Of a DNA stretch of 53,773 nt, positions 1 to 53,773 are shown in pieces; the stretch's first letter is position 1, and every line of letters begins with the position of its first letter. The stretch is from NCBI GenBank assembly GCA_913020725.1, contig CAJWCD010000006.1, positions 1-53,773 of the forward strand, written 5' to 3'. Source of the stretch: an uncultured Pseudomonadota bacterium (GTDB lineage: Bacteria; SAR324; NAC60-12). The notes beneath the pieces were generated by a model. It worked only from the letters and a program-made list of their open reading frames with translations. It had not been told where the DNA came from and made no database searches. The position numbers were made by a program, and so were the translations under genes.

Positions 1-143
1 GTCCATTTACGAACTCTTCTTTAGAAAGGTGATGTTTGAATCACTCGTTTCCTATGAGTGCGGGTGTGCAAGTCCCTAAACTTCAGACAAGTTTCTATTT
101 CTTCAGGTTACTGATGGGTCCTTCTCCTTTTTCTTTTTCCAAT

Positions 144-1859
144 TCACAAGAACTTCTTCCAATCTACTTTCAGTCTCATAAAGTCAATTCCCTCGTATTT
201 GAGTTTTGAGATTCCATCCTGATAGAGAATCTTTGGTCCAAAACCTCCCTTGAAATAAACGGTGGTGGATAATGTTTTTTGTTTGTGTCCGTCCAACCCA
301 TTCACGATCTCTTCACGAACTCCGTTCTGTAGAAGGTTCGTAATGAAGGTGTGTCTCAAGGAATGGAAGACCTTGTTTTGGGTTTCGTGAATCTGTAATT
401 TGTTGAGATACGAACTGTTGAACCACCTCCCAACATTTCTACCATACCCGTCTCTGGTCTTCTTCAACTCCCAAAATACTCTGTCCTTGTTTCTCTTTTT
501 CAAGAACTCTACATAATCAACGAAACCCAGTTTTTTCAGTGTCGGGTGAATTGGGACAATACGGACACTCTGGATGTTCTTGGTTTTCGTCTCACCAGTG
601 TTGTCAATCTTTATCACGTCACACTTCCCGTCCTCATAGACATCCTCAACCCTCAACTGACAGATTTCATCAAGTCTCATCCCCGTGAATAAACCTATCA
701 GTGGAACCCAGTAGTAGGGTAATTTGATCGTTTTCATTCTGTCATTGATTGTTGATCTCAAATAATTGTCAGGAGAGAAAATCGTTTGTAGTTCCGTTGT
801 GGTGAAATGATCTCTTGGAGTCTCCACCTTTGTAATTGAAATAGTCAGTCCCTCAAAATAGTTTTCCGGGACAAAATCACCATAATTGTTTCTCAACCAC
901 TTGAAGAATATTCTTACCCTGTAAATCAATTTGTTGAGATTCTTGGGTTCCTGTCCTTGAATACCCTTCATCTCAAGAATCTCAAGAATGGTCTTCCCCC
1001 TGTACCTTTTATCCTGTGTTCTGTGTTTTGGTAATCGTTGAATGACCCTCTTGAACTCCCTTCCGTGATCGTGGGAAACCAGTTCAATAGGAAGATCACC
1101 AATGATCTCAATAAGGTCGTTGATTGTTGATCTCAACTCCCTTGTTGATTTTGGACTTCTTCCGGACAACAACCGTTCTTCAAGGAAATCATCCCTAACT
1201 TGGGAGAGTTTTGGTGAAGTGACGTTCTTGTCCCTCTTCCCCGTCACCTCCGGAACTTCCGGACTTTCCTTGAAAACCTCTTCAGTCTCGTCAAACAACT
1301 CATCAACGAAATTGAGGTCTGGTTTCCTCTCCCCCAACAGGATTCCCCTTTTCCTCTTGATCGTCTGGTTCTTGATCCCTATGAGGTTTTCACGGAGTGT
1401 TCTAAACTGGATTGAGTTTCTATCAACCTCATAACCGTGACTGGACAGGAGTTTTTCCACTTCGTCATCAAAGTCCTTCTTCTCTCTGTTCTTCAGTCCG
1501 GTTTGTTCCATATCAAGGGTTTCAAGTCCTCTCTCAATATTCTTCCGGTCACTCCGGTCAATCCCAATATACGAGTAGTAGTTGGAATGTCTCTTGGACT
1601 TCTCTACCTCCTGTCTCAATATCCCCTTGATGTCTTCAACTGTGAGGGACTTCAGTTTTCCCATACGAACCTCCTGATAGATGGACTGGACAAGAAAATT
1701 GAGATGGTGGGACAACCTGACACTTTCCCTACGAATACCATTTCCAAGGGAAAGTGTGAAGTGTGACCGACCCTCAAAGACCGTCACCAAGTCCCTTGGA
1801 ACGACAGAACGGAAGAAATAGGACTGGTTCGGGGATTTCCGTAGAATGTGGTGGGACAT
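144..1859 (-). CDS. Site-specific tyrosine recombinase/integrase with an N-terminal DUF6538-like arm-binding region; alanine-free
   Basis: N-terminal YFFRSVVPRDL motif; catalytic motifs TGMRLDEICQL, TKTK, FHSLRHTF, LDGH, TTVY; adjacent to a tRNA. Confidence 0.93.
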   Translation of the reverse strand: MSHHILRKSPNQSYFFRSVVPRDLVTVFEGRSHFTLSLGNGIRRESVRLSHHLNFLVQSIYQEVRMGKLKSLTVEDIKGILRQEVEKSKRHSNYYSYIGIDRSDRKNIERGLETLDMEQTGLKNREKKDFDDEVEKLLSSHGYEVDRNSIQFRTLRENLIGIKNQTIKRKRGILLGERKPDLNFVDELFDETEEVFKESPEVPEVTGKRDKNVTSPKLSQVRDDFLEERLLSGRSPKSTRELRSTINDLIEIIGDLPIELVSHDHGREFKRVIQRLPKHRTQDKRYRGKTILEILEMKGIQGQEPKNLNKLIYRVRIFFKWLRNNYGDFVPENYFEGLTISITKVETPRDHFTTTELQTIFSPDNYLRSTINDRMKTIKLPYYWVPLIGLFTGMRLDEICQLRVEDVYEDGKCDVIKIDNTGETKTKNIQSVRIVPIHPTLKKLGFVDYVEFLKKRNKDRVFWELKKTRDGYGRNVGRWFNSSYLNKLQIHETQNKVFHSLRHTFITNLLQNGVREEIVNGLDGHKQKTLSTTVYFKGGFGPKILYQDGISKLKYEGIDFMRLKVDWKKFL

Positions 1860-1876
1860 AGAACCTCTTGGGATGA

Positions 1877-1900
1877 AAAAGTGTTCCCAAAAGTGTTCCC
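1877..1900. repeat. Tandem 12-bp direct repeat AAAAGTGTTCCC x2, a probable integrase arm-type binding site
   Basis: Perfect tandem copies at 1877-1888 and 1889-1900, between the integrase start and the tRNA 3' end. Confidence 0.6.
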
Positions 1901-1979
1901 TTGGTTGGAAAATCCCACCAACAACGTGGAAATTATGAAACTATAACACCAATAAAATCAGTATATTACAGTCATACCC

Positions 1980-2069
1980 TGGCGGAGAGAGAGGGATTCG
2001 AACCCCCGGTGACGTTGCCGCCACAATAGATTTCGAGTCTACCGCCTTCGACCACTCGGCCATCTCTCC
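1980..2069 (-). tRNA. tRNA-Ser(CGA), 90 nt, long variable arm, encoded CCA
   Basis: Reverse complement: GGAGAGATGGCCGAGTGGTCGAAGGCGGTAGACTCGAAATCTATTGTGGCGGCAACGTCACCGGGGGTTCGAATCCCTCTCTCTCCGCCA. Acceptor stem GGAGAGA/TCTCTCC, anticodon CGA, GTTCGAATC T-loop. Confidence 0.96.
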
Positions 2070-2083
2070 GCGGCGGGGAGTCC

Positions 2084-2488
2084 TCAGAAGGGCTTGGTTT
2101 GGACCAGCCAGATCATGAGGACGGAGGTGCAGAAAATCCCGATGTGCACGAACATCGCCAGCGGTTTGGGCAAATCCTTATTGCGGATTTGCCGCCCGTT
2201 CAGGAACCCGAACAGGATCAACACGAGCAACAGTCCCAGCTTGGCGTGAAGCCAACCGGACTGGAAGTGGCCCCATGTGGAGGCGAGGTAGAATCCGGAC
2301 CCGATGGTGACAACGAGGATCGGGTGGTAGATGAACAGGTAGATTCGCCACTGAATCCACTGAACGCCCTCGACCTGCATGGGGTCGGTCATCCGCAACC
2401 GGAAGATCACCGAGAGCGACTGCACAAAGAGGGTGCCCACCACCAAGCAGACCGAGGTGACGTGAAGAGCCAGCATGAAATTGAACAT
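2084..2488 (-). CDS. Four-TM membrane protein, HemJ/CopD-like family
   Basis: Hydrophobic helices, early LALHV, GWLHAKLGL motif, C-terminal KPF. Confidence 0.55.
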   Translation of the reverse strand: MFNFMLALHVTSVCLVVGTLFVQSLSVIFRLRMTDPMQVEGVQWIQWRIYLFIYHPILVVTIGSGFYLASTWGHFQSGWLHAKLGLLLVLILFGFLNGRQIRNKDLPKPLAMFVHIGIFCTSVLMIWLVQTKPF

Positions 2489-2667
2489 GATCAGATCCGC
2501 AAAATGAAAAACATTATTATCCTCTGACGGGCTGGGGGTTTCAAGTCGGTTCCCAACTCTAGGGTAACTTTCGTCTTTCGGGTTGTGGGGAATGGCGTAC
2601 TTTCATTGAGACTCGTCTTGAACCCTGCTTCCCAAGTTTTCTGGACAAACCACTCTGCTGTTGACCG

Positions 2668-3894
2668 ATGCTGGATTACGCCGCTGCTCGTGCGCTGGTT
2701 TTTGAACACACCCGCCCCCTGAGCCATGAACTGCGCCCGCTTCCGGAAGCACGGGGATTTGCCGCCGCCGAGGATTTGCGGGCCTCCCATCCGCTGCCCC
2801 TGTTTGACAACTCCGCGATGGACGGCTATGCCGTGCGCTCGGAGGAAGTGTCCGAAGCGGGGGAAGGGGGTCCGGTGCTGCTAGAAAATCTCGGCTACAT
2901 TCCTGCGGGCGATCCAGGTGATTTTCAGGTTGGACCAGGACAGTGCGCCCAGATTGCGACCGGTGCGCCCGTGCCGCCGGGAGCCGATGCGGTGGTGATG
3001 AAAGAGGACGTGCGGGTGAACGGTCAGCAGGTGGCGGTCCTGAAAGCACTACGGCGGCATGAGAACCTGCGCTTTCGCGGCGAGGACATTGCCGAAGGAC
3101 GGGTGATCATTGCACAAGGCACCCGCATTGGTCCTGCGCAAATTTCGGTGCTGGCGTCGTTTGGGTTTGCGGAGGTGCCTGTGATTCGACCCCCGTCGGT
3201 GAGCATTGTTTCCACCGGCAATGAACTGGTGGAGGTGCAGGAACAGCCGGGGCCGGGGCAACTTCGGGAATCCAACCGCTACATGCTGCGGGCATTGATT
3301 GAAGAGGAAAACTGTCCCGTTGATCTGGTGCAGATGGCTCCGGACGACCCCGGAAAGTTGCGCAAAATTTTTTCCCAAGCGCTGGAAGCCGACCTCATGC
3401 TCATCTCTGGTGGCATGTCGGTGGGCGATCATGATTTCACAAAATCCACCTTTGCGGAACTGGGCATTGAGCGACTGTTCTGGAAGATTCGGGTCAAGCC
3501 GGGCAAGCCGCTGTTTTTCGGGCGGCGTGGAGACACGCTGGTGTTTGGGTTGCCGGGCAATCCCTCATCGAGCTATGTACTGTTTGGCGAGTTTGTGCGT
3601 CCAGCAATTCGGAAAATGATGGGCCTGCGCGATCTGGAATTGCCGATGGTCAATGCCGTGTTGGCCGAGCCTGTGTCCGAGTGTATTCCCCGGATGCAGT
3701 TTTTACGGGCGCAACTTTGGGAATCCGGAGGCGAGTATCGGGTGCGGCAACTGCCGTTTCAGGGCTCCAACAGCATCGGCTCGCTGGTGGACTCGAACGC
3801 GCTGATTCAGGTGGAACCCAACACGCCAGGACTCCCTGCCGGAACCCGAGTGCGGGTGCGACCCCTGAACAACTCCATCGTGCTGCCGGAATGA
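2668..3894 (+). CDS. moeA: Molybdopterin molybdotransferase
   Basis: FDNSAMDGYAV, IATGAPVPPGADAVV, STGNEL, SGGMSVGDHD, KPGKP, GLPGNP. Confidence 0.95.
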   Translation: MLDYAAARALVFEHTRPLSHELRPLPEARGFAAAEDLRASHPLPLFDNSAMDGYAVRSEEVSEAGEGGPVLLENLGYIPAGDPGDFQVGPGQCAQIATGAPVPPGADAVVMKEDVRVNGQQVAVLKALRRHENLRFRGEDIAEGRVIIAQGTRIGPAQISVLASFGFAEVPVIRPPSVSIVSTGNELVEVQEQPGPGQLRESNRYMLRALIEEENCPVDLVQMAPDDPGKLRKIFSQALEADLMLISGGMSVGDHDFTKSTFAELGIERLFWKIRVKPGKPLFFGRRGDTLVFGLPGNPSSSYVLFGEFVRPAIRKMMGLRDLELPMVNAVLAEPVSECIPRMQFLRAQLWESGGEYRVRQLPFQGSNSIGSLVDSNALIQVEPNTPGLPAGTRVRVRPLNNSIVLPE

Positions 3895-4958
3895 GTGAAA
3901 CCACGCTGTGCGGTTTGGCCGAAACGCTGGGGCTGGAGTGGTCCGGAAACGGCGATCTCGTGCTGACCCATGCGTGCGGATTGGACGCATTGGGCACCGG
4001 AGGGCTGGCGTACCTGACCGATCCCAAAGGACTGGGTAACGTTCCGGTTCCGGAAGGGTCGTTCAAGCGCACACGGGCAGCACTCGACGATCTGGAACCC
4101 GGAGGATTTGCGCTGCTGGTGCCGCCGTCAATGCGAAACGACGCGCATCCGCTCATTTACGCCGAGGACCCGCTGGAGGCGCATGTGCGGGCGACGAGAT
4201 TACTGCACCCCGCCGTGTTGCCACCTGCGGGAATCCATCCCACCGCAGTGGTGGGTGAGGGCGTGGAACTGGACGAAAACGTGACGGTGGGGCCGCACGT
4301 TGCGCTCTACGACAGAGTGCGCATTGGCGCAGGGACTGTGCTACACGCAGGCGTGGCCGTGATGTCAGACGTGATGATCGGCGCGGATTGCATGTTGCAT
4401 CCCAACGTGGTGATTGAATCCGGCTGCGAGTTGGGAAATCGTGTTGAGGTGCAATCCGGCGCGGTGATCGGTGCGGATGGCCACGGTTATTTCCAGCGCA
4501 AGGGGGTGAACCACAAGATTCCGCAGGTGGGCAAGGTCCGGATCGAGGATGATGTGGAGATTGGCGCAAACACAACGGTGGACCGGGGACGGTTCCGGAC
4601 CACCGTGATTGGCGCGGGCAGCAAGCTCGACAATCAGGTGCAGATCGCCCATAATGTGGAGTTGGGAGCGCAGGCGCTGGTTTCGGCGCAAACCGCGATT
4701 GGCGGCAGCGTCCGCACCGGGCACCACCTCATCCTCGGCGGGCAAACGGGCATCCGGGACAACGTGGTTCTCGGCGATCACGTCACGGTCGCAGCTCGTG
4801 GCGTGGTGACATCCAACACTCCGGAAAAATCGGTGATCGGCGGCATGCCCGGACGACCGCTCGACCAGTGGCGGCGCATCCAGTCGCTCATCAACCGTTT
4901 GGAGGAACTGTTTGAGCGCGTGAAACGCTTAGAGACAAATCGCAAAGAGGAAGCATGA
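3891..4958 (+). CDS. lpxD: UDP-3-O-acylglucosamine N-acyltransferase
   Basis: Hexapeptide repeats; IGADGHGY, KIPQVGKVRIEDDVEIGANTTVDRG, KLDNQVQIAHNV. ATG at 3891 overlaps the moeA stop (ATGA). Confidence 0.93.
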   Translation: MSETTLCGLAETLGLEWSGNGDLVLTHACGLDALGTGGLAYLTDPKGLGNVPVPEGSFKRTRAALDDLEPGGFALLVPPSMRNDAHPLIYAEDPLEAHVRATRLLHPAVLPPAGIHPTAVVGEGVELDENVTVGPHVALYDRVRIGAGTVLHAGVAVMSDVMIGADCMLHPNVVIESGCELGNRVEVQSGAVIGADGHGYFQRKGVNHKIPQVGKVRIEDDVEIGANTTVDRGRFRTTVIGAGSKLDNQVQIAHNVELGAQALVSAQTAIGGSVRTGHHLILGGQTGIRDNVVLGDHVTVAARGVVTSNTPEKSVIGGMPGRPLDQWRRIQSLINRLEELFERVKRLETNRKEEA

Positions 4959-5218
4959 ACGGAGGATTTCTCGGCTCACTGGTGCAGGTGCTGAATGCCA
5001 TGCTCACGCTTTTCAGCCTGCTGCTCGTTGCCTACGCGATGATCTCGTGGGTGCGCCCGGACCTGAACAACTCGGTGGTGCGCTTTTTACGCAGCATGGT
5101 GGAACCGGTCCTCACGCCCGTCCGCAAGGTGCTGCCTCCGAGGGGTGGGGTGGATTTCTCTGTACTTGCGGTTCTCTTCGTGATCTACCTGCTCCGTGCC
5201 GCGCTGGCCTCCTACTGA
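4955..5218 (+). CDS. yggT: YggT family membrane protein
   Basis: ISWVRPD...EPVLTPVRKVLPPRGGVDFS motif; 87 aa. Confidence 0.9.
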   Translation: MNGGFLGSLVQVLNAMLTLFSLLLVAYAMISWVRPDLNNSVVRFLRSMVEPVLTPVRKVLPPRGGVDFSVLAVLFVIYLLRAALASY

Positions 5219-6402
5219 TCCCCGAGTTTCGCCAAGTCCTTCTTCGCCTCCCGCGCTGCCGACGACCCCGGATAGCGCTGCGTGACCTCCTCCCAGTAAT
5301 AGCGCGCCTGCTCGGTCTGCTTGCGCCGCATCATGATCCGTCCCAGCATCAAAATCGCCTCCGGAGTCTTGTACCCCTGCGAGGTGGGAAGATGTTCATA
5401 GTTGCGCAGCACCTTGCGGAAGGCGAGTTCGGCATCCTCCAACTGGCGGAGTTTGAAGTGCGCGTGCCCCACCCAATGCTGAGCGTTGTCCGCATCCAAG
5501 TCGTCCGGAAACTGGATGACAAGGTTCTCGAACATGCGGATCGCCTCATCGTAATTCTGCTTGATGAGCGCGTCCATTCCCTGATTGTAGAGCTTCTTCA
5601 CACCCGGACGACGGCGCAGCAGTTGCGGGGTTGCCGGAGGGTCAAGATCGGGATCGTGGAAGCCAGGTTTCTGTTTTTTGGGCGCCGCAACTGCTGCGAC
5701 GGTTGCGGTTGCGGCGGTCGTGGTGGTGTCCGGTTGAGCCGAGGCTGTGGCTTCCGTGAGAGGCAAGCCTGGCAGTGGGTCATCTCCAGATCGAGCAGCA
5801 ACAGGTTCGGTGTCCTGCAAATCGTCAGAGTCCTTGAGATCGTCTTCGTTGATTTCCTCAGCAGGTTTGGGCGTGGTGCCAATCAGCGAAAAGGTGGTGA
5901 TGGCGGATTCGACCTGCACGGGAGTTTTTTCCTCGGGTTTCGCAGGTTCGGGTGCTAGCTCAGGTTCAGCTTCCGGTTTGGACGGTTCCGATGCCATCGG
6001 CTTGGCGGTGGCGGCCGTGTTTTGCGTGGGAATGGGAGCCGCCGGGCGGTTGTTCACTTCCGCCAAAGCCTGCTCCTGTTGTGCGAGCGAATCTGCCACC
6101 GAGCGTTCCATCAGCGCAAAGTTGGTTTCCCACTGTGTTTGCAGCCGCAGAAAATCCTCGTCCCGTCGTTTGAGAGCAGCCTGCACCTCCGCAAATTCTA
6201 CGCGCAGTTGCTGATTCTCCCGCTGGAGTGCCGTGAATTCCTCACGCAGCAGCACAACCGCATCCTCTCCGGGATCAACGGTTGCGGTGACGACGGTGGT
6301 GGGTTGCGACGCTTGTGTGGGTTCTGTCGCCGGGGCATTGGGACGCAAGGCGGCGCATCCGCTCAGGAGCAATGTGGCCAGCACGGCGAGGCGGAAACTC
6401 AT
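5212..6402 (-). CDS. Lipoprotein with coiled coil, long acidic/Pro-rich linker and C-terminal TPRs (CpoB/YbgF-like)
   Basis: Lipobox LLSGC; C-terminal FPDDLDADNAQHWVG, KTPEAILMLG, YPGSSAAREAK. Confidence 0.7.
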   Translation of the reverse strand: MSFRLAVLATLLLSGCAALRPNAPATEPTQASQPTTVVTATVDPGEDAVVLLREEFTALQRENQQLRVEFAEVQAALKRRDEDFLRLQTQWETNFALMERSVADSLAQQEQALAEVNNRPAAPIPTQNTAATAKPMASEPSKPEAEPELAPEPAKPEEKTPVQVESAITTFSLIGTTPKPAEEINEDDLKDSDDLQDTEPVAARSGDDPLPGLPLTEATASAQPDTTTTAATATVAAVAAPKKQKPGFHDPDLDPPATPQLLRRRPGVKKLYNQGMDALIKQNYDEAIRMFENLVIQFPDDLDADNAQHWVGHAHFKLRQLEDAELAFRKVLRNYEHLPTSQGYKTPEAILMLGRIMMRRKQTEQARYYWEEVTQRYPGSSAAREAKKDLAKLGDQ

Positions 6403-7178
6403 GACCCACTCTGCGAGAGCAGGTTCTGGGATTTCAGGAACTGCACCACCTGTTCAAGTTCCGCCGCCGCTTTGGGTTGCTGATTGCGGTGGTAGGCTTC
6501 GATGAGCCGCTGCGCGACAGTGGCCGTGCGCGGGAATTCCGGATAGTTCCGGAGCAGGTGACGGTAGCGCGAAATCGCCGAACCGTAGGCTTCCTGCCCA
6601 AAGTACCACTCGCCCACCAGCAACTCATGCTCCGCGAGGTCTGCCCGCGCCTTGCGCTGGTAGTCTGTGACTGCTTCCAGATACGGACTCTGGGGATAGA
6701 GCAGATAAAAACGCTGGTACTCCCGCAGGATGGTGCGGTTCGGTTCCATGTTGCGGTCATACTCGCGGGCCGGGAAGAAGAGACCGTAGGCGTTGCGTTC
6801 GTAGTTGAGCGCGATCAGCCGGTTGAGGACGTAGGGCGTGAGATGGCTGCGCGGGTTGAGGGTGAGGAAGGCGCGGTAGGCGGTTTCCGCCTCTTCCCAC
6901 TTGCGACGCTCAAAGTTGAGGTCGCCCACCTTAAGATGCGCGAGCGTGGCAAGACGTGTGCTGGGATGCTCACCGATTAGCGTTTGTAGCTGCTTTTCTG
7001 CCTCCGTTGCCAGCCCGTCCTCCTCCGCGATGATTGCCTGATTGTACAACTCACGGGCCGGAGTGCGGATTTGTCGGACTTCCTCTGCACACCCAGAAAA
7101 CAAGACCGTGAACAGTGAACAGTGAACAGTGAACAGCAACCAATGCTTCCTGTTCACCTTGGGCGGAAGGAATCGCAT
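6399..7178 (-). CDS. bamD: Outer membrane protein assembly factor BamD
   Basis: Lipobox FSGC; AHLKVGD, YRAFLTLNPRS, YPQSPY, LAEHELLVGEWY...SAISRY...YP pattern. Confidence 0.85.
   Translation of the reverse strand: MRFLPPKVNRKHWLLFTVHCSLFTVLFSGCAEEVRQIRTPARELYNQAIIAEEDGLATEAEKQLQTLIGEHPSTRLATLAHLKVGDLNFERRKWEEAETAYRAFLTLNPRSHLTPYVLNRLIALNYERNAYGLFFPAREYDRNMEPNRTILREYQRFYLLYPQSPYLEAVTDYQRKARADLAEHELLVGEWYFGQEAYGSAISRYRHLLRNYPEFPRTATVAQRLIEAYHRNQQPKAAAELEQVVQFLKSQNLLSQSGS
7108..7135. repeat. Heptamer tandem repeat (GTGAACA)x4 within the bamD signal-peptide coding region
   Basis: Four perfect copies, encoding LFTVHCSLFT on the minus strand. Confidence 0.9.
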
Positions 7179-7183
7179 GGGGT

Positions 7184-8071
7184 TCAGGCGCGGCGCTTGC
7201 GGTAACGGATGAACGTGATTTCGTTGCCACGCTCGTTCCAGAGAACCTCGTCCATGAAGTTGTGAATCAACACCAGCCCGCGTCCTGCGTTCTGGAAGAG
7301 ATTTTCCGGATCGGCGGCATCCGGGAGGTTTTGATGGGCGAAACCTTTGCCCTCGTCGCGGATGATGTACTTCACAGAATTGCGGGTGACTTCGTACTGG
7401 ACCACCACCTTGCGGTCGCAGTAGGGTTCCTGCTCGGACTGTAGTCGGGCGGTGGCGTGGAATGCCTCAAAATTACCCTCGCGGAGTTGCGCGGAGAGTT
7501 CGAGATTGCCGTGGAAGATCGCATTCTCCAGCGCCTCCTTGAGCAGCAGGTTGACAAGAAACTGGTCTCGGGGTTCGATCAGTTTGTAAACCCGCAGGTC
7601 ACGGGTCAGCACTGCTGCGACTTGGGGGATCATCTCGAAATCGTTGCCGATCTCCAGCGTGAGGGATTCTTGCACGAGGCATTCGGGCGCAAGCCCCACA
7701 TCCGGAAAACCCTTGGAGAGCGACTCGATGCGGTTGAGGGTGTGCTGCACCATCGCGGGCTTGAGTGGCTTGGTGAGGAAATCACACGCGCCAAGGCTCA
7801 GCGCCTGAAGGATGGGTTCGGGATTGGTGGTCTTAGCGGTGAGGACGAAAGGCAGTTCGGGCTGGCGCTCACGCACCTCCTTGATGAGTTCCAGTCCGCC
7901 GAGTTTAGGAAGCATCAGCCCACACAGCACGGCATCCGGTGAGGTCTCCTCAAAGCTGTGCAGCGCCTCCTCCCCATCCAACGCATAAAGCGCAGTGTGA
8001 GGGGTGCCCGCGAGGAGCGATTCAAACTCGTCGAGAATCTCCGAATTCTCGTCAACGATCAGCAGTTTCAT
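7184..8071 (-). CDS. Receiver-like domain fused to a HATPase_c (RsbW/SpoIIAB-like) domain
   Basis: N-terminal REC fold (LLIVDE...FLTKP); C-terminal EALENAIFHGN, IRDEGKGF, GRGLVLIHNFMDEV..NERGN. Confidence 0.85.
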   Translation of the reverse strand: MKLLIVDENSEILDEFESLLAGTPHTALYALDGEEALHSFEETSPDAVLCGLMLPKLGGLELIKEVRERQPELPFVLTAKTTNPEPILQALSLGACDFLTKPLKPAMVQHTLNRIESLSKGFPDVGLAPECLVQESLTLEIGNDFEMIPQVAAVLTRDLRVYKLIEPRDQFLVNLLLKEALENAIFHGNLELSAQLREGNFEAFHATARLQSEQEPYCDRKVVVQYEVTRNSVKYIIRDEGKGFAHQNLPDAADPENLFQNAGRGLVLIHNFMDEVLWNERGNEITFIRYRKRRA

Positions 8072-8163
8072 GCATGGAGCCCGTTTGGAGCGGCGTGTTT
8101 GCTCACCCGCCCGCTAGGTGTGCGAAGATCATGTTACCAAAACGCGGTGAGCAACACAAATGC

Positions 8164-9360
8164 TCAACCAGCACCGCGCAAACGCTGGAAGCCCTCGGCA
8201 AGGTCGTCCTTGAGATCTGAGACCGATTCCAGCCCAACGTGCAAGCGCACCAGCGGCCCCTCGAAATTCCATGGGGAGGCGGTGCGGATGCTGCGGACGT
8301 TAGTGGGCACGATGAGGCTTTCGTAGCCGCCCCACGAATAACCCATGTGGAAAATCTGCATACCGTCCAGCATGGCCGCGATGGCGTTTTCCGAGCAAGG
8401 CTCCAGTTCGATGCCGAACAATCCGGAGGCCCCAAGGAAGTCGCGCTTCCAGAGCGCGTAGCCGGGGGTGTCCGGAAGTGCCGGGTGCAGCACCTGCCGC
8501 ACTTCGGGACGTGAACGCAGCCATTCACCGATCTCCAACCCGTTGCGGTAGTGCTGCTGCAAGCGCACCGAGAGTGTGCGGAATCCGCGTTGTGCAAGGT
8601 AGAGGTCGTCCGGACCCGCGCACTGCCCCATGTCCCAAGTGGCCTCGCTCAGGGCGGGCCAGCATTCGCGAGTGGCCGTGGCCGTGCCGAGCATTGCATC
8701 CGAATGCCCGACAATGTATTTCGTGCCCGCCTGAATGGAAACGTCCACCCCATGTGCAAAGGGTTTGAAGAAGAGCGGGGAGGCCCAGGTGTTGTCCATC
8801 AGCACCTTTGCACCGTGCGTGTGGGAGACCTCGGCAATGGCAGGAATGTCCTGCACCTCAAAGGTGTGCGAACCGGGGGCTTCGGTGAAAACCACTGCGG
8901 TGTTGGGTCGTAGTAGTTCCTGGATTCCAGAACCAATTTGCGGATCGTAGTAGTTCGTTTCCACGCCGAAGCGCTTGAGGGTTTGATTGCAGAAACGACG
9001 GGTGGGGGCGTACACGCTGTCCGTCATGAGCAGGTGGTCCCCGGACTTGAGAAAGGCGAACAACGTGCCTGCGATGGCCGCGAGTCCAGAGGGGTAGGCG
9101 AGGGTCCGGTAGCCGCCTTCGAGTTCGGCGACTGCGTTTTCCAATGCCCACGAGGTCGGGGTGCCCCGGCGTCCGTAGGCCATGATCTGGTCTCCATCGT
9201 CCTCGCGATTCGAGCGGGCTTTCAGTTCTGCAACCGATTTCGAGATGATGGTGGAAACATGGTAGACTGGAGGGTTGACGGCCCCGGCATAGTTCTTGAG
9301 GTCGCGTCCGGCGGTGACGACGCGGGTTTCTTCACCAAAGGGTTTTTCAGGATTGGTCAT
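8164..9360 (-). CDS. metC: Cystathionine beta-lyase
   Basis: VNPPVYHVST, YGRRGTPT, MDNTWASP, AGTKYIVGHSD (PLP lysine), GYSWGGYESL. Confidence 0.93.
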   Translation of the reverse strand: MTNPEKPFGEETRVVTAGRDLKNYAGAVNPPVYHVSTIISKSVAELKARSNREDDGDQIMAYGRRGTPTSWALENAVAELEGGYRTLAYPSGLAAIAGTLFAFLKSGDHLLMTDSVYAPTRRFCNQTLKRFGVETNYYDPQIGSGIQELLRPNTAVVFTEAPGSHTFEVQDIPAIAEVSHTHGAKVLMDNTWASPLFFKPFAHGVDVSIQAGTKYIVGHSDAMLGTATATRECWPALSEATWDMGQCAGPDDLYLAQRGFRTLSVRLQQHYRNGLEIGEWLRSRPEVRQVLHPALPDTPGYALWKRDFLGASGLFGIELEPCSENAIAAMLDGMQIFHMGYSWGGYESLIVPTNVRSIRTASPWNFEGPLVRLHVGLESVSDLKDDLAEGFQRLRGAG

Positions 9361-9760
9361 CCGAGGTGATGGTGCAAGTGGTGTCAATGCCGCCACGGGT
9401 GGCGTAGCGGGTGCGCACGATGAGCGATTCCGGATCGAGCAGAGCGTACAGATCTTGGTACATCCGGGCGGTTACGGCTTCTTGGAAGATACCGACGTTG
9501 CGGAAGGACATCAGGTAGTACTTGAGCGCCTTGAGTTCCACGAGCTTGGCCTTGGGGGTGTACTTGACCCAAACCGTTCCGGTGTCCGGAAGTCCGGAAA
9601 ACGGACAGAGTGCGGCAAACTCGTCAGTGCGGTATTTGATCCGTTGGCGCGGACCTTCGTAAGCAAAGGATTCAAGGAAATCGGCGCGGATCGAGGACTC
9701 GTCCTCCATCGGAAAAACGCGCCCTTCGGCATATTCGGTGCTGGAAACGTCAGCAGGCAT
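9347..9760 (-). CDS. queF: NADPH-dependent preQ0 reductase, unimodular type
   Basis: EFAALCPFSGLPD, VELKALKYYLMSFRNVGIFQE, RGGI. Start taken at the ATG at 9760. Confidence 0.92.
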   Translation of the reverse strand: MPADVSSTEYAEGRVFPMEDESSIRADFLESFAYEGPRQRIKYRTDEFAALCPFSGLPDTGTVWVKYTPKAKLVELKALKYYLMSFRNVGIFQEAVTARMYQDLYALLDPESLIVRTRYATRGGIDTTCTITSDDQS

Positions 9761-9830
9761 GAGTCGTGATTGTCGAAAATAACTGTATGATGATGGTGGC
9801 GATGCAAAATGCACTGCTTGTCTTCGTCTA

Positions 9831-9853
9831 TCCTTCGACAAGCTCAGGACGAA
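9831..9853. repeat. Single REP-like unit TCCTTCGACAAGCTCAGGACGAA
   Basis: Identical 23-mer recurs at 51874-51896. Confidence 0.8.
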
Positions 9854-9889
9854 TGGAGTAGGGAACCGCCCTTCCGGGGCAGAGACACA

Positions 9890-10486
9890 ATGACTGACCA
9901 AGAACTCGAACAGGCGCTCGAAGCCCTGCTGTTTTCCTCCTCCAAGCCGCTCTCGCCCAAGCTGCTCAGCGAGTGGCTTCCGGAAACAACTCCGGCCCGA
10001 GTGCGGGATGCCGCAGTGCGGCTCAATCGCTTTTATGAGGAATCCTCGCGAGCCTTCCGCCTTGAGCAAGTCGCGGACGGTCTGCAACTCCGCACGCTTC
10101 CGGAACTGCGCCCGTGGGTGCAGAAGCTGGAGACGGTGAAAACCATCCGGCTCTCGATGCCGATGATGGAAACGCTGGCGATCGTAGCCTACAAGCAACC
10201 AGTCACCCGTGCAAGCGTTGAGTTCATTCGGGGAGTGGATTGCTCACACATCTTGCGCACCCTGCTGCAACGTAAGCTCGTCCGTGTGATTGGGCGTGAG
10301 CTGCTGCCCGGACGCCCCAGTCTTTACGGGACGAGCAAGACCTTCCTCGAAGTCTTTGGGCTCACCCACCTCAAGAACCTGCCTCTGCTCGCAGAACTCG
10401 ACCTTGACAAGGACGAGGACGGCAATCAACTCGAATTACCACTGGACTCGGACTCCTCTGCCGAGGCCTCGTCCGCTCCGGATTGA
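9890..10486 (+). CDS. scpB: SMC-Scp complex subunit ScpB
   Basis: LEALLF, LEQVADGLQLRT, METLAIVAYKQPVTRA..IRGV, PGRPSLYGTSKTFL..FGL..L. Confidence 0.95.
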   Translation: MTDQELEQALEALLFSSSKPLSPKLLSEWLPETTPARVRDAAVRLNRFYEESSRAFRLEQVADGLQLRTLPELRPWVQKLETVKTIRLSMPMMETLAIVAYKQPVTRASVEFIRGVDCSHILRTLLQRKLVRVIGRELLPGRPSLYGTSKTFLEVFGLTHLKNLPLLAELDLDKDEDGNQLELPLDSDSSAEASSAPD

Positions 10487-10890
10487 ATCTGGTTCCACCA
10501 GTTTGCCACCCACGCCAAAGCGACGTAATACGCGCAAAGCAGGGCGAGGTAAACGTAGGTGTCGTATGGAATGGCAACGCCCGCGATTTGCTGGTGGAGG
10601 CGGTGCTGGTGTTGGGCGTACTCCGCTTCCGGAATTCGTTTCCTGATCGCGTCAATGAGGCTGCTGCGGAGGTAGAACGGTTGCTTGCGCAACTCGTGCA
10701 AGGGGCCGATCACCGTCTCAGGAAGCTCCTGTCTGTGCAGGTTCCAGAGTCCGGGTCCCGTGAGTTCGTAACGCCCAAACAGTGTGCCCATGCTCTCATT
10801 GAGCAGAATCGTGGGCAGGATCACCAGAAACAACGCGACTGCCGCATTCCGAATGTCGTCCCAACTTAGCCACTGCTTTGAATCCATCAT
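10426..10890 (-). CDS. Hypothetical protein with two TM segments
   Basis: 154-aa ORF with hydrophobic N- and C-terminal helices; overlaps the scpB 3' end convergently by about 60 bp. Confidence 0.6.
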   Translation of the reverse strand: MMDSKQWLSWDDIRNAAVALFLVILPTILLNESMGTLFGRYELTGPGLWNLHRQELPETVIGPLHELRKQPFYLRSSLIDAIRKRIPEAEYAQHQHRLHQQIAGVAIPYDTYVYLALLCAYYVALAWVANWWNQIQSGADEASAEESESSGNSS

Positions 10891-11023
10891 GCAAATAGCT
10901 TAGCAGATCTGGGGCAATCTTCAATCCGGGAGCCACTACTCGCCAGTTTTTTTGCTGGCACATTCCCGTCAGACCAGCAAGAGTGTGCAGATGATCAACT
11001 GGATTCGCTAGCGAAACATTCCC

Positions 11024-11464
11024 ATGTCCAAGCACAGACCGTCCCGTGATGCCGTGAAGGCCGCCCAGCGTCGGCAACAAACCCGTTGGTTGATTTCCAT
11101 CACCAGCGTCCTCATCCTGCTGGTCGCCGGTTGGCTGTGGTGGGACACGGAAGTCGAAGACACCAATCTTGCCGCCATCGGTCAGGGTGAAAACGTCATC
11201 GTACAGGTTCACGACCCCGGCTGAGCGACCTGCCGCACACTCAAGCGAGTGGTCCACTCGCTCCAGCCCGAATTCACGGGCAAGATTCGGTTTCTGATCG
11301 CCGACATCACCTCTCGGGAAGGCCGAGCTTTCACCCAAGTTCACAACGTGAGTAACGTCACCCTGATCTTCTTCAGTCCGGATGGCACTCGCCTCGCCAC
11401 CCTCACCGGACTTCAGGAGCCAGACTACCTGCGCCGCGCCTTCACCCGCGCCTTCAAGCTTTAG
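11024..11464 (+). CDS. Membrane-anchored thioredoxin-fold protein with a UxxC motif; candidate selenoprotein (in-frame TGA at 11222-11224)
   Basis: ORFs 11024-11224 and 11249-11464 are in the same frame. Readthrough gives VIVQVHDPG-U-ATC-RTLKRVVHSLQPEFTGKIRFLIADI...VTLIFFSPDG, a Trx-fold pattern. A hairpin follows the TGA. Confidence 0.8.
11244..11262 (+). promoter_or_regulatory. Candidate bacterial SECIS hairpin
   Basis: AGCGAGTG-GTC-CACTCGCT perfect stem. GGUC at the apex about 27 nt after the UGA, like the GGUC apex of the E. coli fdhF SECIS. Confidence 0.65.
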
Positions 11465-11492
11465 CTTATTGCAGGTGGAAGGCCGTCACGCC

Positions 11493-12680
11493 GTGAATCT
11501 GCTCAAAATCACGGTCGCAGATTTCATTGTCCGCACCGGGTATCAGATGGGCAAAACGCCGCTGCTGCCACTCTTTGCCGCAAGCTTGGGGGCGGGAGAT
11601 GCCTTGCTTGGCGTGATTGTTTCGGTGTCCACCCTGACCGGGATGCTCCTCAAACCGCTGGTCGGGGTGCTTTCTGATCGCTGGGGACGCCGGGTTTGGC
11701 TGCTGGGAGGTGCGGGGCTTTTCGCAGGAATCCCGTTTCTTTATCAATTCATCCAGTCTCCGGAATCTCTGCTTGCTCTGCGGTTGGTGCATGGGCTCGC
11801 GACGGCGATCTTCGGTCCTGTCACGCTGGCACTTGTTGCAGAACAAGCCACACAAGGATCCGCCGAAAAGCTCGGCTGGTTTGGCATGGCCCGCATCGGC
11901 GGTTACTTGCTTGGCCCTTTGCTCGCAGCAGGCTTGCTCACACTCATGCCACCCGTGGAGGTTTTCACCCTGATCGGCGCACTGAGTTGCCTCGCCTTTG
12001 CCCCTCTGTTGCTGCTTAATTTCCAAAAAACGCAACCCAGCAAACGCCCGCCGATTCATACGCAAATCGTGCAGGCGCTTCAGGCCGGAATGCGCTGTCC
12101 TGAACTCTGGGTGGCGGGGGGCTTGGAAACGGTGGTGTACCTCGCACTCTACGCACTCAAGGCATTCCTGCCGCTTTACGCGCTTGCGAAGGGTGTTGAT
12201 ATTGTGACGGTTGGGGCGTTCTTCTCGCTTCAGGAACTGACCCATCTGCTCTGCCGTCCACTCGGAGGGCGTTTGGGCGACCGTTGGGGCTACCTCCCTG
12301 TCATCGCCTGCGGGATGCTGCTGGGGGCACTCGCTCTGGCCCTGCTGCCCGGTAGCGAAGGCGCAGTGGGTTTACTTGCCTTGGCCGTTCTCATCGGCCT
12401 CGCCCAAGCCCTGATCTTCCCCACAACGCTGGCACTATTCGGTTCGCGCATCCCCCCTCAGCACCTCGGTGCGGGCATGGGTCTGATTGGGACGATGAAA
12501 AACACAGGCAAGGTCATCGGCCCTGTGTTGGGTGGACTGCTGGTCCACTGGCAAGATTTCTCGTGGATGCTCTGGACGATGGCGGGCCTGCTTGTGCTGG
12601 GAGCGGTTGGCATCTGGCAGTTTGTCCCGCGCCACGCCCTGCTCAGCCAAGATCTGTTCCCGGAAGGTTCCGGGGATTGA
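11493..12680 (+). CDS. MFS transporter
   Basis: About 12 TM helices; GVLSDRWGRR and GRLGDRWG motifs. GTG start inferred. Confidence 0.9.
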   Translation: MNLLKITVADFIVRTGYQMGKTPLLPLFAASLGAGDALLGVIVSVSTLTGMLLKPLVGVLSDRWGRRVWLLGGAGLFAGIPFLYQFIQSPESLLALRLVHGLATAIFGPVTLALVAEQATQGSAEKLGWFGMARIGGYLLGPLLAAGLLTLMPPVEVFTLIGALSCLAFAPLLLLNFQKTQPSKRPPIHTQIVQALQAGMRCPELWVAGGLETVVYLALYALKAFLPLYALAKGVDIVTVGAFFSLQELTHLLCRPLGGRLGDRWGYLPVIACGMLLGALALALLPGSEGAVGLLALAVLIGLAQALIFPTTLALFGSRIPPQHLGAGMGLIGTMKNTGKVIGPVLGGLLVHWQDFSWMLWTMAGLLVLGAVGIWQFVPRHALLSQDLFPEGSGD

Positions 12681-12727
12681 GAATGTGAGGCAGGGAATCA
12701 CAATTGCATCAGTGAACAGGATACGCC

Positions 12728-13837
12728 GTGTACCGCACTGGAACGGACACCATGCCCTGCCCACACCTACTGAAGTTTTTCCAAAAAAATCACCACCGAT
12801 CCCACGTCTGGTGTGTGCTTTCCCGTTGGCAACTCTGGGGGGTGTCCGCAATGGTTGCCGGACTGCTGGGAATCGCGCCGGTGTCCGCAGAACCAGCACG
12901 GAGCGACGACGCGGCGGTGAATCCGGACATGGGCAGCCGCTACCGCATCCTCCAGCAGCGCGAGCATTTCACCTGTCGGCTCAAAACCGTCGAGTTTGTC
13001 TCACGGCGCGGAGCGATCTTCATGCGGCTCCAGATTGACAACCCCAACCGCCGTATTCAACACTGCACGCCTCCGGGCAAGGACATCCCCTTGGTGTACG
13101 ACCGTGGGGATTTCACGCACCGCGAGGGCATGCTTTCCCGGCACCTTTTCCTCGTGGGCGGCGTGCGGGTGGAGCCAGAACTGGGGAGTCCTTGGCGCAA
13201 GGTCCGGCTACAGTTGTACTTCTCCTACTTCCAGTACACCAACACTTACACGCTTGAGTTGGAGGGAGAGATTGCCAGCGTCCTGCATCGGCACCTGCGG
13301 ACGCGCCCCGTTTTACCCGCAAACATCACGGAGGTGTCCGAGCCGCGTCTGAACACCAGCAAGTTTCAGGGCTATCGGGATTTGCTCTGGGGCATGCAGC
13401 GTCCGCAACTGGAGCCAGTGTTGAACCGCATCTGCGACACCTATCTTGCAGAAACGGAGGTGATTGTCGCCGATGGCTGCTACCGCATCGCCGGTATCAA
13501 GCGCAGCCTGCTGCTGCATTTGGATGAGGACACCGCAGGACTTGCGGCGGTGGCGGTGCGCATGGGCAGCTTCAGCCCGGATTTCTTCCAGAGCATCGAC
13601 GACACACTTTCCGGCAAGTACGGGTTCACGGCGGGGTTTGGCCGCGAGGAGGTGGACCACTTGGAACGCTATGCCGGACGGGAACTCTACCGCATCTACG
13701 GCGAGGGGACGGTCACACTGGTGCTGCACTCCGAAGGCGTCCACTCCCAAATGAGCGTGGTCTATCGCAACCTGCACCGCGCCCAAGCCTTCCTCGCCGA
13801 TCAGATCCGTCCCCGCGTTTCTCCCAACGATCTCTGA
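12728..13837 (+). CDS. Hypothetical protein, possibly exported; start uncertain
   Basis: Long ORF with host-like codon usage and a signal-like segment (MVAGLLGIAPVSA). No family recognised. Confidence 0.6.
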   Translation: MYRTGTDTMPCPHLLKFFQKNHHRSHVWCVLSRWQLWGVSAMVAGLLGIAPVSAEPARSDDAAVNPDMGSRYRILQQREHFTCRLKTVEFVSRRGAIFMRLQIDNPNRRIQHCTPPGKDIPLVYDRGDFTHREGMLSRHLFLVGGVRVEPELGSPWRKVRLQLYFSYFQYTNTYTLELEGEIASVLHRHLRTRPVLPANITEVSEPRLNTSKFQGYRDLLWGMQRPQLEPVLNRICDTYLAETEVIVADGCYRIAGIKRSLLLHLDEDTAGLAAVAVRMGSFSPDFFQSIDDTLSGKYGFTAGFGREEVDHLERYAGRELYRIYGEGTVTLVLHSEGVHSQMSVVYRNLHRAQAFLADQIRPRVSPNDL

Positions 13838-13843
13838 ACGAGG

Positions 13844-15217
13844 TCAGTTCACGCCAAAATGCTGGGCCGCATCGTCGAGCGCCTTGCCAAGGCGGTCCAT
13901 GAACTGATCAATCTCAGCCTCGCTGATGATGAGTGGCGGGCAGCAGCCCACAATGTCGCCGGGCAGGGGCCGCACGATGAGGCCGTGTTCCTGTGCACGT
14001 TTGGCGACAAAGGCCGCGACTTTCTTGGACGCTTCAAAGGATTGCTTGGAGGCTTTGTCCTCAACAATTTCCAAGCCGCCAATCAGCCCCACGCAACGGT
14101 GGTGCCCCACCAGCGGATGATTGCCCAATTCCGACAAGCCTGCCTTCAACTTCGGATGGAGTTCTCGGACTCGTGCGACGATGTCCCGTTCCTCATAAAT
14201 CTTCAGCGTCTCCAAAGCAACCGCCGCAGGAACGGGGTGTCCGGAATAGGTGTACCCGTGCCCAAACAGTCCCAGTTTGCCACTCTGCTCACTGAGCGCG
14301 TCAAACACCTGTTCGGACACCATCAACCCGGAAATCGGCAGATACGCGGCTGAAAGCTGTTTAGCGACGGTCATCATGTCCGGAGTGATATTGTAGGTCT
14401 GCGAGCCGAACATGTTGCCCGTGCGGCCAAAACCGCAGATCACCTCGTCCGCGATGAACAACACGTCGTGCTTCTTGAGGACAGACTGGATTTTCTCGAA
14501 GTAGGTTGCGGGCGGTACGATCACGCCCCCGGCCCCCTGAATGGGTTCGGCGATGAAGGCGGCGACGGTTTCCGGGCCTTCTGCGATGATGAGTTGGTCG
14601 AGATTGTCCGCCATCCGTGTGGCAAAGTCCTCCTCGCTCTCACCCGGATTTGCGTAGCGGTAGTGGTGGGGGCAGTCCGTGTGCCGGAAGCGGTCCACAG
14701 GCAAGTCAAAGCCGTCCTGCGCGTAGCTGAGTCCGGTCAGCGATCCTGCAACCACCGTCACGCCGTGGTAGCCGCGTTGGCGGGCGATGATCTTCTTCTT
14801 CTCCGGACGCCCCAGTGTATTGTTGTAGTACCAGACGATCTTGACCGCAGTGTCGTTCGATTCCGAACCGGAGTTCGCAAAAATGACCCGGCTCAGGGGT
14901 GACGGGGCCAGTTTGACGAGTCGTTCTGCCAGTTCTACCGTGACCGCCGGAATCTTGCCCGTGAAGCTGTGGTAGTAGGGCAGATCCTGCATCTGCTGGT
15001 ACGCGACCTTCGCCAAACGTTCCTCGCTGAAACCAAGGGAGCAGCACCAAAGTCCAGACAACCCTTCCAGGTACTCGCGTCCGTCCTCGTCATAGACATA
15101 GACGCCTTTGCCACGCTTGATGACGAGCGAGGGATTGGCTTCGCGTTGGGGCAGGTTGGTGAAGGGATTGAGGTAGTACTGGCGTTCGCGTTCGCGTGAA
15201 CTGAGACCTGAGTCCAT
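13844..15217 (-). CDS. Class III PLP aminotransferase (omega-amine/putrescine:pyruvate type)
   Basis: GLSGLWC, NSGSESNDT, GYHG, AFIAEPIQGAGG, FIADEVICGFGRTG, AKQLSA, HGYTYSGHP. GGAGG upstream of the ATG. Confidence 0.92.
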   Translation of the reverse strand: MDSGLSSRERERQYYLNPFTNLPQREANPSLVIKRGKGVYVYDEDGREYLEGLSGLWCCSLGFSEERLAKVAYQQMQDLPYYHSFTGKIPAVTVELAERLVKLAPSPLSRVIFANSGSESNDTAVKIVWYYNNTLGRPEKKKIIARQRGYHGVTVVAGSLTGLSYAQDGFDLPVDRFRHTDCPHHYRYANPGESEEDFATRMADNLDQLIIAEGPETVAAFIAEPIQGAGGVIVPPATYFEKIQSVLKKHDVLFIADEVICGFGRTGNMFGSQTYNITPDMMTVAKQLSAAYLPISGLMVSEQVFDALSEQSGKLGLFGHGYTYSGHPVPAAVALETLKIYEERDIVARVRELHPKLKAGLSELGNHPLVGHHRCVGLIGGLEIVEDKASKQSFEASKKVAAFVAKRAQEHGLIVRPLPGDIVGCCPPLIISEAEIDQFMDRLGKALDDAAQHFGVN

Positions 15218-15421
15218 TGGATCCTCCAAAAGTTAGGGTAGTAAAACACACACACAAACTCTCCCATGCCGCTCTTGGAAGCACAAGCCTGTAAATGCGG
15301 AAGGGGTCGAGAGGTCGAGAATGCTTCTCTTACCCCTTCGTGAGGCGGGTGAAAAATCCGGGCTTGCAGTCGTGGGGAATCCCTGCTAGAACCAAGTTGC
15401 TAACCCAAGCTGAAGGAAACA

Positions 15422-15712
15422 ATGCGCCGTAAAATCTGTCTCGTTGAAATGAAGCAGGTCGTCCTCCTCAAGAAGGAATTGTATGTGGAGGGCGAGCCGG
15501 AGGAAATCGAACGCTGGGTGCGTTCCAAGCAGTTTGACGAGGCCGCGCTGCAATGGCGCGAGACCATCGAGCATGTGGAGACGAGTCCTGCGGAAGCCGA
15601 TGTGCTGGAACTCCCGGAGGATGATGGATTCAACACTCTACGCTTCATCCAAAAACCCAACATCTATCGTCTCCAACCCTCCAAGGAAGGACACGTCAAA
15701 AATCAGCGTTAG
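15422..15712 (+). CDS. Small hypothetical protein
   Basis: 96-aa ORF with an AAGGA RBS, filling the gap between the aminotransferase and glyS. Confidence 0.6.
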   Translation: MRRKICLVEMKQVVLLKKELYVEGEPEEIERWVRSKQFDEAALQWRETIEHVETSPAEADVLELPEDDGFNTLRFIQKPNIYRLQPSKEGHVKNQR

Positions 15713-15715
15713 TCG

Positions 15716-17797
15716 TCACTCGCCGGGAAACACCAGTTCCCGCAAATCGAGGTGTCGCCGGGACCACGCTGCAAGCGACTGGCACAACCCCAGTCGGTTC
15801 TGCCGGATTTCCGGATGCTCGTCCATCACCAGAATCTCTGTGAAAAAACGAGTGATCGGCGCAGCAAGCTGCGCGAGCGTTGCCGTGAAACTTTCTGGCG
15901 TGGTGACGTGATCCGGAAGTGCAGCGACCACTGTGTGCAGGGCGTGTTCGGCTGCGCCCGTGAACCGTGCAGGGTTGACTGCAAACTCCGGAGGCAGCGG
16001 GTTTTTCTGGGATAAATTCACGGCCCGCAGCACCGCCTCCACCTGCAATTTGAACGACGGCTGACCCTGCACGGACTCCAAATGCTGCGCCATCCGCAAA
16101 TGCCCCAGCGGTTGCGTTTGCTCTCCTTTCAGCACGGCCTCCACCACATCGTGCGCCAAGCCTTGTTCCCGCAGTTGCCAGCGTTCTCGTTGCCGTAAAA
16201 ACTCCGCAAGTTGCTGGTGCAGCTTGGCAGTGTCGAGATCGAGCGTCTGCTGTTCGGTCAGCACCTCCACGGCAGCGGTGGCCAAATCCTGCGAACAAAG
16301 TTCAAGCTGGAGTCCGAGCAGCAGCTGCATCACCCCCTGTGCGGCCCGCCGCAGCGCGAACGGATCGGCGGACCCGGAAGGGATCATGCCGAGCGAGAAA
16401 GCAACCACAAGCTGATCGAGACGGTCCGCCAGCGCGACTGGTGCGGTTTCCGGATTTTTGGGAAGCGCGTCCCCGGCGTAACCCGGCAGGTAATGCTCCT
16501 GGATGCCCCGACAGACCACCTCCGGTTCCTCCAGCAAACGAGCGTAATGCCCGCCCATCACGCCCTGCAATTCCGGAAATTCATAGACTAGCTGGGTTTG
16601 CAGGTCGAACTTGCAGAGTTCTGCGATGCGCGAGGTGTGCTGGCGTTGTGCTGGAGAAAAATTCAGTTGCTCGGCAATCCGTTCCGCGAGTTGTTGGATG
16701 CGAACCCCGCGATCCTGCTGCGATCCCCGTCCTTGGAAAAAAACGGCCTGTCCGCCTTTCGCCAAAAAATGCTCCGGAGTGTGTTTACGGTCCTCGTTGA
16801 AGAAAAATTGCGCATCGCCCAAACGCGCCCGCAACACGCGCTCGTTGCCCTGCTGCACGGTTGCCAGTGAACGCTCGTCGCCGTTGCGCACCGTGACAAA
16901 ACGGTTCAGGAGTCGTGCTTGCTGGTTTGTGTCATAAACCGGAAAATAGCGTTGATGCACGGCCATTGACGTGACCAAGGCTTCCGGAGGCAGTTCAAGG
17001 AAGCGTTCGTCAAACTCGCCAACGAGCGCGGTGGGCCACTCGACCAGATTCGTGACCTCGTTCAGCAGGTCCTCCTCGGTTTCCACGCGGAAGCCTTGTA
17101 CGCCTTCCAATCCCCGGATTTGGTCAAGGATGCGCTGCTTGCGCTTCTCCGGATCCGCGACCACCTGCGCTTGCTCCAGTGCAGCTTCGTACTCCTTGGC
17201 GTGATTGAGGGTCACTGGAGTTTCGCAGAGGAAGCGGTGCCCCCGTGTTTCTCTGTCTGAATTCACATTCTCAACGGAAAGCGGCAACACGGTTTCGTTC
17301 CACAAAAAAACCAGCCAGCGCAACGGACGGATGAGGCGAGTTCGGTAACTGCCCCAGCGCATGTTTTTCGGGAAACTGAGTTGCTGAAGCCAGTTGGCGG
17401 CGACGTCCTGGAGCAAGGCTTCCGTGAGTTTTCCCGGCATCTTGCGTGACACAAACAGGTACGCCTTGCCGCCGATTTCACGGATTTCCGCCGTGCTGAG
17501 GTCAATGTCGTTTTTGCGAGCGAAGCCTTCCGCAGCCTTGGTCCATCCTCCCTCCGGGCTTTGCGCAATCGTCAAGGGTGGTCCTTTGAGGTCTTCCCTG
17601 CGATCAGGTTGCTGGTCCGGAAGGTTTTCCAGCAAGAGGGCCAGCCGCCGGGGGGTGGAAAAGCTCCGGACTTCCACCTTGCCCAGCGCGTGGTCCTCAC
17701 AAAACCGCAGAGCACCTTGGCGCAGTTGCTCGGCGGCGGGTTGGATCATCTGGGCCGGCATTTCCTCCAGCCCCATCTCAAGCAGACAGGTGTTCAT
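15716..17797 (-). CDS. glyS: Glycine-tRNA ligase beta subunit
   Basis: LLEMGLEEMP, TPRRLA, FPKNMRWG, EVTNLVEWP, NERVLRARLGDAQFF, EFPELQGVMG, GSADPFALRR. Confidence 0.96.
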   Translation of the reverse strand: MNTCLLEMGLEEMPAQMIQPAAEQLRQGALRFCEDHALGKVEVRSFSTPRRLALLLENLPDQQPDRREDLKGPPLTIAQSPEGGWTKAAEGFARKNDIDLSTAEIREIGGKAYLFVSRKMPGKLTEALLQDVAANWLQQLSFPKNMRWGSYRTRLIRPLRWLVFLWNETVLPLSVENVNSDRETRGHRFLCETPVTLNHAKEYEAALEQAQVVADPEKRKQRILDQIRGLEGVQGFRVETEEDLLNEVTNLVEWPTALVGEFDERFLELPPEALVTSMAVHQRYFPVYDTNQQARLLNRFVTVRNGDERSLATVQQGNERVLRARLGDAQFFFNEDRKHTPEHFLAKGGQAVFFQGRGSQQDRGVRIQQLAERIAEQLNFSPAQRQHTSRIAELCKFDLQTQLVYEFPELQGVMGGHYARLLEEPEVVCRGIQEHYLPGYAGDALPKNPETAPVALADRLDQLVVAFSLGMIPSGSADPFALRRAAQGVMQLLLGLQLELCSQDLATAAVEVLTEQQTLDLDTAKLHQQLAEFLRQRERWQLREQGLAHDVVEAVLKGEQTQPLGHLRMAQHLESVQGQPSFKLQVEAVLRAVNLSQKNPLPPEFAVNPARFTGAAEHALHTVVAALPDHVTTPESFTATLAQLAAPITRFFTEILVMDEHPEIRQNRLGLCQSLAAWSRRHLDLRELVFPGE

Positions 17798-18301
17798 GAA
17801 TCAGGTCAAAGTCAGAAATCCGAAATCAACAAGGGGTGCCAGACATGATGACCACTCTAGCGCACCTTGCCTTGCCAACACAAGTCGGCACGAAGCTCCC
17901 CTCGCCCTAAACTTTCCCGTCAAACTGCCGATAAGGAAGCCGTGCGGTTGGGGGGGTGACGTGCGTCCACCGCATTTTTCCCTTCACCAGGCGGTGAGTT
18001 GCACTTCAAGTTGAATCCGCGCCTTGAGCAAAGAGCCGTCACATACTCCAATCCTCTTGGCTGTTCCTACAGAGAAATATCGTCTTCTGGAACGTTTCCC
18101 TTTTTCTTGTTCGCTATTAGGGATTTGGAGTTCAACGGGATTGATGAAACCACGAGAAAAACGATTCGGCCCCACAACAGGGGCTATACCGTCTCGTTCA
18201 ACACCGACTTGCTCACGGGTGCCTGACAGTGTGACTGAGCCGCGAGTCGTTTGCCGGGAGAGTGCGGCTCCTTCCAGCATGGGTTTAGCGTCCCATTTGA
18301 G

Positions 18302-18492
18302 AGCGCCAACGGCGCGTTGCCATACCAGCATGGGGCAACGCCCCATGAAACGAGGGCTCGCCGCCGGAGAGAGTTGAAGGCCCGGACCAGTTTGCATGAA
18401 CCCTGATGGGACGGGCTTTCGCCCTTTGCTGCGTGGCTCATCCGGTCATGGGGCGTTGCCCCATACTGGTATGGCGTTGCGCCTTGGGCGCT
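18302..18492. repeat. Long REP-like inverted repeat pair
   Basis: GCCATACCAGCATGGGGCAACGCCCCATGA (18319-18348) pairs with TCATGGGGCGTTGCCCCATACTGGTATGGC (18446-18475). Each arm is itself palindromic; outer AGCGCC/GGCGCT. Confidence 0.8.
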
Positions 18493-18621
18493 AGGAAAAA
18501 CCCTGCCTCAGCAAAGGCGAGAGCGGCGCACCCGTGACCACGTCTGGCGGACACGGGTACGTTCGTGGACATGCCCCTCACTCCCGCGCTACCCAAAGTG
18601 TGACTGGGGAAAGTACCTTTC

Positions 18622-18940
18622 TCAGCCGTACTTTGCTTGCTGAATGTGTGGGGCCAAAGAGCGGTTGAGGTACTTGTGGACGATGCTGGCAATCAGGGTT
18701 TGGTAGGGCATGCCTTCCTCAATGGCCTTGATCTGGATTTGATGGTAGTCCCTTTGCGAGAAGCCGGAGGTTGATGCGTTTGTCTTTTTTGAGGGTGTTT
18801 CGTGCTGCCTGCACCGCCTTCTGCTGCTCGGTCTTGAAATCCTTGACCGGAACCCATTCGTCGCGCTCAATGGATTCCATCAGTTCCCGTTCTTCCTCGT
18901 CCAAAGGCACAAAGGCCGTTTTCTCGAATCTTTGCATCAT
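18622..18940 (-). pseudogene. Frameshifted CopG/BrnA-like type II antitoxin
   Basis: LDEEERELMESIERDEW...ARNTLKKDKRINLRL continues in another frame as SQRDYHQIQIKAIEEGMPYQTLIASIVHKYL. One extra base near 18761. Confidence 0.8.
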
Positions 18941-19014
18941 GCTCCTTTCAGTCCGTAACGCTTCGAGTGTTTCCGGCTTGGAAAAGCCGTCTTCAAGAAG
19001 ATCTCATCATTTGA
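18937..19014 (-). pseudogene. C-terminal remnant of the cognate BrnT-like toxin
   Basis: Reads NDEIFLKTAFPSRKHSKRYGLKGA-stop, overlapping the antitoxin ATG (ATGA). No start codon; glyQ ends immediately upstream. Confidence 0.7.
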
Positions 19015-19015
19015 T

Positions 19016-19948
19016 TCAAGCCGCCTTCGCCTTGGGCACTAGCGATTCCGCCCAGCGGGCGGCAGCGTCGCGGTCTTGCATGAGGGGGAATCCGAGGAGG
19101 CGGCGGCTTTCGAGAAAGAGTTTGGCGGCTTGCAGGGCAAGGGTCCGGACCCGACCAATGTAGGACGCTCGTGCAGAAACGCTGATCACCCCGGAAGCGT
19201 CCAGTTGGTTGAAGGTGTGCGAACATTTGAGAATGTAATCGTAGGCGGGAAAGACCAGTTCGGCATCGAGGGCACGTCCGGCTTCGGTTTCATAGTCGTT
19301 GAACCAGCGCACAAGTTGATCGGTGTCGGCGACCTCAAAGGTGTACTTGGAGTGTTCAAACTCCGGTTGCTGGAAAACTGCGCCATAGCTGACGCCGGGG
19401 GCGAATTCGAGATCGAACACGTTTTCGACACCTTGCAGGTACATCGCCAGCCGCTCCAGCCCGTAGGTGAGTTCGGCTGAAACGGGGTGGCACTCGATGC
19501 CGCCGACCTGCTGGAAGTAGGTGAACTGCGTCACCTCCATGCCGTCCAGCCAGACCTCCCAGCCCAAGCCCCACGCCCCGATCGTCGGAGCTTCCCAATT
19601 GTCCTCCACAAAGCGGATGTCGTGATCGAGCGGGTTGATGCCCAGCGTCCGCAGGGAGTTGAGGTAAAGCTCCTGAACGTCATCTGGAGACGGCTTGAGG
19701 ATCACCTGATATTGATGATGTTGGTACAAGCGGTTGGGGTTCTCGCCGTAACGTCCATCCACGGGTCTCCGTGAGGGTTCCACATAAGCGACCTTCCACT
19801 CCTCCGGGCCCAGCGTCCGCAGGGTGGTCATGGGATTCATGGTGCCCGCGCCGGTTTCGACATCGTAGGGGTTGGCGATCAGGCAGCCCTGCTCGGTCCA
19901 AAAATGGTGCAGCGTGAGAATGAGGTGTTGCAGGGAGTTGGTCATCAT
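19016..19948 (-). CDS. glyQ: Glycine-tRNA ligase alpha subunit
   Basis: [74 protein letters not shown]. Confidence 0.97.
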
Positions 19949-20013
19949 CTGAGGATAAGGCAGAAGGTAAAAGGCTGAACAAAACTGAAAACCGACCACC
20001 GAAAACCAAAAAG

Positions 20014-21750
20014 TCAGGTTCGCAAGCGGGTTTGGTCGCGCTTGAGCAGGCGGAGCAGCACCCCGTGGAGCCACTGGACTACGAGTTTACAGCGTTGAAT
20101 CGCCAGCCCCTCCAGTTCCAGTTTGAGCCGCTCCTGTGTTTTGGACTGCTCGCGGTGAAACGCCTGCGCGTATTCCGCTGCGTGTGTTGTGGCCCGCAGC
20201 AGGATTTCCCAATGAGTGCGAGCCTCTGGAGTCGCGAAAACCTGACACTCAGATTCCAGAGCAGGCAAGCCCACCTCGCTTAGCTGAGCCAAGGATTCGG
20301 GATCGGGGAAATCCTCCGGGTTGAGCCAGCGCTTGCGGTCCACCTGAATCAGCCGTCGCATCATCTCCGAGGCTTCGTCCTCGTCCTCGCAGAGCAGCAG
20401 GGCTTGGGGACTCCGGAAGACTTCCGGGTTCTCCGACACTTGATTCCAGTCGAGGACATGCTCAAGCAGCGTTTCCAGTTTTCGCGACTGGCGGAGGGCT
20501 TTCTGGAGAACCTGCGCTTCCTGCGTGTAAATCAGCTCGCGGTTCCGGGAAAGTTGGTGGTCACGCCGTAGTTGCTTTTCCTTAGTCTCCAGTGTAGCGA
20601 GTTGCTGGTCAAGTTCAATCCGAGACAGCGGCGGGCCTCCAGTGAGTCTGGGAGCGTGTTGTTTCAGGATTTCTGCGTGTCGGTCCAGCAGTCCCACGAC
20701 TTCCTGCAAATCCTCCGTCCAGTCCAGCGTCACACCGCGCACCACCGCGTTGGGAAAGGGGGTGAGTTGAATCCAGAGCAGCCCGGATTCCAGCTCGTGT
20801 CGTCCGCTGGGCAGTTCGGCCAGCGAGGCCACATCCCGGTAGCCGTGGCGCAGCAGCACCGACTCTGTCAACTCGTTGAGAATCGGCAGAGTGCTAAGGC
20901 AGCGCACCGAGTCCTCAAAATTCGGGGGCGTCAGTATCGGTTCCGTTTTCTGTGAGTCTACGGCCTCCTGCAAGGTGGCCACCAGACGCTGAAAGGGGTA
21001 GGCGCTGGGCTGAAAGCCGTCACGTCGCAAAAGATGACCAATGGTCACGTCGTCCACGCTGAGGGTGGTCACGGCGTTGAGGGGGACGCCGGGAAACAGG
21101 AAGCAGCCCTGCTCTTCGCGGAGGAGGCCCCGGATTTGGGCAGGACGGATGGGATGGGACTGCTGGTCAAGAAACTGCTTGAGCCAGAGTTCGGTAGCAG
21201 TGGTTCCGGATGCGGTTTCCACCGACTCCACTGCCGTCAGCGGGAGCGGCTGGTTGAGGGGCAGTTCCTCCAGCGTCAGGGTTCCGGAAATTACGCCTGT
21301 TCTGCGCAGCACAAGCCTGCGCACCTCCCCGTCCACACGAACGCGGGGGAAGCGGCGGATGTGATGGGAGAGCAGCAGCGAGGGGTCCGTCAGGGTGCAG
21401 CAGAGGCCGTTGGAAAGTTGCACCTCCGGAGCAAGTTTCAGTAGATCCGCGACTTCATTGGTTTCCGGAGCGACAAACAGCAGGGTGGTGAGGGCGCTAC
21501 CCGCACGGAACTGCATCTGTCGGACAAAGAAAATCGCCTCATCCGCCGTTGGAAACGCCGAAATGCGGAACGCCAGCAAAGTCGGTGCCTCCTGCATCAG
21601 CAGCACTCCAGCCTCCCGCACCGCATCCGGGGTCTGGGGGCCTTGCTCCAAACAGCGCCCCTGCATCTTGAGGGCGGGCAGGGCGGTACGCAGGCTTTGC
21701 ATCAACCCCGTCCAATCATCCGGGGATATTCCGTATCCGATCACTTGCAT
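20014..21750 (-). CDS. Hypothetical protein with a C-terminal coiled coil
   Basis: 578-aa ORF co-directional with glyQ. No family recognised. Confidence 0.7.
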
Positions 21751-21868
21751 GGGCGTGGGGTTCGATCAACCGAGTGTAGGGAACTATACACGGCACAGAG
21801 GCAGGGTTCAACGCAAGGACAAGGAAAAGCATCCAGAAGTCAGGCACTAGAAGACAGAATTGAGGTTC

Positions 21869-21895
21869 CTGACTCCTGAATACTGACTCCTGAAT
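21869..21895. repeat. Short heptamer-period tandem repeat (CTGACTCCTGAAT x2)
   Basis: Two copies with a 14-bp period in intergenic DNA. Confidence 0.6.
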
Positions 21896-22045
21896 CCTTC
21901 TCGATTCAGAGTAACACTCCTCGCGTTTCTTGACGCAGCATACTGTTGGGTATGAAGCCAAAAACTTTGCAATCAGGATTGCAATTACCCATAACTTCAG
22001 TCACGCTAGCAGGGTTTTCAACACCAAGCATCTAAGGAGTCATTG

Positions 22046-22393
22046 ATGCAAATCGAAGGAGAACTGATCGAGATTTTCGATACCGAGCAGGTGTCTGACC
22101 GTTTTCGCAAACGCGAATTTGTGGTTGAATACGCCACCAATCCGGACTACCCGCAGTTCATCAAGTTCGAGCTGATCCAAGATCGCTGCGGGGTGCTGGA
22201 CGAGTTCCGCACCGGACAGCGCGTGACAGTGGAGTTTGACCTCAAGGGGCGGCGCTGGACCGACCGCGAGGGCAAAACCCGCTACTTCACCTCGCTGCAA
22301 GCGTGGCAGCTCAAAGCTTTGGGTGCAGAAGGCCCACCACCTCCCGGTGACGATTCGCGCCCCCCGGAAGGTGCGGACGATCTGCCATTTTAG
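22046..22393 (+). CDS. DUF3127 family protein (OB-fold, SSB-like)
   Basis: FRKREFVV...YPQFIKFELIQD...FDLKGRRW...YFTSLQAW and a C-terminal DDLPF tail; AAGGAG RBS. Confidence 0.88.
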   Translation: MQIEGELIEIFDTEQVSDRFRKREFVVEYATNPDYPQFIKFELIQDRCGVLDEFRTGQRVTVEFDLKGRRWTDREGKTRYFTSLQAWQLKALGAEGPPPPGDDSRPPEGADDLPF

Positions 22394-22547
22394 TAGAAGT
22401 CACCGCTCCAGCCAATGCGTCACTTGGGCCGTCGACTTGCCCAGAAATAGCGACTGAACAAACTTCCCCCTTTCCAAAAGGGGGGACACGGCCTCAAAGT
22501 TCGCCATATTACTGGGCAGGTCTAATGATTGGAACACAGAGACGGAA

Positions 22548-23474
22548 ATGAAGATGGATGGTCAAGCGGTGGTGCTGTGCGATGTCGGGCCGCGAGACGG
22601 CTTGCAGAGCGAGCAGCGCATGTTTTCGGTGCAGGAACGGGCCGAGCTGGTCGGGCGACTCGCCCGCACTGGAATGCCCAAGGTGGAGGCGGTGAGCTTC
22701 GTCAACCCCAAGCGCGTTCCGCAGATGGCAGAGCCGGAAGCCGTGCTGGATGCGCTGGATGTGCCGGAGTCCACCGTGATCGCGGGTTTGGCGCTCAACG
22801 AACGCGGCGTGGATCGCGCTCTGGAAACGCGGGTTGGTGAAATCCGCTACTCCTTCGGGGTCAGCGAAACCTTCAACCAGCGCAATCAGGGGAAAACGGG
22901 CGCTGAGAGTTTTGCAATGTTCGCCAACACACTGCCTCGGGTGCGCGAGCGCGGCATCCCCTACGTCCCGATTCTGAGTACGGTGTTCGGCTGTCCGTTT
23001 GAGGGCGAAATCGCCCCGCAGCGCGTCGTGGAGGTGGTGCGGCAACTCGTGGAGGTGGGGGCCGATGAGGTGATTCTGGGCGACACCATCGGCTGTGCCG
23101 TGCCCACGCAGGTGAGCCACCTGCTGACGGAAATTCGGGCGGTGATCCCGGAATCGGTGCGGATTGGGATGCACTTTCACAACACGCGCAACACCGGACT
23201 CGCCAACGTCTATGCCGCGCTCACAGGCGGGGTGCGCAGTTTCGATGCCTCGCTGGGCGGTCTGGGCGGTTGTCCGTTTGCCCCACGAGCGACCGGGAAC
23301 ATCTGCACCGAAGACCTCGCCTACATGCTGCGCAACATGGGCTGCAAGACCGGAATCGACCTGCCCCGCCTGCTGGAAACCGCCAACTGGATACAGGATT
23401 TCTTCGAGGCCACCCTGCCCGGACAAGTGATGAAGGCAGGCCTTTTTCCGGAAGTCGCCACCCAAGCCGCTTGA
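22548..23474 (+). CDS. Hydroxymethylglutaryl-CoA lyase family protein
   Basis: DVGPRDGLQ, SFVNPKRVPQMA, HFHNTR, GGLGGCPFAPRATGN. Confidence 0.92.
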   Translation: MKMDGQAVVLCDVGPRDGLQSEQRMFSVQERAELVGRLARTGMPKVEAVSFVNPKRVPQMAEPEAVLDALDVPESTVIAGLALNERGVDRALETRVGEIRYSFGVSETFNQRNQGKTGAESFAMFANTLPRVRERGIPYVPILSTVFGCPFEGEIAPQRVVEVVRQLVEVGADEVILGDTIGCAVPTQVSHLLTEIRAVIPESVRIGMHFHNTRNTGLANVYAALTGGVRSFDASLGGLGGCPFAPRATGNICTEDLAYMLRNMGCKTGIDLPRLLETANWIQDFFEATLPGQVMKAGLFPEVATQAA

Positions 23475-23481
23475 GCCGAAC

Positions 23482-25134
23482 ATGATCCCCACCGTCGCCC
23501 CGCGCCTCGATTCCTGGGAAGCCATCCGCGCCGCCTTCCGCTGGCAGGTTCCGGAACACTTCAACCTCGCATGGGCCTGCTGCGACCGCCACGCCGAGAA
23601 TCCAAACGCCCTCGCGCTTATCCATGTCGCGGACGACGGTTCGGTCGAACGCTGGGCCTTCCGGGAAATCCAGCGGCAGGCGAACCGTCTGGCCAACGCG
23701 CTGGTGGCCTTGGGCATCCAGCCGGGGGATCGGGTGGGATTGGTGCTGCCGCAGCGTCCGGAAACCGGCATCGCCCACATGGGGCTCTACAAAATCGGAG
23801 CGGTCGCCTTGCCACTCGCCAATCTTTTTGGCCCGGAAGCCCTCAAGTACCGACTTTCCGATTCCGGGGCGCGAGCCGTAGTTTACGATGTTGAGAACCG
23901 CGAAAAGCTGGACGAGATCGCCCCGGAACTTCCGGATTTGGAGTTTCGCATCCAAGTGGACAACGATGTCTCTGGAGCTGAATTGGGCTGGGCGGACTTG
24001 CTTGCCAAGGGCAGTGATGCGTTTGAAACGCGCAAGACGCTCGCCGAAGACCCATGCTGGATCATCTACACCTCCGGCACCACCGGAAACCCCAAGGGGG
24101 CACTGCACGCGCACCGGGCGCTGATCGGGCACATGCCAGGCTGGGAACTCTCCCACGACCTCGGCCCCAAACCGGGAGACTTGGCGTGGACCCCGGCGGA
24201 TTGGGCGTGGATCGGCGGATTGGCCAACATCGTGTTTTGCGCGTGGTTCCACGGGGTTCCGGTCCTCTCACACCGCTTCCGACGCTTTGATCCCGAACGC
24301 GCCCTCGACTTGCTGGCGAAGCACCAAGTCCGCAACACCTTCATGCCGCCCACTGCGCTCAAGTTCCTTCGGCAGGTGTCCAGCATCGACTCCTCCAAAC
24401 TGGCGCTACGAAGCATCATGTGCGCTGGGGAGCCCCTTGGCGCAGAGATGCTACACTGGGGAGAGGCGGCACTGGGCGTGAAGATCAACGAGATGTTCGG
24501 GCAGACCGAGGTGAACTACATCATCGGCAACTGTCAGACGCTCACCCCCGCCAAGCCCGGTAGCATGGGGCGAGCCTATCCCGGACACGAGGTGGCGGTC
24601 ATTAATTCTGAGGGGCAACCTCTGCCGTCGGGAACGATGGGCGAAATTGCTTTCAAGCAGGGCGGCGATCCGGTGTTTTTTCTGAAATACTGGAACAACG
24701 AGCAAGGCACCCGCAACAAGTTTATCGGCGAATGGGCACGGAGTGGTGACGAGGGCGTGATGGACGAGGAGGGCTTCCTCTGGTTCTCCGGACGCGCCGA
24801 TGATGTCATCACCAGTTCGGGCTACCGCATCGGCCCAGCGGAAATCGAGGACCAGTTGCTCAAGCACCCGGCGGTTGCGCTCGCAGCGACGGTTGGGCAT
24901 CCAGACAAACAGCGTGGTGAAATCGTCAAAGCCTTCATCAAACTCAATCCCGGACACGAAGGCACCGACACGCTCAAGCACGAGCTGCAAGACTTGGTGC
25001 GCACCCGACTTTCCGCACACGAATACCCCCGGCTCGTTGAATTTCTGGATGAGTTCCCCTTGACTACAACCGGCAAAGTGCTGCGCCGAGTGCTGCGTGA
25101 TCGCGACCGTTCGCAGCCTGATGGACATCAATAA
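23482..25134 (+). CDS. Acyl-CoA synthetase (medium-chain/ACSM-like)
   Basis: YTSGTTGNPKG, FGQTE, SGDEG, GRADDVITSSGYRIGP.EIE, TTTGK. Confidence 0.92.
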   Translation: MIPTVAPRLDSWEAIRAAFRWQVPEHFNLAWACCDRHAENPNALALIHVADDGSVERWAFREIQRQANRLANALVALGIQPGDRVGLVLPQRPETGIAHMGLYKIGAVALPLANLFGPEALKYRLSDSGARAVVYDVENREKLDEIAPELPDLEFRIQVDNDVSGAELGWADLLAKGSDAFETRKTLAEDPCWIIYTSGTTGNPKGALHAHRALIGHMPGWELSHDLGPKPGDLAWTPADWAWIGGLANIVFCAWFHGVPVLSHRFRRFDPERALDLLAKHQVRNTFMPPTALKFLRQVSSIDSSKLALRSIMCAGEPLGAEMLHWGEAALGVKINEMFGQTEVNYIIGNCQTLTPAKPGSMGRAYPGHEVAVINSEGQPLPSGTMGEIAFKQGGDPVFFLKYWNNEQGTRNKFIGEWARSGDEGVMDEEGFLWFSGRADDVITSSGYRIGPAEIEDQLLKHPAVALAATVGHPDKQRGEIVKAFIKLNPGHEGTDTLKHELQDLVRTRLSAHEYPRLVEFLDEFPLTTTGKVLRRVLRDRDRSQPDGHQ

Positions 25135-25224
25135 CCAACCCTAGAAATGTCTTGGCTTCAAGACTCCAAATCGGCTATACTCCAGCATCAATCAACCTGT
25201 TGCACTTTCGAATTGAATCTGCCC

Positions 25225-26844
25225 ATGAATTTTGGCTTCGTCATTGACAACCGTCGTTGCATCGGTTGCCACGCCTGCACCGTCGCCTGCAAATCCGAAC
25301 ATGACGTTCCGGTCGGAGTGAACCGGACTTGGGTGAAGTACATCGAGAAAGGGACTTTTCCAAACACCCGCAGGATTTTCTCGGTGATGCGCTGCAATCA
25401 CTGTGAGAATGCGCCGTGTGTGGAGATTTGCCCGACGCAAGCCCTGTTCACCCGTCCGGACGGCATCGTCGATTTCGACAACCGCCGCTGCATCGCCTGC
25501 AAGTCGTGCATGCAGGCATGTCCTTACGATGCGCTCTACATCGATCCGGAAACCCACACCGCTGCCAAGTGCAACTACTGCGCACATCGCGTGGAAATCG
25601 GACTAGAACCGGCGTGCGTCAATGTCTGTCCCACACAGGCAATCATTTCCGGAGACCTTGACGACCCGCAGTCCAAGATTGCAAACTTGGTGGCGCAGCA
25701 GCCGGTGACCGTCCGGAAGCCGGAGAAGGGCACCCGCCCGAATCTGTTCTATATCGAAGGCGATGAAGCCTCGCTAACTCCGGGAGAAGCCGGACAGGAA
25801 AACGCTTATCACTGGAGCACCCAAACCCGTGGGGTGGGGCACCATGCTTCTCGCAGTGATTTGAGAACGAATCCCTTTGCCGATATTCTGGGAGAGGCCT
25901 CGGCGGCCCTGGATTCAATCAAGGAACGGCTCAAGGAAGACACCTCAGCGACAACCGTTCGCGCCCCCAAAGCACGACGGGTGTATGACGCTCCCTCGAA
26001 AGGAGTGCTGTGGGGCTGGGAGGTCGCGGGTTACATTCTCACCAAAGCGGTCGCTGCCGGAGCCGTGATCTTCCCCTTCCTCTCTCACTTACTGGACTGG
26101 GATCATCTGAGCGAATCCACAATGACCGCCTCCGTGCTGATGGGGTTAGTGTTCCTCGGCCTGACCGGAGCCTTGCTCGTCAAAGATTTGGATCAGCCGA
26201 AGCGCTTCCTCTACGTTTTGCTGCGACCGCACTGGACTTCGTGGTTGGTGAAGGGAGCCTACATCATCACTGGATTCGGCGGCTTGCTGACCCTCCAGCT
26301 TGTGCTGGGGTTGACGGGTTATTCCAACCTGGGGAGCTTAAGCAGCGGCCTCGACGGCTTGTTGGTTATATTCGCCGTGCTGACCTCGGTTTACACCGCA
26401 TTCCTGTTCGCGCAGGCCAAGGGCCGGGATTTCTGGCAAAGCCCCCTGCTTGTGTTGCACATGTTCATTCACGCAGTCATCGGAGGTCCGGGAGTTTGGC
26501 TGATTCTCAGCCTCGCCTTTGACTCCATGAGCGCGATCTCCGGAACGATGGCGACAGTGCTGGCATGGGGCTTGGTCGCGCAACTGGTGGTTTTGGTCGC
26601 AGAACTTGCGACTCCACACCCCACCGAAGACGCACACCGTGTGGTCGAGATGATCACAAAGGGGCCGTTCAAGACCATCTTCTGGGGTTCCGGAGTGGTG
26701 CTGGGCACCCTATTGCCGCTGGTGTTGCTGCTGCTTTCCACTTCGCCTTTCGCGTTAGCCGGAGCCTCTCTGCTTTCCCTGATTGGCCTTTGGTACCTGA
26801 TCCGCTTGTGGGTGCAAGTGCCGCAACTGCTTTCCCTGAGTTGA
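25225..26844 (+). CDS. Fused 4x[4Fe-4S] ferredoxin (DmsB/PsrB-like) and NrfD/PsrC membrane subunit
   Basis: CIGCHACTVAC, CNHCENAPCVEICP, CIACKSCMQACP, CNYCAHR...PACVNVCP; then WGWEVAGY, DLDQPKRF..VLLRP..TSW and multiple TM helices. Confidence 0.9.
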   Translation: MNFGFVIDNRRCIGCHACTVACKSEHDVPVGVNRTWVKYIEKGTFPNTRRIFSVMRCNHCENAPCVEICPTQALFTRPDGIVDFDNRRCIACKSCMQACPYDALYIDPETHTAAKCNYCAHRVEIGLEPACVNVCPTQAIISGDLDDPQSKIANLVAQQPVTVRKPEKGTRPNLFYIEGDEASLTPGEAGQENAYHWSTQTRGVGHHASRSDLRTNPFADILGEASAALDSIKERLKEDTSATTVRAPKARRVYDAPSKGVLWGWEVAGYILTKAVAAGAVIFPFLSHLLDWDHLSESTMTASVLMGLVFLGLTGALLVKDLDQPKRFLYVLLRPHWTSWLVKGAYIITGFGGLLTLQLVLGLTGYSNLGSLSSGLDGLLVIFAVLTSVYTAFLFAQAKGRDFWQSPLLVLHMFIHAVIGGPGVWLILSLAFDSMSAISGTMATVLAWGLVAQLVVLVAELATPHPTEDAHRVVEMITKGPFKTIFWGSGVVLGTLLPLVLLLLSTSPFALAGASLLSLIGLWYLIRLWVQVPQLLSLS

Positions 26845-26847
26845 ATC

Positions 26848-29712
26848 ATGTCCCACGCCTTCAAGCCCTCTTGGATCGAATCCACTGCCGAAAATTTGGG
26901 GATCATTCCCAAGCTTCCGGACAAGCACCCCGAACATGACCTGAAACCGGTCGAATCGGGATCTCCAGACCTCGCGAATTTCCCGGCCTACGAGGATTGG
27001 GACGACTGGGCCGAGTATGAGGCGAAGGACTGGGCCACTGGCAAAACCAAACGCTACTCGTTGGTGCCGACCGTCTGCTTCAACTGTGAGGCGGGTTGTG
27101 GGTTGCTTGCGTACATGGACAAGGAAACGGGCGAGGTCCGCAAATTCGAAGGCAACCCCCACCATCCCGGAAGCCGAGGCCGCAACTGCGCAAAGGGACC
27201 AGCGACGATCAACCAGATCAACGACATTGACCGCATCCTTCACCCTCTTAAACGCAAGGGCAAACGCGGCGAGGGCGGCTGGGAGCGCATCGGTTGGGAT
27301 CAGGTGTTGGACGAAATCGCCGCCGAAATCCGCAAGGCGATTCAAGAGGAACGCAAGGACGAGGTGGTTTACCACGTCGGGCGCCCCGGACACGAGGGCT
27401 ACATTGAGCGTGTCTTGAACGCTTGGGGCGTGGATGGCCACAACAGCCACACCAACATCTGCTCTGCCGGAGCGCGGCTCGGCTATGCGATCTGGCACGG
27501 GGCCGACCGCCCTGCTCCGGATTACGCGAACGCGAAGTTCATCCTGCTCATCAGTTCGCACCTTGAGGCAGGGCACTACTTCAATCCCCACGCCCAGCGC
27601 ATCATGGAGGCGAAAAACGAGGGCGCGAAGATCGCCGTCATGGACATCCGGCTTTCCAACACCGCAAGCCGAGCTGACTACTGGATGCCCACCCGTCCCG
27701 GAACCGAGGCGGCGGTGCTGCTCGCCGTGGCCAAGGTGATGCTTGACGAGGGGATTTACAACGAAACCTTCCTCAAGGAGTGGACCAACTGGCAGGACTG
27801 GCTGAAAGCCGATCACTCGGATGCCGAGCCGATCTTCGAGAACTTCATCGAGAAACTGCGGGAACACTACGCGGACTACACTCCGGAATTCGCCGAGGCG
27901 GAATCTGGTGTTCCGGCAAAGACCGTCATCGAGGTCGCCCGACGCATTGGCGCGGCAGGCACGCAGTTTGCGGCGCACGTCTGGCGCAGCGCGGCGAGTG
28001 GCAACCTTGGCGGCTGGCAGGTTGCCCGCTGCCTGCATTTTCTCAACGTGCTTTCCGGAAGTGTCGGCACCTTTGGCGGCACGCTCCCCAATTCGTGGGG
28101 CAAGTTCCATCCGAGTGTCCCGAATCCCGCACCGCCCCACAAGACGTGGAACGAACTACATTTTCCGGACGAGTACCCGCTTTCGCACTACGAGATGAGC
28201 TTCCTGCTCCCGCACTTTCTCAAGGAGGGACGCGGCAAGCTCGCGGTTTACTTCACTCGTGTCTTCAACCCGGTCTGGACCTATCCGGACGGTTTCAGTT
28301 GGATCGAGGCGTTGCGCGATCCCAAGCTGATCGGACTCCACGCCGCCTTGACTCCGACGTGGAACGAAACTGCGTTTTTCGCGGATTATGTCCTGCCCGT
28401 CGGACATGCTTCCGAACGACATGACTTGGTCAGCTACGAAACGCATTCCGGGCTTTGGATCGGCTTCCGGCAACCCGTCCACCGCGAATTCCTGCGTCGG
28501 CAGGGCAAGCCGGTCACGTTCACCTACGAAGCGAATCCGGGTGAGGTTTGGGAGGAAGACGAGTTCTGGATCGAACTCTCGTGGCGGGTGGACCCGGATG
28601 GTTCGCTCGGCATCCGCAAATATTTCGAGTCGCCCTACCGTGCAGACGAGAAGATGACGATTGACGAGTATTATCAGTACATCTTCGAGCGCGTTCCCGG
28701 ACTCCCGGAGGTTGCGGAAAAGGAGGGCATCTCGGCGCTGGAGTACATGCAGCGGCATGGTGCCTACGCGGTTGAAAACGACAATTACAAGCGTTACCTT
28801 GCCAAAGTCAACGGCAAGATCGCCGCTTCGGGGCTGGTCGAGAAGGGCGGGGAAGTCGTGGGCGTGAAGGCCGAATCAGGGAAGCGTGTCGGCTTCCCAA
28901 CCCCGTCCCGCAAGCAGGAACTCTACTCGCAGACGTTGGTGGACTGGAAGTGGCCCGAATACGCGCTTCCCGCTTACATCAAGAGCCATGTCCACGAATC
29001 CGAGATGGATCGTAACGCAGGAGAATTCCCGCTCGTGCCCACCTATCGGTTGCCGACACTGATCCACTCACGCTCCACGAACGCCAAGTGGTTGATGGAA
29101 ATCGCCAACCGCAACCCACTCTGGATGCACACCTCCGATGCCAAGCGGCTCGGCTACACAACCGGAGACCTTGTGCGCGTCAACACTGAGATCGGCCACT
29201 TTGTCGCACGGGTCTGGGCGACCGAGGCCGTGCGTCCCGGAACCCTCGCCTGCTCTCACCACCTTGGACGCTGGCGTCGTCCGCAGGACCCGATCGCCAA
29301 CCGTTGGGGGACCAGCCTTGTGGACCTCAAGGAAGAGGCTCCCGGACAGTGGCGGATGCGTAAAAAAGAAGGGGTGCAAATCAAGAAATCCAGCGATCCG
29401 GACTCCAGCCGCATTTTCTGGGAAGACACGGGAGTGCATCAGAACATCACCTTTCCGGTGCATCCGGATCCGCAGAGCGGCATGCACTGCTGGCACCAGA
29501 AGGTTCGTCTCGAAAAAGCGCAGCCGGACGACGAGTACGGCGATGTCTTTGTGGACACCAACAAGTCAATGGCGATCTACCGGAAGTGGCTGGAGAAAAC
29601 CCGCCCCGCCCCCGGCCCGGACAACCTGCGCCGCCCCCTCTGGCTCAAACGACCGCTCAGACCGGAAACCTCGCTCTTCTACCTCGATCCCAAGAACGAA
29701 TCTAACAAGTAA
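26848..29712 (+). CDS. DMSO-reductase-superfamily molybdopterin oxidoreductase, catalytic subunit
   Basis: CFNCEAGC...NCAKG Fe-S motif, HNSHTNICS (putative Cys ligand region), C-terminal molybdopterin-binding domain. No twin-Arg signal. Confidence 0.9.
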   Translation: MSHAFKPSWIESTAENLGIIPKLPDKHPEHDLKPVESGSPDLANFPAYEDWDDWAEYEAKDWATGKTKRYSLVPTVCFNCEAGCGLLAYMDKETGEVRKFEGNPHHPGSRGRNCAKGPATINQINDIDRILHPLKRKGKRGEGGWERIGWDQVLDEIAAEIRKAIQEERKDEVVYHVGRPGHEGYIERVLNAWGVDGHNSHTNICSAGARLGYAIWHGADRPAPDYANAKFILLISSHLEAGHYFNPHAQRIMEAKNEGAKIAVMDIRLSNTASRADYWMPTRPGTEAAVLLAVAKVMLDEGIYNETFLKEWTNWQDWLKADHSDAEPIFENFIEKLREHYADYTPEFAEAESGVPAKTVIEVARRIGAAGTQFAAHVWRSAASGNLGGWQVARCLHFLNVLSGSVGTFGGTLPNSWGKFHPSVPNPAPPHKTWNELHFPDEYPLSHYEMSFLLPHFLKEGRGKLAVYFTRVFNPVWTYPDGFSWIEALRDPKLIGLHAALTPTWNETAFFADYVLPVGHASERHDLVSYETHSGLWIGFRQPVHREFLRRQGKPVTFTYEANPGEVWEEDEFWIELSWRVDPDGSLGIRKYFESPYRADEKMTIDEYYQYIFERVPGLPEVAEKEGISALEYMQRHGAYAVENDNYKRYLAKVNGKIAASGLVEKGGEVVGVKAESGKRVGFPTPSRKQELYSQTLVDWKWPEYALPAYIKSHVHESEMDRNAGEFPLVPTYRLPTLIHSRSTNAKWLMEIANRNPLWMHTSDAKRLGYTTGDLVRVNTEIGHFVARVWATEAVRPGTLACSHHLGRWRRPQDPIANRWGTSLVDLKEEAPGQWRMRKKEGVQIKKSSDPDSSRIFWEDTGVHQNITFPVHPDPQSGMHCWHQKVRLEKAQPDDEYGDVFVDTNKSMAIYRKWLEKTRPAPGPDNLRRPLWLKRPLRPETSLFYLDPKNESNK

Positions 29713-29750
29713 ACCCTTCGGCTTTCATCCCCAACGAAAGGAAGATTTCG

Positions 29751-30059
29751 ATGTACTTCATCTTCATTGGCAAAGACAAACCGGGAATGCTGGAAACCCG
29801 CAAGGCCACCCGCGCCACCCACCGGAAACACGTTCGCAACAGTGACGGGCCGGTGCGGCTCATGACCGGAGGCCCGCTTGCTGGAAAGGATGGTGAGATG
29901 AACGGAACCTTCCTGATGTTTGAAGCACCTGACCACGAAACTGCACAGGAATTTCTGGACGCCGACCCTTACCACCAAGCCGGGATGTTCGCCTCCCGCG
30001 AACTGCGGGCCTTCCATGAGGCGGCGGAACTTCCGGTGGCCCTGACCCAGTCCAACTGA
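29751..30059 (+). CDS. YciI family protein
   Basis: DKPG...R..TR..H, GGPL, DPY...G.F pattern. Confidence 0.85.
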   Translation: MYFIFIGKDKPGMLETRKATRATHRKHVRNSDGPVRLMTGGPLAGKDGEMNGTFLMFEAPDHETAQEFLDADPYHQAGMFASRELRAFHEAAELPVALTQSN

Positions 30060-30141
30060 TCTCCCGGCTGTTCGAGTCAGGCAGTCTCAACCACTGCATC
30101 TGAGTTTCTTCATTTTTTCTCTTTTCAGTCCACCAAGCTTC

Positions 30142-31086
30142 TTGAGCCAAATCGCCAATTCTCACCGCGTTGGGAGCGTGTGCCTGTTGCTGGCGGCGCC
30201 CGAAGTGGCGTTGGCCGCAGAATCCGATTCTGGAACGTGGCCCGCATGGGTGTGGATGCTGCTCTTGTTTGCGACCACCTTCGTGATCGGTGTTTTTGGT
30301 GTGATGGCTGGGATTGGTGGGGGCGTCCTCTTTGTGCCACTGGTGAGCGGTTTCTTTCCGTTTCACATTGATTTCGTGCGTGGGGCCGGACTCTTCATCG
30401 CACTCGGCAGTTCGCTGGCGGCGGCGCCCTATCTTTTGCGGCAAAACCTGGCCAGCCTACGCTTGGCGATGCCCGTTGCGTTGATCGCCTCGGCCTTCTC
30501 CATCGTGGGAGCGCAGCTAGGACTCTGGATTTCCGAACTCAATCCAGCCTACATCCAAGGGGCGCTGGGCGTCGTGATTTTGGGAATCGCAACCATCATG
30601 TTGCGAACGCCGATCAAAGAGTTCCCTGTGGTTGCTGGAAACGATCCGGTCGCCAAATGGCTCGGTCTACAGGGCTGGTTTGTGGAAGAAACCACGGGGG
30701 AACGCATGAACTGGACGGTGCATCGTGCTGCGGTGGGGCTGTCCGGATTCGTACTGGTCGGACTACTGGCCGGCATATTCGGGCTAGGCGCAGGCTGGGC
30801 GAACGTCCCGCTGCTCAATCTTGTGATGGGGGCACCATTGAAAATCGCGGTGGCGACGAGCAGTTTCTCGCTCTCGATCACGGACACGACAGCGGCGTGG
30901 GTGTACTTCAACCACGGGGCGGTGCTGCCTGCCCTCGTGGTGCCCTCGCTCGCGGGCGTGATGCTCGGCGCAATGCTCGGCTCACGAATTCTCCCGCATG
31001 TTCCAGCGTTCATGATCCGGCGGTTGGTGATCGGCGTGTTGATGCTGGCGGGAGCGCGCTCTGTGTTGAAGGCCTTCGGATGGTGA
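30142..31086 (+). CDS. TauE/SafE family sulfite/organosulfonate exporter
   Basis: GIGGGVLFVP, GLGAGWANVP, PLKIAVATS; multiple TM helices. Confidence 0.88.
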   Translation: MSQIANSHRVGSVCLLLAAPEVALAAESDSGTWPAWVWMLLLFATTFVIGVFGVMAGIGGGVLFVPLVSGFFPFHIDFVRGAGLFIALGSSLAAAPYLLRQNLASLRLAMPVALIASAFSIVGAQLGLWISELNPAYIQGALGVVILGIATIMLRTPIKEFPVVAGNDPVAKWLGLQGWFVEETTGERMNWTVHRAAVGLSGFVLVGLLAGIFGLGAGWANVPLLNLVMGAPLKIAVATSSFSLSITDTTAAWVYFNHGAVLPALVVPSLAGVMLGAMLGSRILPHVPAFMIRRLVIGVLMLAGARSVLKAFGW

Positions 31087-31514
31087 ACAAACCCCAATCG
31101 ACAGACAGCGACCTCCGGGTTGATCCGGAACAGTTAGGCTACGCACAGGTGGTGGCGTGGGGCAACCGCCTCGGAGTGGCGGTCATGCTGGTTGGATTCA
31201 TTGGCTATCTCAGCGGGCTGCTTCCTGCACGGATTCCTCCGGACACTTTGCTGGAGATCTGGTCGTTGCCACTCCCTGAGTTTCTGGCACAAACGCACTC
31301 CTCCACAGGTTGGGGCTGGCTTCAGTATCTGGAGAACGGGGACACGCTCGCACTGCTGGGCATTGCGCTGCTGGGCGGAGTGACGCTGGCAGGCTACCTG
31401 CTTTTGTTCGTCCGGTTTCTGGGAGAGCGCAAGTGGCGACAGTGGAGCATGGTGGTCGTGGAAATCACCCTCGTTGTGCTGGTTGCCGCCAATTGGATTG
31501 GTGCGGGGCACTGA
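31080..31514 (+). CDS. DUF1634-like membrane protein, the usual TauE partner
   Basis: EQLGYA, GWGWL..L..GD.LALLGI motifs; ATG overlaps the end of TauE. Confidence 0.7.
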   Translation: MVNKPQSTDSDLRVDPEQLGYAQVVAWGNRLGVAVMLVGFIGYLSGLLPARIPPDTLLEIWSLPLPEFLAQTHSSTGWGWLQYLENGDTLALLGIALLGGVTLAGYLLLFVRFLGERKWRQWSMVVVEITLVVLVAANWIGAGH

Positions 31515-31517
31515 CCG

Positions 31518-32003
31518 TCAAGATCGGCTGCGCAGGCCGCTGTTTCGGAGCAGTTTTCGGGAAAGGTCGGGATGGGCGCTAAGGGTGTCGAGAATGACTT
31601 CAAGGCTTTGGGCAACTCGCTCACGCTCAGCTTGGTTAAGTTGCATCTCAATCACGAATCTGGGGGTTTCCGGAAGGTCACAGGGGCCACCCGCAGCCGC
31701 ACACAACACCTCATAAAGCCGCTGCCGGAAGATTCTCGGACTGCCGCGTTTCACCAAATCCTGCAAATTCTCATCCCGGCTCACCTCCAAGGCAACGGCG
31801 GTGAGCATGATTTCCCCACCAATTTGCGAGTAGAGCGTTGGCTTGGTGCAAGCGCTGGCTAGCACGAGCGCGAGCCCCACGGTGAGCCAAAGTCCCCACG
31901 GCAACGCTTTTTTCAGAACTGGAACACTGGACAAACGACCGCTGAGGTCAGGCAGATTCCTCGGATTCTTCGGGGCGGATGGCTTCGTCCAGACGGTTGT
32001 CAT
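31518..32003 (-). CDS. Lipoprotein with a degenerate group I truncated-globin-like domain; start uncertain
   Basis: Lipobox LASAC; TLYSQIGG and LCAAAGGPC motifs. Confidence 0.5.
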   Translation of the reverse strand: MTTVWTKPSAPKNPRNLPDLSGRLSSVPVLKKALPWGLWLTVGLALVLASACTKPTLYSQIGGEIMLTAVALEVSRDENLQDLVKRGSPRIFRQRLYEVLCAAAGGPCDLPETPRFVIEMQLNQAERERVAQSLEVILDTLSAHPDLSRKLLRNSGLRSRS

Positions 32004-33831
32004 AAACCTTGATGAGGGTGTCGCGGTACTGGTCCAGCTTGTCTATACGGAAGGGCAAGCCGCGATCCGGATTGTCTTCCAAGGGCAGCATCACCTGATG
32101 TAGAACATAGCGCAAGGCCGCCTGCGGGTTCCGGATCATGTAGAGAATATAGTCTACCGGATTATCGTTGTGCTTCTCCAGATAGATTTTCAGGAAAAGC
32201 TGGACGATGTGAAAATAGTTGATGCCTCGGTCCAGTTGATGGCCCACGAAGCGTTGGATGGATTGCAGGTATTTTTCGGTGCTGAAGCGCTGCTGAAAAA
32301 AACCGGTCCCGCCGTGAGGCTGCTCGTAGTATTCCATGATAAGCAACGATGAAATGAAGTAGCTCCACGCCTTGCGGAACTCATCGAGCGGAAAACGGTG
32401 CTGCCGGCGCTGCTGTTGGATCACCTCTGAACAGCCTTGCAGCAATCCCAACACGGCACGGACCTGATCGAGCATCGGTTTGCGAAACCGCAGCATCTGG
32501 AGGAGTTTTTCGATCCGTGCGCGGGTGGCGTTTTGTTGTTCCTCCGGGAGCGTCTCGCCTGTGCGCAGCAACAGCAGGATGCCCTCCAACCCTTCATAGA
32601 CCTTCAGAAAAATAGAATTGGTGTAATGCCGCTCCAGTTTCTTGCACTCGGATTTCCACTTGGCCTTGGGCATTTCCGGCGGCAGACACTTGACCAGTTG
32701 CAGCGGCAACTGCCCAGCTTCCTCTTGAAGGGCGTCTTCCACCTCACGATCCGGAATCAGAAACGGCAACGCCTTGCGGTCTTCGTGAAGTTGGCGCAGG
32801 CGCAAGCGAATCTGCCGCTGCAAGCCCTCAAGCACGTCCTCGTCTTCCGGTAGGTTTTCCAGTTGCTCCCAGTAGCCTTCCACAAATCCGGACAGGGCCA
32901 GCACCTCCTCCATCCGCAAGCTCGCGGCTTGGACATAGTGGAAGGGTTCACTTTCCTCAAAATGCCGATACGCCGGGAGATCATGGGGCAGGAGAAAATG
33001 CAGTTGTGCGTTGAGTTGCTTCACCAACTCGACAGCCTGCGCACAAAGTTCTCCGGGTTGCTCGCGGAAAGCCTGTAGAAAATCTGTGAAGGCGCTGTCG
33101 AGCACGTGCAGTTCTTCCGAAGAGAGTCCTTGCTGCTCATGCTTGTCCTGCCATTGCTTCGCCCACTGCCGCCGTACTTGCACTTGTTCCTTCTTCCACG
33201 GCATCCGCAGTTGCTTTGCCATTTGCTCACCATAAGAGCGCACCGTGTCGGACGGAAACTCCAGTGCCGCAATCAGGTCGAGTCGCTCCAGAATTCCGGC
33301 AGTGATTTCTTCGTTGGTCGAGTGTCCACTCTGTTTGTAGAACTCCAGCGGTAGGATGCTTTCCAACAAGTACACCTCACCCATGAGCTTGGAGAAGAGG
33401 GTCCGTGCAATGTTGATCACTTCCTCGTTGTTTTGGATATCATCCGGAAGAATGATCGTAACCGTGTAAACTCGTGAAATCGGATTGAAGTCCAAGCGCG
33501 AAGCCGGCAGCACCACTTTTGGTGGCAGTTTGGTGCCGATTTCCTGCTCGTAGGTAGCGCGGTTCAGGAAACGCACCGGGTGGTTCGCGTCCCGGAGCTT
33601 GATGCCAAAGCGTGTGGAAAAGTTGAGGACGGCAGGAATGATTTGGTTGAGGAGTTCAACGACTTGGGCGGGAAGCCCTGCGGCGAACTGGAGATTTTGC
33701 AGCACAAAGACCTCTTCACCCGCCTCACGGCGGGTCTGGTCGTGCTGGTCGAGTTGATCGGCTTTGATGGTGTGCTTGCTCGCGTCGAAACGATCCTCGA
33801 AGAAAGCGTCGCTACCTTGAGATTGAGCCAT
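31948..33831 (-). CDS. Hypothetical helical protein, 627 aa
   Basis: Long ORF with host-like codon usage. No family recognised. Confidence 0.75.
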   Translation of the reverse strand: MAQSQGSDAFFEDRFDASKHTIKADQLDQHDQTRREAGEEVFVLQNLQFAAGLPAQVVELLNQIIPAVLNFSTRFGIKLRDANHPVRFLNRATYEQEIGTKLPPKVVLPASRLDFNPISRVYTVTIILPDDIQNNEEVINIARTLFSKLMGEVYLLESILPLEFYKQSGHSTNEEITAGILERLDLIAALEFPSDTVRSYGEQMAKQLRMPWKKEQVQVRRQWAKQWQDKHEQQGLSSEELHVLDSAFTDFLQAFREQPGELCAQAVELVKQLNAQLHFLLPHDLPAYRHFEESEPFHYVQAASLRMEEVLALSGFVEGYWEQLENLPEDEDVLEGLQRQIRLRLRQLHEDRKALPFLIPDREVEDALQEEAGQLPLQLVKCLPPEMPKAKWKSECKKLERHYTNSIFLKVYEGLEGILLLLRTGETLPEEQQNATRARIEKLLQMLRFRKPMLDQVRAVLGLLQGCSEVIQQQRRQHRFPLDEFRKAWSYFISSLLIMEYYEQPHGGTGFFQQRFSTEKYLQSIQRFVGHQLDRGINYFHIVQLFLKIYLEKHNDNPVDYILYMIRNPQAALRYVLHQVMLPLEDNPDRGLPFRIDKLDQYRDTLIKVYDNRLDEAIRPEESEESA

Positions 33832-33877
33832 GTCGGCGTGATGGTCTTCCGTGTTTGGGGAACATCGCTACCGGACT

Positions 33878-34108
33878 TCAGTGCTTGCGGACGGAGGCGA
33901 TGGCACCGGTCCACTCCCGGAGACCTCGCGGCCCCTCCAATTGCACCTTGAGGTTGACGAGTTCGGTGAAGTTGATGTCCTCGATGCTGACGTCCGGATA
34001 CCTGCGTTTAACGTAACCCCACAGGTTGAAGTAGTTTTCATCTTTCTCGAAATCGCTCTCTTGCTGGCGTTGGGGGCCGTCGGAGGGCATAGCCAGGGCA
34101 GTGTGCAT
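33878..34108 (-). CDS. Small hypothetical protein
   Basis: Protein-like C-terminal part of ORF 33878-34372 (DFEKDENYFNLWGYVKRRYP...). Start at 34108 or 34090. Confidence 0.55.
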   Translation of the reverse strand: MHTALAMPSDGPQRQQESDFEKDENYFNLWGYVKRRYPDVSIEDINFTELVNLKVQLEGPRGLREWTGAIASVRKH

Positions 34109-34386
34109 TGACAACAAATGACTGAATGTTGAAGAATCCTTTGAAGCACAGGCTCCACATCCAGCACCTCCTTGTGCGACTATGGGAACAGGACAGCGGC
34201 AAAACGGCTCGCCTCTGCCTGAAAGAACATGAAGCAAGAAATTGGCCTCGGTTCTCCAAAGTTGAAAAATCCTTGCACTTCCCCAAGTACAAAGTGAAGG
34301 TGCCGCTTGCATTCCACAGGCTTCATCCTCTATACTGCGCAACCTCGGAGTCTGAGACATTATTCCCATCATCTAGCCCACCTGAA

Positions 34387-35319
34387 ATGCCCCACACTGC
34401 CACCACTCCTGCTCCCGACGCTGCCCCGGAAACCCGTTGTGGGTTCATCGGCCTCATCGGACGTCCCAACGTGGGGAAATCCACCCTGCTCAACCGTTTG
34501 GTCGGCCAAGCCGTTTCCATCATCACTCCCAAACCGCAAACCACCCGCAACCGTATCCGGGGCATCCGCACAGAGGAGTTGGTGCAGATGGTGTTCATTG
34601 ACACCCCCGGTATCCATGAAGGCCCCAAAAAGCTCAACCAGCGCATGAACCGCTACGCGCTCGAAACGCTGGTGGGCAACGACCTCAACATCTGGCTGGT
34701 GGAACCCTTCCCGGAATCCAAAGCAGCGCTTCCCAAAAACGAGCAGGCGCTTCTGGAACAGTTCCGGGGGCGTGAATCCCACACCATCGTGCTGCTCAAC
34801 AAGTGCGATGCTGCGAGCAAGGTGCAGGTGATCCGGAGCATTGACCTGCTGGGGCAAGCAGGAGCGTTCCTCGGTATCGTGCCAGGGTCAGCCCTCAAGG
34901 ATCAGAACCTCGATCCCCTGCTGAGCTTGATCCGTGCGAATCTTCCAGGATCGCCGTTCTTTTTCGAGAGCGACCAGGTGACGGATGCGACCGAACGTTT
35001 TCTGGTGGCCGAATTTGTACGCGAAGCGTTGTTCCGGAGACTCAAGCAGGAAGTGCCCTACGCGACCGCCGTGCGGGTGGAGCAATTTGAGGAGTCTGAA
35101 CGTCTCATCAGCATCCACTGCCAAATCTGCGTGGAGCGCGACTCGCAGAAGGGCATCATCATCGGCAAAGGCGGAGCGATGCTCAAGGAAATCGGCACCG
35201 CCGCACGGTTGCGGATGGAGCGTCTTTTGGGCCGCAAGGTGTTTTTGGGCCTGCATGTCAAGGTGGTGCGTCGCTGGACCGACGATGCGTTTCACCTGCG
35301 TCAGTTGGGCTACGAATAG
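34387..35319 (+). CDS. era: GTPase Era
   Basis: GRPNVGKSTLLN, KPQTTR, DTPG, NKCD, KH domain SQKGIIIGKGG. Confidence 0.96.
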   Translation: MPHTATTPAPDAAPETRCGFIGLIGRPNVGKSTLLNRLVGQAVSIITPKPQTTRNRIRGIRTEELVQMVFIDTPGIHEGPKKLNQRMNRYALETLVGNDLNIWLVEPFPESKAALPKNEQALLEQFRGRESHTIVLLNKCDAASKVQVIRSIDLLGQAGAFLGIVPGSALKDQNLDPLLSLIRANLPGSPFFFESDQVTDATERFLVAEFVREALFRRLKQEVPYATAVRVEQFEESERLISIHCQICVERDSQKGIIIGKGGAMLKEIGTAARLRMERLLGRKVFLGLHVKVVRRWTDDAFHLRQLGYE

Positions 35320-35326
35320 GGGGAAC

Positions 35327-36703
35327 GTGCGAACGTGGCAAAAGGTGGGTCTTGGGGCAGGGAGTGTGGGGAGCGTGGTGGTGGTGGCTGTGTTCTCCTT
35401 GGAACTCGCCGGAGGACTGGCCTCCTTGCTAGCTGCGTTTTGGGGGATTATGGTGATTTTGAAGCGCAACGTTTCTCTGAGAGACACAGCCGCACAGAAT
35501 CCGGCAGTCACCGAGGCGCTGGATCCACAAGCGTTCCGACGCTTCCAAAAAGTTTTCAAGCAAGAGGGCACCGGAACACCTCCCCCGGAACCGGAAGCCA
35601 CCGTGATCGGCTCGTTACGGTTGCGCCCTTCCGGTTCGGAAACGCCTGCTGTTGTACCAGATTACGATCCGGAGAACTCGGAATTTTCCGGGGTGCTTGC
35701 AGAAGAGGAGCAGGTTTCCGTGTCCGTGAGTCGACAAGGCCGCAGCAAAGCAGAGCGTTCACGTCCGCTCCCGCATCCGTACCAAGCCGCCGCCCGCAAA
35801 CCTCCCGAAAAACCCAAAACTCCGACCACCGAACCTGCGGAAGCGACTCAGCAAAAACTCGTGACGCTCCTGTCGGCTCCGGCCTCGCAAGACCAACCGC
35901 CCGCAGAAAATCAAACGAGTGAACCGGAAGGTGCGAATCTGGAGCAATTTTTGGATGCCGACCTGCCAAGCTTCCCACAACCCCCGGAAGCCACGAATTC
36001 CCCCACCCAGTATCGTGACGGGGAAAGCATTGCGGAGAACCTTCAGGAAAACTATGGAGAGTGGTATCTGGACGATTTGGGTGCACAGCTTGCCGAATCC
36101 TCTGGATCCCAAGAAAAACAGGCCGAAGCCGAGGCTCTACTGGAAATGGCACACTTGGCACGGGAGGGCGAACACTGGGAAGACACACTCGCCAGCCTCA
36201 GTGCGCATTTGCAAATCCTCCGGGATTTGGGAGAGCCCCCTTCCAATCAAGCCCTGCAACTGCACGCGCAAGCCGCATTGCAGACCGGGGCGGTTTCAGC
36301 AGCCCTGAATTCGCTTGGGCAGGTTTGGGGCAACCTCGCCCCTCCGGAGCGAGAGGAGTATGCGGAGGTGGTATTGGAGTTGACGCGAAACTTGGTGCGC
36401 GAACAGCAGGATGAGCAGGCCTTGCCGCACCTTCAGGCCTTGGAATCGCACTTTCAGAAAAATAAGGATACTGCACGGCTGGACATGCTGTACGATCTGC
36501 TGGAGCAGGTTTACGAGCGTGGAGGCGATCCCCTCTTGCTGGTGGTCGCCTACAAACAGCATCTGGAGGTGAAGCGGACGCTGGACGACCATCCGGGACA
36601 GGGGCGGCTGCTGGATTTACTGGGAACCCACTACTACCAGCAGGGGGATCGGTCCGCATCTCGTCAGTATTATGAGGATCAACTCAGGCTGAAAAGCCCG
36701 TAG
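35327..36703 (+). CDS. Membrane-anchored protein with a disordered linker and C-terminal TPR-like repeats
   Basis: Two N-terminal TM helices, Pro/Glu-rich middle, helical repeats (LLDLLGTHYYQQGD..ASRQYYE). GTG start inferred. Confidence 0.7.
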   Translation: MRTWQKVGLGAGSVGSVVVVAVFSLELAGGLASLLAAFWGIMVILKRNVSLRDTAAQNPAVTEALDPQAFRRFQKVFKQEGTGTPPPEPEATVIGSLRLRPSGSETPAVVPDYDPENSEFSGVLAEEEQVSVSVSRQGRSKAERSRPLPHPYQAAARKPPEKPKTPTTEPAEATQQKLVTLLSAPASQDQPPAENQTSEPEGANLEQFLDADLPSFPQPPEATNSPTQYRDGESIAENLQENYGEWYLDDLGAQLAESSGSQEKQAEAEALLEMAHLAREGEHWEDTLASLSAHLQILRDLGEPPSNQALQLHAQAALQTGAVSAALNSLGQVWGNLAPPEREEYAEVVLELTRNLVREQQDEQALPHLQALESHFQKNKDTARLDMLYDLLEQVYERGGDPLLLVVAYKQHLEVKRTLDDHPGQGRLLDLLGTHYYQQGDRSASRQYYEDQLRLKSP

Positions 36704-36731
36704 TTTTGGTGCAGAGCAAGGCTCCGGAGGT

Positions 36732-37112
36732 TCAGTAGGTGCAGCCTTGCGGGGGAGCGGTTCTGAGCGAGAAACCGTTGTTGATCGCCTCGAATTGCAA
36801 TTCGGCCAGCAGTCGACACCCCCGGATGCGGCGCTCCCGGACCACATAGTACTCGTTGATACGTGGAGAGGTGTCTGACTCCAGCGCGGCGAAGGCGTGG
36901 ATTGCGTCCACAGTGTTCGTCTCGGCAAGGGTCAGGTAGCGTGGTTGGCGACTGCGGCGCCAACTCTCAAAATAGGTCAGCCCCCAGCCCATCTGCCGGT
37001 CACCGTTGGTGAGGCGACTGATGAAAGAGGAGATCGGAAACTCCGGATCGGGGTTGCTGCACCCCATCCAGAGCGCGATCATCACAAGGAGAAAATTAAA
37101 TCGAAATCGCAT
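36732..37112 (-). CDS. Hypothetical lipoprotein
   Basis: MRFRFNFLLVMIALWMGC signal peptide with lipobox. Confidence 0.65.
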   Translation of the reverse strand: MRFRFNFLLVMIALWMGCSNPDPEFPISSFISRLTNGDRQMGWGLTYFESWRRSRQPRYLTLAETNTVDAIHAFAALESDTSPRINEYYVVRERRIRGCRLLAELQFEAINNGFSLRTAPPQGCTY

Positions 37113-37332
37113 GTTCAAAATCCTTCTAGCTTCCGTATCGGCATGTTATGAAAAATCTTGAGTGGAATTGTTCATTTCGGAATGGCCATGGGACGTGGTC
37201 AGGTTCAGGCTGGAGACTTGGTGGAATTCTTGCAAAAGTCTGAAGAATTATGGTTCACCACCCTTTGGTCAACACGAGGCTTTTGATGCACACACCTGAA
37301 AACCCCGCAATTCCTGCCCTCCGGAGGAAGCG

Positions 37333-38286
37333 ATGCGGCTGCTGAACCCGAAACAAATCTGGGCCGTTGGCGGCGGCAAAGGGGGCGTCGGCAAGAGTTT
37401 CATCACGGGCAACCTCGGAGCCATGCTCGCCCAGCGCGGCTACCGTGTGGTGCTGGTCGATATGGATCTCGGCGGCGCCAATCTCCACACTTGGCTAGGG
37501 GTCAACAACCCAGATCGTGGGGTTTCTGAATTTGTGGGGCATTTTGTCGAGAACGTGGACCAACTCCTCATTCCCACAGGCATCAACAACCTCAGCCTCA
37601 TCAGCGGTGCCCGGGACGGCATGGAAATCGCCAACCTCAAGCACACGCAGAAACTGCGCTTCCTGCGAGCGCTCCAGCGGCTGGAGGCCGACTGTGTGCT
37701 GCTCGACCTCGGAGCCGGCACGGCTTACAACACCATCGATTTCTTCCTGCTCGCCGATACTCACCTGTTGATCGTGGTTCCGGAGCCAACGTCCATCGAA
37801 AACGCTTACCGCTTCATCAAGAATTCCTTCTACCGGAAACTGCGCTCAGACAGCAACGAGCAAGGGTTCCGGAATGCGGTCGAACAGCTTCTGCTCTTGA
37901 ACAACCCGCAGGGCATCCGCACCCCCAAGGACTTGATCAACTACATGCGTCGTCAAGGGGGGGAACTCGGACGCTTCATCGAGCGGCAAGTGGAGGAGTT
38001 CCAGCCCAAACTGATCCTCAATCAGGTGCGCAGCGCGCAGGACATACGCATTGGCTCGGCGATGGAAAGCGCCTGCTTCAAGTACTTTGGCATCCGTCTC
38101 AAGTTTTTAGGACACATCGAACACGAGGATGCGGTGTGGCACTCAGTGCTGCAACGCCGCCCCTTGGTGATGGACCAACCCAACTCTGGAATCTCCAAAC
38201 GCCTTTCCGTCATTTGTAGTGCCATCCTCCAGCAGCGCTCCCAACGCCCCCGCACCGTGGAGCACACCTTCGCAGGCGAACCATGA
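37333..38286 (+). CDS. MinD/FlhG-like P-loop ATPase
   Basis: Deviant Walker A GGKGGVGKS, DMDLGGANLH, DLGAG, PEPTSIENAY; GGAGG RBS. Confidence 0.9.
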   Translation: MRLLNPKQIWAVGGGKGGVGKSFITGNLGAMLAQRGYRVVLVDMDLGGANLHTWLGVNNPDRGVSEFVGHFVENVDQLLIPTGINNLSLISGARDGMEIANLKHTQKLRFLRALQRLEADCVLLDLGAGTAYNTIDFFLLADTHLLIVVPEPTSIENAYRFIKNSFYRKLRSDSNEQGFRNAVEQLLLLNNPQGIRTPKDLINYMRRQGGELGRFIERQVEEFQPKLILNQVRSAQDIRIGSAMESACFKYFGIRLKFLGHIEHEDAVWHSVLQRRPLVMDQPNSGISKRLSVICSAILQQRSQRPRTVEHTFAGEP

Positions 38287-39137
38287 CCGGACTCGATATC
38301 GCCCGTTCGCTTGATCCAACCGCTCTGCCTGAGACGCATTACTCGGTGCTGGGGATCGAGCCCACGGCAGCTCCAGAGCAGGTTCAGGATGCCTACGAAC
38401 AGAGCATCGAGAAAATCCGGGCCGAATCACTGGCGGCGTACTCACTGGTTGCTTCCGAAGAAGTGGAGCGCCAACTCCAGCAGGTTAGCCGCGCCTACAT
38501 GGAACTGATCAACCCGCACACCCGCAACGAGTATGATCAGGAATTGCTGACGAAAGCCATCACTGTTGCCGAACCGGAACCTCCAGAGCCGGAGTCGGCA
38601 AAGGTGGTTCCCCCTGAAAAAATGAGCCACCGCAGAGAACCCAGTTCCAAGGTGGTGTTCCTCAACACTGCCAACCGCTTTTTTGGCCCCCCTCAGAAAG
38701 GAATCGCCAAACCCGACTCCTCGATGTCCGCAGTTCCAACGCCCACCTCGGCAGACAACAGTTCCGCATTTGTCGGACAAGTGCATCAGCGTCACTCAAC
38801 CTACCAACAACTCAATGCCAAGGTGGACTCAGCGCGCAAGCGGGTTCAAGTGTATCTGGAACACCGGGAAGCGGAAGGCATCCCCCTCCATTTCGACGGC
38901 CCCACCCTGCGGGACATCCGCAATCTGGCGGAGGTGACGTTTGAGGAACTCACCGCCGTGACCTGTGTGCGGCAAGTCTATTTAGAAGCGTTGGAGTCCG
39001 AAAACTATGAGGCGTTACCTGCCGAGATCTACCTCAAGGGCTACCTCAGTAGCTATGCAAGGGCATTGGAGCTTCCGGAGTCTCGTGTCCAGGAGGAGTA
39101 CCTGAGCCGCTATCGTGCCAAGAAAAAACGGCGCTGA
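38283..39137 (+). CDS. J-like domain plus C-terminal RodZ-type HTH protein
   Basis: HYSVLGI...VQDAY...AYMELINPHTRNEYD; C-terminal YLEALESENYEALPAEIYLKGYLSSYARAL. Confidence 0.8.
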   Translation: MTGLDIARSLDPTALPETHYSVLGIEPTAAPEQVQDAYEQSIEKIRAESLAAYSLVASEEVERQLQQVSRAYMELINPHTRNEYDQELLTKAITVAEPEPPEPESAKVVPPEKMSHRREPSSKVVFLNTANRFFGPPQKGIAKPDSSMSAVPTPTSADNSSAFVGQVHQRHSTYQQLNAKVDSARKRVQVYLEHREAEGIPLHFDGPTLRDIRNLAEVTFEELTAVTCVRQVYLEALESENYEALPAEIYLKGYLSSYARALELPESRVQEEYLSRYRAKKKRR

Positions 39138-39145
39138 GGAAAACC

Positions 39146-39503
39146 GGAGTTGGAAATAAGCCGGGTTCTGTCTCCGGGGAAGCCCCGGATCGTGATCATT
39201 TCTCTGGGACGGACTGTTACCAGCCGCCTCTAGCATCCTACCCAACCGCCGGACGGGCCGCCCGAATGCGGTTCTACATGGACTTGCAGCAAGTGGGGTT
39301 TACACTGCCACCGCTGTCACCAGCAGCGCGGTAGGCTCTTACCCTACCTTTTCACCCTTACCTGTGCCCCAAGGGGCCATCGGCGGTGTCTTTTCTGTTG
39401 CACTTTCCGTCGGCTCACGCCGCCTGGCCGTTAGCCAGCACCCTGCCCTGCGCTGCCCGGACTTTCCTCCCGCCTTGCGGCGAGCGATCACGCTTCCAAC
39501 TCC
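39146..39503 (-). ncRNA. rnpB: RNase P RNA, bacterial type A
   Basis: Reverse complement contains GAGGAAAGTCCGGGC, GAAAGTGCAACAGAAAA, GGGTGAAA..GGTAAGAGC, TAAACCCC, ACAGAACCCGGCTTAT. P1 helix GGAGTTGGAA/TTCCAACTCC. Confidence 0.96.
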
Positions 39504-39661
39504 AGAATCCTCAGTTTAACCCAGTCTTGGGAAAAACCGTAGCGAATTGTGGCAAGGAGGGATGGACGGGCTTCCTTGCCTTCCAGAACCAGCTTGCGTC
39601 TCACAGGCAGATTTGGTCTGCTGTTTCCAGTTCTCTCGTTTGCAACTCTTGGAGACTCCTG

Positions 39662-40145
39662 TTGCGTCGCCTGCTCCTGCTCGTCCTCTTGCTGCTCTCG
39701 CCCGCATTGCTAGCCGCGGTCGAAACCGCCCCGCGCATTTCCGACCGCGAGATCATTGAAGGGCTTGCGGAAATCAAGGGTGACATCAAGCGTCTCGATG
39801 CCGAGATCAAGGCAATCCGTGTTGAACTTCGCACCGAAATCAGGGGGGCGCTCCGAGTTCTGCATTGAGTTCCAGCGCATGAACGAGCAATTTGATCGGT
39901 TTTGGAACCTGATGCTGGTGATCGTCGCAGGCATCATGGGACTGATCGGCTTCGTCATCTGGGACCGCAAGACCGCCCTGCGTCCCTTGGAACGGCGAGT
40001 CGCACTGCTGGAGGAACAGCGTGACACAGATCCGCAAATCGCCCGTGTAGTCAGCGCCTTCCGGGAGTACGCCCAAAGCAATGACCAGTTCGCCGATGCC
40101 TTGCGCCGCTCCTGCTGCTTTAGCCTGACTGCTTCCGCATTGTAA
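39662..40145 (+). pseudogene. Exported coiled-coil/TM protein split by a frameshift at a G6 tract
   Basis: GGAG RBS and TTG start, signal peptide, AVETAPRISDREIIEGLAE... The frame changes at 39843-39848, then FQRMNEQFD...IMGLIGFVIWDRKTALRP. Confidence 0.65.
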
Positions 40146-40212
40146 TTCCTTGCCTTCGGCGGTGACTCCGGCGGTTACCACTTCATTTCACTTTTTCAGA
40201 CCTCGATTTTTA

Positions 40213-42030
40213 ATGAACAACGAATCTCTGCGCAATCTCGCCATCATCGCCCACGTTGACCACGGCAAAACCACCCTTGTTGATCAAATGTTCCGGCAGA
40301 GCGGACTCTTCCGGGAGAATCAGGAGATGGAGGAGCGGGTGATGGATCGTATGGATTTGGAGCGTGAGCGTGGCATCACAATTGCGGCGAAGAACTGTGC
40401 GATCGAGTGGCACGGCATCAAAATCAACATCCTCGACACTCCTGGACACGCCGATTTTGGCGGTGAGGTGGAACGCGCCCTGATGATGGTGGATGGCGCG
40501 ATCCTGCTTGTGGATGCCTCCGAAGGACCGTTGCCGCAAACACGGTTTGTGCTCCGCAAGGCTCTCGAACACGGACTCCGGATCATTGTCGTCATCAACA
40601 AGATTGATCGACACGATGCCCGCGCCGAGGAGGTGCTGGACGAAATCTATGACCTCTTCATTGACCTTGACGCGAGCGATGAACAGATTGATTTTCCGGT
40701 GCTGTACGCCAACGGACGTGCCGGCATCGCCCAGCTTGCCTTGCAGGATTCCGGGACGGATTTGAACCCGCTGATGGATTACATCGTTGAGCACTTGCCC
40801 GCGCCCATTCACGATCCAGAGGAACCGTTCCAAATGATCGTCACCGACCTCAGTTATTCCGATTACCTCGGACGGCTGGCAATCGGACGCATCGCGCATG
40901 GCGTTCTCAAGCGCAACGAACCCTTGGTGTGTCTCGGCGAATCCGGAGTGCCAAAATCGCTGCGGGCCTCCAAGCTTCAGGTGTATGAGGGCATCGGCAT
41001 GGTGGAACAGGAAGAGGTTTTGCCCGGCGACATTCTGGTGCTTGCCGGCATTGAGGACGTTCACATCGGGGATACCATCTGCACCCGCGAGCAGCCAAAG
41101 GCGCTCAAGCGCATCACTGTGGATGAACCAACGGTGGCCATGCTCTTCGGCCCCAACACTTCACCGCTCTCCGGACAGGAGGGCAAGCTGGTGCAGTCCA
41201 CGCGCATCCGGGATCGCCTCAAGCTCGAAACCTTGCGCAATGTTTCCCTGCAAATGGAGGAAGCCCCCGGCGAGGCGTTTTTGGTGAAGGGGCGTGGGGA
41301 ATTGCAAATGGCCATCCTCATCGAGGTCATGCGGCGCGAGGGATTCGAATTGACCGTGGGGCGTCCGGAGGTGATTTTCCGCGAGGAGGAGGGCAAGCGA
41401 CTGGAGCCGATCGAGGACATCTTCATTGACTGCGAGGAGCAGTTTCTGGGCATCATCTCGGAAAAGCTCTCGTTCCGGAAGGGTAAGATGGTCAACCTCG
41501 TCAACCACGGCTCCGGACGGGTACGCGTACAGTTCCATGTTCCCACGCGGGGGCTAATCGGCTACCGCTCCGAATTCCTCACGGACACACGCGGCACCGG
41601 CATCCTCAACGCCTACCTACTCGGCTATGAATCCTTCCGGGGTGATTTCCTCACACGTCTGACCGGATCGCTCGTCTCCGATCGAAGCGGCGGGGCCGTG
41701 GCCTACGCGCTCTTCAACCTTGAACCGCGTGGGCGCATGTTCATCACACCCGGCACCAAGGTTTATCAGGGCATGGTCATCGGCGAACACAACCGCGACA
41801 ACGACATCAACGTCAACCCGTGCAAGGAAAAGAAGCTCACCAATGTGCGGGCTTCCGGAAAGGATGATCATGTGCAACTCACACCCATCCTGCCACTCAC
41901 GCTGGAGCAAGCCATCGAATTCCTCGCCGAAGACGAATGCTTAGAGGTCACGCCCCAATCCGCCCGTCTGCGCAAAACCCACCTCGTTATCCAAGACCGC
42001 GAACGCCACGCCAAGCAAAAGAAGGGCTGA
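40213..42030 (+). CDS. typA: Translational GTPase TypA/BipA
   Basis: LRNLAIIAHVDHGKTTLVD, ERERGITI.AKN, DTPGHADFGGEVER, GRGEL...RREG, KKLTNVRASG. Confidence 0.96.
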   Translation: MNNESLRNLAIIAHVDHGKTTLVDQMFRQSGLFRENQEMEERVMDRMDLERERGITIAAKNCAIEWHGIKINILDTPGHADFGGEVERALMMVDGAILLVDASEGPLPQTRFVLRKALEHGLRIIVVINKIDRHDARAEEVLDEIYDLFIDLDASDEQIDFPVLYANGRAGIAQLALQDSGTDLNPLMDYIVEHLPAPIHDPEEPFQMIVTDLSYSDYLGRLAIGRIAHGVLKRNEPLVCLGESGVPKSLRASKLQVYEGIGMVEQEEVLPGDILVLAGIEDVHIGDTICTREQPKALKRITVDEPTVAMLFGPNTSPLSGQEGKLVQSTRIRDRLKLETLRNVSLQMEEAPGEAFLVKGRGELQMAILIEVMRREGFELTVGRPEVIFREEEGKRLEPIEDIFIDCEEQFLGIISEKLSFRKGKMVNLVNHGSGRVRVQFHVPTRGLIGYRSEFLTDTRGTGILNAYLLGYESFRGDFLTRLTGSLVSDRSGGAVAYALFNLEPRGRMFITPGTKVYQGMVIGEHNRDNDINVNPCKEKKLTNVRASGKDDHVQLTPILPLTLEQAIEFLAEDECLEVTPQSARLRKTHLVIQDRERHAKQKKG

Positions 42031-42146
42031 GAACACCACGTTTTTCAAAATATCTTGACGTTCTGGCAGGAGCAATAGACTTTGTCAGAATGTCCGGCTA
42101 GTAGCGATCATAGGTTGAAATTGATAGGTTTCTTGCCGGCTCACCG

Positions 42147-42625
42147 GATTTTTATGTTCCACAGAACGCGGACGGCAGTTTCAAAAGATACAAGTCCGCT
42201 GCGGAAGCAATGGGCGACACTCTTGAGGTGATGAAAACTCTACAACCGACACATGTCGTTTTCAACGGCGCGGTGGGAGCCTTGACGGGGGATAATGCGT
42301 TGACTGCGAAAGTTGGCGGAAAGTCATCTTTATCCATTCACAGGCCAATCGCGATTCCCGTCCTCACCTGATCGGTGGTCACGGTGATTTGGTCTGGAAC
42401 GGTGGTTCATTCAGCGATACTCCCGGCACGAACTACGAAACTTGGTTTGTTCCCGGTGGTTCTGCGGTTGCAGCGCTGCATGAGTTTGTGCCGCCAGGCA
42501 TTTTTGTTTATCTGAGTCACAACCTCATTGAGGCCGTGATGATGGGGGCGGCATCTCATGTTGTGGTTGAAGGCGAATGGAACAACGACCTAATGGAGCA
42601 AGTTGCCAAGCCGCACAGCATGTAA
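42147..42625 (+). pseudogene. nirK: 5'-truncated, frameshifted copper nitrite reductase relic (C-terminal cupredoxin domain only)
   Basis: DFYVPQNADGSFKRY...PTHVVFNGAVGALTGDNALTAKVG; frameshift near 42318; then KVIFIHSQANRDSRPHLIGGHGDLVW...ETWFVPGGSA...YLSHNLIEA...GEWNNDLM. Confidence 0.9.
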
Positions 42626-42654
42626 AAATCAACCTGCACTCGCGCCGGAGCAAT

Positions 42655-44001
42655 TCACTTCTCTAGGCCCGCTCGCCATTCCTGGTAGTTCAGGTAAACG
42701 GTGGCACCAAGGGTGGCAAAGGGTTCCGGGGGCAAGCGGGTGGGGGGGGCTTCGTTGAGGTGATCCTCAATGTAGGAGTTCTGGACTCCAGAGGCGTACT
42801 CCGCCGCCAAAATTCCGGCGAGTGTGCCTTTGGAGACACCCAATCCGTTTTGGCAACAGGCGGCAAACAAGCCATCCTCAAGCTCACCAAACACCGGGAC
42901 TCCGTTCCAACTCAAGCACAAGCGTCCACCCCAGCGGTGTTCCAGTTCCACATCCTTGAGCATCGGGAAGCGGCGCTGGAAACTGCGGGTGTGGTCTCGC
43001 ACTGCCCGTCGGACGTCGCGGTCGCTGGCTTCCATGGTTGCATTGAAGTGGAACTTGTTGCGCATCAGGATGCGATGCCCCCCCACTCCAGAAATCTTGC
43101 GGACCGAGGAGCCAAACGGATTGGCCGGGGCCACGCCCCAACTTGGTTCCCCGCCAAGTTTGCGGACTTCCTCTACGCTGAGGGCGCGGGTCATCGAGGC
43201 GTAGAGAAAAATGTGCATCAACCGCTGCTTGAGGAAGCCAAAACTTTGCAGATGTCCGTTGACGCTGAGAATCACCTTGGACGCGGACACCGACCCCTGT
43301 GGAGTGCAAACTTTCCAGACACCATCCGCACGCTCCATCGCAATCACCGGGGAGTTTTCATAAATATCCACCGTCCGGGAAAGCCCTGCCGCGAACCCCC
43401 GCACATACGCCGCTGCTTGAATCGTAACCGTTTTGGGAGTGAGCAAGCCACTCAGGTAATACTCGCTTCCGGTGATACGTTGCATGTCCGCCGCATCCAA
43501 CCAAGTGGACTCTTCCCCCATTGCTTTGAGATGCTCGACGTACTCCCGGTTATGCTGATCTCCGGATGCGCTGGCCGCCGCATTGATTTTTCCGCAAGGA
43601 TTGAAGACCTCCTGTGAAAAGCCGTAGTCCTCGGCAACTTCAGCGGCAAAGGCAATGGCGTAGCGATTTTTTTGGGTTTGCCGGATGTCCTGCTGCACCG
43701 CTCCGGCATAGCTGTCGGTGCTGATGTCGTGGGGCAGGTCGATCATGAAACCGGAATTGCGTCCGGAACTGCCTTCGCCGATGCGGATGGAGTCCAGCAA
43801 GACGATACGTTCCTGCTCCCGGAGTTGCTGAAGTCGCCGCGCCGCAGACAACCCCGCAAACCCTCCGCCAATCACCAGCCAGTCGGCAGTGAGGGCTTGC
43901 TCCAAAATCCGAGGCGGCTCCGGTTCTGGCAGAATTGCGTACCAGCCGGAAACCCCCGGATTGCCGTGGCGGGTGTTGCTGACCTCAAGCTTCAGCGACA
44001 T
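42655..44001 (-). CDS. FAD-dependent amine/amino-acid oxidoreductase (DAO/PuuB-like)
   Basis: VIGGGFAGLSAA, GSSGRNSGFMIDLPH, CQNGLG..KGT. Confidence 0.88.
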   Translation of the reverse strand: MSLKLEVSNTRHGNPGVSGWYAILPEPEPPRILEQALTADWLVIGGGFAGLSAARRLQQLREQERIVLLDSIRIGEGSSGRNSGFMIDLPHDISTDSYAGAVQQDIRQTQKNRYAIAFAAEVAEDYGFSQEVFNPCGKINAAASASGDQHNREYVEHLKAMGEESTWLDAADMQRITGSEYYLSGLLTPKTVTIQAAAYVRGFAAGLSRTVDIYENSPVIAMERADGVWKVCTPQGSVSASKVILSVNGHLQSFGFLKQRLMHIFLYASMTRALSVEEVRKLGGEPSWGVAPANPFGSSVRKISGVGGHRILMRNKFHFNATMEASDRDVRRAVRDHTRSFQRRFPMLKDVELEHRWGGRLCLSWNGVPVFGELEDGLFAACCQNGLGVSKGTLAGILAAEYASGVQNSYIEDHLNEAPPTRLPPEPFATLGATVYLNYQEWRAGLEK

Positions 44002-44059
44002 TGCTGCTTTCCGGATTCGTGGCCATAGGGAAATCGGCGTGGTCAGGTTTGGGCCTCCC

Positions 44060-44965
44060 TCAATTGCCCGCAAGGATTTCGGAAATTTCCGCTTGTAAGG
44101 TGTTGATCACTTGTTCCAACTCGCTTTTTTCCTCAGGAGTCAACGCTTGCAGCGGAAGGCGGGGGGGGCCGGCTCGCAACCCGGTGAGTTCGCAACCGTA
44201 CTTGACGCTCTGCACAAACTTTCCGCCCTGCTCCAAGACACGCATCAGGGGCATCAACGCCAACATGAGGCGCCGCCCCTTGGTGTAATCGCCTTCGAGA
44301 ACACAGGCTTCATAGAGGGCGTTGTGTTCTTTCGGCAGAAAATTGGAGCCAGCACAAACCCAGCACCTCGCCCCCCACGCAAAGAACTCCAGCGCCTGAT
44401 CATCCATGCCGCAGCACAGTTCGATGTTGGGATAGTCCCGTGCGAGCAAGTGAACGCGGTTGATGTCCCCGGAGCTTTCCTTGATGCCGCAAAAATTCTT
44501 TGAACGCCCCACCCGTTCCAAATACTCCTCGCCCATCTGGGTTCCAGTGCGTCCGGGATAGTTGTAGAGCATGATCGGCAGGTTGACAGCTTGATCGATC
44601 TGAAGCGCGTGCATGGCGTTTTCCAAATCGGTCGGCACCGCATACGGCGGAGAATTGACCAACAGGAAGTCTGCTCCGGCCTGCTTGGCCGCTTTGGCGA
44701 GCATCACGGCTTCCTCGGTGCGTGTGGCTCCCGTTCCCACCATCAGCAGGGTGCGCTGGTTGATGACCTCGCGGGCGAAGTTCATCAGTTCAATGCGTTC
44801 CTCGTTGGTTTGGGCGTAATACTCCCCGGTCGAGCCGCCCACCACAATGCAGTGGACCCCGGAACTAATCAGAAACTCCGCGACCTCCGCAAATGCCTCC
44901 TTGTCAATGGCGCCGTCTGCGGAATGTGGTGTGATGATCGGTGTGTAGATTCCTTCAAATTGCAT
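44060..44965 (-). CDS. Dihydrodipicolinate synthase/N-acetylneuraminate lyase family protein
   Basis: GGSTGE, MLYNYPGRTG, GIKESSGD (Schiff-base Lys); AAGGAG RBS. Confidence 0.9.
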   Translation of the reverse strand: MQFEGIYTPIITPHSADGAIDKEAFAEVAEFLISSGVHCIVVGGSTGEYYAQTNEERIELMNFAREVINQRTLLMVGTGATRTEEAVMLAKAAKQAGADFLLVNSPPYAVPTDLENAMHALQIDQAVNLPIMLYNYPGRTGTQMGEEYLERVGRSKNFCGIKESSGDINRVHLLARDYPNIELCCGMDDQALEFFAWGARCWVCAGSNFLPKEHNALYEACVLEGDYTKGRRLMLALMPLMRVLEQGGKFVQSVKYGCELTGLRAGPPRLPLQALTPEEKSELEQVINTLQAEISEILAGN

Positions 44966-45037
44966 GGGTCTCCTTAGTTTTCGTTATGAAAATTTTTTGA
45001 GCGGGTTCATTCCCCACTGGATATCCTCCAAGACCGC

Positions 45038-45247
45038 TTAGCACTGATGTTCCGCTAGCTCAACCCAATCAATCCCTGCTTTTTCAATTGCAGCTTCTCG
45101 GGTAACTTCGCCTTTGAGGTAGCTCCCTAAAACAGGCTCCCTCCAGAGTCGCTTGAGTCCCACCTGAAAGGCTTGGGCTATGATTTCTGGCTCGGATTGC
45201 TGTGTCTCTTGGACTGTTTTTTCTAGAAATCTAGAGATTTGAGGCAT
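45038..45247 (-). CDS. Small orphan antitoxin-like protein, possibly truncated by a premature stop
   Basis: LWREPVLGSYLKGEVTREAAIEKAG resembles UPF0175-type helix motifs. The frame stays open past the TAA (AVLEDIQWG...) to 44974. AT-richer than its neighbours. Confidence 0.45.
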   Translation of the reverse strand: MPQISRFLEKTVQETQQSEPEIIAQAFQVGLKRLWREPVLGSYLKGEVTREAAIEKAGIDWVELAEHQC

Positions 45248-45412
45248 CGTCTTTTCCTTGTAGATTAAGTTTCATGCGATCTAATCGCTCAAGGTTGAGC
45301 AGAAAGCCCGATGGAGCTTAAGTGCCGATGGAGAGCCAAGACCGAGCCTCCGGAAACACCCAACTGCGACCGCTAGGACAGATTCCTGTTCAGTGGTACT
45401 GTTTTAGCATTT

Positions 45413-46960
45413 TCAGTAGGCTTCATTCAAGCCCTGATCCTCCGGGATTTCCCATTCGCGCCGGGCGATGTAGTCCAGCAGTTCCTCGTTTTTGGCCTCG
45501 TCCAGTTTGGGTTCCTCGTAGTCTCGTAGCAGTTTTTTGGCGTGTTCCAACGCACGTTCCGTGATCTCTTGCGAGCCTTCCGCTTTCCACTGTTCGATGG
45601 AGTTGTTGTCGAAGAGTTGGGGCATGAAGAAGGCGCGTTCAAAGTTTTCGAGCGTATGCGGATGGCCAAGGTAGTGTCCACCGGGGCCGATGTCGCGGAT
45701 GGCGGCAAGGGCTTCGTCAAAGTCATCCCAGCGTGGGCCTTCGGTCATGCGGTAGCCCATCGCGCACTGTTCGGCATCAACCACGAATTTGGCAATCGAA
45801 CAGTGCATCCCGGCCTCGTTCCAGCCCGCAGAATGCCAGAGGTAGTGCGCTCCGGAGAGCAGCACCGCCATCATCGTCGAGGCGCTTTCATAGCCTGCTT
45901 GCGCGTCAAAGGTCTTGGCGCCGCCCAGCGTGTTGGAGGTGCGCCACGGCACCTTGTAGAACCGTGCCAGCTGCCCGATCATGAAGTTCATCAGCGAGAT
46001 TTCCGGAGTCCCCGCCATTGGTGCGCCGGACTGCATGGAGACGGTCGAGAGGTAGTGCCCGTAAATCGCGGGGGTGCCCTTGCGCACCACCTGCGTGTAG
46101 GCGAGGGCTGAAAGCGCCTCGGCGTTGAGTTGCACCACTGCCGGAACCACGGAAGCCGGGGTGTTGGCCCCACCCAGCACAAACGGAGAGCAGAGCACAG
46201 GTTGGTTTCGTCGTCCAAACGCCCGCAGGGCGCCGAGCATGGTCGCGTCCCAGACCAGCGGCGAGTTGCCGTTGATGTTGCCCGTCACCACCGGATGCTC
46301 TTCCATGAAATCCGCCCCGAACAGAATCGCGCAGAGGTCTAGCACGTCCTCGGCGTTCTTCCCGGAAGTCGTCATGCCCATGAAGGTCTTGTCCGAGTGC
46401 TTCATGGAGGAGTAGGTGATGCGCAGGTGTCGGTGCGGCACGGGATGATCCATCGGCTCCACAATGTGATGTGCGGAGGAATGGATCGCGGGGAGCATCT
46501 GGCAGAGCTTGTGGAAGATGCCCAAATCCTCAAGGGTCGGATAACGCCGGACATCGTCAAGATCGCGCAGGTAGGGCGCTCCGGTCATGGGCACGAAGAT
46601 CGAGTTCGGCCCACCCAGCTCAACGGTCTTCTCCTGATCGCGGGCCTGAAGCGTGATGGTGGCAGGAATGCTGGAAATCAGTTCCCGGATGTGCCCCCGG
46701 TCGAAGTACACGCGCTCGCCATCGACTCGGACTCCGGCTTTTCTCCAGTCTTCCAGCGCGATGGGGTCCCGGAAGACCACGCCGACCTCTTCAAGAATGC
46801 GCATGGACTCGTGGTCAATGCGCTCGATCTGCTGTTGATCCAGCGGTTCGACAATCGGCAGGTTGCGGGAGAGGTGCCCCAGCATGGGGTCTCGGCGCTC
46901 GGCGCTGGAGCGGCGGCGGGCTTGACTGCCCCCGCGCTTGCGTGGACGGGATGCGCTCAT
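45413..46960 (-). CDS. MttB-superfamily methyltransferase without pyrrolysine (quaternary-amine type)
   Basis: RILEEVGV.F, NGNSPLVWD, PFVLGGANTP, SGAPMAGTPE, DAQAGYES, GPGGHYLGHPHT. No in-frame TAG. Confidence 0.9.
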   Translation of the reverse strand: MSASRPRKRGGSQARRRSSAERRDPMLGHLSRNLPIVEPLDQQQIERIDHESMRILEEVGVVFRDPIALEDWRKAGVRVDGERVYFDRGHIRELISSIPATITLQARDQEKTVELGGPNSIFVPMTGAPYLRDLDDVRRYPTLEDLGIFHKLCQMLPAIHSSAHHIVEPMDHPVPHRHLRITYSSMKHSDKTFMGMTTSGKNAEDVLDLCAILFGADFMEEHPVVTGNINGNSPLVWDATMLGALRAFGRRNQPVLCSPFVLGGANTPASVVPAVVQLNAEALSALAYTQVVRKGTPAIYGHYLSTVSMQSGAPMAGTPEISLMNFMIGQLARFYKVPWRTSNTLGGAKTFDAQAGYESASTMMAVLLSGAHYLWHSAGWNEAGMHCSIAKFVVDAEQCAMGYRMTEGPRWDDFDEALAAIRDIGPGGHYLGHPHTLENFERAFFMPQLFDNNSIEQWKAEGSQEITERALEHAKKLLRDYEEPKLDEAKNEELLDYIARREWEIPEDQGLNEAY

Positions 46961-47151
46961 GATCAAGTCCTTAGCGATTGGAAAGGTTTCGGCAAATGGA
47001 AGAACCACCCAGCCCCGTTGTCTTCTGCAAAAGTTACTGCAAAATGATGAGGGATCTTGTTGATTTTCTCCAGCTCTCAAGCTACGCTTTCCTCAATGTT
47101 ACCAACCGGCCCCTCCAATGCCCACTCACCTGATTGCCACAGGAGTCACCC

Positions 47152-47910
47152 ATGTTGTTGAATCTGCAATCCCTGCCTTACGAACTCAATCCGGAAATTC
47201 GCTCGCGTGCGGCGATCGGGTTGCTCACGCTGGCGACCGATCAGGTGATCGAGCACGAGTTCCGGCTGCTGCTCAATCTCCCCGGTGTGGCGACCTACGG
47301 CGCTCGGCTGGCGAACGAGGCGACAATCACGCCGGAAACCCTGCGGGCGATGCGGGACAAACTCGCCGATTGCGCGAACGTGATTCTGCCCGGCATGTCG
47401 TTGGACGTGATCGGCTACGGCTGCACTTCCGGATCACTCTACATCGGAGAGGACGAGGTGAAGCGTTGTATCCGTTCGGTGCGTCCGGAGGCGAAAACCA
47501 CTAACCCGGTCACAGCAGCGCTGGCGGCATTTGCCGCCCTGAACACCCGCAGTTTCGCACTGCTCACGCCCTACCGCGATGAGATCAATCAGGAACTGCG
47601 GAATTTCTTTGAATCGAAAGGGTTTGCGGTGCCTGTGATGGGATCATTCAACGAGGAGGATGACAACAAGGTCGGACAGATGACCCCGGAGTGCATCGGA
47701 CAGGCGGTGCTGAAACTAGGAAAGCACGAAGCGGTGGACGCGGTGTTTGTCTCCTGCACCAACCTGCGCATCGCTGCCGAAGTGCAACGCTTGGAAGTCG
47801 CATTGGGCAAGCCGATCACCTCCAGCAACCACGCCCTCGCGTGGCACTGCCTGCGGCTTGCAGGGGTCAACGATGCCCTGCCGCAGTTCGGGCAGCTTTA
47901 CACGGTCTGA
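47152..47910 (+). CDS. Asp/Glu racemase, maleate isomerase/EutA-like family
   Basis: GLLTLATD, YGCTSGS, LTPY, FVSCTNL, SSNHAL (two catalytic Cys); AGGAG RBS. Confidence 0.88.
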   Translation: MLLNLQSLPYELNPEIRSRAAIGLLTLATDQVIEHEFRLLLNLPGVATYGARLANEATITPETLRAMRDKLADCANVILPGMSLDVIGYGCTSGSLYIGEDEVKRCIRSVRPEAKTTNPVTAALAAFAALNTRSFALLTPYRDEINQELRNFFESKGFAVPVMGSFNEEDDNKVGQMTPECIGQAVLKLGKHEAVDAVFVSCTNLRIAAEVQRLEVALGKPITSSNHALAWHCLRLAGVNDALPQFGQLYTV

Positions 47911-47932
47911 TTGAACGGAACCGATGGGACTT

Positions 47933-48907
47933 TTACACCAAGTGGCAGGCCACCCGGTGTCCGGATTCAACGGCACGCAGGGCGGGGGTCTCAGTCCCAC
48001 AGTGTTCTTCTGCGAGCGGACAGCGGGAGGCGAAGCGGCATCCCGGAGGCGGGTCCACCGGACTCGGCGGCTCGCCCATGATGCCGATTTGTTTGGTGCG
48101 CCGACGGTTGGGATCCGCGGACGGCACCGAGGCAAGCAAGCCCTTGGTGTAGGGATGCAGGGGGTTCTGGAAGAGCGAAATCCGGTCGGTTTGCTCCACA
48201 ATCTGTCCGGCGTACATGACCGCGATCTCGTCGCACATGTGCTGGACGACCCCGAGGTCGTGGGAGATGAAGAGGTAGGTCAGCCCCATCTCCTGCTGAA
48301 GCCGCCGGAGCAGGTTGAGGATTTGCGCCTGCACCGCAACATCGAGTGCAGAAACCGGCTCGTCACAGATCAACAAATCCGGATGCGAGGCCAAGGCGCG
48401 GGCGATGCCAAGGCGTTGGCGCTGCCCTCCGGAAAACTGGTGTGGGAACAGTCGTTCCTGCTCCAAACTCAAGCCCACCTGCCCAAACAACTCGGTGACA
48501 CGCTGACTGCGTTCGGCAAGGGTGCCGATCTTGAGACGATCCAAGGCTTCCCGGACAATTCTCCCGGCCCGTAGCCTTGGGTTCAGCGCAGAGTAAGGGT
48601 CTTGAAAAACAAACTGCATGTGCTGTCGCTGACTCCGGAGGGCTTCCCCTTCCAGCCCCAACACTTCGGTTCCCTTGATTTTCACCGAACCACCGTTGGC
48701 CGCAACCAACCGCGCAATCGCCAAGCCCGTCGTTGTTTTTCCTGAACCCGATTCTCCCACCAAGCCCAGTGTCCTGCCGCGTTCAATCGTGAAAGAAATT
48801 CCGTCCACCGCGTGCACATGGCTGGGCCTCTCAAAGAGGTGCTTGCGCTTCATCCGGAAACGCACTTCCAAGTCGTTGACCTCAAGAACAGTGGCTGCGG
48901 TGGTCAT
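47933..48907 (-). CDS. Peptide/nickel ABC transporter ATPase (DppF-like)
   Basis: GESGSGKTT, FSGGQRQR, CDEPVSALD, PPPGCRFASRCP. Confidence 0.93.
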   Translation of the reverse strand: MTTAATVLEVNDLEVRFRMKRKHLFERPSHVHAVDGISFTIERGRTLGLVGESGSGKTTTGLAIARLVAANGGSVKIKGTEVLGLEGEALRSQRQHMQFVFQDPYSALNPRLRAGRIVREALDRLKIGTLAERSQRVTELFGQVGLSLEQERLFPHQFSGGQRQRLGIARALASHPDLLICDEPVSALDVAVQAQILNLLRRLQQEMGLTYLFISHDLGVVQHMCDEIAVMYAGQIVEQTDRISLFQNPLHPYTKGLLASVPSADPNRRRTKQIGIMGEPPSPVDPPPGCRFASRCPLAEEHCGTETPALRAVESGHRVACHLV

Positions 48908-49908
48908 GGCAAAGCACGCTCGGCGTTCAGGTTTTCCACCCAGCAGGCGGCGAGGTGTCCGTGCGCTCGTTCTCCGTCCACGGGCCGCTCGTTGCGGCAG
49001 TGTTCCTCGACAAACTTGCAGCGCGGCGCGAACAGGCATGCGTTGCGCCCGAAATGCTGCATGGGCGGAACCATGCCCGGAATCTCCAGCAGGTCGTGCC
49101 GTTGCGGGGAGATCGTTTCCGTGAGATGCGGCACACAGGCAATCAAACCTTGCGTGTAGGGATGCTGGGGGTTGGTCAGCACTTCCCGCACCGGGCCTTC
49201 CTCCACCTTGCGCCCGGCGTACATGACCATCACGCGCTCCGCCATTTCGGCGACCGAAGCTATGTCGTGCGTGATCAGGATGATCGAGGTTCCGGTCTGC
49301 TCCCGGAGTTCCTGAAGCAGTTCGAAGATGTGCGCCTGCACGGTCACGTCCAGCGCCGTGGTCGGCTCGTCCGCAATCAGCACCTTGGGCTTGCAGGCGA
49401 GAGCAATGGCGATCATGACCCGCTGCCGCATTCCTCCGGAGAACTGATGGGGGTAGTCGTTGACCCGTCGGTCCGGCAGTGGAATCTTGACCGCTTCCAA
49501 AAGCCGAACCGCCTGTTGCTTCGCTTCACGCTTGCTCAGTCCTTGGTGGGCGCACAGCACTTCGGCGATCTGCTCACCCACGCTGAAGACGGGGTTCAGC
49601 GAGGTCATCGGTTCCTGAAAGATCATCGAGATCTCGCTGCCTCGGATGCCCCGCATCCGTGCTTCCGAGGCCAGCACCAAGTCTTCTCCGGAGAGTCGAA
49701 TCGTGCCACCCGTGACGCTGCCCTGCTCCGGCATCAGCCTCATGATCGCCAGCGAGGTCATCGTTTTCCCGCAGCCGGACTCCCCGACAATCCCCAGAAT
49801 CTCTCCCGGCGCGATGCCGAAGGAAACGTCGTCAATCACCGGAATCCGCCCGAAGCGGGTCTTGAAGGTGACGGTCAGGTTCTCGACGGAGAGGATCGGG
49901 TCGGGCAT
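48904..49908 (-). CDS. Peptide/nickel ABC transporter ATPase (DppD-like)
   Basis: [36 protein letters not shown]. Confidence 0.94.
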
Positions 49909-49914
49909 CGTCGT

Positions 49915-50808
49915 TCAGCGCTGCCGCAGTTTGGGATTAAGCGCATCGTTCAGCCCATCACCCACCAGACTGATGGCCAGCACGGTGATGAAGATCGCCA
50001 GTCCGGGATACATGATCATGAAGCTCTCCTGCAAGATGTACTGGCGGTTGTTCCCCATGATTGCCCCCCAACTCATCACGTTGGGGTCGCTGAGTCCAAG
50101 AAAGCTGAGTCCGGCTTCAAAAAGGATCGCAGAGCCGATCATCAACGTGGCTTGCACCACAATGGGCGGCAGCGCGTTGGGCAGGATCACCTGCAAAATC
50201 AGGTAAAAATTCCGCGCACCGACCGAGCGCGCAGCGGTCACATACTCCAACTCCCGGATGCGCAAAAACTCCGCTCGCGTGATCCGGGCCACCGCCGTCC
50301 AACTGACGATGCCGATGGCGAAGGTAATGACCGGAAGCGATGCACCAAAGAGTGCAACGATGACCATTGAGAAGAGCAGAGTCGGCAGCACCTGAAAAAA
50401 CTCGGTGATGCGCATCAGGATTTCTTCCACCCAGCCCCGGTAGAATCCGGACAACGCGCCGATGGTGATGCCGATGAAGACGCTGAGCAAGGCCGCGGCA
50501 CAGCCCACCGCAAGGGTCGCCTTGCCGCCGTGGATGATTTGGGCCAGCAGGTCACGTCCCAGATAATCGGTTCCCAAAACGAAGCCTTCCTCTCCGGGCT
50601 GGGAGAAAGGCGCCCAGACCATTTCAAAAGGATCGGTGGTGTAAACCAGTGGGCCGATCAGCGACACCGCCACAATGACCAACAGTACGGACAGGCCCGC
50701 TACTGCCGAGTAGTTCTTGACGAACATGCGGGCAGTTTCCATCAGCGGGTGCTCCTCCCGGATGGTTTCCAATTCAGCCTTGGATTGGGCGGCAGGCTGC
50801 TCAGGCAC
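49915..50808 (-). CDS. Peptide/nickel ABC transporter permease (DppC-like)
   Basis: LGTDYLGRD, EYVTAARSVGA, EAGLSFLGL, GDGLNDALNP. GTG start inferred. Confidence 0.92.
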   Translation of the reverse strand: MPEQPAAQSKAELETIREEHPLMETARMFVKNYSAVAGLSVLLVIVAVSLIGPLVYTTDPFEMVWAPFSQPGEEGFVLGTDYLGRDLLAQIIHGGKATLAVGCAAALLSVFIGITIGALSGFYRGWVEEILMRITEFFQVLPTLLFSMVIVALFGASLPVITFAIGIVSWTAVARITRAEFLRIRELEYVTAARSVGARNFYLILQVILPNALPPIVVQATLMIGSAILFEAGLSFLGLSDPNVMSWGAIMGNNRQYILQESFMIMYPGLAIFITVLAISLVGDGLNDALNPKLRQR

Positions 50809-51781
50809 TGGAGGTCTTGATGCGAGGGTCAATGATCCGGTACACGAGATCGGTGAGCAGGTTGGCGATCACGACCACCAGCGAGGAGAAGAAGAGGATG
50901 CCGAGAATCGTGGGGGTGTCGCGGGCGACAATGGACTGCACCGCCAGCATTCCTAGTCCCGGCCAACTGAACACCGTTTCCACCAGCACCGCGCCGGAAA
51001 TGACTCCGGAAAACACCAGCCCGGCCATCGTCACCACCGGGAGCAGCGCGTTGCGCAGGGCGTGCTTGTACACGACCAAAAACTCCGAAAGCCCCTTGGC
51101 CTGGGCGGTGCGCACATAGTCCGAACCCAGCACGTCCAACATGCTCGCCCGCGCCAAACGGCTGTAGAGCGCAACGAAGATGGAAGCGAGGGTGATAGAG
51201 GGCAGCACCAGATGGTGCAGCACGTCGAGAACGTGAGCGAATCCCTCGCGCTCCACTGAGACATCCATCAGGCCAGCAATGGGAAAGATTGGAAAGGTTG
51301 AGGAAAAGAGGATGATCAGCATGATTCCCGTCCAGAACACCGGAGCGGAGTAGCCCACCAGCGCCAGCACGGTGACGAAGTGGCTGGTGAGTCCATGGGG
51401 ATTGCGGGCAGCAATCACGCCCAGTACGATCCCAACCGTAATCGCCAACACCTGTGCGCTCAGCACCAGCAGGAGCGTGGCGGGCAGGCGTTCGAGGATC
51501 AGGTCGGTAACGGAGATGTTGTAGTAGAAGGAGTAGCCCAGATCGAGGGTGGCGACCTTGGCGAGGTACTTCAGCAACTGCTGCCAGACGGGTAGGTCCA
51601 GCCCGTAGTCCTTTCGGATCGCGGCCATTATCTCCTCATCGGCACCTCCGGCATCAATGGCGATGGTGTCCGCAATGTCCCCCGGTGCAAGGTGCATTAG
51701 GCAGAAGTTCAGCACCAGCACGGCCAGTAGCAGCACTAGCCCGAAACCGACCCGCTTTATCGTGATCGAGAGAAATTGCAC
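50801..51781 (-). CDS. Peptide/nickel ABC transporter permease (DppB-like)
   Basis: LAPGD, GLDLP, DYVRTAQAKGL, HALRNALLP, ETVFSWPGLG, DPRI. GTG start inferred. Confidence 0.92.
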   Translation of the reverse strand: MQFLSITIKRVGFGLVLLLAVLVLNFCLMHLAPGDIADTIAIDAGGADEEIMAAIRKDYGLDLPVWQQLLKYLAKVATLDLGYSFYYNISVTDLILERLPATLLLVLSAQVLAITVGIVLGVIAARNPHGLTSHFVTVLALVGYSAPVFWTGIMLIILFSSTFPIFPIAGLMDVSVEREGFAHVLDVLHHLVLPSITLASIFVALYSRLARASMLDVLGSDYVRTAQAKGLSEFLVVYKHALRNALLPVVTMAGLVFSGVISGAVLVETVFSWPGLGMLAVQSIVARDTPTILGILFFSSLVVVIANLLTDLVYRIIDPRIKTSSA

Positions 51782-51837
51782 GACGCTTGGAGAAAAGGAG
51801 TATGGTTCTTTCAAAGACTGTAGTCTCGCGATCCCCT

Positions 51838-51896
51838 TTCGTGCTGAGCTTGTCGGAGCATGAGCGGGGTTCGTCCTTCGACAAGCTCAGGACGAA
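51838..51896. repeat. REP-like inverted doublet
   Basis: TTCGTGCTGAGCTTGTCGGAGCA (51838-51860) inverted against TCCTTCGACAAGCTCAGGACGAA (51874-51896). Confidence 0.8.
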
Positions 51897-51908
51897 CGGA
51901 GAAACCAT

Positions 51909-51939
51909 GAGTGCCCGCTCCCTGAGGCAACGGGCACTC
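51909..51939 (-). terminator. Stem-loop after the substrate-binding gene (attenuator or mRNA stabiliser)
   Basis: GAGTGCCCG...CGGGCACTC 9-bp stem with no strong U-tract. Confidence 0.5.
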
Positions 51940-51959
51940 GGATCATTGGCGGGTGAAAC

Positions 51960-53540
51960 CTACTTCAGATAGACTTCATCCAGCGGAGAAGACGCCCCCC
52001 AAATGGTCTGGGGAGGATTGCCTACCTTGGTGTGGTTGTAAATGGTGTGGTAGGGGAGGGTGTGGGTCCAGTAAACCGGCAAGTCTTCGGCCAGTATTTT
52101 CTGGGCAATGGAGTAGAGTGCGATGCGTTTCTCTTGGTCGTTCTCCTTTCCAGCTAGGTCCAGCACCGAATCAACGATTGGGTTGCAGTACTGCTGGGTG
52201 TTCGACCAGATCACGCCGTTCTTGGCGTTGTTGCACAGGTAGGTGCGGTGGACACCAATCACGGGGTCGCCCCAATTGAAGACTACGTCCCACGTCATAT
52301 CGAAATCCCAAGTGGAAATGCGCTTGGCCCAAGACGGGAAATCAGGAGAGGCCCGCACGGTCACGTCAATGCCGATCTTTTTGAGCTGAGGCTTGAGGTA
52401 CTCGGCGAGATTTTTGACTCCCGCCCAACCGTAGTCAATGTGGAGCTTGAAGCGCATGCCGTCGCTCCCCCGCGCATAGCCCGCTTCATCAAGGATGGCA
52501 TTGGCCTTGTCGAGATCAAGGTCGTAGCGAGCCACGTTTGGCTCATGGAAGACACTGTCCGGGTGAATACCAGTGTACGCTGGCTTCGAGGAGCCGAGCA
52601 TGATCGCCTTGACGATGAAGTTGCGGTCCACCGCATGGGCGATGGCCTGCCGAACACGCTTGTCGCTTGTCGGCTCACGCTTGGTGTTGAACGCCAACCA
52701 GACGATCGGGCCAATCGCAGCATAGCCCTGATCGGTTGCCGTCAGGTGCGCTTCCTTCTTGGAGTAGTTGATGTCCTGCGGCAACGCTTCAAACGGTGAG
52801 ATGTGAATCTCACCATTCTTGAGGCCCAAGACCCGTACGGAGCCGTCCTTGATAATACGTTGCACGATCTTGTCCAGATACGGACGACCCTTGATGAAGA
52901 AGCCGTCATAGCGCTCCAGAATGATGTGCTGATCGCGGACGAACTCCACCAGCTTGAACGGTCCGGAACCGACGACGTTCTCAGAGTTGCGCGGATGCTT
53001 CTTGGGATTCTGGCCATCTCCGTAGATGTGTTCCGGAATCACTGCGCCCAACTGGGACGAGAGTGCCAGTAACAACGCAGGGTGCGGCTTGGAGAGCTTG
53101 ATCACCGCCGTGTGCTTGTCCGGAGTCTCAACGTCTTTCACCGGAGCAAACATTGTCTTGAACGGATGGTGCGCCTTGATCGTCTTGATGGAAAACTGGA
53201 CATCCTTGGAGGTGATCGGAACCCCATCGTGGAAGGTTGCGCCCTCCACGAGGTTGAGCGTCACCGAGAGACCGTCGTCGGCAATGCTCCAGGACTTCGC
53301 CAGATAGGGTTGCGGGTTCCAGTTCTCGTCAAAGCGCAGGGGAGTCGCAAAAAGCTGCGCGCCGGGCATTCCGGTAGCAATACCGGACTGCACCGCAGGG
53401 TTGAGGTGCCGGGGCGTTCCGCTGACACTCCAGATCAGGGTGCCACCGCGTTTTGGGGTGCCAGCCTGCACGTTGGCAACAGTTAGTGCCAGCAACACCG
53501 TTCCCAACAGGGCAATGAATTTCATCGTTCGCGATCGCAT
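51960..53540 (-). CDS. ABC transporter substrate-binding protein, family 5 (DppA-like)
   Basis: Signal peptide, PKRGGTL, PYLAKSW, ATFHDGVPITSKDV.FS, VGSGPFKL, RVRQAIAHAVDR. Confidence 0.94.
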   Translation of the reverse strand: MRSRTMKFIALLGTVLLALTVANVQAGTPKRGGTLIWSVSGTPRHLNPAVQSGIATGMPGAQLFATPLRFDENWNPQPYLAKSWSIADDGLSVTLNLVEGATFHDGVPITSKDVQFSIKTIKAHHPFKTMFAPVKDVETPDKHTAVIKLSKPHPALLLALSSQLGAVIPEHIYGDGQNPKKHPRNSENVVGSGPFKLVEFVRDQHIILERYDGFFIKGRPYLDKIVQRIIKDGSVRVLGLKNGEIHISPFEALPQDINYSKKEAHLTATDQGYAAIGPIVWLAFNTKREPTSDKRVRQAIAHAVDRNFIVKAIMLGSSKPAYTGIHPDSVFHEPNVARYDLDLDKANAILDEAGYARGSDGMRFKLHIDYGWAGVKNLAEYLKPQLKKIGIDVTVRASPDFPSWAKRISTWDFDMTWDVVFNWGDPVIGVHRTYLCNNAKNGVIWSNTQQYCNPIVDSVLDLAGKENDQEKRIALYSIAQKILAEDLPVYWTHTLPYHTIYNHTKVGNPPQTIWGASSPLDEVYLK

Positions 53541-53773
53541 TGAAAGCCTCTTCTAAAGGATTAAAAAAAGGAGGACCCACCGAAAACGTGTAAGGCTCAC
53601 GACGCTTGCGGTAACCTGACAGATTGTACTCCGGCCTCCCAGAGCAGTCAAATTCTAAGTGTAACTCCGAAAAATGTCAAAGAGTAGACCCTATCGGTAA
53701 TAGAACCACCTGTGCTACCCTGGGTAGGCACGACCAACACAGGAAGCCCCAATGATCAGCCACGCCAAGATTT

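Follow-up and report, generated by a model that had tools for sequence, protein, structure and literature searches.

Graded, strand-resolved loss of GC[C/T] in tRNA-integrated elements of SAR324 bacteria, up to GpC-free DNA and alanine-free proteins

Avoidance of a target site by mobile DNA is already known. Phages and plasmids under restriction-site avoidance purge motifs or palindromes, and where an enzyme has to find both orientations in order to cut, the loss of a single one already protects; phage T7 reportedly has its EcoP15 sites in one orientation only. Phage T4 combines hmC-marked DNA of its own with EndoII and EndoIV, which nick unmarked host DNA so that breaks arise from nicks in two strands, and it replaces all of its C before replication. 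Tycheposons and PICI-like elements bring together a tyrosine integrase at a tRNA gene, a small replication module and variable cargo.

The excerpts of published work used here describe phage C5-methyltransferases (C5-MTs) specific for GpC[C/T], GpC[C/T/G] or GpCN, whose mark is then oxidised and decorated (PMC8256090), and they rank RGCY first among the methylated motifs of marine viral MAGs (PMC8919816). The role of GpC modification in ocean phages was left open there, with a GpC-specific endonuclease kept possible, and whether the phage marks reach host DNA was left undecided (10.1101/2023.12.21.572611). No partner nuclease is named in the available parts of the papers on these C5-MT/TET/glycosyltransferase clusters (PMC8256090; 10.1101/2023.12.21.572611). 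In chloroviruses, R.CviJI/CviJI* (RGCY/GC) and M.CviPI show that a virus can encode a nuclease whose core RGCY specificity loosens to GC (PMC3681635, PMC8256090, in the parts cited).

Here we describe elements of SAR324 bacteria that resemble each of these systems in part. In comparison with restriction-site avoidance, the target is only 2-3 bp long, the purge is absolute, an amino acid is lost, the choice of strand is free, and a cognate restriction-modification (R-M) system of the host was not found in genomes G000 and G035 (86-93% complete). The elements share with the GpC-modifying phages the motif series, the ocean viromes and the hierarchy seen in Melnitz-type phages; however, according to the excerpts cited (PMC8256090; 10.1101/2023.12.21.572611), those phages keep and modify GpC, whereas the SAR324 elements are without such a cluster and delete the site. 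CviJI differs in belonging to algal viruses, and a symmetric cutter cannot give one-strand states. Unlike the T4 mark, the one proposed below would be post-replicative and GCY-limited, with a hypothetical nuclease. The likeness to tycheposons and PICI-like elements does not extend to packaging genes, an att pair or particle evidence, the SAR324 elements being known from incomplete copies. The element reported in PMC11876622 is a different SAR324 element, and the available part of that paper does not contain the word "dinucleotide". Our literature search, whose coverage mostly excluded subscription papers, returned no description of GpC-null or alanine-free elements or of strand-specific GCY loss. 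What is new is therefore the graded, strand-resolved series, target avoidance itself being known, its one-orientation case included.

A GpC-free tract at a tRNA-Ser gene

The window, the whole stretch of 53,773 nucleotides that was analysed, is the start of contig C6 of genome G000, and its host genes group with proteins that bear the name 'SAR324 cluster bacterium'. Base counting placed GpC at positions 60, 68 and then 1982, with 84.6 copies expected between 70 and 1981 at 42.5% G+C (Poisson P ~2e-37), which bore out a first-pass annotation that had read the same absence by eye against a rough expectation of 70-90. The second-longest gap without GpC in the window was 89 bp, and all full 1-kb bins from 2001 onward had observed/expected (o/e) GpC ratios of 0.88-1.27, as that annotation had stated for the host part. 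CpG, which it had called common in the tract, was below normal (o/e 0.59). The features of this region are collected in Table 1; both residual GpC of the island belong to the class that is best tolerated across all related elements.

Table 1. Features at the start of the window
Feature	Position	Strand	Remarks
GpC-null tract, probable tRNA-proximal end of an integrated element	70..1981		Remainder beyond the contig start
DUF6538-type tyrosine integrase, 571 aa, zero Ala	144..1859	-	ORF and Pfam
Non-coding, GpC-free DNA between tRNA 3' end and integrase start	1860..1979		Part of 905 non-coding bp
tRNA-Ser(CGA), presumed integration site	1980..2069	-	Adjoins the tract
The island's only two GpC: TGCG (59-62), TGCA (67-70)	59..70		Both YGCR
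Degenerate copy (88%) of RBS and start of a 65-aa cassette gene	102..141	-	Intact gene in the C4 GpC-null island

The integrase without alanine was confirmed. It matched the Pfam family Phage_integrase with an E value of 1e-11, DUF6538 falling just below the cut-off, and R395, K427, H499, R502, H525 and Y535 were invariant across 22 aligned homologues, in agreement with the claim that the catalytic residues are intact. The codons AGC, TGC, CGC and GGC were all absent from the gene and no codon junction read G|C. The alanine-free shadow ORFs that had been put forward as additional evidence are a trivial consequence of the absence of GpC. The 905 bp of non-coding DNA to which 1860-1979 belongs had no GpC against 37 expected.

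At least half of the words of 1-1979 were present in 13 of the 23 sequencing runs listed, and contigs from two large metagenomes tiled most of 193-2009 with few differences; a contig from one small run equalled 135-2600 without a difference and may be the window's own source. Since the sequence occurs in many independent marine metagenomes, it is real and not the assembly artefact that had been named as a possible objection. The read variants listed numbered 23 in 232-1965, four at 111-118 being left out as paralogue reads; only one of them would create GpC alone (3.35 expected), and it was cancelled by a neighbouring variant on the same contig. RNA datasets held a 0.07-0.16 share of the tract words. 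Around the two residual GpC no RNA structure was found (z 0.86), and a promoter and terminator scan gave chance level.

Judged by its sequence, the tract forms the integrase-bearing end of a mobile element that SAR324 bacteria carry integrated at a tRNA gene. The second att copy to which the first-pass annotation had pointed was not recovered: the G000 assembly held no second copy of the 14 bases at the tRNA-Ser 3' end, neither G000 nor four relatives held an exact duplicate of 14-18 bases, and the window contig ends at base 1. No excision joint was seen in metagenome reads or contigs matching the element.

Distribution of the purge and its strand-resolved states

Three long GpC-free tracts were present in G000 (C4:56630-61192, C6:69-1981 and C19:1-1418), all at contig ends, the next-longest such stretch being 355 bp, and the six alanine-free ORFs among the 3031 called all lay inside them. 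The C4 island, at tRNA-Ala(GGC), encodes an alanine-free integrase 46% identical to that of the window, together with a sigma-70 region-4 protein, small genes and a 434-aa protein; the C19 tract encodes an SBBP propeller protein. In genome G035, a 17.5-kb island at tRNA-Ala, consisting mostly of MORN-repeat cassettes, had 15 GpC against 523 expected. Other GpC-null segments thus exist, and these tracts support the proposal that the constraint takes in the cargo of the whole element. Of the 28 low-GC segments in G000, 25 had an overall GpC o/e of 0.81-1.27, which shows that the purge does not extend to acquired DNA at large; in this genome the purge is limited to tRNA-anchored islands.

Integrase homologues were found in 15 of the 64 genomes of the order, in one family only, next to the 3' ends of tRNA-Ser, Ala, Pro, Leu or SeC genes or tmRNA, several elements sitting in tRNA-Ala(GGC). 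Alanine was absent from 23 of the 120 homologues listed, and 86 of the 120 had six. In a FastTree phylogeny with one outgroup and partly weak deep nodes, 17 of the 59 integrase genes had zero GpC (several being near-identical) and formed two separate clades; a clade with an o/e of about 0.25 was nested within one of them, and GpC can therefore be regained. The 23 gene clusters selected as null had no GpC against 476 expected, about 300 of the expected copies lying outside alanine codons. Null proteins persisted across 22-28% DNA divergence. Diverged null pairs had 382-536 differences, with 30-37 GpC-creating changes expected and none seen, counts that attest persistence only since the pairs were chosen as null. 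In the 434-aa protein, nine positions that are alanine in most of 12 homologues have lost it and carry S, S, S, V, V, G, T, C and E instead. The best Foldseek matches of its model (pLDDT 59) were family-A polymerases, none of them significant (best E 0.08), and we refer to it as PolA-like.

Flanking classes of GpC were then counted element by element, with a codon-aware null for integrase genes; the figures that follow are observed/expected counts. In a first state only RGCY was lost (L018 0/25, L019 0/9), the other GpC classes of L018 being near normal; the remnant island on contig C12 of G000 had 6/40 RGCY. In a second state GCY was cleared from one strand, either the coding strand (L014, 0/20 vs 25/37 on the template; L027, 1/18 vs 26/35) or the template strand (L034, 2/24 vs 28/23 on the coding strand; L047, 0/18 vs 17/15; L028, 7/27 vs 13/18). 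In a third state GCY was off both strands with YGCR at expectation (L030 6/6, L035 11/7, L100 7/7, L102 8/6), as was also the case for L116, where YGCR was intact. The window and its kin represent the fourth state, in which all GpC is lost and hence the proteins are without any alanine. In the elements of G050, G052 and G033 the cleared physical strand stayed the same whichever way the genes faced, and it did so in non-coding DNA as well, although with small counts (2/12 vs 7/12, 2/13 vs 7/11 and 0/6 vs 5/10 for the cleared and the other strand); the non-coding DNA in this analysis gave 0/10 vs 7/9, again small counts. Three integrases of SAR324 genus g11 (L015, L021, L025) had normal GpC, as did distant metagenome relatives.

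Other palindromes were also under-used in the null elements (CATG 25/82, GATC 44/114, ACGT 8/35, CTAG 16/48, GTAC 25/63), at 0.23-0.39 in null genes vs 0.82-1.0 in host controls, a pattern that DNA nucleases usually leave in the sequences exposed to them.

Two earlier conclusions of our own were dropped. A pooled analysis had pointed to a strand-symmetric cause, but counts for each element traced the symmetry to the mixing of elements in which different strands were cleared. The view that genera g9 and g11 were unaffected was wrong; most of their elements were without RGCY or had lost GCY from one strand.

Read together, the four states, extending up to the loss of all GpC, very probably reflect a constraint on the DNA that is read per strand. 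The cleared template strands and the clean non-coding DNA exclude RNA and codon causes and uphold the view that the DNA, rather than the protein, is constrained. The first-pass annotation had proposed the purging of a 2-bp palindrome; the loss of GpC stands, but the pattern of flanking bases identifies the core target as the asymmetric trinucleotide GC[C/T] on each strand, with total GpC loss as the end of the series.

Host, phage and cargo factors

The avoided motif GC[C/T] equals the published phage methylation motif GpC[C/T]. For the host genomes a handful of nuclease families was searched, in assemblies 93% (G000) and 86% (G035) complete. C5-methyltransferase (PF00145) was absent from both; N4/N6-methyltransferase (PF01555) was below cut-off in five of five genomes; SRA, Mrr and HNH_2 were absent from G000, G035 and G021; and MqsR was present in none of the 45 genomes of the family, G000 and G035 included. 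Among the families tried, the GCY reader is therefore not a recognisable host system. TET occurred in one of 88 genomes of the phylum, inside an EcoO109I-type R-M locus. The C5-MT and TET of contig C93 of G050 had been considered as a GpC factor and were set aside, because they adjoin the EcoO109I-type endonuclease of that single genome and belong to an ordinary R-M locus.

The element-encoded GpC nuclease that had been suggested as a cause found no backing, no recurring nuclease or methyltransferase being recognised in 200 cargo ORFs from incomplete elements. The scanned cargo proteins of the same incomplete elements included no capsid, terminase, capsid-redirection or packaging gene. They did include an HUH rolling-circle Rep (Rep_1) in two relative elements, a T4-like primase fragment in SAR324 element cargo and, in the purged element of G033, a TagI-like SRA-HNH enzyme (E 2e-51 to PDB 6ghs) whose SRA domain was the only one across 64 genomes. 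The elements are putative phage satellites.

A genome-collection scan with the integrase returned one locus, a truncated integrase copy, and a search of IMG/VR with the integrase alignment gave only seven loci, all distant and GpC-normal. IMG/VR gave no match to the PolA-like protein, its alignment, the 65-aa cassette or the MORN leader pattern, a single 15-residue match to the primase fragment that was set aside, no close relative of the element sequences, and no match in a SAR324 TET scan. No phage of SAR324 came out of these searches, and the families and cargo searched yielded no GCY nuclease.

In the cultured T4-like phage Melnitz, genes for a C5-MT, a TET protein and a P-loop kinase lie beside PolB, and the phage genome had an RGCY o/e of 0.30, compared to 0.93 and 1.14 in two TET phages without such a methyltransferase. 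In 80 of 178 viral loci with the Melnitz methyltransferase, 65 of the 80 also having TET, the median o/e values were 0.44 for RGCY, 0.74 for RGCR/YGCY and 1.26 for YGCR, that is, for two, one and no GCY half-sites, in a near multiplicative fashion. Melnitz-type phages thus show a milder form of the same class hierarchy. We infer the specificity of the Melnitz methyltransferase from composition alone, and the phage is best taken as an analogy and not as a helper; it infects other hosts. The part of the Melnitz paper available mentions just a protective methylase (PMC9004378). A stand-alone GIY-YIG gene after nrdB had no match to the solved T4 EndoII, and its type was present in 807 phage records of many kinds; it is a weak candidate for the GCY nuclease.

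Candidate mechanisms and their meaning

Selection in this element family seems to have worked over a long time against GC[C/T] (GCY) as a DNA motif. The agent would be an endonuclease that nicks unmodified GCY, a lethal double-strand break needing targets on both strands. RGCY, where both strands are targeted at a single place, would be lost first; an element would next profit from clearing either strand, and total loss would follow from relaxed activity at GCR. Most simply the agent would be a nickase, the only kind that accounts for the RGCY-only state as well as for the free choice between strands. Its source may be T4-like marine phages that methylate and hypermodify their own GCY through C5-MT and TET and degrade unmarked host DNA, on the pattern of hmC and EndoII in T4. 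An element excising, replicating and leaving an infected cell would start unmarked and would survive only without the motif; avoidance would be of no use to the host chromosome or to acquired genes that are not mobile, since the cell dies anyway.

That the phage pairs its own GCY mark with this nickase in order to degrade host DNA, and that the elements escape from the nickase, is a reading we hold tentatively, as just short of an even call. It is favoured by the phage C5-MT motif series GpC[C/T], GpC[C/T/G] and GpCN, which mirrors the element states (PMC8256090, in the part cited), by the restriction of the purge to tRNA-anchored islands, and by the Rep, or the PolA-like protein and T4-like primase fragment, carried by relatives. 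Against it stand the three normal g11 integrases and the fact that no GCY nuclease, SAR324 phage, packaging gene, second att copy or excision joint was found where searched. Of the causes listed by the first-pass annotation, escape from a helper-phage or host enzyme is the best fit.

The same chemistry under the opposite owner would be a host- or element-encoded anti-phage GCY nickase that hits foreign or replicating DNA, or all DNA on infection, phages replying by GCY methylation or by clearing early genes and elements by clearing. It fits the four states equally well and would explain why phages mark exactly GpC (10.1101/2023.12.21.572611, in the part cited), but it appears unlikely, if still a serious contender: neither G000 nor G035 holds a protecting methyltransferase, most other low-GC segments are normal, the cargo ORFs hold no recurring nuclease, and three marine Deltaproteobacteria MAGs, whose SAR324 identity is a guess, were without methylated motifs in the portion of the survey cited (PMC8919816). 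Avoidance of the mark rather than of the missing mark, in which a helper's C5-MT and TET would modify element GCY and nucleases dependent on 5mC or 5hmC, or a replication block, would destroy the element in the same or the next host, needs no new enzyme. The TagI-like enzyme of the G033 element speaks for it, as do the tighter binding of TagI to fully methylated than to hemimethylated DNA (PMC6212794) and the undecided reach of phage marks into host DNA, each in the part of the source cited. We consider it rather less probable still, because that enzyme comes from a single element, the domains concerned were absent from the three host genomes searched, fully methylated G5mC was modelled as unsuited to two-domain TagI binding (PMC6212794, in the part cited), and the protective sugar or kinase steps of the helper ought to reach the element as well.

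The remaining alternatives are weaker. An ssDNA-specific GCY nuclease or modifier acting only on the strand that is exposed during transfer or replication of the elements in single-stranded form, with both strands becoming clean through cassette inversion, would suit the rolling-circle Rep of two elements and the one-strand states; it is improbable, since it cannot give the RGCY-only state (L018, C12) and the cleared strand in G033 is the template of rep, which in rolling-circle replication is not the strand usually displaced. Mutational erosion by repeated GpC methylation and 5mC deamination, with no selection on the site, is the probable cause of the incomplete depletion seen in Melnitz-type phages, and GCY is a known methylation target (PMC8256090, in the part cited). 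Deamination predicts an excess of GT/AC that was not seen (o/e 0.90 in null genes vs 0.83 in controls), which argues against it; instead GA/TC (1.43 vs 1.07) and GG/CC (1.36 vs 1.09) rose, just three of the nine conserved alanine positions of the 434-aa protein carry Val or Thr, and zero GpC in the 23 null-selected clusters needs extreme rates. We regard erosion as very improbable for the elements, and the exposure to a methyltransferase or deaminase named in the first-pass annotation falls with it. An RNA or translational cause, such as a GC-cutting RNase like MqsR or the loss of tRNA-Ala, has in its favour that every alanine codon starts with GC and that several elements sit in tRNA-Ala(GGC); it is contradicted by purges of the template strand only, by clean non-coding DNA, by the missing GpC outside alanine codons and by the lack of MqsR in the family, and its probability is negligible.

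With the phage-derived nickase as the preferred reading, a fuller account is possible, though we would not call it probable: abundant T4-like ocean phages would run a 3-base self/non-self system in which their own GC[C/T] is methylated and decorated and that of others is nicked, and SAR324 elements would have escaped it stepwise, tracking a widening phage specificity and ending in functional 19-amino-acid proteomes. The elements would then be a natural read-out of the enzyme that opposes phage modification, which would act at GC[C/T], per strand, with both strands needed, and their graded, strand-resolved series yields a testable prediction about the enzyme on the other side. A recombinase of about 600 residues, a polymerase-like protein and propeller proteins that persist without alanine amount to a natural experiment in amino-acid-alphabet reduction. 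Counting GCY strand by strand is an inexpensive way to find elements and phages that take part in this conflict, and a nickase with a 2-3-base target would be a useful reagent. If this account is true, the GpC modification clusters of phages would gain a function, and a new nicking enzyme with a 2-3-base target is predicted.

GpC-null and degraded islands in the genome holding the window, and an integrase remnant in another genome

The island on contig C4 contains several small genes as well as those for an Ala-free integrase, a protein with sigma-70 region 4 and a PolA-like protein of 434 aa; the last was assigned to no Pfam or PHROG family. The propeller gene on C19, which is GpC-null and has 49% G+C, is probably cargo from one of the islands. 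At C12, only RGCY was depleted (observed/expected 6/40), and an integrase remnant was found together with a YgjP peptidase and a transporter common to another element. The integrase copy in genome G063 ends after residue 327, where it is fused to host-like DNA, and GpC is still absent from this remnant.

Features (G, genome, G000 holding the window; C, contig; L, locus, with positions within it)
Feature	Position	Site
Second GpC-null island	G000:C4:56630-61192 (= L006:6669-11193)	tRNA-Ala(GGC)
SBBP beta-propeller gene, GpC-null	G000:C19:1-1418 (L007:112-1425)	start of contig
Degraded island	G000:C12:1-4250 (L008)	tRNA-SeC
Truncated window-type integrase	L010:9824-10930 (G063:C109)	
Small protein, weak HEPN-like matches	L105:2183-2722; L093:5296-5716	
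Conserved 110-aa gene	L039:17739-18077 and 10 similar ORFs in 8 loci	
MORN-repeat protein array, 17.5 kb	G035:C3 about 140050-157580 (L036:2050-19580)	
TagI-like SRA-HNH 5mC-dependent nuclease	L047:5413-6294 (G033:C28)	tRNA-Ala island
Phage Melnitz	MZ577097 (L221-L223)	
EcoO109I-type endonuclease, C5-methyltransferase and TET/JBP dioxygenase	G050:C93 (L214, L067)	one bacterial locus

Cargo genes

Apart from MORN genes, the 110-aa gene was the most frequent cargo, often lying directly after the integrase; neither it nor its similar ORFs were assigned to a family. The small protein with weak HEPN-like matches immediately follows the integrase in three elements. In G035, the array encodes secreted MORN-repeat proteins whose leader and intergenic unit recur in a cassette-like manner. 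Outside the array, the chromosome also has MORN genes that are poor in GpC, lying singly at dispersed positions.

Modification and nuclease genes

The island with the TagI-like nuclease also bears an HUH rolling-circle Rep. In the cultured T4-like phage Melnitz, a TET and a kinase, both unannotated, follow the methylase gene; RGCY observed/expected was 0.30, and GATC (0.04) and CGCG (0.02) were nearly absent. Among 88 genomes of the phylum, TET was detected only in G050, at the locus of a restriction-modification system, which may oxidise the methyl mark that it makes itself.
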